This document shows positions 1 to 64,000 of a DNA stretch of 64,000 nt, piece by piece. Positions within the stretch are counted from its first letter, which is position 1. Each line of letters opens with the position of its first letter. The stretch is from Candidatus Marinacidobacterales bacterium. Lineage in GTDB: Bacteria; Acidobacteriota; Vicinamibacteria; Marinacidobacterales; SMYC01. The notes below the pieces were generated by a model, which made no database searches, had not been told where the DNA came from, and was given only the letters and a program-made list of their open reading frames with translations. Position numbers and translations under genes: made by a program. The stretch spans positions 6,080,001 to 6,144,000 of the forward strand of contig OZ250169.1 of assembly GCA_965237955.1 (NCBI GenBank), in the 5' to 3' direction.

Positions 1-557
1 CCGCGGATGCGGGTGATACCTTCTTCGGTTTTGAGAAGATTCTGAGCCGCGACGCGGCCGAGCGCGCAGATCACTTTCGGACGAATCGCGTCGACTTGGC
101 GGTCCAAAAACGGCCGGCACTCTTCGACCTCGACCGGCTCGGGGTCGCGGTTTCTCGGCGGGCGGCATTTCACCACGTTGGTAATGTAGACATCGTCGCG
201 GCTCAAATCGATGGCGTTGATGATCTTCGTCAGGAGCTGACCCGCGGGTCCTACGAAAGGAATCCCCTGACGGTCTTCTTCGGAGCCCGGTCCCTCGCCG
301 ATGAACATCAGGTCCGCGTTCGGGTTACCGACGCCGAACACGAGGTTCGTGCGCTTCTCGTGCAATACGCAGCGCGTGCAATCTCCGAGATCGGCCCGAA
401 TGACTTCGAGGGTTTCGTCTGGGCGAGGAGCGGCGACGACTGCCGGCGCCGCCTGCGTCCGGACCTTGCGGGCGAATCCCAGTCCGGTGATCGATTGGTA
501 GAACGACAACCGCTCGAGTATCTGCTCGGTCAACCAGGCTTGGACTTGATTAGTCAT
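1..557 (-). CDS. Family 4 uracil-DNA glycosylase (3' end beyond window)
   Basis: Manual translation from ATG at 557 gives CTRCVLH...VFGVGN...MFIGEGPG.EED.QG.PFVG.AG.LL...NVVKCRPP.NRDP, the Fe-S family-4 UDG motifs. Absent from the ORF track because it runs off the window. Confidence 0.93.
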   Translation of the reverse strand, partial: MTNQVQAWLTEQILERLSFYQSITGLGFARKVRTQAAPAVVAAPRPDETLEVIRADLGDCTRCVLHEKRTNLVFGVGNPNADLMFIGEGPGSEEDRQGIPFVGPAGQLLTKIINAIDLSRDDVYITNVVKCRPPRNRDPEPVEVEECRPFLDRQVDAIRPKVICALGRVAAQNLLKTEEGITRIR

Positions 558-1176
558 TCTTGAACGAGTCGATAATCGGACGGATTCGATCTTGGAGCAG
601 ATGCGGCCTCATGCGTTCCGCGAGCACGATGGCCTTGAAGAGCTCCGACGTTCTCTCGACGCTATCGTTGACGAGCACGTAGTCGTAGTCCTTGTAGTGG
701 TGGATCTCGTGGCGAGCCTCGTTCAACCGACCCTCGACAACTTTGTCCGAATCCTGCCTGCGGCCGCGGAGGCGCTTTTCGAGCACACCGAACGACGGCG
801 GCATGATGAACAGCGTCACCGCGTCGGGTTGCGCCTTCCGCACCTGCGTCGCGCCCTGAACGTCGACATCCATCAAAATATCCTCCCCACCGGCACGAAT
901 CTTCTCAGTCTCGATCTTGGACGTACCGTAAAGGTTTCCGTGAACTTCTGCCCACTCGAGAAACTCGCCGTCTTCGATCTTCGAGCGAAAATCCGCTTCG
1001 GCGATGAAATGGTAGTCGATACCGTCGCGCTCGCGGCCGCGGGCGGACCGCGTCGTGAACGAGATCGAGAACTGGACGTCGTCGAGCGTGTCCAGCAACC
1101 GTCGCACCAGCGTTGTCTTACCCGAGCCCGACGGCGCGGAGATCACGAACAAGTTCCCACGGCGTGTCGTCGTCAT
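550..1176 (-). CDS. gmk: Guanylate kinase
   Basis: ISAPSGSGKTT P-loop, SFTTRSAR, EWAEVHGNLYGT. ATG at 1176 overlaps the yicC stop. Confidence 0.96.
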   Translation of the reverse strand: MTTTRRGNLFVISAPSGSGKTTLVRRLLDTLDDVQFSISFTTRSARGRERDGIDYHFIAEADFRSKIEDGEFLEWAEVHGNLYGTSKIETEKIRAGGEDILMDVDVQGATQVRKAQPDAVTLFIMPPSFGVLEKRLRGRRQDSDKVVEGRLNEARHEIHHYKDYDYVLVNDSVERTSELFKAIVLAERMRPHLLQDRIRPIIDSFKND

Positions 1177-2051
1177 TCGATGTTCTGCACTTGCTCCCGT
1201 ACGCGTTCGATTTCGGACTTCATCGCGATCACGTGCTCGGCAATTTCGGCGTCCTGGCACTTGGATCCGATCGTGTTCACTTCCCGATTCATCTCTTGCA
1301 CGATGAAATCGAGCTTCTTGCCACAGGGTCCGCCCGCGCCCACGGTGCCTTGCCAGAGTTCGAGGTGGCTTCGAAACCGCGTAACCTCCTCGGCAACGTC
1401 GCCGCGCTCGACGAGACGGGCCGCCTCCATGGCGATGGTTGCCGGTTCCACGGCCGAGCCCAGGAGCTCGGCAACTTTCGCTTCGAGCTGCGCGCGTCGT
1501 GTCTCGCGTTTCTGCTCGGACAGAGCTTCGACCCGATCGACGTGGTCGGCAAGGGTTGCGATGCGCCCTCCGAAGTCCGCCATCATCTCTGCGCCTTCAG
1601 CCTCTCGCATGTTTCCGAGCGCGTCGAGCGCCTGCGACAACGCCGGCTCGATCGCATCCCAGAGCGCAGACCTTTCCGAGAGATCACGCTCTCTCACTTG
1701 AAACGCGGGCGAGAACCCGAGCAGATCGGAAAGCTGCAGCGTAGCGCCCACGCCTGTAGCCTGAGCGAGCTCGGTGGCGACCCGGACGAACTCCTTCATC
1801 AACGGCCGGTCGACCTCGATCTCGTGAGCGCTCTCGCCTTTCGGCTTGAGCCGAACATTGACGTCGACCTTGCCGCGCGCGAGCTCCCCTCCGATGCGAT
1901 CGCGAACCTGTTTCTCGTACGAAACCATTCCGGCGGGACCGCGCGTCTTTACATCCAGGTATCGATGGTTGACGGTTCGGATCTCGACTACAACCTCGTA
2001 AGCATCGCTCTCGGTACGAGCGCGCGCGAACCCAGTCATGCTTTTCAACAT
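1173..2051 (-). CDS. yicC: YicC/YloC family endoribonuclease
   Basis: MLKSMTGFAR, VNHRYLD, GKKLDFIVQEMNREVNTIGSK, EQVQNIE; usual position next to gmk. Confidence 0.95.
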   Translation of the reverse strand: MLKSMTGFARARTESDAYEVVVEIRTVNHRYLDVKTRGPAGMVSYEKQVRDRIGGELARGKVDVNVRLKPKGESAHEIEVDRPLMKEFVRVATELAQATGVGATLQLSDLLGFSPAFQVRERDLSERSALWDAIEPALSQALDALGNMREAEGAEMMADFGGRIATLADHVDRVEALSEQKRETRRAQLEAKVAELLGSAVEPATIAMEAARLVERGDVAEEVTRFRSHLELWQGTVGAGGPCGKKLDFIVQEMNREVNTIGSKCQDAEIAEHVIAMKSEIERVREQVQNIE

Positions 2052-2058
2052 CGATCGT

Positions 2059-3810
2059 TTACTCGCTGGGAACGGTCTCCGGTTGTTCGCCCAAAGAGAA
2101 TTGGAGCTCGTAGAGTCGCCGGTAGAGACCGCGCGGGCGCTGGATGAGCTCATCGTGCGTACCGACTTCCTGGACGGCACCATCCTCGATCACGACAATC
2201 TGGTCCGCCCTTCGGATCGTCGACAGGCGGTGCGCGATGACGAGCGTCGTGCGATTTGCCATCAAGTTCTCGAGGGCGCGCTGCACCAACGACTCGGACT
2301 CGGCGTCGAGAGAGCTCGTGGCTTCGTCGAGCACGAGAATCGGCGGGTTCTTCAAGATCGCGCGGGCGATGGCGAGGCGCTGGCGTTGGCCGCCGGACAG
2401 GCGCTGGCCTCCCTCACCGATGACGGTGTCGAAGCTCTCGGCAAGCGCCTCGATGAAATCCAGAGCACACGCCGCCTCGGCCGCCCGAATCAAATCACCG
2501 TCGGAGACCGCTTCGAGACCATAGCCGATGTTGTTCCGGACGGTGTCGTTGAACAGGATCGTCTCCTGCGTCACGAGACCAATCTGTCCCCGCAGCGACG
2601 ACAACGTTGCAGTCTTGATGTCCACGCCGTCGAAGAGAATCTCTCCGGCGGTGGGATCGTAAAAGCGTGGCACGAGAGTGGCGAGCGTCGTCTTCCCCGC
2701 GCCGCTCGTGCCCACGAGCGCGACGACTTGCCCCGCGGCCACTTTGAGGTTGACGCCACGAAGCGCGGGCACGCCGCTGTCGGGATACACGAACTCGAGC
2801 CCGCGGAACTCCATCTCGCGCTCGAGAGGCGCCAGGTCGATCGCGTCGGGTGCTTCCTGGATCTCGTACGGCGTATCCAAAACACCGAAAATGCGGGCGG
2901 CGGCGGAGAGCGCCTGCTGGAGCGTCGCATTCACTCGCGCGAGCTTCTTGATCGGCATGTACATCATGAAGAGCGCTGCCATGAACGACGTGAACTCACC
3001 GGTGGTCATCGCTCCCGAGCCGATGCGGCCGCTCCCGTACCAGATAGCCGCGGCGAGCCCGACGCCACCGACGAGCTCCATGATCGGCGGCATGATAGAA
3101 ATCACACGCGTGATCCGCATGTTGGTCCGGAAAAGCGCATCGGTCGCACCCACGAAGCGTTTCGATTCGAACCCTTCCATGCGGAACGCTTTCACGATGC
3201 GAGCACCGGAGATCGTCTCGTAAAGGATGTTGGTGATATCGCGCCACCGCTCGAGCCCGGTGTCCGTCCGGCGCCGGAGCTTTTTGCCGAGAGTCACCAA
3301 CGGGTAAATCGCGAGAGGTGCTGTGACGAAGCAGAACAGCGCGAGACGCCAATCGTAATAGAGGAGAAGCGCGCCGTAGCCTACGAGCGCGAACGTTTGC
3401 ATCAGAAGGTCGCCGACCGCTCCCGAGACCGCGAGCTGAATCTTCTCGACGTCGTTGGTGATGTGGCTGATGAGGGTCCCGGTCTCATTCTTTTTGAAGA
3501 AGCTGACGGACTGCTGGATCACGCGCTCGTAGAGACGGTTCCTCAGGTCCATGATCGTGCGCTGGCCGACCCAGCTCATCAAATACGTCGCGAAATAGGA
3601 GCAAAGCCCCTTGGCGAGGTAGAGAACAACGATGAGGCCAGCGACGCGTCCCAGGTTGATGTTCTGGATCAGGACGTCGTCGAAGATCGGCTTGATGAGG
3701 TAGGCGAGCCCGGCCGAAGTGATGCCAAAGCCCGCCATCGCCACGCACGCGAGCGCGAATCGAATGCGGTAGGGCCTAGCTTGCGCCAGCAGGCGACGAA
3801 ACTCTTTCAC
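2059..3810 (-). CDS. msbA: MsbA-type lipid A export ABC transporter (TMD+NBD)
   Basis: N-terminal TM domain, GTSGAGKTT Walker A, LSGGQRQR signature, LVLDEATSSLD. Confidence 0.88.
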   Translation of the reverse strand: MKEFRRLLAQARPYRIRFALACVAMAGFGITSAGLAYLIKPIFDDVLIQNINLGRVAGLIVVLYLAKGLCSYFATYLMSWVGQRTIMDLRNRLYERVIQQSVSFFKKNETGTLISHITNDVEKIQLAVSGAVGDLLMQTFALVGYGALLLYYDWRLALFCFVTAPLAIYPLVTLGKKLRRRTDTGLERWRDITNILYETISGARIVKAFRMEGFESKRFVGATDALFRTNMRITRVISIMPPIMELVGGVGLAAAIWYGSGRIGSGAMTTGEFTSFMAALFMMYMPIKKLARVNATLQQALSAAARIFGVLDTPYEIQEAPDAIDLAPLEREMEFRGLEFVYPDSGVPALRGVNLKVAAGQVVALVGTSGAGKTTLATLVPRFYDPTAGEILFDGVDIKTATLSSLRGQIGLVTQETILFNDTVRNNIGYGLEAVSDGDLIRAAEAACALDFIEALAESFDTVIGEGGQRLSGGQRQRLAIARAILKNPPILVLDEATSSLDAESESLVQRALENLMANRTTLVIAHRLSTIRRADQIVVIEDGAVQEVGTHDELIQRPRGLYRRLYELQFSLGEQPETVPSE

Positions 3811-4007
3811 GTCAGCGATATGCTATCAGGGGCGCGTGGGATTCGGTAATCGGGTAGCGTCCCGCTCCGCGCACGCAGTCTCCGCGCGGTGTCAGTTACG
3901 ATCACGTATCAAGCGCTGAAGAAAATTGAGTCCATACCCTCCCACAGTTGAACACTACGGGTGAACCGTCTAGACGGAGGACGTCCTCAATGGGTGATGG
4001 AACCTAC

Positions 4008-5201
4008 CTATCCCGCTGCGATGGCGCGGCTCAATCTACGGATTCCTTCGTCGATCTGGTTTTCCGCGACGAAGCTGAACGAGAGACGCAGGTAGTTCGA
4101 GCCGCTGCCATCGCAGAAGAATGGTGGTCCGGCTACGAACGCGGTCTGCTGCTCTTCGATCGCGCGCCGCAGGAGAGCTTCACTATCAGCGTCGTCTTTC
4201 AGACGGACCCACAGAAAGAAGCCACCGCTTGCGTGCGTCCAACTCGTCTCCGACGGAAAGTGTTCCTTCATTGCGGATTCCATCGCGTCCCGCTTTTTCC
4301 GGTAGAGCTCGATCGAGGCCGCGACTTGAGCGTCGATGAAGCCATGGCGGCCGTAGTCGTAGACGAGTCGCTGCGTCAGCGTGTTCGCGCACTGATCGGT
4401 GCCGAGCTTGCAGAGGCCGAGCCTCTCGATGAGCGCGGCGTCGGCAGCGACCCACCCGAGACGCACGCCCGGCCCGAAGATCTTGGAGAACGTGTGCACG
4501 AACACGACGTTGTCCGGATCGAGAGACTTGAGCGACGGTAACGGCGCTCCGTCGTAGAAGAGCTCGGCGTAGGCGTGGTCTTCGACGATCGGCACACCGT
4601 GATGGTTGCAAGTCTCGACGACTTTTTGCCGACTGGACAAGCTCATGGTTCGTCCGGACGGATTCTGGAACGAGGGGATGACGTAGAGAAACTTCGGCCG
4701 CACGCCTTCCCTTGCGAGCTCGTCGAGCCGCACGGAAAGCGCATTCGCGTCGAGCCCTTCTTCACCAGCCGGCACTGCCACGATCCGCGCTTCGTAGGTG
4801 CGGAACACGTGGAGAGCAACCATGTAGGTCGGCGCTTCGACGAGGACGGTATCGCCTTGGTCGACCATCGACATCGCAGTCAGATTCAATCCTTCGACGC
4901 CGCCGGAAGCGACGAGGATGTTCTCTGGTGTGGCCGGCACGTTTTCTTTCGCGTGCATGCGCTCAGCGATCCATTCACGGAGTTTCGTGAATCCGGGATT
5001 CGGCCCGTAGTTGAGCGCGGCGCCGCCTTCGTCTTTGAGGACACGGTCCATCGACTCACGCACGCGATCAATGTCGAACACCGCCGGATCAGGGAGGCCT
5101 CCCGCGAGCGAAATGACATCCGGCCGCTCCGCGAGCTTCAGGATGTAGGTCACCGAGCGCGACGGCTCGAAGAGCGACATCCTTCGCGATAGCTCAGGCA
5201 C
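4008..5201 (-). CDS. PLP-dependent class I/II aminotransferase (LysN/MocR-like catalytic domain)
   Basis: ISLAGGLPD, YVIPSFQNPSG, IVEDHAY, TFSKIFGPGVRLGW. Likely GTG start at 5201 overlapping the galE stop. Confidence 0.88.
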   Translation of the reverse strand: MPELSRRMSLFEPSRSVTYILKLAERPDVISLAGGLPDPAVFDIDRVRESMDRVLKDEGGAALNYGPNPGFTKLREWIAERMHAKENVPATPENILVASGGVEGLNLTAMSMVDQGDTVLVEAPTYMVALHVFRTYEARIVAVPAGEEGLDANALSVRLDELAREGVRPKFLYVIPSFQNPSGRTMSLSSRQKVVETCNHHGVPIVEDHAYAELFYDGAPLPSLKSLDPDNVVFVHTFSKIFGPGVRLGWVAADAALIERLGLCKLGTDQCANTLTQRLVYDYGRHGFIDAQVAASIELYRKKRDAMESAMKEHFPSETSWTHASGGFFLWVRLKDDADSEALLRRAIEEQQTAFVAGPPFFCDGSGSNYLRLSFSFVAENQIDEGIRRLSRAIAAG

Positions 5202-6213
5202 GTGGGTATCCGTCGGGAAAACGCTCCTTGAATGCCAAGGCGGTCTCGACGATCCGCTCGAGTGAATCGAATCGGGGCTGCCAACCGAGCTCGTTTTTGA
5301 TCTTCTCCGAAGTAGCGACGAGACGCGACGGGTCGCCTTCCCGACGCGGAGCGATCTCGTATGGAACGTCACGGCCGCTGACACGCTTCACCGTTTCGAT
5401 GACTTCGAGCACAGAGTGTCCGGTGCCGGTGCCGAGGTTGAAGCTCGTCGAGTCCCCCGAAGTCTCGAGATATTCGAGGGCGAGCACGTGTGCGTCGGCG
5501 AGATCCTGCACGTGCACGTAGTCGCGTATGCACGTTCCGTCCGGAGTGTCGTAGTCGTTGCCAAACACCGAGAGCTCGTCGGGCTTGTCGAGCTTGGCGG
5601 GCTGGCCCAAGGCCGCCTTACACACGAGCGGGATGAGGTGAGTTTCTGGGCGATGGTCTTCGCCAAGCTCGCCGCTCTCGTGAGCGCCGGCAGCGTTGAA
5701 GTAGCGGAGGTTCACGTGGCGGATGCCGTGCGCCTGTTCGAAGTCTTGGAGCGCCCACTCGAACACGAGCTTGGTACGACCGTACGGGCTTACCGGGTGT
5801 TGTGGGTGATCTTCGTCGATCGGGACGCGTTCAGGAGTGCCGTAGGTCGCGCACGTCGACGAGAAGATGATCGCCAGCACCGCGTGGCGCGCCATCGCCG
5901 ACAACAGCTGCACACCGCCGATGACGTTGTTGCGATAGTACTTTTCCGGATCTTTGACGGATTCGCCGACGTAAGCCTTCGCTCCAAAGTGCAGCACCGC
6001 GTCGAAGCGTTCTCTCGCAAAGAGCTCGTCTAGCGTCCCGGCAGTCACGGGAGCCGCCAAATCGGCCCGCACGATCTCGACGTTACCGGCGGCCGCGACG
6101 TGGCCTTCACTGAGGTCGTCGAGAATGACGACGCGTTTCTCGTGCGCCGCGAGCGCTCGAACCGTATGGGAGCCGACGTAGCCGGCGCCCCCGGTCACAA
6201 GGAGCGCGGACAC
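5194..6213 (-). CDS. galE: UDP-glucose 4-epimerase
   Basis: VTGGAGYVGSH, FSSTCATYG, PYGRTK, LRYFNAAGA, DGTCIRDYVHV. Confidence 0.95.
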   Translation of the reverse strand: MSALLVTGGAGYVGSHTVRALAAHEKRVVILDDLSEGHVAAAGNVEIVRADLAAPVTAGTLDELFARERFDAVLHFGAKAYVGESVKDPEKYYRNNVIGGVQLLSAMARHAVLAIIFSSTCATYGTPERVPIDEDHPQHPVSPYGRTKLVFEWALQDFEQAHGIRHVNLRYFNAAGAHESGELGEDHRPETHLIPLVCKAALGQPAKLDKPDELSVFGNDYDTPDGTCIRDYVHVQDLADAHVLALEYLETSGDSTSFNLGTGTGHSVLEVIETVKRVSGRDVPYEIAPRREGDPSRLVATSEKIKNELGWQPRFDSLERIVETALAFKERFPDGYPRA

Positions 6214-6214
6214 G

Positions 6215-7525
6215 TCAGGCGCGCCCCACGCCGAAGTAGGTGAAGCCGAGCTTTCTCAGCTTGTCGGGGTTGTAGATGTTGCGTCCGTCGAAAACGACGG
6301 GCTCTCGCAACAGATCGCGAATCTTCTCGAAATCCGGCTCGCGAAATTCGTTCCATTCGGTGACGAGAACGAGTCCATCGGCGTCTTCGAGGGCCTCATA
6401 ACTTTTTCGGCAATACGTGAGCTCACCATCGACGTCTCGCAGGTGCTTCCTGGCCTCGTCCATCGCTTCGGGGTCGTACATGCGTATCCGGACGCCTTCA
6501 TCGACCAATGCGCGGATGAGCGAGAGCGACGGCGCTTCCCGCATGTCGTCGGTGCGGGGTTTGAACGACAAGCCCCAGAGCGCGAGCTTCCTACCTTTCA
6601 AGCTCTTGTCGAAGTGCGCCCGGATCTTCGACAACAGAACCAGTTTCTGTGACTCGTTCACGCGCTCGGTCGCCTCGATGAGTTCGAGCGTCACCCCCGA
6701 GTCGCGCGCGGTACGGAGCAGAGCGCGAATGTCTTTGGGAAAGCAAGATCCGCCGTAGCCGACACCGGGAAAGAGAAACGGGTGGCCAATGCGGCTGTCC
6801 GCGCCGATGGCGAGCCTCAAGTTGGCGACGTCGGCACCGACCTTCTCGCACAATCGCGCCATCTCGTTCATGAAGCTGATGCGGCTTGCGAGCATCGCGT
6901 TCGCCGCATACTTGGTCAGCTCGGCGCTTTCGGGGTCCATCACCAGCAGGGGATTCTGCGTGCGCACGAACGGCCGGTAGAGCTCTTTCATGATCTCGGC
7001 AACCGCAGGATCATCAGTGCCGATGACAACGCGATCGGGACGAAGGAAATCGTCGATAGCGGCTCCCTCTTTGAGGAACTCCGGGTTCGAGACGACGCTC
7101 ACGGGCTCGCTCGTCAACGCGCTGATGGTCTCAAGAACCTTTCGATTTGTTCCTACCGGGACCGTGCTCTTCAACACCACGATCTTGTACTCGCCCATCA
7201 CCCGGCCGATGCCTTCCGCAACCGAGAGTACGTGGCTCATATCGGCCGAGCCATCTTCGTCAGGGGGCGTCCCTACCGCGACGAACAGAAGCTTCGATTG
7301 ACGGATCGCGTCATCGAAGTCGGTGGTGAGGCTGAGCCGTTCCTCGGCGACGTTGCGCTTCACGAGCTCCGCGAGACCGGGCTCATAGATCGGGAGCTCG
7401 CCGCGACGCAGGCAGTCTATTTTGTCTTCATCGATGTCGACGGCGATCACATCGTTGCCGTTCTCCGCGAGGCACGCCGAGACCACGAGGCCGACATATC
7501 CGGTACCGATTACGGAGAGTTTCAT
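6215..7525 (-). CDS. ugd: UDP-glucose 6-dehydrogenase
   Basis: MKLSVIGTGYVGL, KSTVPVGT, SNPEFLKEG, GYGGSCFPKD, FKPRTDDMRE; ATG at 7525. Confidence 0.95.
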   Translation of the reverse strand: MKLSVIGTGYVGLVVSACLAENGNDVIAVDIDEDKIDCLRRGELPIYEPGLAELVKRNVAEERLSLTTDFDDAIRQSKLLFVAVGTPPDEDGSADMSHVLSVAEGIGRVMGEYKIVVLKSTVPVGTNRKVLETISALTSEPVSVVSNPEFLKEGAAIDDFLRPDRVVIGTDDPAVAEIMKELYRPFVRTQNPLLVMDPESAELTKYAANAMLASRISFMNEMARLCEKVGADVANLRLAIGADSRIGHPFLFPGVGYGGSCFPKDIRALLRTARDSGVTLELIEATERVNESQKLVLLSKIRAHFDKSLKGRKLALWGLSFKPRTDDMREAPSLSLIRALVDEGVRIRMYDPEAMDEARKHLRDVDGELTYCRKSYEALEDADGLVLVTEWNEFREPDFEKIRDLLREPVVFDGRNIYNPDKLRKLGFTYFGVGRA

Positions 7526-7642
7526 AAGCGTTTTAGATTGCTGAGACCAACACCGACCCGGGATGGCCCGAGCCAAGCCAAATATTGTATCGCGCAAACG
7601 GGCCGACATGCCAGGCTTTGTGGTGCTAACATCCTCGGAAAC

Positions 7643-8749
7643 ATGGGAAAGATCACGATCGGGGTCGATTTTCGGCCCGCGCTCTCCCGGGCAACGGGCG
7701 TCGGCCGGTATTTCCAGGGACTCGTGGCAGGGCTGACGCGGTTGGACCGTGACAACGACTACGTCCTGTTCTCGAGCTCGTGGAAAGAGCGCGCTCAAAA
7801 GGAGTCGCGGCCGGAGAATTTTCGTCTCGTCGACCGCCGCGTGCCGGTCCGCGTCTTGAACGCTCTGTGGCATCGAATGGAAGCGCCTTCACTCGACTGG
7901 CTCGCCCGTGCCACGCTCGATGTGGCGCACTCACCGACGCCGCTCATCGTCCCGTCACGGCGCGCCCGTTCCATCGTGACCATCTGTGACCTGTTTTTCC
8001 TCGAACACCCGGAAGCAACGACTCGCGAAATCCGCCGCGACTACGTGAACCTCGTCCGCTCTCATGTGAACCGGGCCGACGCGATTGTGGCGATCTCCGA
8101 CACCACCGCCGCTGACGTCGTGAACAAGCTCGACGTCTCCCCCGAACGCGTTCACGTCATCCACGCCGGGCTCGACGAGCGTTTTTTGGCGCGCTCGACG
8201 GACAACGGCCACCAGAACTACCTCCTCACGGTGGCAACGCTCGAGCCCCGGAAAAATCTTCCGGTGCTCCTCAAGGCCATCTCGGTTCTGAAAAAGCGCG
8301 GCTGGGAGGGACGGCTTCGTATCGCCGGCGGTTTCGGGCTCGACACGCTTCGCGTCGACGAAACGATCGAACGGCTGGGGCTCGGCGGCGTCGTCGAGAA
8401 GCTCGGCTACGTCGACGGCGCAACCCTTCCGTCTCTGTACCGCGGCGCGCGAGCCGTCGTGTTGCCGTCGCTTTGGGAAGGCTTCGGCCTTCCGCTCCTC
8501 GAAGCCATGGCCTCCGAGGTCCCGCTCGTTGCTTCGGACATCGCTGTCCATCACGAAGTCGCAGGCGAAGCGGCCGTTTTCGCGGAGCCGCACGACGCGA
8601 ACGCGTTCGCCGATGCGATCGAGAAGCTCGAGCGCGATGAGGGTCTTCGTACGAAGCTGGTGTCGTGCGGGCGCGAACGCGTCTCTCGCTTTTCATGGGA
8701 CGCCTCGGCACAAAAAGCGCTCGCGCTCTATCGCAGTTTGGTGGCCTAG
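7643..8749 (+). CDS. GT4 family glycosyltransferase
   Basis: TGVGRY, VATLEPRKN, PSLWEGFGLPLLEAMA; start trimmed to ATG at 7643. Confidence 0.92.
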   Translation: MGKITIGVDFRPALSRATGVGRYFQGLVAGLTRLDRDNDYVLFSSSWKERAQKESRPENFRLVDRRVPVRVLNALWHRMEAPSLDWLARATLDVAHSPTPLIVPSRRARSIVTICDLFFLEHPEATTREIRRDYVNLVRSHVNRADAIVAISDTTAADVVNKLDVSPERVHVIHAGLDERFLARSTDNGHQNYLLTVATLEPRKNLPVLLKAISVLKKRGWEGRLRIAGGFGLDTLRVDETIERLGLGGVVEKLGYVDGATLPSLYRGARAVVLPSLWEGFGLPLLEAMASEVPLVASDIAVHHEVAGEAAVFAEPHDANAFADAIEKLERDEGLRTKLVSCGRERVSRFSWDASAQKALALYRSLVA

Positions 8750-9642
8750 TGGAGCTTTCGATCGCCCTCGTGAGCTATAACGCTCGGAAGGAGCTCGAAG
8801 CGTGTCTGTCGTCTGTTTTCGCAAGCACCGAGGCGAGCACACCCGAAGTCATCGTGGCGGACAACGCATCAACGGATGAAAGCGTCGCTATGCTGAGAGA
8901 GCGCTTTCCCCAGGTCGATGTGGTGGAGTCGAACGAGAATCTCGGCTTCGCGTGCGCGAACAACCTCTGCTGGCGGCGGGCGAAGGGTCCGCTCGTTTTG
9001 TTCCTGAACAGCGATACCGTCGTGCCGAAGGGTGCACTCGCGCGCATGGTCGCGCTCATGAACAAGAGGGACAACCTCAATGTCGGTGCGCTCGGACCTC
9101 TCCTCAAAAACGCGGACGGCTCGATCCAGATGTCATTCGGCAACATGATGAGCCTGTCCGCCGAGCTCCGCCAAAAAATTCTCAACGCCGGCTACGGCAA
9201 CGGGCGCGGCCCACTTCGCGGCTACGTGGAGAATCGCCACGCGAGACAACGCACCGTCGATTGGGTGAGCGGCGCCTGCTTGCTCACGCGGCGTGAGCTC
9301 CTCGAGCGCATCGGCGGCTTCGACGAAGAGTTCTTCCTCTATTCGGAGGATGTCGACCTGTGCGCGCGCATCCGCGCCCAGGGAGCCAGCGTCTTGTTCA
9401 CACCCGAGGTCGAAATCACCCATCACCTGGGCCGCTCGGCCGAAAAGGATCGCGATAAAGCGTTTGTCGAGTCCCAGCGTTCGCGCCTACACTTTTACGC
9501 CAAGCACTACGGCCAACCCCGACTCGGGCTTCTGAAGCTCTACATGACAACGAAGCTGGGAGTGGCGTATCTTTTTCGCCCGTCGGGGCGGGAAGCCTAT
9601 CGAAGCGTCCTCAAGTTCGTGTTTCATGGAGACAGTGCATGA
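8749..9642 (+). CDS. GT2 family glycosyltransferase
   Basis: IALVSYN, VADNASTD, FLNSD, WVSGACLL, FDEEFFLYSEDVDLC; GTG overlaps the upstream TAG. Confidence 0.92.
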   Translation: MELSIALVSYNARKELEACLSSVFASTEASTPEVIVADNASTDESVAMLRERFPQVDVVESNENLGFACANNLCWRRAKGPLVLFLNSDTVVPKGALARMVALMNKRDNLNVGALGPLLKNADGSIQMSFGNMMSLSAELRQKILNAGYGNGRGPLRGYVENRHARQRTVDWVSGACLLTRRELLERIGGFDEEFFLYSEDVDLCARIRAQGASVLFTPEVEITHHLGRSAEKDRDKAFVESQRSRLHFYAKHYGQPRLGLLKLYMTTKLGVAYLFRPSGREAYRSVLKFVFHGDSA

Positions 9643-9809
9643 GAATGCTCGTGTATGGCTCCCTCCTTCTTTGTATAGCATGCGTCCAATATGCGACCGG
9701 TATGGAGCACGTGTTCGTCAACGGCGTCGCCGTTTTCGAAGACGGTGAGCACACCGGCGCCCTCCCGGGACGGTTCGTACGCGGGCCAGGGTACAAACAA
9801 GCGCAGTGA
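9639..9809 (+). pseudogene. 56-aa remnant of an N-acyl-D-amino-acid deacylase (signal peptide fused to extreme C-terminus)
   Basis: MRMLVYGSLLLCIAC-VQYATGMEHVFVNGVAVFEDGEHTGALPGRFVRGPG; the second half resembles the D-aminoacylase C-terminus. Overlaps both neighbours by 4 bp. Confidence 0.7.
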
Positions 9810-10768
9810 AGATCGCTCTCGTCACGCCGCTCAGCGAGCCAGCCCTCAAAGGGATGGTGACGGGCAACGAGGTCACCGCCCGCCGCTGGGAAGAAATTCT
9901 GCAAAAGCTCGGTCACGCCGTGACCGTGCTCGAGGGATATGACGGTGAAGCCGTCGACGTGCTCGTCGCGCTTCATGCGCGCAAGAGCGCGGCCTCGATC
10001 ACGAAGTTCTCGGAAGCCCATCCGCAGAAGCCTCTGATCGTGGCGCTCACCGGTACCGACCTCTACCAGGACTTGCCCGACAGCGAGGAAGCAACTGCAT
10101 CTCTCGCTCGCGCGACCCATGTCATCACCCTCCAACCCGGCGCCCTCGACGTGCTCGACCCGTCGATCCGAACAAAAACGACGGTCATCTATCAATCGGC
10201 CAAGCCGATCGTCCCCGTTATCGACAAAGCCGCGAACTGCTTTCAAGCGTGCCTCCTCGCCCATCTGCGTCCGGTGAAAGACCCGCTCCTCGCCGCGGAC
10301 GCCGCGGCGAAGCTCTCACAGGACTCGCCGGTCCAAGTCGTCCACGCCGGAGCCGCGGCCGACGACGAGATGCGGGACAAAGCCAAAGCGGCGGCGGCCG
10401 AAAATCCTCGATATCGATGGATCGGCCCCATTCCGCATGAAGAGGCACGCCTCCTCATCGCCCGCAGCCACGTTTTGCTGCTGACGTCGCGCCTGGAAGG
10501 CGGCGCCAACGTCTTGTCGGAAGCATTGACCCTCGGCGTGCCCATCCTTGCGAGCCGCGTGGCCGGCGTCGAGGGGCTCCTGGGCGAGCGCTACCCCGGT
10601 TACTTCCCTTCGGGCGACGCCTCGGCGCTGGCAGAGCGCCTCCATCAGGCGGAGCACGACGAGGTCTACTACCGGCGTTTGCAGAACGCGTGCGAAAAGC
10701 TGGCGCCGATGGTGGCGCCATCGTGGGAGCTGCAATCGTGGCAGCAACTTTTGAGCTTGCTTTCCTAG
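9806..10768 (+). CDS. senB: Selenosugar synthase SenB-like glycosyltransferase (TIGR04348 family)
   Basis: GNEVTARRW, VALHARKS, VALTGTDLY, HLRPVKDP and SRLEGGANV are characteristic of this family. Confidence 0.85.
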   Translation: MKIALVTPLSEPALKGMVTGNEVTARRWEEILQKLGHAVTVLEGYDGEAVDVLVALHARKSAASITKFSEAHPQKPLIVALTGTDLYQDLPDSEEATASLARATHVITLQPGALDVLDPSIRTKTTVIYQSAKPIVPVIDKAANCFQACLLAHLRPVKDPLLAADAAAKLSQDSPVQVVHAGAAADDEMRDKAKAAAAENPRYRWIGPIPHEEARLLIARSHVLLLTSRLEGGANVLSEALTLGVPILASRVAGVEGLLGERYPGYFPSGDASALAERLHQAEHDEVYYRRLQNACEKLAPMVAPSWELQSWQQLLSLLS

Positions 10769-10776
10769 TGCCCTAG

Positions 10777-10803
10777 TGTCGATCCTGGCACCGTCCATTC
10801 GTC
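10777..10803 (+). promoter_or_regulatory. ECF42-type promoter
   Basis: TGTCGA-N17-CGTC directly upstream of a DGPF/YciI gene, the known ECF42 target class. Confidence 0.65.
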
Positions 10804-10825
10804 TCTTCACTGAAAGGAAATCGAG

Positions 10826-11077
10826 ATGCAATATGCGATACTTATTTATTCTGATGAAACCCAGGAGCCCAAGCCGGGTACGAAAGAGTTCGACGACTAC
10901 ATGGGAGAGTATTTTGCGCTTTCGGACAAAGTGAAAGAAAACGGCATGTACCAAGTCGGTGCGGCACTCCAGTCGGTGTCCACGGCGACGACCGTCAAGG
11001 TGCGCGACGGCAGAGTCGCCACCACCGACGGCCCCTTCGCCGAAACGAAAGAGCAGCTCGGCGGTCTGTATGTGTAG
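10826..11077 (+). pseudogene. Truncated YciI-family (DGPF) protein
   Basis: TTDGPFAETKEQLGG then a premature stop 3 bp before a MITE; the usual C-terminal ...EVRP segment is missing. Confidence 0.8.
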
Positions 11078-11080
11078 CCG

Positions 11081-11246
11081 CTAGTCCCCTGGAACAGAGG
11101 TTCGTGGCCTAAATCTCGGGCCCTTTTTGCGCGCTGGCTTCGTTGTTCCTCCTCGAAATATTCCAATATGACTTCGTCGTCACGCCTCGCCAGCCCACAA
11201 AATGGCGTCGAGCTTTAGGCCACGAACCTCTGTTCCAGGGTACTAG
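11081..11246. mobile_element. 166-bp palindromic MITE with CTAG ends
   Basis: CTAGTCCCCTGGAACAGAGGTTCGTGGCCTAAA at left is nearly the exact reverse complement of TTTAGGCCACGAACCTCTGTTCCAGGGTACTAG at right; no credible gene inside. Confidence 0.85.
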
Positions 11247-11253
11247 CCCACCG

Positions 11254-11283
11254 TTGACAATTCCGGGTGAAAATCGGTAACAT
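11254..11283 (+). promoter_or_regulatory. Putative sigma-70 promoter of the PilZ gene
   Basis: TTGACA-N18-TAACAT. Confidence 0.5.
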
Positions 11284-11353
11284 GTACTCTTCAAAGAACA
11301 ACCAGTGCCCACGGTGCCGTCGAAGGGCCAGAGAACACTACAGGAGTAGCTCG

Positions 11354-11827
11354 ATGGAGAAGCGTTTCGACGTTCCGCGAACGATTCGACGGATGGAACC
11401 CAAACACGCCACGACTGCGGCGGTGTTCCGGGATTCCTGCCAGCTCGCGTACGGTGTGGTGACCAACGTCTCGGTGACCGGTGCCTGCATCGTTACCGAC
11501 AGCCGGCTGGCTCCCGGGAGCGACGTCGACCTCAAGCTCTCCTTCTACCAGCAGCCCCACCTGTACGAGATCGGGGCTCGCGTCGTCTGGAACCGACGCG
11601 GCGGCGCAAGTGAAAAGGGCTTCGAGGGCCTGCAACTTCACGGCGTGCAGTTCACGCTCTCGAGCGCACTCCAGAAATCGCGCCTCCACACGCTTCTCGG
11701 CAGCGAGGATTTCGTCGACGTCTTTCGCCCGTCCGCGACCGAGTTCGACGTTCTCACAAACGCGCTTTCCGGCGAGCTCGACGAGCTCGGCAGCAAAATG
11801 CACAAGACCACAGGCGAGAAATCGTGA
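11354..11827 (+). CDS. Stand-alone PilZ-domain protein
   Basis: RTIRR (RxxxR) and NVSVTG (D/NxSxxG), ARVVW...GVQF; AGGAG RBS before ATG 11354. Confidence 0.8.
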   Translation: MEKRFDVPRTIRRMEPKHATTAAVFRDSCQLAYGVVTNVSVTGACIVTDSRLAPGSDVDLKLSFYQQPHLYEIGARVVWNRRGGASEKGFEGLQLHGVQFTLSSALQKSRLHTLLGSEDFVDVFRPSATEFDVLTNALSGELDELGSKMHKTTGEKS

Positions 11828-11882
11828 TATCGTTTGCGTGTCTTGACGGGAGCTCGTCACAACATGAGAACGTGAGCACAGC

Positions 11883-12995
11883 ATGCGGATCGCGATCGAC
11901 GTCCGCAAAATCAACGACTTCGGCATTGGAACGTATCTTCGGAACCTGATCCGACACCTTCCCGGCCTCGACTCCGATAACGAGTACTACTTACTCTGTC
12001 ACCGACGAGACGAAGAGCTCCTGCGCTCCCTCTCTTCGGATTTTCACCTCTCGTTCGTCAAAGCGCAGAACTACTCCCTGTCCGAGCACGTGACGATTCC
12101 GGTCAAGCTGAAGCGGATTCGCGCAGATCTCTACCACACGCCGCACTACGTGCTTCCGTACCTGACGCGGTGCCGCTCGGTCGTCACCGTTCACGACGTC
12201 ATTCATCTCTTATTTCCTCAGTACCTCCCGTCGCGATTCGCAATCCACTATGCGAAGCACATGATCGGACGCGCTCTCGAACGGGCCGAGCTCGTAATGA
12301 CGGTGTCGAAAGCGTCGAAGCGCGACATCCTCGGTTTCTTCGACGTGGAGGAAAGCAAAATCCGCGTTATCCCGAACGGCATCGATCCGGCGATGACGCG
12401 CGAGCTCGACGCCTCCGAACTGGACCGAGTGAAGCAGCGATTCCAACTGCAAGGCAGGAACGCTCTGTTCGTCGGCAACATCAAGCCTCACAAAAACGTC
12501 GAACGTTTGATCGGCGCGTTCGCCAAGTTGCGAGAGGACCCGCAGTTCTCCGACGTGACTCTCATCCTTGTCGGCGACGAGATCTCCAAATATCCGTCGC
12601 TGCGGCGAGCGGTCGCGCGCCATAAGGTTCGCGCGAACGTGCGGTTTTTTGGATTCGTCCCGGAACTGACCCTGGTCGCGCTCTACCGGACGGCGGACGT
12701 GTTCGTGTTCCCTTCGTTGTACGAGGGCTTCGGGCTTCCACCGCTCGAGGCGATGGCGAATGGCACCCCGGTGATCACGTCGAAGATCTCGTCACTTCCG
12801 GAGGTCGTCGGGGATGCGGCCCTCACCATCGATCCCTATAACACCGACGAGATCGCGGACGCGATGAAGAGCATTCTCGTGGATCAAAGTCTGCGCGAAC
12901 GGCTGATCAAAAGCGGCCGTGTTCGCGCCAAGCGATTTTCTTGGGAGGAAGCGGTTTCGCAGATTCACGCGACGTATATGGACGCGTTGCAATAA
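11883..12995 (+). CDS. GT4 family glycosyltransferase
   Basis: [37 protein letters not shown]. Confidence 0.93.
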
Positions 12996-12999
12996 TGCG

Positions 13000-13027
13000 C
13001 CATCGGCCATCGGCCATCGGCCATCAG
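13000..13027. repeat. Intergenic heptamer tandem repeat (CCATCGG)x3 + CCATCAG
   Basis: Read directly between two GT4 genes. Confidence 0.85.
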
Positions 13028-13056
13028 TCGGGAGTCTTCCGCGAAGCGGTGCGTTG

Positions 13057-14151
13057 ATGCGTGTAGCGCTTGTGCACGACTGGCTTACCGGTCTCCGGGG
13101 TGGGGAGAAAGTTCTCGAAGTCTTGTGCGAGCTTTTTCCGGAGGCAACGCTGTTCACCCTCGTGCACGTCGAAGGTGCGACGAGCCCGACGATCGAATCG
13201 CTTCCGATCCGAACCGCGTTCACGCAGAAGCTACCCGGAGTGAAGCGGCTCTACCGGTGGTATCTGCCACTTCATCCGTGGGCCATCGAGACGCTCGACC
13301 TCTCGGAGTTCGACCTGGTGGTGTCGAGCTCTCACTGTGTCGCCAAAGGTGTCATACCGCGCAAAGGCGCGCTCCACATCAGCTACTGCCACACGCCGAT
13401 GCGCTATGTGTGGGATCGGTTCGAAGACTACTTCGGCTCGGGACTGAAAGCGAAGCTAGTGTACGGTCCCATCGCGAGCCGCCTGCGCGCATGGGACCGG
13501 GCATCCGCGAGCCGCGTCGATCACTTCATCGCGAACTCGACGTACGTTTCCGAGCGCATCGAGAGCTACTACGATCGGAGCGCCGACGCGATCATCCCAC
13601 CGCCGGTGGACACGAAGCGCTATGCCCCGAGCGGAGACGATCCTGAGGACTACTATCTCGTTGTCTCAGCGCTCGTCCCCTACAAACGCATCGATCTCGC
13701 CGTCGAAGCGTTTCGCAGACGAAGTGAGACGCTCGTCGTCGTCGGCTCCGGCCCCTCGGCGGAGCGCTTGAAAACCGGGGCGCCGCCGAACGTCGACTTT
13801 CGCGGGTGGGTCAGCGACGAGGAGCTCAAAACGCTCTATCAACGCTGCCGCGCGTGTCTCCTCCCCGGCCTCGAGGACTTCGGTATCGTTCCCCTCGAAG
13901 CACAGGCATGTGGTGCGCCGGTCGTCGCCTACGGGAAGGGCGGCGCGCTCGATACCGTGCAAGATGGCGAGACCGGTGTACTGTTCCACGAGCAAACGGC
14001 TGAGGCGCTATCCCGCGCCATTGACAAGGTTTCCTCGCTAAGATTAAATAAAAACTTGCTGAGAGACTGGGCGCTCGGGTTTTCCCGAGAGACGTTCCAA
14101 AACCGCATGAAAGAGTTCATCCAGGCGCGCGTCGTTGAGGCGGACCTCTAG
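13057..14151 (+). CDS. GT4 family glycosyltransferase (WbaZ-like)
   Basis: MRVALVHDWL..RGGEKVL, SYCHTPMRY, EDFGIVPLEAQACG. Confidence 0.92.
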   Translation: MRVALVHDWLTGLRGGEKVLEVLCELFPEATLFTLVHVEGATSPTIESLPIRTAFTQKLPGVKRLYRWYLPLHPWAIETLDLSEFDLVVSSSHCVAKGVIPRKGALHISYCHTPMRYVWDRFEDYFGSGLKAKLVYGPIASRLRAWDRASASRVDHFIANSTYVSERIESYYDRSADAIIPPPVDTKRYAPSGDDPEDYYLVVSALVPYKRIDLAVEAFRRRSETLVVVGSGPSAERLKTGAPPNVDFRGWVSDEELKTLYQRCRACLLPGLEDFGIVPLEAQACGAPVVAYGKGGALDTVQDGETGVLFHEQTAEALSRAIDKVSSLRLNKNLLRDWALGFSRETFQNRMKEFIQARVVEADL

Positions 14152-14168
14152 CGCCCTGACGTTTCGAT

Positions 14169-15605
14169 ATGGTCAAACAACAAAGCCGGATTTGGACCGG
14201 GGTTTACGCCGCCGGCGATCTTCTAGCTACGTCGAGTGCGCTCGCGCTCGCCTATTTCGTGCGTTTTCACTCGGGCCTTTTCGAGGTGACGAAGGGCGTC
14301 AACCCGTTCACCCAGTACCTCCTTCTCCTTCCGCTCATCATCGTTTTGTGGCCGCCGCTGTTTTACGCCCACGGCCTCTACAGCTTGAAGCGGATTCGCT
14401 CGCGCACGGACGAGCTTTTCTCGATTGTGTTCGCGGTCGCTATGGGCACCGCGATCATGCTGTTCGTTGCGCTCTACGCGCGCGTCTACTACCTCTACGG
14501 CCCTCCGGAGATCTCGGGTCGTTACGAGTATTCGCAGCTCGTGCTCGGCCTGTTCGTAGTGTTCAACATTGTCTTGTTGACGCTCACGCGCGCGTTCATA
14601 CGTCGCGAGAGAGAAGCCCGCTGGCGGCGCGGCGAAGGCTTGCGCAACATACTGATTGCCGGTGCGGGCGAGCTCGGAAGAACCGTGGCGGACAAGTTCA
14701 TCGATCATCAGGAGATGGGTTTTCGCGTCGCCGGCTTTCTCGACGATCGACTACGAGGCGAGTTCGCCGGGCACCGCGGCATTCCCATCCTCGGCGGGTT
14801 AGATGATGTCGCCGACGTCGTTGCGGGAACGACCGTCGACTCGCTCTACATCGCCCTCCCGCTCGGCGCACACGAGAAGATTCGTATGCTCGTCGGCTTC
14901 GCGCACCGAGAAGCCCTCGACGTCAAGGTCGCGTGGGATTACCTCACGGATGCGGCGCTCCATGCAGGTGTGGAAGACCTCGACGGGATGCCGATCATCA
15001 ACTTGTCCGAGCCCCCGATCCGCGGATGGAACTGGGTGGTGAAGCGGATCATGGACGTCGTGGTATCGGCCGCGCTTCTCGTTCTCCTGGCGATCCCGTT
15101 TACCGTCCTTGCGCTCATCATCAAGCTCACCTCCAAAGGGTCGGTGTTCTACAGGCAGGAGCGTGCCGGGCTCGACAACAAACCGTTCACGCTCTACAAG
15201 TTCCGCTCGATGTTCGACGACGCCGAAAAAGACACCGGGCCGGTGTGGGCGGCCTCGGAAGATCCGAGGCGGACCACATTCGGCCGCTTTCTGCGCCGAT
15301 TCAGCATCGACGAGCTCCCTCAGCTCGTGAACGTGCTCAAGGGAGATATGTCGCTCGTCGGGCCGCGGCCGGAGCGCCCGAGCTTCGTCGCGGAGTTCAA
15401 AAAGCGCATCCCGAAGTACATGCTTCGCCACAAAGTCAAAACCGGCATGACCGGCTGGGCTCAGGTCAACGGCTGGCGCGGAAACACATCGATCGAAAAA
15501 CGCATCGAGCACGACCTTTACTACATTCAGAATTGGTCGCTCTCGCTCGACCTGCATATCCTGTGGCGTACCTGGCGCGCGGTTTTGCGCAAGCACGCAT
15601 TTTGA
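14169..15605 (+). CDS. wcaJ: Undecaprenyl-phosphate glucose phosphotransferase (WcaJ-like priming transferase)
   Basis: N-terminal TM helices, Rossmann-like IAGAG segment, [41 protein letters not shown]. Confidence 0.88.
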
Positions 15606-16534
15606 CGAAACGATCCCTCATCACGGGCGCGGCCGGGTTCATCGGTTCCCACCTCGCAGACTGCCTTCTCGCCGAAGGACACGAGGTCATCGGGATGGAC
15701 AACTTCATCACCGGCGATCGCGACAACCTCGCCCATATCGAAGACCCTCGATTCACGTTGGTCGAGCAAAACGTGACCGAAGAGATCCGTATCGATGGTC
15801 CACTCGATTACATTCTCCATTTTGCGAGCCCGGCGAGCCCGATTGACTACCTCGAGCTCCCCATCCAAACGCTGAAGGTCGGCTCACTCGGCACCCACAA
15901 GACGCTCGGCCTCGCCAAAGCGAAAAACGCAACCTACTTGCTCGCGTCGACGTCGGAAGTGTACGGCGATCCGCTGGTGCATCCTCAAAAAGAAGACTAT
16001 TGGGGCAACGTAAACCCGATCGGGCCTCGGGGGGTGTACGACGAAGCGAAACGTTTTGCCGAAGCCATGAGCGTCGCCTACCAGCGCTATCACGACGTCG
16101 ACGTGAAGATCGTCCGCATCTTCAACACCTACGGACCCCGGATGCGAGTCCGCGATGGCCGGGCGATCCCGGCGTTCATCAGTCAGGCGCTCACGAACGA
16201 GCCGATGACGGTTTTCGGCAAAGGCGATCAGACGCGAAGCTTCTGCTACGTCAACGACCTCGTCGACGGTTTGTGTCGCCTGTTGTTCTCGGAGCACCCC
16301 GGCCCCGTCAACATCGGAAATCCTTCCGAGATGACGATTCTCGAGCTCGCCGAGAAGATCCGGACGATGACGGGTTCGAAAAGCACTATCGACTACAAAC
16401 CCCTGCCCGAAGACGACCCGAAGGTAAGGCAGCCGGACATTGAGCTTGCTCGTAAATTGCTCGGATGGACGCCTCAGGTCTCGCTTGAGGACGGTCTCGA
16501 GACGACGATCGAGTATTTTCGGGGGAAGTTGTAG
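15602..16534 (+). CDS. UDP-glucuronate decarboxylase family NAD-dependent SDR
   Basis: [48 protein letters not shown]; TTG start overlapping the wcaJ stop. Confidence 0.9.
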
Positions 16535-16568
16535 CAGTCGGTATTCGGCATTCGGAGCGTGGTTGGGG

Positions 16569-16584
16569 TGGCACAATGTATGCC
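16569..16584 (+). promoter_or_regulatory. Putative sigma-54 promoter
   Basis: TGGCACAATGTATGCC (GG-N10-GC) upstream of the TAXI gene remnant. Confidence 0.5.
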
Positions 16585-16651
16585 GGCTTGACGGCGGGGC
16601 GGTTTCGATGGCGTCGGAGAGGGATGGAGGCTCTCGAGAGGGAGCGTTTAC

Positions 16652-16876
16652 ATGCGCCTAGTCGCGGCGGCGATGTGTCTTACGATGGCGCCGGTGTTGG
16701 TGCTCGCGCAGACACTGTCCTTCGCTACCGGTAATCCTGCGGGGCTTTACTACCCTCTCGGCGGTGGTCTCGCCTCGATTTGGTCGCGCACGTCGTCAGG
16801 GTGCGCAGGGCCTAGTCCCCTGTATCAGAACAAACTAGATAAAGCAGAGCTTGCCGAAACCCTTCTAAGTGCATGA
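16652..16876 (+). pseudogene. N-terminal fragment of a TAXI-family TRAP solute receptor running into a MITE
   Basis: Signal peptide then LSFATGNPAGLYYPLGGGLA (TAXI N-terminus); the last ~20 codons are MITE-derived. Confidence 0.75.
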
Positions 16877-16944
16877 ATCTTATGGATTTTATGGGCTGGC
16901 GAAAAGCCTAACTTTGTATAGTAATCAAAGATCCAGGGGACTAG
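16812..16944. mobile_element. 133-bp MITE, copy 1
   Basis: CTAGTCCCCTGTATC...GATCCAGGGGACTAG terminal inverted repeats, AT-rich interior; near-identical copy at 17557. Confidence 0.88.
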
Positions 16945-17020
16945 CGCACAAACTGGATCGTTGCCAGGTGCTAGAGCGTTTCGTATCCTGAAATCAAGGA
17001 CTTTCGTTCAGGAGCGCGCA

Positions 17021-17560
17021 GTGCCCATCATGGAGTTCATGGCTACGATCAACTCCTCTGACTCTGAAGCGCAAGTGCGTGGCCGCGTTGTGCGGTTTTT
17101 GACGTCGCGCGGGTATCGGACGACGGCTGACCCGGCAGAGTTCAAACGCGGATCGCTCTTCGGGTCGCTGACCGGCTTTACGCCCAAGAAGTGGGCCGTC
17201 ACCGTTCGCTTCAAGACCGTCGAGCCCGGCGTGTTTTTCTATCGGTTCGAGATCGACACCACCGGGCAATCAGTCACGAGCGGCGAGCGTGCCTTTTGGG
17301 ACAGAGAGAAGAAGTCACTCGAAGACACGATCGAGGGACGCGTATCCAACACCATGGATGCCTCGGACCGCGAGGTCGCCTCGCAAGGCATGCAGATCGC
17401 CAAAACTATCTTTATCTACTCCGTCGGAGGTGCGTTTATCGTCGGAGCCGCAACGATCGCCCTTCACTTCGTCGGCATCGAGATCTTCCCCGGGGTCGCC
17501 GGAATCGGCGCCGGAATCGGAGCCGCCGTCGGTTTTCAGAGAGCGCTCTCGACCGCCTAG
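17021..17560 (+). CDS. Hypothetical membrane protein with two C-terminal TM helices, MITE-flanked
   Basis: TTGCCA-N17-TATCCT promoter (16961-16989), AGGAG RBS, GTG at 17021 (alternative ATG at 17030). Hydrophobic C-terminus with GIGAGIGAAVG; its TAG stop is the CTAG of MITE copy 2. Confidence 0.75.
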   Translation: MPIMEFMATINSSDSEAQVRGRVVRFLTSRGYRTTADPAEFKRGSLFGSLTGFTPKKWAVTVRFKTVEPGVFFYRFEIDTTGQSVTSGERAFWDREKKSLEDTIEGRVSNTMDASDREVASQGMQIAKTIFIYSVGGAFIVGAATIALHFVGIEIFPGVAGIGAGIGAAVGFQRALSTA

Positions 17561-17689
17561 TCCCCTGTATCAGAACAAACTAGGTAAAGCAGAGCTTGCC
17601 GAAACCCTTCTAAGTGCATGAATCTTATGAATATTATGGGCTGGCGGAAAGCCTAACTTTGTATAGTAATCAAAGATCCAGGGGACTAG
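17557..17689. mobile_element. 133-bp MITE, copy 2 (direct orientation to copy 1)
   Basis: Four substitutions relative to 16812-16944 by manual comparison. Confidence 0.88.
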
Positions 17690-17790
17690 ACCGTCAGCTC
17701 GTTCACGGCGTGAAGCGTAAACATGAATAAACAAACTTTGTGTGTGACCGAGGCTACGGGACGCGAAGGGCGAACACGGCCGTACCAACG

Positions 17791-19107
17791 TCAGCTCCCC
17801 TGGCAGATCGACTCCACCTCGCGTAGCTCCTTGGGAACTCCGGCGGTCAAGACGCGGTTCCCCGTTCGGGTGACGAGAACGTCGTCTTCGATGCGTATGC
17901 CTATACCTCGATAGGCTTTGGGAACGCGCCGGTCCCGTGGGCCGAAGTAGAGACCCGGTTCGATGGTCAAAACCATCCCTGGTCGCAGCCTCATCGCTTT
18001 GCCGTCGGCATCACGGTACCCGCCGGCGTCGTGGACATCCATGCCGAGCCAATGGCTGGTTCCATGCATGAACCACGGCCGGTGCGCCTCCTTGGCAACG
18101 AGTTTCTTGCGGTTTCCACGGAGTATCCCGAGCTTCAAGAGTCCATCGATTGTCGTTCGCACCGCAGCGTTGTGCGGGGCGTTCCACGGACGTCCCGGCT
18201 TGACCGCTCGGATCGCGGCCTTTTGCGCTTTCAAAACGATCTCATAGACCGCGGCCTGCACGTCGGTAAACGCTCCCGATACGGGGAACGTGCGGGTGAT
18301 GTCCGCCGTGTACAGGTTCACTTCGGCGCCGGCGTCGACGAGCACGAGGTCGTTCCGTTTCATCTTCCGTTCGTTCGATACGTAGTGCAGCACACACGCG
18401 TTGGCGCCGCTGGCCACGATCGATTCGTAACCGTTTCTTTTCGATCCCAGGCGGCGAAAGGTTCCTTCGATCTCCGCTTGAAGCTCGAACTCCATTTGGC
18501 CCGGCGCTGCCGCCCGCATCGCCCGCCGATGACCCTCCGCCGAGACTCGGGCCGCTTGCTCGAGCGCGCGGATCTCCACGGAGTCTTTGATGAGCCGCTC
18601 GGTGGCGATCGTCGGCAACGGATCCTGCACGATAGGATGCGCCGCAGGATTCCTATTATGGTCGAATGTCCGGTTGCGCTCGAACACACGAGCGAGCGAG
18701 CGATCCATGAGCTCGTATGCGCCGAGCGTGTAGAAGAGTCGCTCGCTGTTCTGCAACAAGCCTTCGAGCTTTTCGTAGAGCGTCGCGATCGGATACGCCT
18801 CGTCGACACCGAGCTTCTCGACCGCCGTGCGCGGCCCCAGTCTGGGTCCGTCCCACACCTCTCGCTCCCGATCGCGCGGGCGAAGAAAAAGAATCGCCTT
18901 GTGCGCACGGCCACTCACACGATAGGCCGCGAGAACCGAGTCGGGTTCGTCGAATCCGGTCAAGTAGTGAAAATCACTTCCAGGGCGGAACGCGTGGAAG
19001 ACGTCGCCGTTGCGGAGCCTCTGGGGCGCGGTCGGGAGAACGAGGAGACCGTCGCCGAGCCGATTGAGGACACGTTGCCGGCGCTTGTGGAACAACTCAG
19101 ATGACAT
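17791..19107 (-). CDS. pepP: Xaa-Pro aminopeptidase P
   Basis: SDFHYLTGF, WDGPRLG, ACVLHY, DAGAE...ADITRTFP, HGTSHWLGMDVHD, TIEPGLY, GIRIEDDV. Confidence 0.93.
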   Translation of the reverse strand: MSSELFHKRRQRVLNRLGDGLLVLPTAPQRLRNGDVFHAFRPGSDFHYLTGFDEPDSVLAAYRVSGRAHKAILFLRPRDREREVWDGPRLGPRTAVEKLGVDEAYPIATLYEKLEGLLQNSERLFYTLGAYELMDRSLARVFERNRTFDHNRNPAAHPIVQDPLPTIATERLIKDSVEIRALEQAARVSAEGHRRAMRAAAPGQMEFELQAEIEGTFRRLGSKRNGYESIVASGANACVLHYVSNERKMKRNDLVLVDAGAEVNLYTADITRTFPVSGAFTDVQAAVYEIVLKAQKAAIRAVKPGRPWNAPHNAAVRTTIDGLLKLGILRGNRKKLVAKEAHRPWFMHGTSHWLGMDVHDAGGYRDADGKAMRLRPGMVLTIEPGLYFGPRDRRVPKAYRGIGIRIEDDVLVTRTGNRVLTAGVPKELREVESICQGS

Positions 19108-20245
19108 TGAGCTCCGGAACGACTTCGTCTCGGAATCTATCAATGCGGTACGGCTCGAGATCGACGCTCGTCGATTTCCCGTCGACGATCAGCTCGGAAA
19201 CCGAGAGGCCGACGGCCGGCGCGTGCTGCATGCCGTGCCCGCTGAAACCGTTCGCGCACACGAAATTGTCGAGCTCGGAGACTTTGCCGATGATCGCGTT
19301 GTGGTCGGGCGAAACCTCGTAGAGGCCGGCGACGGTCGTTCGGATCTCGGCCTCCTCGATCAGTGGCACGCGCGCGATCGCATGCTCACTGATTTGCGCG
19401 AGGAAATCCCAATCGACCTGCTGGTTGAAGCTCGGTGGCTCGTCGGGATCGGACTCGCCGATCAGCAGCCGGCCGCTCTCCTGGTGCATGTATACGCCGG
19501 TGCCCCAATCGATGATGAGCGGGAAGGTGTCGGCAATCCAGGCCATCGGCTGGGTAATGAAGTACTGCCGGCGGACCGGCTCGACGGGCACGTCGACGCC
19601 CGCCATCTCGCCGACACCTTTGGCCCACGGGCCCGCCGCGTTCACGACCCATTGGGCCTCCCAGCGCTCAGCGTCGGCGACGACGGCACGGACGCGACCA
19701 CCCGACACCTCGATACCGGTCACATCGGTTGACTTGATGATGTCGACTCCCAGGCGCCGCGCGTTTTTCGCGTACCCCTGGACGATCGCGTGTGGGTTCG
19801 CGATGCCGTCGGCGTTACAAAACGTCGCGCCGACGAGATCGTCGATGTAGAGCTGGGAGACGATGCCGCGCGCCTCTTCTGGCGTGAGTACCTCCACCGG
19901 AACGCCCATCTCTCGTTGCCGCTCCGCATTCGCACGAAAGGCCTCGAGGTCCTCTTCCGTGGTCAGCACGAACAAATACCCGTTCCGCTTGAAATCGACG
20001 GGCTCATCCATTTCCTCTTCGAATCGCTCGAGCGCCGCGATGCTGATGCGCGACATCTCGATGTTCGCCGCGGTCGAGAACTGCAAGCGAACCCCGCCCG
20101 CGCACTTGCCGGTCGCGCCGGTTCCGAGCGCTTCTTCGCGCCCGAAAATCACGATGTCTCTCATACCGCTCTTTGCGAGATGGTACGCGATCGACGCGCC
20201 CATGATACCGCCGCCGATGATCGCTACCTCTACGCTTTTCGCCAT
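19097..20245 (-). CDS. FAD-dependent oxidoreductase, DAO/sarcosine oxidase beta/proline dehydrogenase beta-like
   Basis: IIGGGIMG, GATGKCAGGVRLQF, VVNAAGPWA, GLYEVSPD, GFSGHGMQHAP. Confidence 0.85.
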   Translation of the reverse strand: MAKSVEVAIIGGGIMGASIAYHLAKSGMRDIVIFGREEALGTGATGKCAGGVRLQFSTAANIEMSRISIAALERFEEEMDEPVDFKRNGYLFVLTTEEDLEAFRANAERQREMGVPVEVLTPEEARGIVSQLYIDDLVGATFCNADGIANPHAIVQGYAKNARRLGVDIIKSTDVTGIEVSGGRVRAVVADAERWEAQWVVNAAGPWAKGVGEMAGVDVPVEPVRRQYFITQPMAWIADTFPLIIDWGTGVYMHQESGRLLIGESDPDEPPSFNQQVDWDFLAQISEHAIARVPLIEEAEIRTTVAGLYEVSPDHNAIIGKVSELDNFVCANGFSGHGMQHAPAVGLSVSELIVDGKSTSVDLEPYRIDRFRDEVVPELNVI

Positions 20246-20355
20246 CGGTGTTCAGTCAATGATCGCCTGACCCAGCAGCAGGAGCGACAGCCGAAGCTTC
20301 ATGAACATTCTCATATCACGTCGGGTAGGATGCCTCAATCTGGGAGGTATACAGC

Positions 20356-22901
20356 ATGAGACGCTTTTTTATCCTTACGTTCCTGGCCCTCACCGTAAGC
20401 GCGTCAACCGCATTCGGGGACGACGCTGTTGATTCCGTGCTCGACAACCTCGAATGGCGCAATATCGGCCCGGCGGTTATGGGCGGCCGCATCAACGATT
20501 TCGCACTCGTCGAGTCGAACCCGAACGTTGCGTTCGTGGCGACAGCGTCCGCCGGAATTTGGAAAACGACAAACAACGGTATCACTTGGGAGTCGCTTTT
20601 CGACGACCAACCGGTCTCGAGCGTCGGCGATATCGCGGTCGCGCCGTCCGACCCTTCGATCGTATGGGCCGGCACCGGAGAGCCGGCGAACCGCCAAAGC
20701 TCCTCATGGGGCGACGGCGTCTACAAGTCGATGGACGGTGGCGCAACGTGGACGAACATGGGACTCGAGGACACCCACCATATCGGACGGGTGCACATCC
20801 ACCCTACGAATCCCAACATCGTCTACGTTGCGGCGCTCGGGCATCTCTGGGGGCCGAACGAGCAACGGGGCGTCTTCAAGACGACCGACGGCGGCAAGAC
20901 ACTACTCCTACGATCGCGGTCTCACCTGGGATTTCGTGAACACCCTCGCGTTAGGACAGTTCTACGAGATCGGTTACGACATGGAGACCCCCTACAATAT
21001 CTACGGCAGTCTTCAGGACAACGGTAGCTGGGGCGGACCGGTTCGAACCCGCCACCAGCAAGGCATCTCCAACGCGGATTGGTTCCGGATTGGTTCCGCG
21101 TCGGCGGCGGCGACGGCTTCTACACCCAAATCGATCCCAACGACGGGACGACGATCTACTTCGAGTCGCAGAACGGAGTCTTGCGCCGCCTCGATCTGAG
21201 CCGGCTCGAGATCAAGACGATCCGGCCCGAGCCCGAGGAAGGTGAAACGCGCTATCGCTTCGACTGGAACAGTCCCTTTGTTATTTCGCCCCACGATTCG
21301 AAGACGATTTACTACGGCGGCAACCGGCTATTCACATCGACGAATCGCGGCGACGAGTGGACCCGAACCATCGACTTGTCCAAGAATCACGATCGCGACG
21401 AAATGCCGATCATGGCATCATGCTGAACGACGACACTCTGTCACGGAACGACGGCATCTCGACTTACGGGCAAATCATAACCATCAGTGAGTCTCCTCTC
21501 GTTCAAGGTCTGCTCTACGTGGGAACAGATGACGGCAACATTCAAGTCTCACGAGACGGTGGTGAAAGCTGGAACAACGTCGCGGCCAACTTGCCCGGCG
21601 GCCACCCCGGCATCCACGAAGAAACGTACGTCACCCGTGTCGTTTCATCCCAGCATGCGGAAGGGCGCGTCTACGCTACCCTCGACGGCCACCGCAACGA
21701 CGATTTCGCCACTTACGCGTTCGCGAGCGACGACTACGGCGACACGTGGCGACGCATCACCACCGGTATCCCCGACGGCCACACGCTGAATGTCATCCGC
21801 GAGCACCCGGACAACGGCGCGCTTTTGTTTGCCGGGGGCGAGCGGGGGGTGTACGTTTCTTTCGACGGCGGCGAGGTATGGCACGAGATGCGCGGGAGCT
21901 TTCCCCGGGTGCCGGTCGACGACATCGCGATCCATCCGCGCGACAACGACCTCATTCTAGGAACGCACGGCCGCAGCATATGGGTCCTCGACGACATGAA
22001 GCCGCTCGAGAATCTGAGCGACGCGGTGCTCGCGGCGAAGCTTCATGTCTTTCCCATACGGGACGCGATCAACTACCGCAGCTTCCGCTACAGAGGCAAT
22101 CCCGGCCACCAGATGTTTCTCGCCGAGAACCCGCCGCCGGGCGCACTCGTCCACTACTATCTGAGCGAACCAGAGGCGGTGAACATCACCGTGACCGACG
22201 CGTCCGGACGCCTCATCCGTACGATCGAAGGCTCGAACCACATAGGGCTCAACCGCACCAACTGGGATCTGAGATATGACGAGGCGATCCCGGCCGAGCC
22301 CACGGACGGCAACGATCCACCTCCCGGACCGAGAGTCCTTCCCGGTACCTACACGGTAAAGATCGAGGCCGGCTCCGAGTCGGCCGAGCAGACGGTCATC
22401 GTGACCGACGATCCAAACGTGCGCGCGAGCGACGCCGATCGCCGAGCGCATCTCGATGTTCTTCTCGAGCTTCGCCGACTCATTTCGGAAATGCACGAAG
22501 CGCACGAGCAAGCCGTTGGCTTGACCGAACAGCTCGATGGGCTCGAAGCGACACTCGCGGACGCGCCCGAGACGGTCGCGAGCGCGTTCACGGCGGCGAA
22601 AACGAGCGTGTCGGAGCTCGAGCGCTTGCTCTCGCGCGACGAGGGACGCACGCGCTCTGGTGGCGCAACCAGACCTTTATACCAACGACTGACGCGTCTT
22701 TATCGCGGCCTCGACAGCTACACGGAAGCGCCGAACTCCCACCGGCGGGCGCAGATCGCGTCCATGTCGAGAGAGCTGAACGAGCGGCTCGACGGTCTGA
22801 AGGCCGTCATCAGTGGCGAGATCGCCGAGCTCAACCGCGCCATCGAGAAGAATCGGGTCCCGCGCATCCGGCCACCGACACCGAAAAACACGACGACTTG
22901 A
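20356..22901 (+). pseudogene. Secreted BNR/Asp-box (VPS10/sortilin-like) glycosyl hydrolase-like protein, disrupted
   Basis: LEWRNIGP.VMGGRI and repeated S.DGG.TW boxes spread over four reading-frame segments. Apparent internal deletion near 20900, 11-bp duplication at 21076-21097, and a 1-bp loss near 21415. Confidence 0.85.
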
Positions 22902-22924
22902 AGAACACTTTTTTACAAAAAAAC

Positions 22925-23009
22925 AACGCAAAGACGCAAGGTGAAAGCGCCTTCGGCGCCGGTTCTTTCTTTGCGTCTTTGCGACTTGGCGACTTGGCGC
23001 CTTTGCGTT
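22925..23009. repeat. REP-like palindromic repeat/hairpin between convergent genes
   Basis: AACGCAAAGACGCAAG pairs with TTTGCGTCTTTGCG / CTTGGCGCCTTTGCGTT; internal GCGCCTTCGGCGC hairpin. Confidence 0.7.
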
Positions 23010-23031
23010 TCGCTTTTTGAGTGGAGAAAAG

Positions 23032-24282
23032 CTAGTCGAGCTCGATGGCCAGCTCCGCACCGAAGAGCATGGTGCGGTCGTTATCGCGCGCCGCCCATTT
23101 CATCAGCGTCTCTACGCTTCGCTCGACCTTGCCTTCGTAGGAGACGATGCCGTTCGTCGTCACTTTGATGGGTTCGTCGAAGTCGATCTCGTCAGGGGCG
23201 AGCAGCAACGTGTAGCGCTTCACACCGTCCGCTGCGACTTCGATCGTGTTTCTTCGGCGATCGATGAGGACGCGGCCGGACGTTTTCGTGTGCGGGAAGA
23301 GTCCTCCGGCTCGTTCATTCCCAGTGAGCTCGTCAATCACGATCCAGGAGAATCGGCCGAATGTCTCCGCGTCGTCGGCCTCCCACGAAACTCGCTCAGG
23401 AAGTGGATCGCGAGGGTGTTCGTCCATGAACGCTTCGATGCGCGGCGACTCGCTGTTCCACCAGCGCGTGTTGTGCCCGCCCGGTTGAGAGCGGAACACG
23501 ACCGTCGCGCCCTCTTCGCGAAACGCCTCCACGTACGGCCACACCCTTGCTGCTGGGTACAGACGATCGGTCTCACCGTTGACGACGTAAAGCGGCTTGT
23601 TCACGAGATTGCCTTCGAACATCTCACCGACGACGCCCGTTCTCGGGTTCGAAAGGACGGACGGATGCGCGATGAAAGGAAAGTAGCCAGCCCACGGCGT
23701 CGACGCTTTCATCGCGAAGTAGTAAACACCGGTGCCACCGTCAGAGACCCCGTAGAGAAACACTTGGTTCTCATCGACGTTGTAGAGCGTCTCGAGACGA
23801 TCCAGGATCGCTTCCAGGTTCTCGATTTGGCTCGGTTGCCACCAACTGGATCCACGCCAAGACGCCGGGAACACCGAGATTTGATCGACGCCGTCGAACC
23901 GATCGAAACGCCGCCACCACGTGTCCCCTTTCATGGGTCTATCGACACGGTTCACGCCGCCGTGCAAATAGAAACACACGCGATAGCGTTTCACGGGATC
24001 GTAGTCGTCGGGCACGAGAACGACTGAGTGGTGCTCTCCTCCGGTTCCGGTGCGGCTCCACTCGAGCCGACCGGTCGCGACATCGTCCCGGTAGACGCGA
24101 CCGGTACGGAGTCTTGCATGGAGCACCGAGAAGTCAACGCTGAGTTGGACGAGTCTGTCCGCGACGTTGGCGCGCTCGGTCACGTCTTCAGCAGCGAAAA
24201 ACTCAGCAATGACCGCGTCCTGCTCCGACGTCACGCAACCGAAGAGCGTGAAGAGTATCGCCAGTAGCGCGCGTTGCATCAC
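23032..24282 (-). CDS. Alpha/beta hydrolase (esterase/peptidase-like) lipoprotein
   Basis: Lipobox-like LFGC, FYLHGG, YGVSDGG nucleophile elbow, NGETD, GGH. Confidence 0.75.
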   Translation of the reverse strand: MMQRALLAILFTLFGCVTSEQDAVIAEFFAAEDVTERANVADRLVQLSVDFSVLHARLRTGRVYRDDVATGRLEWSRTGTGGEHHSVVLVPDDYDPVKRYRVCFYLHGGVNRVDRPMKGDTWWRRFDRFDGVDQISVFPASWRGSSWWQPSQIENLEAILDRLETLYNVDENQVFLYGVSDGGTGVYYFAMKASTPWAGYFPFIAHPSVLSNPRTGVVGEMFEGNLVNKPLYVVNGETDRLYPAARVWPYVEAFREEGATVVFRSQPGGHNTRWWNSESPRIEAFMDEHPRDPLPERVSWEADDAETFGRFSWIVIDELTGNERAGGLFPHTKTSGRVLIDRRRNTIEVAADGVKRYTLLLAPDEIDFDEPIKVTTNGIVSYEGKVERSVETLMKWAARDNDRTMLFGAELAIELD

Positions 24283-24359
24283 TGCAGCTTAGCAAACTGG
24301 CACGCGAGATGCCCGCAACCGAGAGTCATCGCAGATATAATGCTGCCCGGAGGCCCGCG

Positions 24360-25874
24360 ATGAGAATGGCACCTATCCTCGTTTCGCTTCTTTGCGCGCT
24401 CGGATGCGCGACTCCCGAGCCGGACACCGACACGGTCGACGCCGCGATGACGGCTCCCGCCGAGCAAGAACCCGAGCCCGAACCGCTCGTGCTCTCTGCC
24501 AGTGAGGACGAGCTACCTGAGATGCTTTTGCCGCTCATCGCTCCGTGGCACGGCGACCTCGATGGAATGGTGGAACGTCGGGTGATCCGCGCCGTGGTCG
24601 CGGTGAGCATGACGCAGTATTTTCTCGACGGTGCAGTACAAAGAGGAATCACGTACGAAGCACTGCAGCAGTTCGAAGCATCTCTAAACAAGAAGCTCGA
24701 CACCGGCAACCTCAAGGTGCACATCGCTATCCTGCCCATCGCCCGGGACAAGTTGCTCCCCGCGCTCGTCGAGGGCCGGGCGGATATCGCCGCCGCAAAC
24801 TTGACCATCACCCCTGAACGGCAACGACTGGTCGATTTTTCCGCTCCCGCGTGGACCGACGTCACGGAAATCGTGGTCACCGGACCGAAGAGTCCAGAGC
24901 TCGAAGAGCTCCACGATCTCGCAGGCCAAGAAATCCACGTCCGCCGGTCGAGTAGCTACTACGAGAGCCTACAGAATTTGAACGATGAGCTGCGGGCCGC
25001 GGGCAAAGAAGAGGTGCGCCTCGTTCTCGCGGACGAGCATCTCGAAGATGAAGACTTGCTACAGATGGTGAACGCGGGCCTTCTGCCTATCGTCATCGTC
25101 GACAGCACCAAAGCCGACTTCTGGGCACAGATCTTCGACCATCTCACGCTGCGTCCGGATCTTGCAGTAAGAACCGGCGGCGAGATCGCGTGGGCGTTCC
25201 GGAAGGATAGTCCACAGCTAGCCGCCGAAGTCAACGCGTTCATTCAAGCCAACCGCAAAGGAACGCTCATGGGGAACATGTTGTTCAAGCGGTACCTGAA
25301 GGACACGAAGTGGGTCACGCACGCGTTGTCCAGCACCGAGATCGCGAAGTTCAACGCAACCATCGATCTGTTTCGAAGCTATGGGGAGCAATACGACTTC
25401 GACCACCTCATGCTCGCGGCGCTCGGGTACCAGGAGTCGCGGCTCGACCAAAGCGTGAGAAGTGGTGCGGGCGCGGTCGGCGTCATGCAGTTGCTTCGGA
25501 GCACAGCGAGCGACCCGAATGTCGCCATCCCGAACATCGACGAACTCGAGCCCAACATCCACGTCGGCACGAAGTATCTTCGCTTCCTGCGAGACCGCTA
25601 CTTCAAGGACGAGGCGATGAGGGAAGTCCAAAAGACACTGTTTACCTTCGCCTCCTACAACGCGGGGCCGGCGCGGGTGAGAGGTCTACGCAGGAAGGCG
25701 GAGGCCGCGGGACTCGATCCGAACATATGGTTCGACAACGTCGAAGTGATCGCGTCGAGAGAGATCGGTCGCGAGACAGTGCAGTACGTCAGTAATATCT
25801 ACAAGTACTACATCGCGTACCGGCAAGTCGAGACCCAACGCGAGCGAAAAGAGCAGGCACTGCCGTCGGGCTGA
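24360..25874 (+). CDS. MltF-like lytic transglycosylase (SBP family 3 + SLT domain), lipoprotein
   Basis: LLCALGC lipobox, AAANLTITPER, YQESRLDQ, GVMQL, ASYNAGP, ETVQYV; GGAGG RBS before ATG 24360. Confidence 0.85.
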   Translation: MRMAPILVSLLCALGCATPEPDTDTVDAAMTAPAEQEPEPEPLVLSASEDELPEMLLPLIAPWHGDLDGMVERRVIRAVVAVSMTQYFLDGAVQRGITYEALQQFEASLNKKLDTGNLKVHIAILPIARDKLLPALVEGRADIAAANLTITPERQRLVDFSAPAWTDVTEIVVTGPKSPELEELHDLAGQEIHVRRSSSYYESLQNLNDELRAAGKEEVRLVLADEHLEDEDLLQMVNAGLLPIVIVDSTKADFWAQIFDHLTLRPDLAVRTGGEIAWAFRKDSPQLAAEVNAFIQANRKGTLMGNMLFKRYLKDTKWVTHALSSTEIAKFNATIDLFRSYGEQYDFDHLMLAALGYQESRLDQSVRSGAGAVGVMQLLRSTASDPNVAIPNIDELEPNIHVGTKYLRFLRDRYFKDEAMREVQKTLFTFASYNAGPARVRGLRRKAEAAGLDPNIWFDNVEVIASREIGRETVQYVSNIYKYYIAYRQVETQRERKEQALPSG

Positions 25875-28226
25875 TTTTCACCCGTCCTGCTCACCGCAGC
25901 GTCATCGCCGGATCCCCCAGCAAGTGATAAATGCTCAGCAGCTCGGGGAAGGCGCCGGTTTCGGCATAGGCTTGCTGGGCGTCGAGGAGCGCATCTCCGA
26001 GGCGCCGGTGGCCTCCGTTGAAGAGCTCTTCGAGAAGCGCCTTGTGGTAAAGGTTCGCCGGGCCATTCAGGCTCAGCCCGCTCGGCGACAAGGCTGCGAT
26101 CGCGCCCTTGTCCCTGGCTTGGACGAGCTCCTCGGCGAGTGAGTTGAAGTACGGGAAATGGAAGTAGCCGTTCAGGCAGTTCATCGTGAGTAGGAGCGGC
26201 TGCTGGGACTGGGAACCGAGTGAGGCGACGTCGCTTCTGTTGAAGAAGTTCTCGTCTGCCCACAGGTGAATGCCTCCGTGACCCAAATAGCTCACGAGCG
26301 AGGCTCCTTCGTCGAAGCTTTGCAGAATCGCATTTCGCGTCGCGTGGGTCCCGAGCTGGCTCAGGTAGATCTTCTCTGGATTCTTCGAAGCCAAGACGGT
26401 TGCAGCCAGCGCGTCGGCGTCCGCCTCGAAGTTTCCGGCGCGGTCCGGATTGTCCGCCACGAGCACCACCGCTGAGCGATCTAAGCCCGCCTCTCCCGTC
26501 TCATAGGCCACGATCTTCTCGACCACCGCCTGGATTTCATCGACCGTCGCCGCCGGCAAGCGTCCAATCGCCAGATCGGGAAGCATGTCGTCGCCGTTCA
26601 CCGCGGCATAGCTGGGGTCCGACGCCGTCCAGAGATAGGACGTCTTCACCATTCGAGGCGGCACCTGGTTCGTCACTCCCGTTTGCAAATGGTCCTTGAA
26701 GTCGAACGTCGCATCGCCCAGAAGCAGCACGTAGCGCGGCGAGGGTTGTCTCCAATTGTGATAGGCGTAGCTCAGGAAATCCTTCACGGCCTCGGGCGTC
26801 GGCTCACCGAAGCCGAACTCCGAATAGACCTCCTCGATCGACACCGCCTTGACCTTCAGCCCCCCGCTCTGCCTCAGCTCCAGCAAGGGTATCGCCGCTC
26901 GAAGGAATGCCTCCGGGCCGATAACTAGGTAATCGGCGCGATTGCGTGTGTTCTTCAGACGGCTCGTCCTGGGCTTCGTCACCGCGGGGTGATAAACCGC
27001 TTCCGGGCTCACCGCGAGATAGCTACGGCCGGACTCGGCGCGGAACCGGAACATGCCGTCGGCTCCGTCTTCCGTGTCGAGCAACCAGCGCGGCTGCGCT
27101 TCGCTCGTATCCAAAACGTGCGTCCCTGCTACGAGCCCTGAGAGCTCCGCCGCCCCGGATGCACTCCAGCGACCTTCGAGTCGGCCATCGCCCGTGAGCG
27201 CGACGCGCGGATACTCCACCGCGTAGCGGTCGAGCATCACCATCGAGTACGCCGCTTCGGTGTCTCCCACGTTCTTGAGCTCCAGGAGGTTGTCTCCTTC
27301 TTGCAGAAGACCTGGCATTAGATCCACGTCGATCTTGTTTGCCCGCTTGCCATCCCAGCTCACTTCCGCAACCAGGCTCCCGTTCACATACACCCGCACG
27401 TGATGATCGGGATTGGCCCTAAAATCACTCACCCCCTGGAGCCACACGCTGAGTTTCGAGGGCTCACTGGGTGCGGGCGCAATCAGTGCCAGAGCACTCA
27501 CTTCAAACGGGTAGCTCTTCACCACCGGAGCAAACAACAGGTCCCACAACCATAGATCGGGCGCTTCGAGAAGCGCTGCCTGGTAGTAACGGTTCTCTTC
27601 CCACTCCGCCCGATGCCAGTAGAAGCGGGTAGGCTCTCCCGAAGGCGCTGCCGAGATTTCCGGCATGCTCTCCCCGGCCTGCCCCATCTCGAGCTCATAC
27701 ACCGCCTCGCTGCCATAGGGATTTGCCGATGCGCCGTCACTCATAAAGTAGAGCGTCGAGCCCGGCTTGAAGCGACGCGAGCTCGGCTCCAGGTGGAACG
27801 CCACCGTCTTGCTGCGTATTCCAGCCATCGTGAACGCCGAATCCAGAGCAAGCTGAACAGCGAATCCGGTGAAGCCGAACGCTCATCGAAGCGATGAAGT
27901 GTTGGGTGACCTCCTTCCCACTGATTGAAAACGTGAACCTATCTTACCTGCGTGTTGTGTAGCAAGGGGCGGCAGGTCGGTGCCGGAGGGAGCGGGCGTA
28001 AGGAAAGACGCGAAGCGACCTTCCCGCTCCCGTAGGCAGCGACCTGCCGCGGCCGAACCCCGGGCGATGTGGGGCTGGTTTCGGGGGGTTGCTGGGGTAT
28101 GGCCTGGCTCGAGAAGACGCTTCCTGAGGCATTCTCGCGCGTCGTTTTGGCGCCGCATCGTCTGGTACCCCGGGTTTGGCGGTTTCACCCGTTTTTATCG
28201 CATCGACGCTGTGGTCCCTCGCTCGC

Positions 28227-28985
28227 TCATGCATCGGCGTTGTCAAATGCCTTTGGCGCAGCCTTGGTCTTTCTCAGAGAAGCTCCTTTGAGAGTGATGC
28301 GGTGCGCGCTGTGGAGAATGCGATCGCAGATAGCGTCTGCCTGGTTTGGGTCGCCAATCGCTTCGTGCCACTGCTTGAGCGGAATCTGGGTCGCGATGAG
28401 TGTGGAGCCACGCTCGGCGCGGTCTTCGATGACCTCCATTAGATCCCGTCTCTCCGATTCTTTCAGCGGGTGAAGCAGCCAATCATCGATAGCCAGTAAG
28501 TCCAGCTTGGCGAGTTTCGTCAAAAGCCGGGCGTAGGAACCATCACCACGAGCGACCGCGAGCTCGTGGAGCAAGCGCGGTGCTCGCACGTAGCATCCGG
28601 TGAAGCCGCGACGACAGGCCCGCTCCACGAAGGCGCAAGCCAAGAACGATTTGCCAATCCCCGTCGGGCCGGTGATGAGCAGGTTATGGCGCTCACCGAC
28701 AAAGCGGCAGTTGCCCAGGCTCAAGATCTGTTCGCGGTTTAAGCCTCGAGGCGCTTGGAAGTTCACGTTCTCCAAACATGCCGGATAGCGGAGCTTTGCC
28801 GCTCGCAGTCGTCGAGAAAGCTTACGCTGTTCGCGGGCGGTCCACTCGGCATCGACCAGGAGTCCCACACGTTCCTCGAAGCTCAGCTCCTTGTATTCGC
28901 TCGAGCTCAACTGGGTTTCGAACGCGGACACCAAGCCGAACAACTTCATGGCGTTCATCTTTTCTATCGTTTCGGGTGTCAGCAT
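28227..28985 (-). CDS. istB: IstB AAA+ transposition helper ATPase
   Basis: ITGPTGIGKS, LLAIDDW, ADAICDRILH; ATG at 28985 overlaps the istA stop. Confidence 0.95.
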   Translation of the reverse strand: MLTPETIEKMNAMKLFGLVSAFETQLSSSEYKELSFEERVGLLVDAEWTAREQRKLSRRLRAAKLRYPACLENVNFQAPRGLNREQILSLGNCRFVGERHNLLITGPTGIGKSFLACAFVERACRRGFTGCYVRAPRLLHELAVARGDGSYARLLTKLAKLDLLAIDDWLLHPLKESERRDLMEVIEDRAERGSTLIATQIPLKQWHEAIGDPNQADAICDRILHSAHRITLKGASLRKTKAAPKAFDNADA

Positions 28986-30535
28986 CGGGACTCTCCTCCT
29001 TCGTAGTGATCCGCGCCTCGGATGTTCTCGTGCTCCTCTCGCGGTTTCGCTTCGGCGTCCGATTCGAGCACCACACGATCCAGACCAGCCGAGAGAATGT
29101 TTTTCACCGTGCGATAGCTGTAAGAGCTCAAAGCTTCCGCTCGTGCGCAAGCGGCCTCGAGACGCTCACTGCCCCAGCGGCTGCCTAGTCGCATGACTCC
29201 CAGGCAAGAGCGAAATCCCTGCTCCGGGTGAGGCCGACTCTCTAGAATCCCCGCAACCAGCCTTCCCGTGGCGCGACCTGACTGCTCCGCCCAGTGGAGC
29301 AGCCGCGACGGCGTCCACTCCAGGTGCTCCCGATGCGAACGTGGCATATGCTCCGGGTTCGTGGAGTAGTGCCCCTTTCCTTTCTTGCGGGGATGCGACG
29401 CGACGCGCTTTCCCTTGAACAGGACCTCCACCACCGAGGCCGTCACCCGTGCCTCGACTTTCTCGTGAATGAGCTGATAGGGAACGCTGTACAAGTTGTT
29501 CTCCACCTCCACGTGGTAGTCGATGTTCACTCTGCACCGCTTCCACGTCGATAACTCGTAGCTCTCCTGCGGTAGCGGTTTCAGTACGGGCCGGTCTAGC
29601 CTTTCGTACAACTCCCGCCGACTCACACCGAGCTTCTGCATCGGACGCGCATTCAGGACCTCTAACTTCTCCCAGATGGCTTCGTTCAGTTCCGCCAGGC
29701 TGAAGAACGTGCGATGACGAAGCACCGCCAGGATCCAGCGCTGCGCCACCTGCACTGCCGACTCCACCTTCGCTTTGTCTTTCGGCTTGAACACCCGAGC
29801 CGGGACCACAACCGCACCGTAATGCGTCGCCAGCTCTTCGTACGTCCGGTTGATCCCTGGCTCGTAACGGTCCACCAAATCCACGCCGCTCTTCAAGTTG
29901 TCCGGAACCCAGATCTCCGTACTGCCACCGAAGTAATCCGACATCCCCTTATGGGCCTTCGCCCACGATTCCAGCGACTGGTTCAGTGTCGCTTCGACGT
30001 AGGTGTAACTGCTCGCGCCCAACGTCCCGACGAACAGCTCCATTTCGACGAGCTCTCCTGTTTTCGGATCGACGATGTGAGGCTTCTTCCCCGAAAAATA
30101 GACGAATGTCTTCTCGCCTGCTCGATGCCGTTGACGCATCGTCGGGTTCAGCTTCTTCTTCCACTGACCGTACAGCTCGCAATAACGGCTGTAGCCGTAC
30201 GCTCCCGGCTTATTCTCCGCGTACTCCACCCACAGCTGCAGCAACGTCAGCTCTCGGTGACGCCTCAGCTCCTCGTGGATGTGGGCATAGTCCAGACCCG
30301 GCCGTGCGCCAGACGAGCCCGGCGGCGGAAACAGCCCTGCCTCCAGCTCCCCTTCGCTCAGCTCCTCCGGGAGCGGCCAGCTCAGACCACCCTTCTTCGC
30401 CTTGGCCAGGTACTCACTCACCGTTCCAACCGCCACGCGAAGTGCCTTTGCGATCATGCGGTGAGTAAAACCCAGCTCGTACTTTAACCTTAGAACCTCT
30501 CGTATTTTTCTCATCGATAACCTCTTAGCTGCCAT
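28979..30535 (-). CDS. istA: IstA transposase (first catalytic Asp apparently replaced by Tyr)
   Basis: MRKIREVLRL HTH, HRAGEKTFVYFSG, VPDNLKSGV, PKDKAKVES, NLYSVPY. Confidence 0.93.
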   Translation of the reverse strand: MAAKRLSMRKIREVLRLKYELGFTHRMIAKALRVAVGTVSEYLAKAKKGGLSWPLPEELSEGELEAGLFPPPGSSGARPGLDYAHIHEELRRHRELTLLQLWVEYAENKPGAYGYSRYCELYGQWKKKLNPTMRQRHRAGEKTFVYFSGKKPHIVDPKTGELVEMELFVGTLGASSYTYVEATLNQSLESWAKAHKGMSDYFGGSTEIWVPDNLKSGVDLVDRYEPGINRTYEELATHYGAVVVPARVFKPKDKAKVESAVQVAQRWILAVLRHRTFFSLAELNEAIWEKLEVLNARPMQKLGVSRRELYERLDRPVLKPLPQESYELSTWKRCRVNIDYHVEVENNLYSVPYQLIHEKVEARVTASVVEVLFKGKRVASHPRKKGKGHYSTNPEHMPRSHREHLEWTPSRLLHWAEQSGRATGRLVAGILESRPHPEQGFRSCLGVMRLGSRWGSERLEAACARAEALSSYSYRTVKNILSAGLDRVVLESDAEAKPREEHENIRGADHYEGGESRC

Positions 30536-30596
30536 TTCCTAGATCGTCCTCCTTCCGGGTACGACCTAGAGTTGCCTTGAAACGTGCTATCGATGA

Positions 30597-30755
30597 GCGT
30601 TCGCGATGCCGGAACCGGCGTTCACGTTGCCTGGAATCCGTGTTCACCTTCCCCGGAATCGATGTTCACGATCCCCGGAATCCGTGTTCACGATGCTTTG
30701 GAATGGATGTTCACCTTCGGCTGGAATCTGCGTTCACGATGCCCCGGAATACGCA
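30597..30755. repeat. IS21 terminal array of ~22-bp transposase-binding repeats
   Basis: About seven imperfect tandem copies of GTTCAC.at.cc.GGAATcc; related inverted copies at 27813-27890. Confidence 0.85.
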
Positions 30756-33700
30756 GTCTCGCCCTGGCGGCTCAGCCGCAACGTCTTCGCGCGCACACCG
30801 CGACGACCGCGCATCACGTCTTCATAGCGAACACTGTGAAGACCTCTCTTCGTGGTCCTGAGACGCGCCACCACCGTGCGCCGGTCGTGGCTGCGCTTTC
30901 TCGTGTTAACGACGCCCGCGCACGCCGTCCGTCGTGAGCTCCGAAGGCTCGCGCCCGCGGAACGACAAGCGAACCACCAGACGTCGCGCCAGCAAGAGCT
31001 GTCCCGTCGACTGGTCCCAACGTAGCGGTGCGAGTTCCACCAGCGCCTTTTTCGCTTCGCCCTGGAAGCCCACGCTCACGATTCGCGCTGCGTCCGACGG
31101 GCTCAGACCTTCTCCTCGAAACGCCCTCTTCGCTCGACGCCGGGCCGCACGGATCGTGCCACCCGGAGTCGCCACGATCTCCGGGAGTTCTGCATCCGAC
31201 GGGCGCAGACCCGCGAACGCCTCCACCCGGCGCGCCTTCACCGACGCGAGCTTGACCTTGCGCCCCGCGACCGCCTCCACCCACGTGCGTTTCACCGGGA
31301 CGTCGGGACCGATGCTCTCCGTCAGCGTTTCGAGTCCCGGGACCACCAGCCGCACCGTGCCATCCTCGAGAGCATCGGCGTAGAACCCCTCGGTCACAAG
31401 CTCTAGCACCACGTCGTGCCGCGAGCGACGAACGACTCGGAGCGTGTTCTGCTCGGGCTTACCGAAGGTGATGCGGGCTCCCGTGCTGTTCGCATCCTCG
31501 TCCCCACCCGAGACTTGTCCCGACTCCGGCGACGGAGTGGCTCCGGCTTGAGGTGTGGCGGAAACGGGTCCGTGGCGATCGGTCTTCCCGGTGGTCTCGA
31601 TGTCTTCCAGCTCGTAGTAATACGTCACACCGTTCGTGAGTCCCACGTCGCGATAGCTGTAGCTTGCGCCAACCGGTGACGAACCAAGGCCGGGTATCGG
31701 TGTCTCTGTCAGGCGCTCGTACGCTCCATTGCGCGACGTCGCCCGGTACAAATGAAATCCGAGATTGTTCAGCTCCGACGCGGTCTGCCAGCTCAGCTCT
31801 ATGGCCTTGTCCACGCCCTGCGCCTCGAATGCGCTGAGCTCCACGGCCGTTGGAATCGGGAGCGCAAAGTCGAAGGTCTGTGCTGCTGCGGTGATGTCGC
31901 CGCAATACTGAAACAGGAGTATGTCCGTCTTGATTAGGGCCTCGGTCGGCGCAGTTGTGTAACTCGCTCCATTTACCAGATGCGCACGAATGTAATAGAG
32001 GTCGGGGCTCCCGTTCACCGAGTACTCTGCCCAGTTCGCTGGATCGGCCTCCCAGTAGACGGTCCCTTGCACCTTCGTTAGAGAATCGGTTTCGTCGGTG
32101 AAGTTCAATACCGCTTCCAGGTCATCCCAGGCGCCGGTTGTTCCGTTCCAGTACTCCCACACCAAATCACCGGCACCAACCCCAGTACCGACCGCACTGA
32201 GTGCGATATTCAGTCCGCGAAACTGAGAGTCCGCTCCAAAGTAGGCGTACTCACCACGGTCATTGCCGTCCACTCCGTCGAAAGCGAGCTGGAAGTTCAG
32301 AGTCGCGTTGGCCAGGTACTCGTTGGAATCGCTGGTCAACCCTCCGTGGGCCAGCGGCGTCGGGGTCGTCGACGAGCCCCCGTAGCTTCGCACCTCATCG
32401 TAGATACCCGGAGCGAAAGATGGCCCGCCGGGCGCCTGCAGCTTTCCGACGTCGAAAAACGCCGTTATCGTCAGGTTGGCTGCGATATAGTCCAGTGCGG
32501 GATCCGTGTGGGGTGGCTCGACTCCGTTGATGTAAAGCCTCTGCTGGGTGGCGAGCGGCGCGCTCTCGTCCCACTCGATCCGCAGGTGTAGCCAGTCGCT
32601 CGTCCGCCAGCTGTAGTTCGCGGGACTCACCGACAGCAACGAGGTGGCCCCGCTGGCGACGATCTTAAAAGAAAGACTGTTATCCGCTTCCTTCCGAAGC
32701 AGCCAATGGTTGCTGCCGTCGACGTAAAAACCAGCGATGGTGTGCGCCGTTCCGTCGGTGTTGTCAAAGTTGGGTTGAAACCAGAATTCGAACGCTCCGA
32801 TCACCTTGTCGAAATAGGTAGTGGGAAAGCTGATGATTTCGTTGATGGCCGAGACCTGTGCGCCGTCGCCGTAGCGGCCTTTTACGAAAGTAACAGTGCC
32901 CATAACAGTACCTGCGCTCCCCACGTCGGGACTCGTCACTGCCGCGGCGTCCTGCAGCGAGGAGTGCCAGAGAAGATCCTGCGCAAAGTGCGCTCGCGAC
33001 ACAGGCTTGAGATCCGTCTTGAACTCGGCGTCATTGTTGAGGGTCGTCCCCTCGAGCGTGACCATCGCCGGGTCCTGGAAAGAGCGCCACTGACGAATCT
33101 TGAAAAACGGTTCGTAGCGTATGGGGGTTCCCGGCGTGCCCAGGCCACCGTCGATGTCGAAAGTCAACCCGTTGGCCATATCGAACTCCAACGCATAGAC
33201 CGCTTCGGACTCGTTGTAGAAGTCGGATGGCCCAGCCGTATTCTCACTCGGGTGGAACCAACCACCCCCTGCGGTCGGAGCGGCCGGAGTGGCCAGGTCA
33301 TCCGGTCCACAGGTCGCGCAGGCGGTCCGAGGTCGGTAGTCGTCCACGCGTCCGGTCACCGCGGGGTCGGTGTTGTCGATGAGGTTCGTGGGCTTGAAGT
33401 AGTAAAGGAGATGCCAATTCTCGTTGGCGGGCAGAGTCCCCGAATTGGTCTCCTGCCACGCGGTCTCTTCATACTCGTTGACCGGACCATAAAACGAAAA
33501 GACCGTGTCCGCGGCGGCCCAGTCCTGATACAGGATCTGGAGAAAATCGGTCTTGGCTCCTGACGCCTCGATCTTTGAAAGCGTGAAGTCATCCGTTCCC
33601 GGCGGACCGGCACCGATGAGCCCGCTTTCGCGGTACTGAGCCCAGCCGTTGAGAGGCCCCGAGCCCAGCTTGTGAACGCTGATCTGCAGCTGCTGGTTTG

Positions 33701-33870
33701 TATAGGTGACGCTGCTGGTCGTCTTCCGCTCCCATCCAAGCGCCAGCCTCCCCGTGGCATAAACGCTGTGGTCACCCATAGTCTTGACTCCACCCAGTAT
33801 GGTGCCGCCTGACGAGACAAAGAAGGACTCCTGCCGCAAGCGCACGCGTGTGGTGGTGGCCTCGAGCAGA

Positions 33871-35315
33871 GGAGGTGCCCCCACCATAGTTGAAGGTTCG
33901 AGGTGGTGGCGGCTCCTGACACATGGTTTACCCGACTTTGGCGTGCTTGTCGAGCGCTTGATTCTCAGTGACCTCCGCTAACTTCGCTTCGAGGATCGGT
34001 AGCGATTGGTATCCAATGATACGACGGAAATTTTTCTCCGTGGCGAGCAGAGCCGAAGCGGCCCATCTCAGAACCATCTTGCCATTGCGCCAGCGGGTGA
34101 CGCGACGGGTACGACCTCGCGCACCGCTGAAGCACGACTCGATGATGTTCGTCGATCCAAGGCAGCGTTTCAGAGATGCGGGGAGGTCGAGCTCGTTGAT
34201 GGTGAACATCTCGTCGAGCCCCTCCCGGATGCTCTCCGCCGCCGAGGGGTAGTCGTCCTCGAGCCACTTCGCCTGTTGCTCCAACCGCGCTTTGCCCTTC
34301 TTTGCTGGGAGCTGCCAGGCCGAACGCAGGCTCGCTTGCACTTGCGGCTTCAGCTCCTGCGGCAGATAACCGAGCACATTGCGCTCCTTGTGCTTCCTGC
34401 AACGCTGGACCTTGTTGTGGGTACCGAACACAGCGTCGACGGCGACCCGTAGCGCCTTGGAGCCATCGATCACGAACAGCCGACACCGCTCTGGGCTCAG
34501 GCCTCGTTCGACCAGGTCCTCCAGCAGCGCCTTGCACACTATCTGGTTCTCCGATGCTCCATCCCGAAGCCCCAGAACATGCTTGTATCCCTCTGTATCT
34601 ACGCCGATTGCCGCCAGCGCGTGGTGCTCGCCGAAGCGAATCCCGTCCAGGTACACGACCGCGATCTCCAGCTCGTCCAGCGGATGCTCCATCAGCCCCT
34701 GCAACTGCTCCGCGCTTGCTTCCACGAACTCACGGCTCACCTCGCTCTTGCTAACCCCTACCGTCTCCGCCATCTCGGGAAGAACCGACGCGTACTTGCG
34801 CGTCGACACACCCAGCATTAGGATTTCCCAGATGCGTTGGCTCAGCCGAGACGAGTTGTTCACCGCTTCGTAGGCAGGAATCGCAACCTCCCCTCCCTCT
34901 GCCTTTCCCTTACGCCGCAGACGTGGCCGGCTCACTCTCAACTTCCGCTCCGCAAGGCTTACTACGCCACCCTGCCGGCCGTGCCAGCGAACATCGCTAC
35001 CCTTCTTCCCCGGGTGTTTCTCCCCAGCCACACTTTGGGCTGACAGATCCAAGACCGCTTCGATCGTCGCTCGGCCAGCAACGTCGATCACTTCGTCGAT
35101 CGCTATCTCGGTTCGCTCAATCGCATCCAAGAACGGCAACAGAGCTTGCCCCTTCGAGCTCAGTATCTCTCGAAGCTTCTTCCTGTTCTTCGCATCGATG
35201 ATTTGGTGATTTGACATCGTGGTGGCTCCTTTCTTTTTCCTTCACAGCCGGATTCTATCGAACCCGGCCTTAGGAGCCGCCACTCCTAACCTTCAACTAT
35301 CTCAGGGGCATCTCC
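33871..35315 (-). mobile_element. IS256-family insertion sequence
   Basis: Imperfect ~45-bp IRs (GGAGGTGCCCC...TAGTTGAAGGTT / AACCTTCAACTA...GGGGCATCTCC) and a perfect 9-bp target duplication TCGAGCAGA. Confidence 0.95.
33928..35217 (-). CDS. IS256-family (Mutator) transposase
   Basis: GVSTRKY, VYLDGI, FVIDGSKAL, QRCRKHK, STNIIES; DDE appears intact. Confidence 0.93.
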   Translation of the reverse strand: MSNHQIIDAKNRKKLREILSSKGQALLPFLDAIERTEIAIDEVIDVAGRATIEAVLDLSAQSVAGEKHPGKKGSDVRWHGRQGGVVSLAERKLRVSRPRLRRKGKAEGGEVAIPAYEAVNNSSRLSQRIWEILMLGVSTRKYASVLPEMAETVGVSKSEVSREFVEASAEQLQGLMEHPLDELEIAVVYLDGIRFGEHHALAAIGVDTEGYKHVLGLRDGASENQIVCKALLEDLVERGLSPERCRLFVIDGSKALRVAVDAVFGTHNKVQRCRKHKERNVLGYLPQELKPQVQASLRSAWQLPAKKGKARLEQQAKWLEDDYPSAAESIREGLDEMFTINELDLPASLKRCLGSTNIIESCFSGARGRTRRVTRWRNGKMVLRWAASALLATEKNFRRIIGYQSLPILEAKLAEVTENQALDKHAKVG

Positions 35316-36930
35316 TCGAGCAGATCCAGCTTCGCACTGGTGGTGCTGTAGCCAGTCTTGTATATAGTCCCTCCATTCACAATCTCATCCGTAAACAGCG
35401 TCATCTGACCGGCACCGGCCAGGCTTCCTACCAGGGGGTAAGACTTACCCGGATCCTCCTCCAGGTCGTAGAAGACGTCGAGGCCCCCACCGCTGGCTGT
35501 GTTGAAGCGCATCTCGAAGCGTCCCGACGCGACAATGGTGATGGTCCCCGCCCCTTCCGACGTGGAAAGCGGCGTGCAGACGCCGCTGCAGCTCGTATCC
35601 AAGCTGCCGTCGGTGTTGTACCTCGCGGCGGCGAAGTCGTCGTCCGACCCATTGTGGGAGTAGCCGCCGGCGACGATCTTCCCGTTCGGCTGGAGCGCGA
35701 CGGAGTCGATCCAGTCGTTGCCAGCGCCGACGGCCGTCGTGACTTTGCCGCCGGCACCGAAGCCACCGTCGAGGCTTCCGTCCGCGTTGTAGCGTGTCAG
35801 GGCGAAGTCGACGTTGGCGGCGCCCCCGTCCCAGTTGGCCCAACCGACCACAACGATCTTGTTGTCCACCTGCTCGACGACGCCATAAGCGCGGTCATGC
35901 AGGCCCGTGAAATCCGTCGTCACTCGTCCCGCCACGTTCGGTGCGTCGCCGAAGATACCGGCTGGGTTGAATGTCGTCGTGTCTACGGTACCGTCGGTGT
36001 TCAGTCGGGCGACGCCGAAGAGGTCGAAACCGATGAGCACCGCCCCGGCGAGAAGGATCTTCCCGTCGGACTGGAGCGTCATCGCGAACGCCCGGTCCTG
36101 GCCTGCCCCGACCGGAACTAGCACGGTTCCTCCGCTGAACGTCGGGTCGAGGGCGCCGCTGGTGTCGAAGCGAGCCGCCGAGAAGTCGTCGTTGGCGCCG
36201 TTGTTGGCCCATCCGCCCAAGACGATCCTGCCATCGCCCGGCTGAATCGCTACTGCGGTAGCCACGTCGTCGGTAAGAGCGTTGGTGGAGACGAAATAGC
36301 CGTTGGGCGCGGCGAAGCCTGCCGTGTCCAGGCCGCCCGTCGCGTCGTAGCGGGCGACGACGTAATCCAAGGTCGCGTTCTGGGCGAACCCAGCGACGAC
36401 GATCCGACCGGTGGCGTCGACGGCGACGCCCTCGATCTCGTCGTGATTGCCGGTAATGTCGCTCGTCGCTTTGCCGAGGATTCCGAACGCGCTGTCCAGG
36501 CTGCCGTCGAGGTTGTAGCGTACAATGGCGAAGTCCCGAGTGACGTTCGTCGCATGCCCGGCGACGACGATTTTTCCGTCGGGTTGGATGGCAATGGCCT
36601 CGGCACGATCTTGACCGCCGAAGAAATCCGTCGTCACGATCCCGTTCGTACCGAAGGAGAGGTCGAGGCTAAAGTCGGGATTGTAGCAGACGACCGCGAA
36701 GTCGTCGTTGCCACCAACGAAGGCGTAACCTGCGAGAACGATCTTCCCATCTGGTTGGACTGCGATGGCAGTGCCGACGTCGGCGACGCCGATCGGTGTC
36801 GTGACGACACAGTTCTGTGCAGAGCTTGGGCTCGAGACGCCAACCACCACGAACGCAGCGGCCACAGCGAGCAGACGTGTCGCGGAACTTCGAAGGCTGG
36901 ATCCGTTAGACATAAGTCCGGGAAGGCAGG

Positions 36931-36946
36931 TGCAAGAACAATGCCG
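36931..36946 (-). promoter_or_regulatory. Putative sigma-54 promoter of giant gene A
   Basis: Minus strand CGGCATTGTTCTTGCA (GG-N10-GC). Confidence 0.55.
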
Positions 36947-37150
36947 GGAACGGTCTCAGGGAAGGCCATTGGACGGAGTGGGTTACGTTGAAATCGGGAG
37001 TCCCGATGATGGGAAAAGCCAACAAGGTGGGGGCTGTTTACCGCATGAAAACAACGTCAGCCCAGAAAAGTGTCGGAGATTCGGCTGACGGTGCGCTCGA
37101 TTCCGAATGAGAAGAGGGTGCAACCCTAGACGGCGAGTCTCAATTGTGGC

Positions 37151-40100
37151 TCACCGCAGTGTCATTGCGGGGTCACCGAGGAGGTGATAGATGGTGAGCA
37201 GTTCTGGAAAGGCACCGGTTTTTGCATACGCTTTCTGCGCGGCCAAGACCGCATCGCCCAGCCGCCCGTGGCTCCCATTGTTGAAGAGTTCTTGCAACAG
37301 CGCCTTGTGGTAAAGGTTCGCCGGGCCATTCAGGCTCAGCCCGCTCGGCGACAAGGCTGCGATCGCGCCCTTGTCCCTGGCTTGGACGAGCTCCTCGGCG
37401 AGCGAGTTGAAGTACGGGAAATGGAAGTACCCGTTCAGGCAGTTCATCGTGAGCAGGAGCGGCTGCTGGGACTGGAGACCGAGTGACGCGACGTCGCCGG
37501 CGTTGAAAAAGTTCTCGTTCGCCCACAGGTGAATGCCGCCGTGACCCAGGTAGCTCACGAGCGACGCTCCCTCGTCGAAGCTTTGCAGGATGGCGTCTCG
37601 AGTAGCAGCGGTGCCGAGCTGGCTCAGGTAGATCTTCTCGGGATTCTTCGAAGCCAAGACGGTTGCAGCCAGCGCGTCGGCATCCGCCTCGAAGTTGCCG
37701 GCGCGGTCCGGATTGTCCGCCACGAGCACCACCGCGGAGCGATCCAAGCCTGCCTCTCCCGTCTCATAAGCCACGATCTTCTCGACCATCGCCTGGACTT
37801 GCTCGACCGTCGCCGCTGGCAAGCGTCCAATCGAAAGATCCGGCAGAATATCCTCGCCGTTCACCGCGGCATAGCTCGGGTCCGACGCCGTCCATAGATA
37901 GCTCGTCTTCACCATCCGAGGCGGTACCTGGTTCGTCACTCCCGTCTGCAAATGGTCCTTGAAGTCGAACGTCGCATCACCGAGAAGCAGCACGTAGCGC
38001 GGCGAGGGTTGTCTCCAATTGTGATAGGCGTAGCTCAGGAAATCCTTCACGGCCTCGGGCGTCGGCTCGCCGAAGCCGAACTCGGAATAGACTTCCTCGA
38101 TCGCTACCGCCTTGACCTTCAGCCCCTCGCTCTGCCTGAGCTCCAGCAAGGGTATCGCCGCTCGAAGGAATGCCTCCGGGCCGATAACCAGATAGTCGGC
38201 GCGATTGCGTGTGTTCTTCAGACGGCTCGTCCTGGGCTTCGTCACCGCGGGGTGATAAACCGCTTCGGGGCTGACCGCGAGATAACTACGGCCGGACTCG
38301 GCGCGAAAGCGCAACATGCCGTCGGTTCCGACTTCCGTGTCGAGCAACCAGCGCGGCCGCGCTTCGCTCGTATCCAAAACGTGCGTCCCTGCTACGAGCC
38401 CTGAGAGCTCCGCCGCCCCGGATGCACTCCAGCGACCTTCGAGTCGGCCATCGCCCGTGAGCGCGACGTGCGGATACTCCACCGCGTAGCGGTCGAGCAT
38501 CACCATCGAGTACGCCGCTTCGGTGTCTCCCACGTTCTTGAGCTCCAGGAGGTTGTCTCCTTCTTGCAGAAGACCTGGCATTAGATCCACGTCGATCTTG
38601 TTTGCCCGCTTGCCATCCCAGCTCACTTCCGCAACCAGGCTCCCGTTCACATACACCCGCACGTGATGATCGGAATTGGCCCTAAAATCACTCACCCCCT
38701 GGAGCCACACGCTGAGTTTCGAGGGCTCACTGGGTGCGGGCGCAATCAGTGCCAGAGCACTCACTTCAAACGGGTAGCTCTTCACCACCGGAGCAAACAA
38801 CAGGTCCCACAACCATAGATCGGGCGCTTCGAGAAGCGCTGCCTGGTAGTAACGGTTCTCTTCCCACTCCGCCCGATGCCAGTAGAAGCGGGTAGGCTCT
38901 CCCGAAGGCGCTGCCGAGATTTCCGGCATGCTCTCCCCGGCCTGCCCCATCTCGAGCTCATACACCGCCTCGCTGCCATAGGGATTTGCCGATGCGCCGT
39001 CACTCATGAAGTAGAGCGTCGAGCCCGGTTTGAAACGATTCCCCTTCGGCTCCAGGTGGAACGCGACCGTCTCGCCCTGACGGCTCAGCCGCAATGTCTT
39101 CGCACGCACACCGCGACGGCCCCGCATCACGTCTTCATAACGAACACTGTGAAGACCTCTCTCCGTGGTCCCAAGACGCGCCACCACCGTGCGCTGGTCG
39201 TGGCTGCGCTTTCTCGCGTAGCGACGGCCCCGTACGCCGTCTGCCAGAATCCGCTCCGTGGGCTCGCGCCCGCGGAACGAGACCCGCACCACCAAACGGC
39301 GCGCCAGCAGAAGCTGCCCCTTCGTTCCATCCCAGCGCAGAGGCGCGAGCTCTACCAGAGCTTTCTTGACGTCCCCCTGGAAGCCCACGCTGACGATGCG
39401 CGCCGCGCTCGACGGGTTCAGACCGTCTCCTCGGAACGCCCTCTTGGCTCTACGCCGACGCTGTGCCACTCGCACCGTGCCCTCCGGTGTCGCTACGATC
39501 TCGGGGAGCTCCGCACCCGACGAGCGTAAACTCGTGAACACGTCGACTCCTCCGGCTCGAACCGAGAGAAGCTTCACCTTGCGACCAGCTACGGCCTCGA
39601 CCCACGTGCGTTTCACTGGAACTCCAGGTGCCGTGAGCTCCGCCAGAGATTCGAATCCAGGCACCTCCAGCCGGACCGAGCCGTCTTCCAGGGGCTCCGC
39701 GTAGAAGCCTTCGGTCAAGAGCTCCAACACTGCCGAGGTCTTGTCGCGCTTGACCACTCTAAAAGAGTTTGCCGTCGGGTCCCCGTAGGTGATGAGAGAG
39801 GTGGGGGCGGCTTCATCCGAAGCGCTACCTCCCGAGTCCGTGTCATCTCCGCCACTCGACACACGTGCCATCGGTGTCGCCGACACCGGACCGTGTAGCT
39901 CCATCTTGCCCGTAGTATCGATGTCTTCCAGCTTGTAGTAATACGTGACGCCGTTCGCCAGTCCCGTATCCTGATAGCTGTACTGCGCTCCCACCGGTGA
40001 GGAGCCGAGCCCCGGAATCGCCCTCGCGGTGATCTGCTCGTAGGAGCCTCGAGCCGACATGGCCCGGTACAAATGAAAGCCGAGTGTTGTCGAGCTCTGA

Positions 40101-43100
40101 GCCGGTGCGCCACTCGAGATCTACCGCAGCGTCCGAGGGCAGCGCCTCGAAGGACAGAAGCTCCACTGCGGTGGTGGCGAGGATGTCATCGGCACCGATG
40201 TCCCAGGGAACCGTCCGTGCTCCTGCGTCGATATCAAAGTTGAAGATCGTGCTCAAGTTGGCGCCGACATCCTCGGCCGTGCTGCCGCTAGTAATGTGCA
40301 GGTCGATACCCGGTGCCGCGTCGTCGACGAAGTTCATGTTCGCGAGCACCGGCTCCTGGATGCCGTTCGGTGCGCCTTGATTGGGACTGTGGGTCAACGC
40401 GGTCCCGTCGCTCGAGAGGTTGTGGCTGCTGGCCGGATCCACCGAGTCCAGGGGGTCACCCCTGAAGTCGAGTCCGCCGTTGAAAACGGAGATGTTGCCG
40501 CGAAGCAGCAGGGTCGCGGCTGCCGAGGCGCCGAGGACCTTGTTGATGCCGTTGCTGACGTTGGCGTAGAACGTGTTGTTAAGGACACGGAAGCGGCTGC
40601 CCGGCAGCAGGGAAACCGGGTCGAGGTACAGGCCGCACTGGTCGTTGCTGTAGACGAAGTTGTTGTAGACGTCGACGCGCCCGTCGTCGTCGTAGAGTGC
40701 CACGCCGCACCCTCCGACGTCGTGGAGAAGGTTACTCCGCAGGACGACCAGCGACGATGTGCCGGCGGCGAGGCCGTCGTTCACTTGGATCCCCTCCCGC
40801 CCTCCCGCTGTGTTCGTAACCTCCATCCACTCGACGGTCACGAAGTCGTCCTGGATCTGGATCGCGTCGTTCCCGAGTCCACCCAGGTCGATCACCACTC
40901 CCTGCCCGGGGAGGCCGTAGTGACGGTTGTCCCCGTCAGCGGTGAGAGTGATGTCGTGGGCCGAGTCGGTCGTGGAGCCGTCGATGATCACCCGGGCGGT
41001 GAAGACACTGTCTTCATACGCGATCCCGATCTCCGCACGCCCGTCGGCGACGAGGCTCGATGACGCGACGGGGAAGAACGGGCAGGGCGTGCCCCCGGGC
41101 CCGTCGATGCAGTCCTCCCAGGCGGCGAGGGTCGTAAACTGGCGGGCGATGCGGTAGGTTCTTGTCGGGAGGACTGCTGGTCCCTGCGTAAGGAAACGTG
41201 AGCGTGAGCTGCGTGTCCGAATCCACCCACAAGATGGTGTAGTTGACGCCGTCGATGTCGATGAGATCGCCCCGGCCACGGTTTTTGGCTTTCCAGGCGG
41301 CCCCCCCCACCCCGGTCACCGCCGCCGCCCCGGCGGTCACCGTGACCTGCGTGCCCCCCCCTTCGGCGACCGGTTGGAAAGTCCCATAGTCGGGCGCCGT
41401 CCCAATCGAGCGGTAGTTGGTTGGCGGCACGAACTCATCCGCTCCGATATCCCAGCCCACACCTGTGGGTCTCAGCGCTCCATCGATATCACAGCAAAAC
41501 GAGGCGGATAGATCGGAGCCAATATCAATAGCGTCAGCGGTAGCTTTTAAGTGGAAGTTGGGCGGGGCTCCGAGGTGGTCTACGAATTGGTCACCGGGAA
41601 GTTTACCTTGGTTGGCGACAGGCTGAGCGGTGGCGTCGGAAGACATGTTGTTTTCCTGAGCTCCAGTTACCACGCCGAAGTCCACGCCGACGTTGCCCAT
41701 CGATAGGGTGTTCCGAACATCATAGACACCCCCGATTTCTTGAATGCCTTTATCTAAATTCCCATAGATCGTGCAGTTGTCAATCGTGGCGCTGCCCCCG
41801 CCTGCGGAACCCGCAATCCCATCATTGCCCCCACCGTAGATGAGACTATTGCGGAGGGTAAAGCTAACGCCGGCCCCGGTGTGGTCAATACCATGATTGC
41901 CCATGTTGTAGATAATGAGATGTGTAAGAAGGACGTTTGCAGCGTCGACCAGCACCACCTCACTGGCGGGACCGAGACGCGTCAGCTCGAGCCACTGGAC
42001 GACGGTATAGTCGTCGAGGATGTCGATTCCGGTGCTGGGCACGTCTAGTCCATCCACAACCACACCGGTTCCCTCGATGCCTGTATGGCGTTGGCCCGAA
42101 GCCACGGTCAGGAGCATGTAACGGATCGCGTCCGTCGATCCCGGCCCTAGCCCATTGTCTATGATGATACCGGTGGTGAAGGGACCGTCCTTATAGGCGA
42201 CACCGATCTCGCGTCGGTTCTCCCCTACCAGGTTTCCGTTGCGGGCGTCTTCCCAATCCTGAAGCGCAGTGGGACCAGAGTAGGCCCGGGTGATGGTAAA
42301 CGCCACGGTTGGGGTGGTGTGGTCCACTGTGGCTGGAGACAGGAGAGTGACCTGGAAATCGGAATCGCGCTACAGGATGAACAAGATCTCGCCCTCGATG
42401 ATCAGCTTGTCCCCCAGACCTATGGCGCCTATCGCTGTCGGCAGCGGGAGGACGACGGAGAATGTGACCGTGGTGGAGCCTAGCGGCACCGAGGCAGTTC
42501 CACTGGGGTGAAGGTTTCCGGTGTTGGTTCCGATCGAGCGGAAGTTGAGGACGCAATCCGCTCCCGAGAGCTCAGGTCCAACGCTATAGAAAGTAGAAGG
42601 ATCGTTTTGATTATTGTGTTCAGTCTGTATCCAGTCCGCCGAGCGGGGCACATCGGAGACCCGAACCTCGTCAATTCCGCCATTCCATTCCTGACCGGTG
42701 ATGATATCCGAGCTATTTCCAATGTGTAGCTCTCTCGTGCCCGTCTGAGTGGACCCCGTGTAAGGGGCGGAGTTCCTCAGCAGGCCGTCCACGTAAATTC
42801 TCAGCAAACCGGCGGTCGAATCCGCTACCCCTACAACGTGATGCCAGAACCCGTCGGTGATGAGAGCCAATGGGGCGATGACGCTCTGGGTATCGTCGAC
42901 GAAAAAGGCGAGATCGCTCGCGTTGGCTTTGCCTAACCAATAGTTTCGGCTGCCGACCGGCCCCCACTTGTTGACGACGACTCCGACGTCCGCGTCCGCA
43001 TCGGTGGTCTTTACCCAGGCCGACGCGGTGATATCTTGCAGGAATCCTGAGGGTGGGATCATCCGGAACATTGACGTGTCGCTCGTTGGTGTCATCAAAC

Positions 43101-43741
43101 TCCAGGCTTCCATCGATCTGTCCGGGTACCTGGTTTGCCGTCAGGAGTGAACTCGCACTTCCTTCGTTGGGGTTCGAGGTGCTGTCAAGGAATTGAGGAG
43201 CCGGATCGGCAGGGTCTTCTTTCAAATGCCAGACAGCGCGGTAATTTAAATTCCGAACCCCGACTACGTTTTCTTGAGAAGAAACAATGGAAGCGTCGCC
43301 GTAGTACATCTCAATGAGTGTATCGGTATTGTAAGAAAGGACGGGGATTCTCACCCAGGCAACGAACCTCCCTGTGACAGGATCGTATGCCTCGATCTCG
43401 TGGTCGAGATTCGCGACCGTGCAACCCTGCCTGAAGACGATGTCGAAGCCATTTGCATTTTCTACTTTTCCACCGTTACCCGTCGTCCTCAGATCAAGGT
43501 CCGTGAGGCTGACGAGAACAGGGAAACCGGCAAGGTCAGCGGAGCCACTGACCTTGGTGTTGTCGATGGTGACCTGCTTGCGGAAACCAAACGCCGCGTC
43601 TGCGGATGGGACGAAGATGTGAAAGAGGAGGAAGGCGATCGCGGTCAGAAACGTTGGCCGAGTGCCGAGCCTCGCAGCAGCAAAGGCATCGCCGGCCGAG
43701 CGGCGGGTAGGTACCTTTTCAGTATAGTGGATTCTACACAT
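37151..43741 (-). pseudogene. Giant exported protein B (~2195 aa reconstructed): signal peptide, DUF2341, LamG, two beta-helix-like modules, TTAVEL Ig-like domain, C25 peptidase; three +1 frameshifts and an in-frame TAG
   Basis: ORF fragments 42713-43741, 42370-43113, 41014-42327, 39843-41279 and 37151-40072 join into 6588 nt after removing 3 bases (~43035, ~41160, 40085) and reading through TAG at 42370-42372. Confidence 0.85.
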
Positions 43742-43866
43742 TCCGGCGGCCCCCTCACGCAACGAGCGGGACTTTCTTTCGAACACGGCCTTCGTGACCC
43801 TGGCCGCTCTTTAGTGCGCCGTTTCTGCTTGCAACTATTGAAGAAAGTTGTTTTGTCCACCCGACT

Positions 43867-43882
43867 TGCAAACGCTGCGCCA
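43867..43882 (-). promoter_or_regulatory. Putative sigma-54 promoter of giant gene B
   Basis: Minus strand TGGCGCAGCGTTTGCA (GG-N10-GC). Confidence 0.62.
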
Positions 43883-44062
43883 AACAACCCCACACTCGCA
43901 GCTCCTTGCGGAAAGGCACCTTGGGAGAACACACTCTCTTGCGGCACCGAGGAAATCGTGGGGAATCTCCCTCTCCGGCTCACCACTTTCGCCCACACAC
44001 TCGCATTCGCACCGAGGGAAAGAAAAGATTGACGTCGGACAGGAAAAGCGAATCTGGCGTCC

Positions 44063-44105
44063 AGGAGCCGCCACTCCTAACTTCAACTGCCCGTGGGGCA
44101 TCTCC
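44063..44105. mobile_element. Solitary IS256-like terminal repeat
   Basis: AGGAGCCGCCACTCCTAACTTCAACT...GGGGCATCTCC closely matches the IS256 end at 35272-35315; no transposase adjacent. Confidence 0.8.
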
Positions 44106-44108
44106 CCT

Positions 44109-44672
44109 TCAAACAGTCTCTTTCCGGCTTTCCTCGGGCAGGATGGTGCGCATCCAGTAGAGGTAATGCAGCGCCGAGGCCACCACCAGAACGATCGTCG
44201 CTCCCAGCAAGTAGTTCGTCCACGGGTGATCGGTGCGCAGGTAGTTGCACCCGATCACCCACACGATCATGACGAGGTGAATCGTCGTCGTGGCCTTGCC
44301 GAGGAGGCTCGGTGGAAACGTGCGTCGTGCGATGACGAGGTTGAACACGAGAACGGCTAGAAGGATTCCCGCGTCACGGCTGATCGACAGGATGGCGATC
44401 CACGCGGGGATGCGAACGGTGAGCGTGGCACTCGGAAGCGACAGCACGATCAGGCTCGACGTGACGAGGAGCTTGTCGGCTAACGGGTCCAGCATCGTTC
44501 CGAGCTCGGTCCTCTCGTGCCGAATGCGCGCGAACAGCCCGTCGAGCGCATCGGTGATGCCGGCAATGATGAACACGATGAGCGCCCAACCGTAGTATCC
44601 GTAGACGAGCAAAATCACGATAACGGGCACCAAGCACATCCGAAGAATCGTGAGTTGGTTGGCGAGCGTCAT
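44109..44672 (-). CDS. CDP-alcohol phosphatidyltransferase (PgsA/cardiolipin synthase-like)
   Basis: ANQLTILR, TDALDGLFAR...T.LG.MLDPLADK. Confidence 0.9.
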   Translation of the reverse strand: MTLANQLTILRMCLVPVIVILLVYGYYGWALIVFIIAGITDALDGLFARIRHERTELGTMLDPLADKLLVTSSLIVLSLPSATLTVRIPAWIAILSISRDAGILLAVLVFNLVIARRTFPPSLLGKATTTIHLVMIVWVIGCNYLRTDHPWTNYLLGATIVLVVASALHYLYWMRTILPEESRKETV

Positions 44673-44848
44673 CGCTGCAATCGATTCTACTACAACAACT
44701 TAGAGGGAATCGTGTCGAGACCCTTCAAACCGCTTCAAATTTCGATTTCAACTCAGTATACTCGTCACTCACTATTATCCAGTTTGAAGCTGGCGACCCA
44801 ACACCGTCTGGCACCCGCTGGAGTGACTTGGCTCTTTGGGAGACCTGA

Positions 44849-45280
44849 ATGACCAAAATCAAGATGGTGAAGTGCGCGCTCCGCTCTCCCGGAGAAGCAC
44901 CCGCCGCACGATTCGTGCCTCTTCGCGAGTTTCAACTTTGGAAGTACTACATGACGCACGCCCACGAGAAGATCGTGGACGGAGAAGAGATCTCGATTTG
45001 GGTCGATGCGGAAAGCTACGGCGAGCAGCCGCCGACGCAAGCGCGTCCGCTCGAAGCGGTCGTACGCGTCGACCTCCAGTATTGGAACCAAGACTTGAAT
45101 ACCGCGACGCTCATCCAGCGATACTTCCCGCTCGATGACTACGACACGATACGAGACACTTTTCTGCAGCACTTTCCCGACCACCCAGCCCCGGCCGGGA
45201 GTAAGCTCGCGAGAAAACGGATCACGGAGACGAGGGGCTACTATCTCCACCCGAGGCTTCCCCAGGTTCGGGATTCGTAA
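44849..45280 (+). CDS. Hypothetical protein (143 aa)
   Basis: GGGAG RBS, protein-like composition and host-like codon usage; fills the space between two minus-strand genes. No recognised motif. Confidence 0.7.
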   Translation: MTKIKMVKCALRSPGEAPAARFVPLREFQLWKYYMTHAHEKIVDGEEISIWVDAESYGEQPPTQARPLEAVVRVDLQYWNQDLNTATLIQRYFPLDDYDTIRDTFLQHFPDHPAPAGSKLARKRITETRGYYLHPRLPQVRDS

Positions 45281-46190
45281 ACGGCGGCAGTCCCGACGCG
45301 GACAGAAACTCGTTGAGCATCGCTTCGTAGCCTTCAATGTCGGTGCGATAGGCGGCACCGTGCGTCGCGCCCGGAAACGATCGAAAGCGGCTGTGCGCGT
45401 TGATGGTCCGCTCGTGGAGACGCCGTTGTATCTCCACCGGCATGCGCTGATCGTCCTCTCCCGCCACGATCAGCACCGGCCGATCTCCGATCACTGTGAT
45501 CGTACGCTCGAGGTCGAACTCCGATCGATCGAAATCTCCTTGCATCTCAAGAAAAAACAATAGAGCGGTGCCGAACGGAAAGCGCGGAAGCCCGAAGATG
45601 AGATCCAAATGGTGAACGACCGTATGGTCGAGACTCGAGAACGAGCTGTCCGCGATGACGGCAGCGACGTCTTCCGTTTCGGACGCCGCGAGGAGCGACG
45701 CGGCGGCGCCCATCGAAACGCCGTACAGAACAATTTTTACACCCGGCTTCTTCTCCTGGAGAAAATCGACCGCGCCGAGGAAATCTAATCGTTCGTCAAA
45801 ACCGAGGGTGACTCTCTCGCCCTCGCTCTCGCCGTGACGGCGAAAGTCGAACACAAGGGTGTCGTAGCCTTGCGTGCGGAAAAACGCTGCGCGGTCGAGA
45901 ACTTCTCGACGCGATCGGAACAGTCCATGACCACACGCGATCGCGACGTCGGAGCTCGCGCCGCCGAGGTACCAACCACTCAACGTGACTCCATCGGCCG
46001 CAGTGAACGATACGTTCTCGAAATAGAGATCGTAATCGGACGGCGACGACGTCAGCCTGAGATCCATGGGGCGCGTTCCCGCCCGGGTGACGAGACGCGC
46101 AAACGCGTAGGGCAGACCGATGGTCGCAACGAGCACGAGAGCGATCACCAGACCCAACAAGATCTTCTTCCAGTGTTTTCGGATCGCCAT
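45222..46190 (-). CDS. Membrane-anchored alpha/beta hydrolase
   Basis: N-terminal TM, CGHG, FDFRRHGES, YGVSMGA, GEDD, GATHG. Confidence 0.88.
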   Translation of the reverse strand: MAIRKHWKKILLGLVIALVLVATIGLPYAFARLVTRAGTRPMDLRLTSSPSDYDLYFENVSFTAADGVTLSGWYLGGASSDVAIACGHGLFRSRREVLDRAAFFRTQGYDTLVFDFRRHGESEGERVTLGFDERLDFLGAVDFLQEKKPGVKIVLYGVSMGAAASLLAASETEDVAAVIADSSFSSLDHTVVHHLDLIFGLPRFPFGTALLFFLEMQGDFDRSEFDLERTITVIGDRPVLIVAGEDDQRMPVEIQRRLHERTINAHSRFRSFPGATHGAAYRTDIEGYEAMLNEFLSASGLPPFTNPEPGEASGGDSSPSSP

Positions 46191-46195
46191 CGGGC

Positions 46196-47410
46196 CTAGC
46201 TCTCCCCGGACGGTTCATCGATCAGTAACAGCAGCACGAGAGCGGCGATACTGAAGGCCGATGTCATCCAACAGATGTAGTGGAAGCCGTAGAGCGGGGC
46301 GCCTAATGGTTCGTAGAGCACGGATGCGAGCGCTGCCGCCGTCGCGCTTCCAACTTGTGACAACGTGTTTCGCAAAGCGACGTAGGCGCCCCGCTCTTCG
46401 GTGCTGACGAGCTCCGTCACCAACGACTGCAGCGGCGCCACACGAGCGAGCGCCGAGAGGCCTACCAACCCGAGCGTCAAGTACAAGAGCGCTCCGCCAG
46501 TCTCGGGAACGACGATCAGGAAAAACGCGAGAGCGGCGCTGCCCGCGAGCGCCACCCGCAACTTCCCCACTCGATCCGACAACCACCCCGCCGCCAACGC
46601 GCCGATGAGGCTAGCGATACCAGTAATGAAAAAAACGAGGCCGACGCTCGTCAACGACAAGCCGAATCTGCTGCGGAGGTAGGCGCCGAGATAAAGGAGG
46701 AACCCCGTCAGGCCTCCGGTGACAAAAAAAGCCGAAAACGCACCCGCGGCGGTAGAGCGCACCTTCAAGAACCGGAGGTATGCGAGCGGATTCCTGACCG
46801 CGCGTCCGTGTCGCTCGGTCTCGTCGAACCAGAGCGCGACCGCAACGGTGACGATGGCGCCAATGGCAGCGAAGACGACGTAATTCGTTCGCCATCCGGC
46901 GTGCTCTGCGATCCAAAGGGCCGGCGGAAAAACGAGAACCGGTACAGCGTACGCGGCGGCGACCCAGGCCATGGCTCGCCCGCGGCGTTCGTAGGGCACG
47001 ACGTCCGCAATCGCGGCCACGACCAGAGCAGAAATGATCCCGCCGGCAGCCCCGGTGACGACTCGAGCGCCCACGAATACCACGAACGACGGTGCTGCGG
47101 CGACGAGAAGGCTTCCGAGACCGAAAACGCCGCCCGCCGCGATGAGAAATCTACGGTGGCCCGACGCGTCCGACAGCGGACCGACAACCAGCGCCGCGAG
47201 CGCCGCAGCGATCGCGTAGCCGACGACGCTCCAGCCCACCGACACTTCGGACGTACCCAGTTTCGCCGCAATCTCGGGGAGGATCGGCGCTAGAAGTTGG
47301 TTGTCGACCAGCCCGAGAGTGAGAAGGCTGGCGAGAACGGAGACGATCCTCGTCTCCGCCGGGACGGCGTCCGCCCGGTTGAGAACCTCTGCTCGATCGC
47401 CGTCGCTCAT
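46196..47410 (-). CDS. MFS transporter
   Basis: About 12 hydrophobic segments; GPLSDASGHRR and GWLSDRVGK motif-A variants. Confidence 0.9.
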   Translation of the reverse strand: MSDGDRAEVLNRADAVPAETRIVSVLASLLTLGLVDNQLLAPILPEIAAKLGTSEVSVGWSVVGYAIAAALAALVVGPLSDASGHRRFLIAAGGVFGLGSLLVAAAPSFVVFVGARVVTGAAGGIISALVVAAIADVVPYERRGRAMAWVAAAYAVPVLVFPPALWIAEHAGWRTNYVVFAAIGAIVTVAVALWFDETERHGRAVRNPLAYLRFLKVRSTAAGAFSAFFVTGGLTGFLLYLGAYLRSRFGLSLTSVGLVFFITGIASLIGALAAGWLSDRVGKLRVALAGSAALAFFLIVVPETGGALLYLTLGLVGLSALARVAPLQSLVTELVSTEERGAYVALRNTLSQVGSATAAALASVLYEPLGAPLYGFHYICWMTSAFSIAALVLLLLIDEPSGES

Positions 47411-47422
47411 GTGACCGGCGCG

Positions 47423-48550
47423 TCAAGAAATAGTCGCGAGGCAGGTCTCGATCTCGCGTCTATCGGCGCTTCGCTCCGGAGGGACCAGTCGAAGCGCTTT
47501 TTCGAGTGGATCCCGGGCTTCGCGTTTCCAACCCCGGCGGATGTAGAGCTTTGCTATCCAGTATAGATACTCCCACGCGTTGTCGTCATCCGTGATCATC
47601 AACCGGTCGCAAGCGGCGAGACCGGCTTCTTCATCGAACGTTTCTGCTAGAACCAATTGCGCTAGCTCACGGTTGTAGCGCACTTCGTCAGGTGCGAGCG
47701 CGCACGCACGGTTCAACAGTCGAAACTGAGATTCGCGATCCTTGGCTTTGCCGAGAAGGAGCGCGGCCTCGAAGTAGGCTTCGTGGAAATTCGGCTCGCG
47801 CGCTACGGTCTCACGAAACTTTTCGAGAGCCGCGTCGTCTCGTTTCAATCCCGCGAGTGCGCGGCCGATGAGAAAGATCACGTCGGGATTGTCGCCGTCG
47901 TCCGCGGTAACGGAAGTGAGACGTTCGCGCGCTTGCTCATAACGACCGAGCTCGATGTTCACCGCGGACAGCAAGACCGCCACTTCGGTGTCGCTGGGAG
48001 CGGCGCGGTCGGCCACCTTCAACGCCTCGCGCGCGAGCTCCATGTCGCCCGCGAGGCTTTTGGCTCGACCAAGCTCAAGGTGAACGACGAACGTCGTCGT
48101 CGTCGAAGCCGCGGCGGACGAAAGAAAATGCACGGCACGCTCGTAATTCCCCTGGACGAGAGCAACATAACCAGCCTTGAAGTCGTCGTTCAACGCACGG
48201 TAGGCGTCGATGCGGCCTGGGTCTTTCTCGCCGATGGCGAGCTCGAAAAGATCGTCGAGGCCCGGATGGAACGAGCGCTCGTCGTCCCCATCCTCCGGTT
48301 CACGAGCGGGCTCGTGGACAGACTCGTAGGTGGGCACTTCGACAGCGCATCCGCGCTCGCGCGGCTGGCGGTCGCATTGACGGATTAGTGCGTCGATGGT
48401 CGTCGAGCGGTAGTCTCGCGCACCCAGCACCGAGCGCGCGCGCGTATATTCGTGGCGGGCTCGATCGAGCTCCCCTGCGAGAAACAAACGATCGCCACGG
48501 TGGCGGAGTCGCTCGTAGCCGTGCAGATAGTTCCAAACGCGAGCCAACAA
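47423..48550 (-). CDS. Tetratricopeptide-repeat protein
   Basis: Repeated helical TPR patterns (HLELGRA...AL..A...AP, IGRALA.L...AL..F). Confidence 0.75.
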   Translation of the reverse strand: MLARVWNYLHGYERLRHRGDRLFLAGELDRARHEYTRARSVLGARDYRSTTIDALIRQCDRQPRERGCAVEVPTYESVHEPAREPEDGDDERSFHPGLDDLFELAIGEKDPGRIDAYRALNDDFKAGYVALVQGNYERAVHFLSSAAASTTTTFVVHLELGRAKSLAGDMELAREALKVADRAAPSDTEVAVLLSAVNIELGRYEQARERLTSVTADDGDNPDVIFLIGRALAGLKRDDAALEKFRETVAREPNFHEAYFEAALLLGKAKDRESQFRLLNRACALAPDEVRYNRELAQLVLAETFDEEAGLAACDRLMITDDDNAWEYLYWIAKLYIRRGWKREARDPLEKALRLVPPERSADRREIETCLATIS

Positions 48551-48551
48551 G

Positions 48552-49103
48552 TTAGTGCCGAGGTGGGGGTCGCTGCCTCTCCGGCAGGAGCAGCTCCCAG
48601 TTGTAACGATTCTGCCGGGTCTCTCTCAAACGGTACTCGGCAATGGCGCGTCGCTCGAAGACGCCATTGCAATCGACGGCGAGAGGGACGAATACGTAGT
48701 GCGCGGCAGACTGACACTGGAACGCGGCGTCTCTCGCCAACTCGAGCTCTTTCTCGGCAGCCTTGAGCCGCTCCGGCCATACGCGAGCCCAGGTCTCGCG
48801 GTACTCCCTAATCTCAGCTTCGGTCAACCGGCGCTCGCCGGAATCCGACGCGTCGGAATCGTCAACCGCACCCGCGGACGATGGATCGGACTCGCCCGGG
48901 TCTCGTCCGGTTACCGAAAGACCGTCTCCTCGTGCGCTCGAGAGCTCTTCGTCACCGAGGACGGGAACCGGCTCGTGGTTTCCTGCCCCGGCAGTGCGGG
49001 CGCGCCGATCCTTCTCCTTCTTCGCGACTTCCGCGAGCGACTGCGCAGACACCACCCCCGTCCCGAACAAGAGAAGTGCCGCCCAGGGCGCCAGTGCTCG
49101 CAT
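48552..49103 (-). CDS. Secreted hypothetical protein
   Basis: Signal peptide then AQSLAEVAKKEKDRR, an acidic linker and a helical C-terminus with two Cys. Confidence 0.65.
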   Translation of the reverse strand: MRALAPWAALLLFGTGVVSAQSLAEVAKKEKDRRARTAGAGNHEPVPVLGDEELSSARGDGLSVTGRDPGESDPSSAGAVDDSDASDSGERRLTEAEIREYRETWARVWPERLKAAEKELELARDAAFQCQSAAHYVFVPLAVDCNGVFERRAIAEYRLRETRQNRYNWELLLPERQRPPPRH

Positions 49104-49237
49104 CTCCCCTATACTTTGCCGCAATCGGGTCGCTTCGCGCAACGAGCGATACCCGTTTTGCGGTATAGTGTTGGCTTGGCGCCGCTCGACACACCCCGCC
49201 GGGCTGAATAGATAGACATCATTAGGACGCCTACTCC

Positions 49238-51958
49238 ATGAGTCTGCTGAACCGCCTACGCCCGAAGTGGCAGAACAGCGACCCCGAGGTGCGCGTCGAC
49301 GCCGTCCGTCAATTGGACAAAAACGACATCGAGCTGCTCACGGCGGTCGCGCAGCAGGACACCGACGCCCGCGTCCGCAAGGTCGCCATCAAAAAGCTCG
49401 ACGCACCACGCCTTCTACTCGAGCTCGCCGAGACCGACAACGACGAAGGTGTGCGCACGTCCGCGCTCGTGCGTGCGCGGCACCTCCTCGTGCATATCGC
49501 GTGTGACTCGCGCAACGCCGACGAGTCGACACGGGCACTCGAGCTTCTCACCGAAGCATCCGATATCGCGAGCGTCGCGGAAAAGGCTCACTTCGAAGCT
49601 GTTCGTACGAACGCCTTCGATTCGCTTCAGGACGATGCCGCGCTCTCGACGCTGGTTCACACAGCGAAGAATCCCGCTATCCGTTTACGTGCGCTCAAGC
49701 GCGTCCAACAACCCTCTTCGCTCAAGAACATCGTTCTCGACGAGAACGCGGGCGCGCTCGCATCGATCGCGCTCACGCGCATCGAGGACATCGAAGTACT
49801 CGAAGCCGTCGTCGACCATGGTGCCGCCGCCAAATCGCTCCGCCGTCAAGCGCTCGCGAAGTTGTCGAAGCTCGCGCCCGACGATCACCCGATCAAGGTC
49901 AAAGAGCGAGAGGAACATTTCGCTGAGCTCTGCCAACGAGTCGAAGAGCTCGAGGAGGGCGCTCCGAGACCAGACGAGCTCGCCGAGATCGAGTCTCGAT
50001 GGTCGGAGCTCAAATCCCACGGCGCTCCCTCGGACGAACTGGCTCAGAGCTTCGATGCCGTCGCCACGCGCATCCGCGAGCGCGCAACCAAGAAATTACG
50101 TCGAGCCGAGCAATCTGTCCAGGCTGTGGAGGCGGTCGAGGAAGTCGCCGAACCTGCGACAGAACTCGCGCGCTCCACGAAGGCCGACGACAAACCCGAA
50201 GCGGAGCCGGTACAGCCCCTACAGCTAGACCAGCTCGAGAGGTTGGAGGCTCGTAGACAAGAGCTCAAAGACCTCCTCGCCGAAGCCGAATCAGCGTCGA
50301 AGGTCGACGATCCGGAGGCCGCCTCTCGCGCCCTCACCAAGCTTTCGAAGAAGTGGCGTACGCTCGAGAGCGTTGCCGACGCGGACGCGAAAGCCCGTTA
50401 CGCGCACCTCGAAGAGGGCGCCCATGAACTTCAGGAAACCAAGCGTCGTGAGCAGGAGGCCAAGGAACAAAAAACGCTCACCGAGATCCAAACGTGCTTG
50501 GCAAAGATGACCGAGCTCACGAGCTCCGACGAGCTTTCGATCCGGGAAGCCGGCAAAGCACTGCGCCAAGCGCAGAATCTCCTGAAGACGATGGGGCCTC
50601 TCGCGCGGAGCGTCAATCGCAAGAAAATACGGCGCGAGCTTACCGACGCCCGCGAGAAGTTGTTCAAGAAAACGCAGGACATGCGCACGATCGAGGATTG
50701 GAAGCGCTGGGCCAATGTCGACATCCAAAACGGCTTGATTACCCGTATCGAAGCGTTGCGCGAGTCGCGGGATACTCCAAAGGTTGCGAAGGAGCTGCGT
50801 GTGATCCACGAGGAGTGGAAGAAAGCCGGCGCGGCGCCATCGGAACAATCCGAGGAGTTGTGGCAGCGCTACAAGTCGGTCCGAGACGAGCTGAAGGTCA
50901 AGTGCGACGAGTTTTTCGAGAAACAAAACAAGGACCGCCTCGAAAACCTGCGGAAGAAAGAGGCGTTGTGCGTGGAAGTCGAGGCGCTCGACGATTCCAA
51001 GGAATGGAACAAGACCGCCGACGCGATCAAAGCGCTTCAAGAGAAGTGGAAGACGATCGGACCAGCTCCCCAGAAACAATCCGATGCAGTGTGGAGGCGA
51101 TTTCGAAAAGCGTGCGACCACTTCTTCGAGCGTCGCAAGGGTCACTTCGACGAGATCAAGGGTGAGCAAGGCGAGAATTTGAAAAAGAAAGAAGCGCTGT
51201 GCGAACTAGTGGAGACCGTTCAAGACTCGACCGATTGGCGTAACACCGCCGACGAGCTCAAACGCTTGCAAGCCGAGTGGCGGACGGTAGGCGCAGTGCA
51301 GCGGAAGAAATCCGACCAAGTGTGGAAACGGTTTCGAAAGGCGTGCGACCACTTTTTCGATCGATACAAGCGGCGCGACGAAGTCGAGCTCGAAGAGCGA
51401 CAGAAACAGCGCGAGGCGATCGTGGAGGAAACGACTCTGTTCGCAGAAGAACTCCCGGACGATGCGAACGCGGTGGCGTCGAAAGCGAAGGGGTTCTGGG
51501 TGAGTTGGAAAAGCCTCAGCGCCGTCCCCGAATCGACCCGAGATGTTCAAGAACGCTTCGAATCGATTGTCAGCCAACTCGTTTCCGGCGTGCCCAACGC
51601 GTTCGCCGACACCGACCTTGACCCCGCGACGAGTCGCAAAAAACGCGAACGCCTCGTCATCCGCCTCGAGACCCTGGTGAACGAGCTCACCGGCAAGACG
51701 ACCGCCGCGAACGAGGCTGCCGAGCTCGGCGAGCTCGAAGACTTGGCCCGAAGACTCAAGGATGCTCTCGCTAGCAACACGATGACCGGCGGCAAACCCC
51801 GGGAGAAAAAGCTCGATTGGCGCGCCGCCTCGGACGAAGTGCGCCGGTTGAAAGCGAACTGGCTACGCGCCGCCCCGGTGCCGGGCGACGAAGGCCGTGC
51901 CCTCGGCGAGCGATTCCAAAACGCTTACGAGAGTTTTTTGAAGCAGAAACCCAAGTAG
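49238..51958 (+). CDS. DUF349 domain-containing protein with N-terminal HEAT-like repeats
   Basis: PKWQNSDPEVR...A; repeated WK.IGP.P...SD.VW.RFRKACDHFF and ENL.KKEALC. Confidence 0.88.
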   Translation: MSLLNRLRPKWQNSDPEVRVDAVRQLDKNDIELLTAVAQQDTDARVRKVAIKKLDAPRLLLELAETDNDEGVRTSALVRARHLLVHIACDSRNADESTRALELLTEASDIASVAEKAHFEAVRTNAFDSLQDDAALSTLVHTAKNPAIRLRALKRVQQPSSLKNIVLDENAGALASIALTRIEDIEVLEAVVDHGAAAKSLRRQALAKLSKLAPDDHPIKVKEREEHFAELCQRVEELEEGAPRPDELAEIESRWSELKSHGAPSDELAQSFDAVATRIRERATKKLRRAEQSVQAVEAVEEVAEPATELARSTKADDKPEAEPVQPLQLDQLERLEARRQELKDLLAEAESASKVDDPEAASRALTKLSKKWRTLESVADADAKARYAHLEEGAHELQETKRREQEAKEQKTLTEIQTCLAKMTELTSSDELSIREAGKALRQAQNLLKTMGPLARSVNRKKIRRELTDAREKLFKKTQDMRTIEDWKRWANVDIQNGLITRIEALRESRDTPKVAKELRVIHEEWKKAGAAPSEQSEELWQRYKSVRDELKVKCDEFFEKQNKDRLENLRKKEALCVEVEALDDSKEWNKTADAIKALQEKWKTIGPAPQKQSDAVWRRFRKACDHFFERRKGHFDEIKGEQGENLKKKEALCELVETVQDSTDWRNTADELKRLQAEWRTVGAVQRKKSDQVWKRFRKACDHFFDRYKRRDEVELEERQKQREAIVEETTLFAEELPDDANAVASKAKGFWVSWKSLSAVPESTRDVQERFESIVSQLVSGVPNAFADTDLDPATSRKKRERLVIRLETLVNELTGKTTAANEAAELGELEDLARRLKDALASNTMTGGKPREKKLDWRAASDEVRRLKANWLRAAPVPGDEGRALGERFQNAYESFLKQKPK

Positions 51959-52037
51959 CTGCATCCTGCTGCCGCTTCCCGCTCAGTCCACCATCTCCTC
52001 GATTAGCGCCAGCACACGGCGGCTGGAAAAGAAAAAC

Positions 52038-52150
52038 TCACCGCAGAGAATGCAGAGTCGCGAAAGCGCAAAGACCTTCATACGGATGCGGAGAGAGAGG
52101 ACAGCTGAGGGGGAAAGTGGAGTAGACTTACTTTCGCGTCTTTGCGTTGA
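52038..52150. repeat. Degenerate REP-like inverted repeat between convergent genes
   Basis: CCGCAGAGAATGCAGAGTCGCGAAAGCGCAAAGAC ... CTTTCGCGTCTTTGCGTTGA, related to 22925-23009. Confidence 0.5.
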
Positions 52151-52228
52151 TTTTTTCGGTTGGGCTTCGGCGCGCGGTGCTGCTGTGGGGAGCGAGCTCG
52201 GCTATCGTCGAAACCCGTATAGCGCTAG

Positions 52229-54703
52229 CTAGAAGTTCCGCAGCCGCAGGGCATTCGTGACCACGGAGACGGAGCTCATCGCCATGGCGCCGGCGGCGAT
52301 GACGGGCGACAGCAGGACGCCGAACGCCGGGTACAGAACGCCCGCGGCAATGGGAATGCCGAAAGCGTTGTAGAAAAACGCCCAGAAAAGGTTCTGGCGG
52401 ATGATCCGGAGTGTTTGACGCGACAATCGCATCGCATCCACGACGCCGCCAAGGTCGTCGTTCACGAGCGTGATATCCGATGCTTCGATGGCGACGTCGG
52501 TGCCACTACCGATGGCCACGCCGATGTCGGCCTGTGCGAGCGCGGGTGCGTCGTTGATGCCGTCGCCGACCATAGCGACGCGCTTGCCGTCGCGCTGAAG
52601 CTTCTGCACCGCGCTCGCCTTGTCCTCGGGGAGCACTTGAGCCATCACTCGATCGATCCCGACGCTCTCGGCGATGCGTTTGGCTACGGCTTCGCTATCG
52701 CCGGTGATCATCACCGGATCGAGCCCGGACGCCTTCATCGCGCGGATCGCGTCTTTCGAGCCCGGCTTCACGGTGTCGGCAACGCCGAGCATTCCCAGCA
52801 CCTCGCCATCGCCGGCGACGAACATCGCGCTCTTGCCTTCTCGCGCAAGGTGCGCGGCACCGTCCCCCAAACGCCCGATTTCGATTCCCTCTTCATCCAT
52901 CAGGCGCCGGTTGCCAACGAGAATCTCTCGTTTTCCGATGCGGGCGCGCACGCCCATTCCAGGAAGCGCATCGAACTCCGAGGGTGCTTTGAGCGCATCC
53001 CCGATGCCGTGCGCGTAGGCCACGATGGCTTGTCCGGCGGGATGTTCGGACGCTTTTTCGGCGGCGGCCGCGAGCGCAAGAACCTCTCGCGTGTCGAGCT
53101 TCCCCGCCGAGACCATGTCGGTGACTTTGAGCGCGCCCTCGGTAATGGTTCCGGTCTTGTCGAGAACGATGCTCTCGACCGACGCCAACGTCTCCAGACT
53201 CTCGGCGGATTTGATCAAGATGCCGCGCTCGGCGCCGCGACCGGTCGCGACGACGATGGCCGTCGGCGTCGCCAGACCGAGTGCACACGGACAAGCAATG
53301 ATGAGCACCGCAATGGCGTTTCCGAGTGCAAACGGAAGCGACGGCCCGTAGGCGAGCCAAACCGCGAACGTCACGACGGCAATCACGATGACAATCGGCA
53401 CGAACACGCCGGCGATCTTGTCGACGAGCCGTTGCACCGGCGCTTTCGAGCCCTGCGCGTCCTGCACGAGCTTCACGATTTGACCAAGGGTCGTGTCCTG
53501 GCCGACGCGCGTGACTTCGAACTGAAACGCTCCGGTTTGATTGACGGTTCCACCGGTGACCATGTCGCCCGGTGCCTTGTCGACCGGCAAGCTCTCCCCG
53601 GTCAAGAGTGATTCGTCGAGGGTCGAGCGTCCCTTCCGGATGACGCCGTCTAGAGGCACCTTGTCGCCGGGCCGCACCGCGACGATGTCGCCGACCGCGA
53701 CCTGCTCGAGCGGCACATCGCGCTCTTCGTTACCAACGACGAGACGCGCCGTCGGTGGTTGGAGCTCGAGAAGCTTTCGGATCGCCGACGAGGCCTTCCC
53801 TTTCGCTCGCGCCTCCAACATTTTTCCGACCAGCACCAGGGTGATGATCATCGCGGTCGTGTCGTAGTAGAGCGCTGCTTCGACGCCCCGAGCGGCGAGT
53901 ACTCGAGGGGCAAACGTCGTAACCACGCTATAGGAGTAGGCAGCACCGGTGCCAATCGCGATGAGGCTATCCATGTTGAACGAGAACGAGCGCAGTCCCG
54001 CTACGAAGCCGCGGAGGAACTGCCCGCCGCACCAGAAGAGCACGGGCGTCGTCGCGATGAAGAGCAGAACGGCACGAAGCTCGGGTGTGGCGCCAATGGT
54101 CTCGGCGGACACCATGCTGAGCGTCATAATCACAGCCGACAAAAGAGCCGACACGATCGTCTTTTTCTCGAGCACTGCGTACTCGGCGGCACGGAACCTG
54201 TCAACTTCAGTGGTGGCGTCGCTCGCGGTCTCGGAGGTGCGAGTGATGACTTTGTACGGTCCCGCCGACGCGATCGCATCCTCGATTTGCTCGAAGCTCA
54301 CTCGCGCCGGGTCGTAGTCGACCGAGACGCGTTCGGTGGCAAAATTCGCGGACGCTCGGGAGACTCCTTCGACTCCGGCGAGCGAACCCTCGATCGCGGC
54401 GACGCAGCTCGCGCAGTGCATGCCGTGAATCGGCACATCGAGACGTTCTTCTCCCGCGGGCGTTTCGACAGCGGCAGCTTCGGGCACCGTCAGCGAGACG
54501 AGACCGCTACCGGACGGCATGTGCGCCGAGGTCTCGGCGCCCTCTTGCAGAAACGTATCCGGATCTTTCTCGAACGCTGCCTTGCACCCGGCCGCACAAA
54601 AGAAGTAGCTCTCACCGTTGTGCGTCGTTTTGTGCGGTGAAGTATCGGGATTCACCGATATGCCACAGACAGGATCGACCCAAGTCTGCTCTTTAGTGGT
54701 CAT
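52229..54703 (-). CDS. copA: Cu(I)-translocating P1B-type ATPase with YHS and HMA domains
   Basis: DPVCG...YFFCAAGC (YHS), [45 protein letters not shown]. Confidence 0.93.
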
Positions 54704-54798
54704 GAACACCGTATCCGGGGCGGAGTCTAGCACACGCCGGGAACCGCTCTCGAGACGAGACTTGCCGACAGAGCGCGACCCGCTTACCCTATGACTCC

Positions 54799-55464
54799 AT
54801 GGATGTCTCCGTGGACCTGACGCGCCAACTCGCGCACGAGATCCAAGCGCCGCTCACCTCTCTCGAGCTACAACTGCGAAAGCTCAGCCGAGAGCGACCG
54901 GAGAGCGAGCTCGCCGCGGACTGTCTCGAGGAGATCGCGTCTCTGAAACGACTGGTTACGAGCTTCCTCGAGCTCGGCGCACCCGAGCTACCTGAGCTTG
55001 CCCCGAGCGCGCTCGAGTTGGCTCCCGTGTTCCACGCCGTCGAGAAGCGTTTCCGCCCTATCGCCGTCGCACGCAACGTGAAGCTTCAAATGGACTGCGG
55101 ATCCGCGAGCGCGGTCTTCGACGCCCGTGCGACCGAACGTATCCTTGCAAACCTCGTCGATAACGCCATCAAGTTCTCGAGAGATAGCGGCACGGTATAT
55201 GTCTTCGCCCGGTCCCGCGCGCACAACGGTAGCGTCGAGCTCGAAGTGCGGGACGAGGGTATCGGGATCGCAACCGAGGCGCGAGCTCTCGTGTTCGAAC
55301 CTTTCTACCGTGTCAATCGGGAGCTCGCCGGGCGGGAAGTCGCGGGGTTCGGCCTCGGTCTCGCGATCTCGAAACGCCTCGCCGAAGCTCAACGCGGATC
55401 GCTTTACTGCGAGAGCGATCTCGGCCGCGGCAGCTCGTTTATTCTGACGCTTCCCGCAACGTGA
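54799..55464 (+). CDS. Sensorless histidine kinase (HisKA + HATPase only)
   Basis: [11 protein letters not shown]-box, [27 protein letters not shown]. Confidence 0.8.
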
Positions 55465-55506
55465 TCCATTGACTCAAACTCGCAATTTATTGTAGCGTCA
55501 CTCGCC

Positions 55507-56019
55507 ATGGCCTTGCGATCCATCGTGAAATTCGGTGCTCCCGAGCTCGACACTCGCTGCGAGGAAATCACAGACTTCGCTCCCGATCTCGAAGCGCTCG
55601 CAAAAGACATGGTTCAAACCATGTATGCCGCTCCCGGCGTCGGCCTCGCCGCCAATCAGGTCGGGTTGACCACGCGTCTGATGGTGATCGACATTACCGT
55701 CGGCGAAGACGCCAGCCAGCTCATCATCATCGCGAATCCGGTCATGCTCGAGATGGAAGGTGAGCAGCGTGAAGAAGAGGGGTGTTTGTCGGTCCCCGGT
55801 CACGCGGGCGTGGTCCAACGTCCCGCTTGGGTCAAAGTTCGTGGTCAGGACTTGAAAGGAAACGAGATCACGATAGAAGGTACCGGCCTTCTCGCGCGCG
55901 CGTTCTGCCACGAGATCGATCACCTCGACGGCAAGCTCTTCATCGAGCGCCTCGGTGTTCTCAAGCGCGACTTGATCAAGCGGAAGATTCGCAAACAAAT
56001 CCGTCAGGGCGAGTGGTAG
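55507..56019 (+). CDS. def: Peptide deformylase
   Basis: GVGLAANQVG, EGCLS, HEIDHLDG. Confidence 0.97.
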   Translation: MALRSIVKFGAPELDTRCEEITDFAPDLEALAKDMVQTMYAAPGVGLAANQVGLTTRLMVIDITVGEDASQLIIIANPVMLEMEGEQREEEGCLSVPGHAGVVQRPAWVKVRGQDLKGNEITIEGTGLLARAFCHEIDHLDGKLFIERLGVLKRDLIKRKIRKQIRQGEW

Positions 56020-56029
56020 TTTCCACAGC

Positions 56030-56992
56030 ATGAAGCTCTTGTTCATGGGCTCGGGGTCGTTCGCCGTCCCCTCCTTGCGAGCGCTTCTCGCGTCGCCATC
56101 CCACGAAGTCGTAGCTCTTGTCACTCAGCCCGACAAGCCGGCGGGGCGAGGCCATCGTCTTCGACTGCCGCCGACGAAGCACGTCGCCATCGAGCACGGT
56201 CTCGACGTCCACCAGCCTGCCAGAGTGCGTCACCCTGAAGGTGTCGAGCTCGTACGCGAGCTCGCGCCGGAATGTATCGTCGTCGTCGCCTACGGACAGA
56301 TCATTCCCAAGTCGATCCTAGGCATCCCGCCCAAAGGGATCATCAACGTGCATGCATCCCTTCTTCCGCGTTACCGAGGCGCGGCCCCCATCCAGTGGGC
56401 TATCGCGCGCGGAGAGACGGAGACCGGCGTGAGCACGATGCTCATGGACGAGGGGCTCGACACCGGGCCGGTGCTGCTTCAGGAAAAGACGCCGATCGAT
56501 CCGGACGAAACGTCTTCGGTGCTCGAGCCTCGTCTTGCGGTATTGGGTGCCAGCCTTCTCGAGCGCACCCTCGAGCTCTGGGCAGACGGCGCTCTCGTAC
56601 CGACACCTCAGGACGACTCCGATGCCACGCTCGCCCCTCGTATCAAGAAAGAGGACGCGCTCGTCGACTGGAGCTTGCCCGCCCGGACGATCGCGTCTCA
56701 CGTACGGGCGTTCGACCCATGGCCCGTCGCGTTCACAACGTTCGCGGGCGTGCCACTCAAAATCTGGAAGGCGAGAGCGCTCGGCGGGACCACATCGAGT
56801 CCCCACGGTACGGTCGTAGCCGTCGGAGACGGCGGCGACAGCGATAGCGACAGCGACAGCATCAGTGTCGCTTGCGGCGAGGGGACGATACTCGCGATCA
56901 AAGACGTCCAGCTCTCGGGGAAAGCTCGCATGGCGGCCGCAGACTTTGCTCGCGGCAAGCGCCTCCGGCTCGGAACGCGTTTGGGGGCCTAG
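56030..56992 (+). CDS. fmt: Methionyl-tRNA formyltransferase
   Basis: VTQPDKPAGRG, VVAYG, NVHASLLPRYRGAAPIQ; follows def. Confidence 0.97.
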   Translation: MKLLFMGSGSFAVPSLRALLASPSHEVVALVTQPDKPAGRGHRLRLPPTKHVAIEHGLDVHQPARVRHPEGVELVRELAPECIVVVAYGQIIPKSILGIPPKGIINVHASLLPRYRGAAPIQWAIARGETETGVSTMLMDEGLDTGPVLLQEKTPIDPDETSSVLEPRLAVLGASLLERTLELWADGALVPTPQDDSDATLAPRIKKEDALVDWSLPARTIASHVRAFDPWPVAFTTFAGVPLKIWKARALGGTTSSPHGTVVAVGDGGDSDSDSDSISVACGEGTILAIKDVQLSGKARMAAADFARGKRLRLGTRLGA

Positions 56993-57128
56993 TGCCTCAC
57001 TACCGGCGCCTGAAACCGTAGGCAGAATCCCCCGGATCCCACTTTTTCGAGTGGATTCGCGTGGATAGTCCCACAGGCGCGAACAGCGATTTCCCCCCAT
57101 CTCGTTGATTCGAAGGCGACATCGCTTC

Positions 57129-57144
57129 AGGTACGGTCCTTGCA
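57129..57144 (+). promoter_or_regulatory. Putative sigma-54 promoter of the GGDEF-EAL gene
   Basis: AGGTACGGTCCTTGCA (GG-N10-GC), ~47 bp before the ATG. Confidence 0.45.
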
Positions 57145-57191
57145 ATCGACATCAATAGGCAGAACCCTGTAACTGTAACCTAAATCACAAG

Positions 57192-59888
57192 ATGCAAGCC
57201 AAACCCAAGGAAGCCCGCGAAGACCGTCGTGCCCGCACGCGTGTGTCGGGCCCGACTGCCGCGCATCCATCTCGCGAGGAGAGGCAAGGGAGCCTCCTGT
57301 CCTCGCAGAACCAGATTCTTTCCAAGATAGCCACGGGATGCACCATCCCGGAACTGATGTCGGACGTGGCCGACTACGTCAAAACCTTCGCTCCGACGTG
57401 GGACACGGCAGTCCACCTTGTCGATCCGAGTACGGGTCGGCTCACCCGCGGCATCTCCAAAAGCCTCGGACGGGCGGTGATTCAAGAGATGGAGCGCATT
57501 CCCCTGAGCGAAGAGTGGCCCGTAGGCACCGCGTTCGCCACGGGAAACCGCTGGCGCCGCTCGGAAGCCGAGAGCGAGCGGAACGAGTCCTATCTCGAGC
57601 TCGAGAAGAAGCACGACGTGCAATGCTTTTGGGTGGCACCCGCGCGTTCATCGAAGGGCGCGACCGTGGCCGTCGTGACCGCGTTCCGCCGTACGGGTTG
57701 TACGGCCCGTACAGCCCGTACGGAGTTCGAAGAGTCTCTAGAGACCGTTCTCGACGTCGCGTCTTCGATCTTGGGCATGGGGGTCGAGCGGATCCGCACC
57801 GTCGAGCGTTTGCTTCTCGCAAAGTCGTCCATCGACAAGAGCCGTGAGCCGACCTTGTGCGTACGCTCGGACGCGAGCTTTATTTATGTCAACGACGCAG
57901 CGTGCGAGGCGTTCGGCTATGCGCGCGACGAGCTACTGGCGATGCACGTGTGGGAGCTCGATGCCAACGTGAGCGAAGAGGACTTCCAACGGATCTGGGA
58001 GCTGACGGCGCGTCGCGACGCTCTAGTGCTGCGGACGGAAGTGCGGCTACGCGACGGAGGAGCCACTCCGGTCGAAATCGCGATCAGCCATATCAAGATT
58101 CAAAACGAAGGCTTCCAGTGTGCCGTCATCCACAACATTTCCGCGCTTCGCGAAACGGAGAAGCGCCTCCACGACTGCGAGGAGCGTTACGCGCTCGCCG
58201 CCAAAGGTGCCAACGACGGGCTTTGGAGCTGGGACCTGGATCGCGACGCGATGCATCTATCGCCGCGGTGGTGTGCGCTCGTAGGTCTCGAGCCCGAGGA
58301 GCGCCATGCGTCGCCGGAAGAGTGGTGGCGCCGGATCCACCCGGACGACGTCGAGCGTGTGCGCGCCGAGCTCGATGCCCACTTGTCCGGAAAGTCAGAG
58401 ACGTTCGAGATCGAGCACCGCATGGTCCACAACCAGGGACGCTATCTGTGGGTGCTGACCCGCGGCGAGGCGGTCCGCGACGTGCACGGCGCGCCCGCAC
58501 GCATCGCCGGCTCGCTCACCGATATTACCAAGCAAAAGCTCGCCGAAGAGAGGCTTCGTCACGACGCGTTGCACGATGACTTGACCGGCCTTCCGAACCG
58601 ATCGATGTTCATGGACCACTTTGGGCGCGTGCTGGAGCGCGCCCGCCGCTCCGAACAAACGTTCCAGTTCGCAGTTTTGTTCCTCGACTTCGATAGGTTC
58701 AAACGGATCAACGACAGCCTCGGCCATCTCGTCGGCGACCAGCTGCTCATCGCGATTGCGCGACGGTTGGGCTCGTGCGTACGGCCGTCCGACACCGTGG
58801 CACGACTCGGAGGCGACGAGTTCGCCGTCCTGCTCGAACGGGTGGCGGGGGTGACGGGCGCGACGAGACTTGCCGAACGCGTTCATCAAGCGCTTCGCGA
58901 GCCCTTCCGAGTCTCGGGCCTCGAGGTCTTCATCACCGCGAGCATCGGAATCGCGGTCGCCTCACGAACGTACGAGCGCCCCGAAGATATTCTGCGCGAT
59001 GCCGACACCGCGATGTACCGGGCCAAGGCAGCCGGCAAAGCACGACACGAAGTCTTCGATGAAGCCATGCACGCACGTGCCATCGAGCAGCTCAAGCTCG
59101 AGGTCGAGCTCGGGCTCGCGGTCAAGAGGAAAGAGTTCTGCTTGCGGTACCAGCCCGTCGTCTCTCTCGAGGACGGACGTCCCGTCGGGGTCGAAGCGTT
59201 CGCGCGATGGCAGCACCCGAACCGCGGGCTTCTCGCACCGGTATCGTTTCTCAGCGTCGCCGAAGAGTCGGGTCTCATCGTCGACATTGGCTGGTGGATC
59301 TTCCGTGAAGCGTGCACGCAGATGAAGGCCTGGCAAGACCGCTTTCAGTCCGCTCGCTCGCTTGCAATCCACGTCAACCTGTCCGGGAAGGAGCTCTTCC
59401 AGCCCGAGCTCCCCGAGCGGATCGAAGCTGTGCTCGCCGAGACCGGTCTGAAACCGGAGCATCTGGTACTCGACATCCCCGAGAACGTCATCATGCACAA
59501 GGCCGAATCGTCGGTAACCATCCTGGGTCAGCTCAAATCCCTCGCGCTCCGGATCCACCTGGACGACTTCGGAACCGGCTATTCCTCGCTCGGCTACTTG
59601 CACCGATTCCAAATCGACACGCTCAAGATCGACCACTCCTTCATCCGGCACCTGCGCTCCGGCGGAGAGAACTGGAAAACGGTGCGAGCGATCGTGAGCC
59701 TCGCCAAGAACCTGGGGATGGACGTCATTGCCGAAGGCGTCGAAAGCGAAGAGCAGTTCGAACAGCTCCGAAAACTCCGCTGCAAGAGCGCCCAAGGCAG
59801 CTTTTTCGAGGAGCCCCTGACGGACGATGAGATGGCGCGGTTCCTTTCTCGCCCCGACGCCAGCGGAAAGTCGCCACACCAGAAGTGA
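57192..59888 (+). CDS. GAF-like/PAS/PAS/GGDEF/EAL c-di-GMP turnover protein
   Basis: YVNDAAC..FGY and IHPDD PAS motifs, LTGLPNR, RPSD I-site, RLGGDEF, EAFARW, DDFGTGYSS, AEGVE. Confidence 0.93.
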   Translation: MQAKPKEAREDRRARTRVSGPTAAHPSREERQGSLLSSQNQILSKIATGCTIPELMSDVADYVKTFAPTWDTAVHLVDPSTGRLTRGISKSLGRAVIQEMERIPLSEEWPVGTAFATGNRWRRSEAESERNESYLELEKKHDVQCFWVAPARSSKGATVAVVTAFRRTGCTARTARTEFEESLETVLDVASSILGMGVERIRTVERLLLAKSSIDKSREPTLCVRSDASFIYVNDAACEAFGYARDELLAMHVWELDANVSEEDFQRIWELTARRDALVLRTEVRLRDGGATPVEIAISHIKIQNEGFQCAVIHNISALRETEKRLHDCEERYALAAKGANDGLWSWDLDRDAMHLSPRWCALVGLEPEERHASPEEWWRRIHPDDVERVRAELDAHLSGKSETFEIEHRMVHNQGRYLWVLTRGEAVRDVHGAPARIAGSLTDITKQKLAEERLRHDALHDDLTGLPNRSMFMDHFGRVLERARRSEQTFQFAVLFLDFDRFKRINDSLGHLVGDQLLIAIARRLGSCVRPSDTVARLGGDEFAVLLERVAGVTGATRLAERVHQALREPFRVSGLEVFITASIGIAVASRTYERPEDILRDADTAMYRAKAAGKARHEVFDEAMHARAIEQLKLEVELGLAVKRKEFCLRYQPVVSLEDGRPVGVEAFARWQHPNRGLLAPVSFLSVAEESGLIVDIGWWIFREACTQMKAWQDRFQSARSLAIHVNLSGKELFQPELPERIEAVLAETGLKPEHLVLDIPENVIMHKAESSVTILGQLKSLALRIHLDDFGTGYSSLGYLHRFQIDTLKIDHSFIRHLRSGGENWKTVRAIVSLAKNLGMDVIAEGVESEEQFEQLRKLRCKSAQGSFFEEPLTDDEMARFLSRPDASGKSPHQK

Positions 59889-59893
59889 GAGAA

Positions 59894-59912
59894 TCGGCGC
59901 CCAAGGCGCCGA
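59894..59912 (+). terminator. Stem-loop just after the GGDEF-EAL stop
   Basis: TCGGCGCC-CAA-GGCGCCGA; weak U tract. Confidence 0.4.
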
Positions 59913-60103
59913 CTTAGCTCACTTTGCGTCGTTGTCTGCGGCGAATTTTTCTTTCCCGGAAAAACAAGCTTTTGGACGTTCGTAGTGCGTAGGGATCTGC
60001 CTTCAGGGGTGTGGCGCGATCCCCACGCATGCGAGCCGCTGCCGTTTCGCGCAAACCAAACAGCGTCCGTGAGTTGACGCGACTTTCAGCGTCGAAACTT
60101 CCG

Positions 60104-60119
60104 TGGCACACACCGTGCA
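60104..60119 (+). promoter_or_regulatory. Putative sigma-54 promoter
   Basis: TGGCACACACCGTGCA (GG-N10-GC) upstream of the SH3-barrel gene. Confidence 0.5.
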
Positions 60120-60266
60120 TTAACACGGCCCGTTCCCCCAAATGCTCACACGAAACGTTTCTTCGTCGTTTTCCCGTCGGGAAAACCCATGGACAGGATT
60201 CCCCTGTCATCGTCCCCAGAACTCTCGACTCCGTTGGCCCTCGACCAACGACGCTGGAGGTTTGTG

Positions 60267-61166
60267 ATGAAGTTTCGAACCGCCCTCTCGGCTATGATCG
60301 TGACCGCGCTCGTCGCCAGTTCCGTGCACGCCCAGGCGCTTCGCGTCACGATCCGCAAGGCTCCGATCCGCTCGGGGCCAGGATCGCAAGAGACGCTGGT
60401 AGCGACAGCCGCGGAAGGCGATCTTCTCGAGTACGTCGACGTGGAAGGTCTCTGGTACATCGTTAGGGTACCCGCTACTCGACAAGTGGGTTATGTCCAC
60501 AGCGCCCTCGTCGAGCAGACGGCCGAGCGTGCGCCCGCGGGCGCGACCGCACCGCCGCCGCCGGTGGCAGCGCCGATGGCGCAGCCCTGTGCCCCACCGC
60601 CGCCTCCACCCCCACGCAGCCCCTCGCGGACATCGCCGCCGCCGCCGCCGCCCAAACGGGAGCTCGAACAACTACCCAATACTCAGCCGTCGATCGACCC
60701 GACACTAGACGACGCGCCGTGGGAGCATCGGGGCTTCGGTATCGGCGTCCGGATGGGGCACTCCACGGTCGGCAACATGGCGTTCAATCTCAGAAGCTTT
60801 GGACGCAGCCTCGGCTTGTCCTTCGACCTCGCGAGCGATGTCGACGTGCTGCAACTGCAGCCCTCCCTCATGTTCAAGATAGGCAGTCCCATCGAGTTGG
60901 AAGCCGTGTACTTCCAGCCTTACTTCGGAGTCGGCGCGAACGCTTTTTGGCACCGCATCGAAAATCCCGATACCACATTCGACGTGGGTGTCGTTGCACT
61001 CGGAGGTATGGACCTGGGATTCACCGCCGTGCCGAATCTCACCGTGTCCGTGGACTTGGGATACTTCTCGGACCCTATCGATCTCGACTGCCGCGCAGAT
61101 TGCTTTACCAGCAGTTTCTCGGACCGATTGGGTCTGAACTTCGGCGTGGACTGGTACTTCAAGTAG
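60267..61166 (+). CDS. Exported protein: SH3b domain, Pro-rich linker, outer-membrane beta-barrel
   Basis: Signal peptide, APIRSGPG...WY.V...GYVHS (SH3b), poly-Pro stretch, QPYFGVG, C-terminal FGVDWYFK; GGAGG RBS. Confidence 0.75.
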   Translation: MKFRTALSAMIVTALVASSVHAQALRVTIRKAPIRSGPGSQETLVATAAEGDLLEYVDVEGLWYIVRVPATRQVGYVHSALVEQTAERAPAGATAPPPPVAAPMAQPCAPPPPPPPRSPSRTSPPPPPPKRELEQLPNTQPSIDPTLDDAPWEHRGFGIGVRMGHSTVGNMAFNLRSFGRSLGLSFDLASDVDVLQLQPSLMFKIGSPIELEAVYFQPYFGVGANAFWHRIENPDTTFDVGVVALGGMDLGFTAVPNLTVSVDLGYFSDPIDLDCRADCFTSSFSDRLGLNFGVDWYFK

Positions 61167-61176
61167 TCTGTAGTAG

Positions 61177-61222
61177 GTCGCGGCGCGGCCCCAAAGCGGT
61201 CGCGCCGCGATCCTCAGTTTTT
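61177..61222 (+). terminator. Probable intrinsic terminator
   Basis: GTCGCGGCGCGGCC-loop-GGTCGCGCCGCGAT with a T run shortly after. Confidence 0.5.
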
Positions 61223-61298
61223 GTGACGGTGATCGCGGAACGGGCCACCTCGGATCGTGGTAGACTCCTGGTCGCGTCATAACCACAGGAGAATTTCG

Positions 61299-61619
61299 AT
61301 GAAGCTGGTGCCAGTAATTTCGCTAGCTCTGTGTGCTGTTCTTTTCGCGTGCCCTTTCGCTTTCGCGCAGGAGGGCGTGGAAGGGGCAATGGACGAGGGC
61401 AAGAGGCAATACCGCAACGGCAACTACCAGGCCGCCATTGGAGAGCTCACCCGCGTGATAGACGAAGCTCCCGATCGCGCCGACGCGTTCTACTTGATCG
61501 GCTACGCGCACCTCATGCTCCGGCAATACCCGGAGTCCCTCGACGCGTTCGCCCGGGCGTTTCAGCTCGATCCGACTCTCGACCCTCGTTCCATCTACCA
61601 GCGGCGCTCGCCGGAGTAA
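61299..61619 (+). CDS. Small exported TPR protein
   Basis: AGGAG RBS, signal peptide, two TPR-like units (G...Y..G.Y..AI; AFY.IGYA...L..Y...L..F..A..LDP). Confidence 0.8.
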   Translation: MKLVPVISLALCAVLFACPFAFAQEGVEGAMDEGKRQYRNGNYQAAIGELTRVIDEAPDRADAFYLIGYAHLMLRQYPESLDAFARAFQLDPTLDPRSIYQRRSPE

Positions 61620-61637
61620 AACTTGTAGAATGCGTGG

Positions 61638-62519
61638 GTGCGGTTCTTACGCTGGCTGCTCGTGGCGCCCGTCGTCCTAGCAACCCTCTACCTCTACTTC
61701 GCCACGCTCCATCCTCACCAGCGACTACCGGACCACGTGTTCTTCGACGCGCCCGAGCCGTGGGCGATCGCACACCAGGGCGGAGGGGAACTCTGGCCCG
61801 AGAACACGCTCTACGCTTTCGCGAAAGCCGAAGAGCTCGGCGTCGACGTGCTCGAGATGGATCTACGTGCCACCGTCGACAGAGAGATCGTCGTCATGCA
61901 CGACGCGAGCGTGGATGGCACGACGGACGGGAGCGGACGCGTCGACGAGATGACGCTCGCCGAAATTCGTGAGCTCGACGCGGGTTATCAGTTCAAAGGT
62001 GCGCCGGGGCAATTCCCTCACCGGGGTCAGGGCCTTACGGTACCGACGCTCGAGGAAGTGTTGTCGCGATTTTCGACGGCGCGTCTGATTCTCGAGATGA
62101 AGGAGTTCACGCCCGCTCTAGCCGTGGAGCTTTGCAGCGTTCTCACCACGCGCGAGGCAGAGGAGCGGGTGTTAATCGCGTCGTTCGGGCACGACTCGAT
62201 GTCTGCGTTCCGCGAAGCATGCCCAACAGTCGCCACCAGTGCCACGTTGCGCGAGGGGCTGATGTTGTACCAGCTCAACGGCATGCGCCTCGCGAGTCTG
62301 TATCGAAGCCCCGCGGTGGCGCTTCAGATTCAGAAAAAGTACGTCGAGCCGCGGCTTCTCGAACTCGCCGATGCGTTCAACGTCAAAGTTCAGGTGTGGA
62401 CCATTGACGACGAAGCCGACATGAAACGGCTACTCGATATGGGAGTCCAGGGGATTATGACCGACTACCCGGACCGGCTGTTGCGAGTGATGGGTCGAGC
62501 GTCGTCTGCCACGCGGTGA
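61638..62519 (+). CDS. Glycerophosphodiester phosphodiesterase
   Basis: IAHQGG...PENT..AF, EMDL, VMHD..VD.TTDG, WTID, GIMTDYPD. Confidence 0.92.
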   Translation: MRFLRWLLVAPVVLATLYLYFATLHPHQRLPDHVFFDAPEPWAIAHQGGGELWPENTLYAFAKAEELGVDVLEMDLRATVDREIVVMHDASVDGTTDGSGRVDEMTLAEIRELDAGYQFKGAPGQFPHRGQGLTVPTLEEVLSRFSTARLILEMKEFTPALAVELCSVLTTREAEERVLIASFGHDSMSAFREACPTVATSATLREGLMLYQLNGMRLASLYRSPAVALQIQKKYVEPRLLELADAFNVKVQVWTIDDEADMKRLLDMGVQGIMTDYPDRLLRVMGRASSATR

Positions 62520-62522
62520 ACG

Positions 62523-64000
62523 TCACGACTCGCCCGCCGTCGACTCGTTGTCGTCGTCTTTGCTGTCCGCACTTTCCCTTTCTTCTTCCGCGTCTTTCTC
62601 GGCGCTTTTCTCCGGACGCGTCGCCGCGCGCAGGTCGCGCGCCATCTTCGCTAGGCGGCGCTCCACTTTGCCGTAGACCGACCCCACGGGGTATTTTCCG
62701 GCCTGCACGTGGCCGGCAACGGTTCCGGTCAAAAGCTCGATCCCCTCCTCGATTGTCGTGATCGGATAAATCTGGAACTTCCCCTCGGCAACTGCATCGA
62801 CGACATCTTTGCGGAGCATCAAGTCGTCCACGTTCGACGCCGGGATCATCACCCCTTGGGTCCCGGTGAGCCCGGCCGTGGAACAGGTATCGAAGAACCC
62901 TTCGATCTTCTCGTTCACACCACCAATAGCCTGCACTTCACCTTTCTGGTTCACCGAGCCGGTCACCGCGATGTCCTGCCGTAGCGGCAATCCGGAGATG
63001 GCGGACAAGAGCGCGTACAGCTCTGTCGACGAAGCACTATCACCATCGACGCCGCTGTAGCTTTGCTCGAACGCAAGGCTCGCCGATAACGTCATCGGCC
63101 GTCTTTGCCCGAAGCGCGAGCGCAAGTAGCCCGCCAAAATCAACATACCTTTGTTGTGGCTTTTGCCCGAGAGGTCAGATTCGCGCTCGATATTAATGAT
63201 GCCCGCGCGGCCGGTGGCGACCGTGGCCGTGATCTTGGTCGGGCGGCCGAAACGATAGTCACCGAGGTCGTAGACCGACAGCCCATTCACCTGGCCTTCG
63301 CGCGCGCCGCGGCTCGTGATCATGATGATGCCTTCCTCGATCATCTCGGAAATACGAGTCTCGAGGAGGTTGCGCCGTTCGACGCGCTCTTGGATCGTTT
63401 GGTCGATGTGCTCGCTCCGAATGACGGACGCGCTCTCCTTCTCGGCCCAATAGTTGGCTTCGCGAAGCAGATCCGCGATATCGCTGAACCGCGTCGAGAG
63501 CTTGTTCTGCCGTCCGGCAATGCGAACGCCATGTTCCACCACCGCAGCCGCCGCAGATCGATCTAGCGGCCTCAGCCCTTCGGTCTCGGTCGTGCGCGCG
63601 ATGAACGCGCCGTAACGCTCGATCGACTCCGGGGTGCGCTCCATCACGGTGTCGAAGTCCGCCTTGATCTTGAACGTCTTCCGGAAGTCTGGGTCGTGCT
63701 GGTAAAAGATCTGATACGACTGCGGGTCGCCGATGAGCACGACCTTCACGTCGACGTCGATCGGTTCGGGTTTCAAGGCGGTGGCGGTAAACAGATATGC
63801 CGGATCGAAGCCCTGAATATCGACTTTACCGCTCTTGAGTGTGCGCTTGAGCGACTGGTACACGCCGGGCTCGGACAAAACCTCGAGAAACGACAGCACC
63901 AGATAGCCTCCGGCCGCTTTGAGCAAGCTCCCCGCCTTGATCTTGGTGAAATCGGTCTGCGTTTGACCGCTTCGATCCCAGTTGCGCTCGATCGTACCGA
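62523..64000 (-). CDS. Lon-like S16 protease (LonC/YcbZ type), 5' end beyond window
   Basis: GQVNGLSV, FEQSYSGVDGDSAS, AVTGSVNQKG, IGGVNEKIEGFF. Confidence 0.92.
   Translation of the reverse strand, partial: GTIERNWDRSGQTQTDFTKIKAGSLLKAAGGYLVLSFLEVLSEPGVYQSLKRTLKSGKVDIQGFDPAYLFTATALKPEPIDVDVKVVLIGDPQSYQIFYQHDPDFRKTFKIKADFDTVMERTPESIERYGAFIARTTETEGLRPLDRSAAAAVVEHGVRIAGRQNKLSTRFSDIADLLREANYWAEKESASVIRSEHIDQTIQERVERRNLLETRISEMIEEGIIMITSRGAREGQVNGLSVYDLGDYRFGRPTKITATVATGRAGIINIERESDLSGKSHNKGMLILAGYLRSRFGQRRPMTLSASLAFEQSYSGVDGDSASSTELYALLSAISGLPLRQDIAVTGSVNQKGEVQAIGGVNEKIEGFFDTCSTAGLTGTQGVMIPASNVDDLMLRKDVVDAVAEGKFQIYPITTIEEGIELLTGTVAGHVQAGKYPVGSVYGKVERRLAKMARDLRAATRPEKSAEKDAEEERESADSKDDDNESTAGES

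What the first reader, a model, noticed from the sequence alone, without database searches (positions are those of the whole stretch)
25891..43882. Candidate new system: tandem giant surface proteins with swappable ~1200-aa cargo fused to a constant Ig-like + C25 (gingipain/PorU-like) module
Seen: two adjacent genes reconstruct to ~2205 and ~2195 aa. Their N-terminal halves are largely unrelated (delta-60-type repeats + LamG-like versus DUF2341 + LamG + two beta-helix modules). Homology starts abruptly at (P/T)TAVEL.(A/S)FEA...L.W.T.SEL.NLGFHLYRA and continues through a C25 domain with an intact His/Cys dyad (YLGHGG, MNCLNG). Known: in Bacteroidota a similar PVEL..F.A...W.TASE.NN.GF domain occurs in type IX secretion cargo, and the C25 protein PorU cleaves cargo and attaches it to a surface glycolipid. 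Inference: each adhesin-like cargo may carry its own cis-acting protease/transpeptidase, a self-processing or self-anchoring display module with exchangeable cargo in a non-Bacteroidota host. No T9SS C-terminal domain follows the C25 domain.
Basis: partly seen in the sequence, partly recalled or inferred. Interest (0 to 1): 0.8.

Follow-up and report, generated by a model that had tools for sequence, protein, structure and literature searches.

The report
Giant proteins carrying their own sortase
Two now-broken genes belong to a large bacterial family in which very different giant proteins, predicted to be exported, each end in the same small tag-like domain plus a protease resembling PorU, the surface-anchoring enzyme of Bacteroidota, so intact members likely cut themselves at the tag and may fasten their own cargo to the cell surface without a type IX secretion channel.

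Summary
Observation confirmed, with one omission: both genes are pseudogenes (A: three frameshifts and a stop; B: IS256, IS21, one frameshift). A's four lesions and B's frameshift recur in independent short-read contigs. Read through, they give ~2,196 and ~2,210 aa: unrelated cargoes, then an 84% identical ~1,000-aa module. A model of an intact relative resolves the module as FN3-like tag + gingipain-type prodomain + PorU N-terminal domains + C25 catalytic domain. The family is large: 600 long homologues; 120 analysed give 41 cargo classes, and 117 end at C25. No SprA was found. New here: in other phyla the same tag ends 26-47 unrelated proteins per genome (28 of 30 checked have a signal-peptide-like start) beside 0-2 stand-alone PorU-like genes, the one-sortase/many-substrates pattern. 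In the host's order tag and C25 pair 1:1 (41 of 43). The junction is T|A-V, like PorU's cleavage motif. Best reading: a cis-fused, T9SS-independent sortase module; cutting and anchoring are inferred, not shown. This scan noted the same fusion earlier on other DNA (e1-9959460). Nine paper searches found no description.

The parts
37151..43741 (-). Gene A, pseudogene (~2,196 aa read-through): signal-peptide-like start, cargo, constant module
   Evidence: lesions present in contigs of runs X1 and X2 without differences
40176..43741 (-). Cargo A: DUF2341 + LamG + two beta-helix modules; frameshifts near 43040 and 41160, TAG at 42370-42372
   Evidence: Pfam; intact relatives P0002, P0083
39872..40175 (-). 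Tag domain A (FN3-like, starts T-T-A-V-E-L); frameshift near 40083
39263..39793 (-). Gingipain-type prodomain, gene A
   Evidence: model of relative, residues 141-321, matches Kgp prodomain 5mun_A Z 14.8; boundaries
38201..39187 (-). PorU-like N-terminal domains, gene A
   Evidence: model 323-1014 aligns to PorU 24-788, Z 22.9; NF033707 below cut-off
37154..38200 (-). C25 catalytic domain, gene A; YLGHGG 37552-37535, MNCLNG 37447-37430; ends at the stop
   Evidence: PF01364 E 3e-82
25891..36913 (-). Gene B, pseudogene (~2,210 aa read-through)
   Evidence: intact-cargo relatives P0018, P0051
31854..36913 (-). Cargo B: signal-peptide-like start, delta-60/DUF5122 repeats, unnamed ~760-aa module with a LamG-like part (32813-32382); split by IS256
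33871..35315 (-). IS256-family element, 9-bp target duplication, 34 copies in the assembly
31551..31853 (-). Tag domain B (starts P-T-A-V-E-L), intact
30948..31472 (-). Gingipain-type prodomain, gene B; frameshift just downstream near 30908
27813..30755 (-). IS21-family element (istA, istB) inserted in the PorU-like N-terminal region, 38 copies in the assembly
25894..26937 (-). C25 catalytic domain, gene B; YLGHGG 26289-26272, MNCLNG 26184-26167; ends at the stop
   Evidence: PF01364 E 2e-83

Best explanation
[quoted passage not shown] Shown: the architecture, cargo variability, conserved His/Cys, conserved junction, 1:1 tag:enzyme pairing here versus many tags per enzyme in other phyla, no SprA match, and pseudogene status of both copies. 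Inferred steps: (1) Sec export, then outer-membrane passage by a non-T9SS route (two secretins are present; route unknown); (2) latency held by the gingipain-type prodomain until it is removed; (3) cleavage after the conserved Thr, in cis or by a neighbouring family copy; (4) acyl transfer to an unknown acceptor, as PorU does with A-LPS. Fusion would replace the PorV shuttle/CTD delivery step by tethering each substrate to its own enzyme; cargo modules are shuffled by recombination, and tandem copies homogenise the module.
For: Model of an intact relative (pLDDT 88): best Foldseek hit PorU 6za2, E 1e-28, 774 columns; residues 323-1014 align to PorU 24-788 (Z 22.9, rmsd 6.0, 563 aligned), catalytic domain to RgpB (Z 42, rmsd 2.2, 318 aligned). 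His and Cys invariant in 104 of 104 aligned rows. One tag per protein in 120 of 120; junction T 118, next A 91, next V 120 of 120, matching the PorU motif T/E/D/N|G/A/S (PMC10202324, passages) and the +2 Ile noted in P. intermedia (PMC11969387, passages). Trans form: 26-47 tags per genome against 0-3 C25 matches, which are stand-alone signal peptide + PorU-like proteins without a tag; 28 of 30 complete C-terminally tagged ORFs have a signal-peptide-like start versus 48 of 185 other ORFs. Cis form: 41 of 43 strong tags in four genomes have a C25 within 7 kb downstream. The tag also precedes known sorting signals: T9SS CTD (L086, P0284) or a membrane anchor (L082, P0242). No transmembrane stretch in any of 120 modules, lipobox-like pattern in 3 of 120, so surface retention would need another anchor.
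Against: No cleavage or linkage was observed; all is comparative. PorU cleavage is described as sequence-independent and in a disordered 9-residue linker (PMC4804311, passages), whereas here T-A-V abuts the first strand and the cargo linker is often only a few residues, so the conservation may be structural. The tag resembles ordinary FN3 repeats and can occur in 2-4 tandem copies. One of five trans genomes (G056) has 31 tags and no C25 match (draft); these five were chosen for having tags. A prodomain is a gingipain, not a PorU, feature, and the catalytic domain superposes better on RgpB than on PorU. No acceptor, PorZ-like partner or export route was identified; the PorV-like barrel is under the cut-off and is also present in 4 same-family genomes without a C25 match.
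Confidence: 0.45

Rival explanations
1. Modular extracellular protease: the chain stays whole apart from prodomain removal; the cargo targets the C25 enzyme to surfaces or glycans and the FN3-like domain is only a spacer or stability domain.
For: Gingipain-type prodomain and RgpB-like catalytic domain; tag resembles FN3 repeats; Ig-like domains before CTDs act as spacers in gingipains (PMC4804311, passages); cargoes are lectin/propeller/beta-helix types.
Against: Does not explain dozens of unrelated tagged proteins per genome beside one or two stand-alone enzymes, the PorU N-terminal domains, or up to about 15 near-identical enzyme copies per genome.
Confidence: 0.25
2. Cut-and-release: the C25 domain cleaves at the tag but hydrolyses or transfers to small amines, freeing the cargo into the medium, as PorU does for some substrates.
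For: Same tag/enzyme pattern; PorU releases a subset of cargo (PMC10202324, passages); no acceptor or PorZ-like partner identified.
Against: Adhesin-like cargo types fit surface retention better (inference); stand-alone genes keep a conserved kinase/rSAM/peptidase neighbourhood that could supply an acceptor (untested).
Confidence: 0.2
3. The tag is an export or folding signal read by a secretion apparatus other than the C25 enzyme; the fused enzyme processes other proteins or cross-links family members into a surface layer.
For: Tag-rich G056 lacks a C25 match; tandem arrays of at least seven giant genes; secretins present.
Against: Strict order cargo-tag-enzyme in 120 of 120 and in separate C25 groups of the tree.
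Confidence: 0.1

Closest known systems
PorU sortase of the Bacteroidota T9SS (PDB 6ZA2; NCBIfam NF033707, NF052324)
   Same: C25 His/Cys domain preceded by the same N-terminal domains; junction resembles its cleavage motif; folded beta-sandwich tag as probable substrate mark.
   Different: Fused behind its own cargo; extra gingipain-type prodomain; lacks PorU's C-terminal domains and CTD; scores 225-231 bits against a cut-off of 420; many copies per genome; no SprA match.
Gingipains RgpB/Kgp (1CVR, 4IEF, 5MUN)
   Same: Prodomain fold and catalytic fold (Z 14.8 and 42).
   Different: PorU-type domains sit between prodomain and catalytic domain; no IgSF or CTD after it; cargo is N-terminal.
T9SS type A CTD (TIGR04183)
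   Same: About 100-aa beta-sandwich at the C-terminal end of unrelated exported proteins.
   Different: No CTD model matches the tag; the tag is FN3-like and in T9SS organisms lies before the CTD.
Cis-acting autoprocessing domains: Hedgehog Hint, FrpC self-processing module, MARTX cysteine protease domain (recalled, no call)
   Same: A C-terminal or internal domain cuts its own chain; Hint and FrpC also attach the released part to an acceptor.
   Different: Different folds or families; none has a stand-alone trans counterpart acting on a shared folded tag, as far as recalled.

Membership tests
Peptidase family C25 (clan CD) | PF01364 over the curated cut-off, full length | tested here: met
   277 and 281 bits, cut-off 23, profile 1-374
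Peptidase family C25 (clan CD) | His/Cys dyad | tested here: met
   present in both genes; invariant in 104 of 104 rows
PorU (T9SS sortase) | NF033707 over cut-off | tested here: not met
   225.5 and 230.6 bits versus 420
PorU (T9SS sortase) | PorU N-terminal domains before the catalytic domain | tested here: met
   model of a relative aligns to 6za2 24-788, Z 22.9, rmsd 6.0, 563 aligned
PorU (T9SS sortase) | Own C-terminal CTD | tested here: not met
   both genes and 117 of 120 homologues end at the C25 domain
PorU (T9SS sortase) | Cleavage plus transpeptidation to A-LPS | not testable with these tools
   needs biochemistry
Type IX secretion system | SprA/Sov translocon in the genome | tested here: not met
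   0 matches in G000 (98% complete, one contig); control genome G055 scored 398 bits in the same call
Type IX secretion system | GldN/PorN ring | tested here: inconclusive
   0 of 5 genomes but no control rang
Type IX secretion system | PorV shuttle | tested here: inconclusive
   one full-length barrel at 62.7-66 bits, cut-off 90
Type IX secretion system | Many type A CTD proteins | tested here: not met
   4 weak matches in the genome, 2 just over cut-off, none in this family
Gingipain | Prodomain directly followed by catalytic domain, IgSF and CTD | tested here: not met
   prodomain present, but ~340 aa of PorU-type domains intervene and nothing follows C25
Gingipain | Acidic S1 pocket (Arg/Lys specificity) | tested here: inconclusive

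The most novel reading that the evidence does not exclude
The FN3-like TAV tag and PorU-like C25 enzymes form an undescribed, T9SS-independent protein-anchoring system spread over several phyla, in two modes: one stand-alone sortase serving dozens of tagged proteins (Thermodesulfobacteriota/deltaproteobacterial genomes) and self-anchoring fusions in which every cargo carries its own latent sortase (Acidobacteriota, Desulfobacterales and others). The T9SS attachment step would then be one offshoot of an older, portable sorting chemistry.
Probability: 0.4. Interest if true: 0.85.

Novelty: new variant of a known kind. Interest (0 to 1): 0.68.

Why it matters
PorU is the known Gram-negative sortase-type transpeptidase and is treated as a T9SS part in the papers read. 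A PorU-like enzyme paired with a different, unnamed folded tag in genomes without a SprA match would separate the anchoring chemistry from the T9SS and explain the many C25 genes outside Bacteroidota (135 of 301 sampled genomes of the host phylum have a match). It would also name a sorting signal carried by dozens of proteins per genome in uncultured lineages. A single chain holding substrate, tag and enzyme makes PorU-type cleavage and ligation testable in vitro without the attachment complex, and could serve as a protein-ligation tool. The two copies in this window are themselves dead; the interest lies in the family.

Tried and rejected
Assembly artefact: rejected. Contigs of runs X1 and X2 (two studies; one may be the source) span gene A's four lesions, and an X2 contig spans B's frameshift, with 0 differences; a relative in X6 lacks the extra base near 43036. 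Genome-wide frameshift noise: 10 of 62 compared genes were flagged; by my reading 5 are shadow frames and 1 is a cargo piece, while no family copy in this genome has an intact cargo-tag-C25 frame. Single-sequence fold: pLDDT 34, discarded. Tag against Pfam: no member of 30 over a cut-off; PDB by sequence: one weak FN3 hit, E 0.0035; ESM Atlas: unnamed clusters only. No complex model of tag with enzyme was obtained, so binding is untested. No RNA holder listed. GldN search and the second SprA search had no ringing control. The PorV-like barrel follows family kinship (26 of 26 in f1/f2, 0 of 28 in f3), not C25 presence. Swap point at TAVEL: rejected for the latest A/B exchange. The C25 tree puts tagged fusions in three or more groups, but the backbone is weak and monophyly was not tested. 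The PorU structure paper was not held.
Full report
1. Observation. The window lies in an 8.13-Mb single-contig genome, 98% complete. Two minus-strand genes fill 25891-43741. Gene A has frameshifts near 43040, 41160 and 40083 and an in-frame TAG at 42370-42372. Gene B is split by IS256 (33871-35315, 9-bp target duplication), a frameshift near 30908 and IS21 (27813-30755). Read through with X at the breaks they give 2,196 and 2,215 aa. Their only BLASTP similarity at E<=1 starts at TAVEL and runs to the stop, 84% identical. Cargo A is DUF2341 + LamG + two beta-helix modules; cargo B is delta-60/DUF5122 repeats plus an unnamed module with a weak LamG-like match. Both end in a full C25 domain with YLGHGG and MNCLNG.

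2. The lesions are real. Contigs from runs of two studies (one may be the source) span A's four lesions, and one contig spans B's frameshift, without differences; a relative lacks the extra base near 43036. Ordinary genes are mostly intact: 10 of 62 flagged, of which I read 6 as shadow frames or cargo pieces. In contrast, none of the 14 C25 matches in this genome lies in an intact cargo-tag-C25 frame. So the window holds two pseudogenes of a family decaying in an IS-rich genome.

3. The family. A search restricted to proteins of 1,709-4,880 aa gave 600 hits among 8,000 scored candidates; only the best 120 were listed and analysed. All 120 have exactly one tag domain; 117 end within about ten residues of the C25 end, one slightly later, two are truncated. 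Cargo is 708-2,649 aa and falls into 41 classes at 80% mutual coverage; 4,376 of 7,140 pairs share no cargo similarity, including 36 of 130 pairs whose modules are at least 70% identical. Cargo domains include LamG, beta-helix, DUF5122, SBBP, RCC1, FG-GAP and YncE propellers. A crude test finds a signal-peptide-like start in 83 of 120 and no transmembrane stretch in any module. The closest named records are labelled Ca. Marinacidobacterales / Acidobacteriota. C25 matches occur in 23 of 55 genomes of the order (14 of 18, 8 of 8 and 0 of 28 by family, own genome aside) and 135 of 301 sampled genomes of the phylum.

4. Anatomy of the module. An AlphaFold2 model of an intact relative (L027, 64-row alignment, pLDDT 88, pTM 0.81) has PorU as best Foldseek hit (E 1e-28). 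VIA-align places residues 141-321 on the Kgp prodomain (Z 14.8, rmsd 6.4, 165 aligned), 323-1014 on PorU 24-788 (Z 22.9, rmsd 6.0, 563 aligned) and 668-1014 on RgpB (Z 42, rmsd 2.2, 318 aligned). NF033707 matches below cut-off. His and Cys are invariant in 104 of 104 rows. The first ~105 aa form an all-beta domain with a weak FN3 match and no Pfam family over cut-off. The module is therefore tag + prodomain + PorU N-terminal domains + catalytic domain, without PorU's C-terminal domains or CTD.

5. The tag behaves like a sorting domain. In Thermodesulfobacteriota/deltaproteobacterial records it is the last domain of unrelated proteins. Five such genomes, picked because they had tags, hold 31, 35, 47, 26 and 47 matches against 0, 1, 2, 1 and 3 C25 matches (the three being two genes). 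The four stand-alone genes read in full are signal peptide + PorU-like body + C25 with no tag. Of 30 complete C-terminally tagged ORFs, 28 have a signal-peptide-like start versus 48 of 185 other ORFs of the same loci. In the host's order the ratio is 1:1: 41 of 43 strong tags in four contiguous genomes have a C25 within 7 kb downstream (weak tag matches were dropped, and 28 C25 and 11 tag rows were not listed). Elsewhere the tag precedes a T9SS CTD or a membrane anchor. The junction is T in 118, then A in 91, then V in 120 of 120 fusions; in 43 trans tags it is T 35, L 30, I/V 43. PorU cleaves at T/E/D/N|G/A/S (PMC10202324, passages), with a conserved +2 Ile in P. intermedia (PMC11969387, outline and passages).

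6. No T9SS channel found. SprA: none in G000, G056, G057 or G058, while control G055 scored 398 bits; none in five more genomes, without a ringing control. GldN was inconclusive. Type A CTD: four weak matches. One PorV-like barrel scores under cut-off and tracks kinship rather than C25. Two secretins are present; the export route is unknown.

7. Mechanism. Most likely (0.45): after export the prodomain-restrained enzyme is activated, cuts after the conserved Thr and transfers the cargo to an envelope amine, the fusion replacing CTD/PorV delivery. Architecture and distribution are shown; every catalytic step is inferred from PorU. Against: PorU cleavage is reported as sequence-independent and in a disordered linker (PMC4804311, abstract and passages; PMC11285876, passages), while T-A-V abuts strand 1. 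The tag resembles FN3 repeats and can be tandem. G056 has tags but no C25 match. The prodomain is a gingipain feature. No acceptor is known. Rivals: intact modular protease (0.25), cut-and-release (0.2), tag as export signal with another role for the enzyme (0.1). Cargo exchange is by recombination and need not break at the tag: A and B are 49-77% identical over the first 300 module columns and 89-99% over the next 700. The C25 tree separates tagged fusions into at least three groups on a weak backbone, compatible with repeated fusion or fission; this was not tested.

8. Novelty. It works like PorU + CTD but fails PorU and T9SS membership (no CTD, below cut-off, no SprA match). Paper searches for C25/gingipain/PorU with Acidobacteria, Chloroflexi, Desulfobacterota or Marinacidobacterales gave no relevant paper; some searches listed T9SS and CTERM papers, seen as listings only unless named above. 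The library lacks most subscription journals and the PorU structure paper; no supplements were read, and bioRxiv supplements were closed. Cis-autoprocessing analogues (Hint, FrpC, MARTX) are recalled, not checked. Verdict: new variant of a known kind, interest 0.68; if the tag/enzyme pair is a T9SS-independent anchoring system (probability 0.4), 0.85.

Noticed in passing
L109-L112 (stand-alone C25 loci) and L114: All four stand-alone PorU-like genes examined sit beside an HprK-related kinase-like gene and an S26 signal-peptidase-like gene, three of four also beside a radical SAM gene; L114 has kinase + rSAM + Wzc-like + O-antigen-ligase-like neighbours. All matches are below cut-off except one S26. 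Possible acceptor-making cassette.
   Followed up: partly
L114-L118: A second fused subfamily, about one per genome, with a divergent tag and no prodomain-like region; sister group in the C25 tree.
   Followed up: partly
L113, L120-L122 (G007:C1:598000-672000): Tandem array of at least seven family genes, open frames up to 6,188 aa.
   Followed up: partly
L054, L062, L072, L084, L085: Fusions in Desulfobacterales-type genomes continue after C25 with a further Ig-like domain and a Gly-rich GCFI motif, resembling a Cys-containing C-terminal sorting signal (label recalled).
   Followed up: no
G000 whole genome: Insertion-sequence bloom (38 IS21 and 34 IS256 near-full copies) and decay of every copy of this family (14 C25 matches, none in an intact gene).
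   Followed up: partly
window 25894-27810 versus 37154-39070: The last ~600-700 aa of A and B are 89-99% identical per 100 columns, against 49-77% in the first 300: likely recent gene conversion between the tandem copies.
   Followed up: yes
P0242, L082:7529-8401: Proteins ending in tag (or a bare P-T-A-V-T stub) + hydrophobic helix + basic tail, a tripartite sorting-signal shape with no NCBIfam match.
   Followed up: no
L097:1408-2337 (G000:C1:4790686-4791612): PorV/PorQ-like barrel below cut-off, next to kdsB- and pyrG-like genes, conserved in 26 of 26 genomes of families f1/f2.
   Followed up: partly
window 44060-44105: Short repeat resembling the IS256 end upstream of gene A, about 35 copies in the genome.
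   Followed up: no
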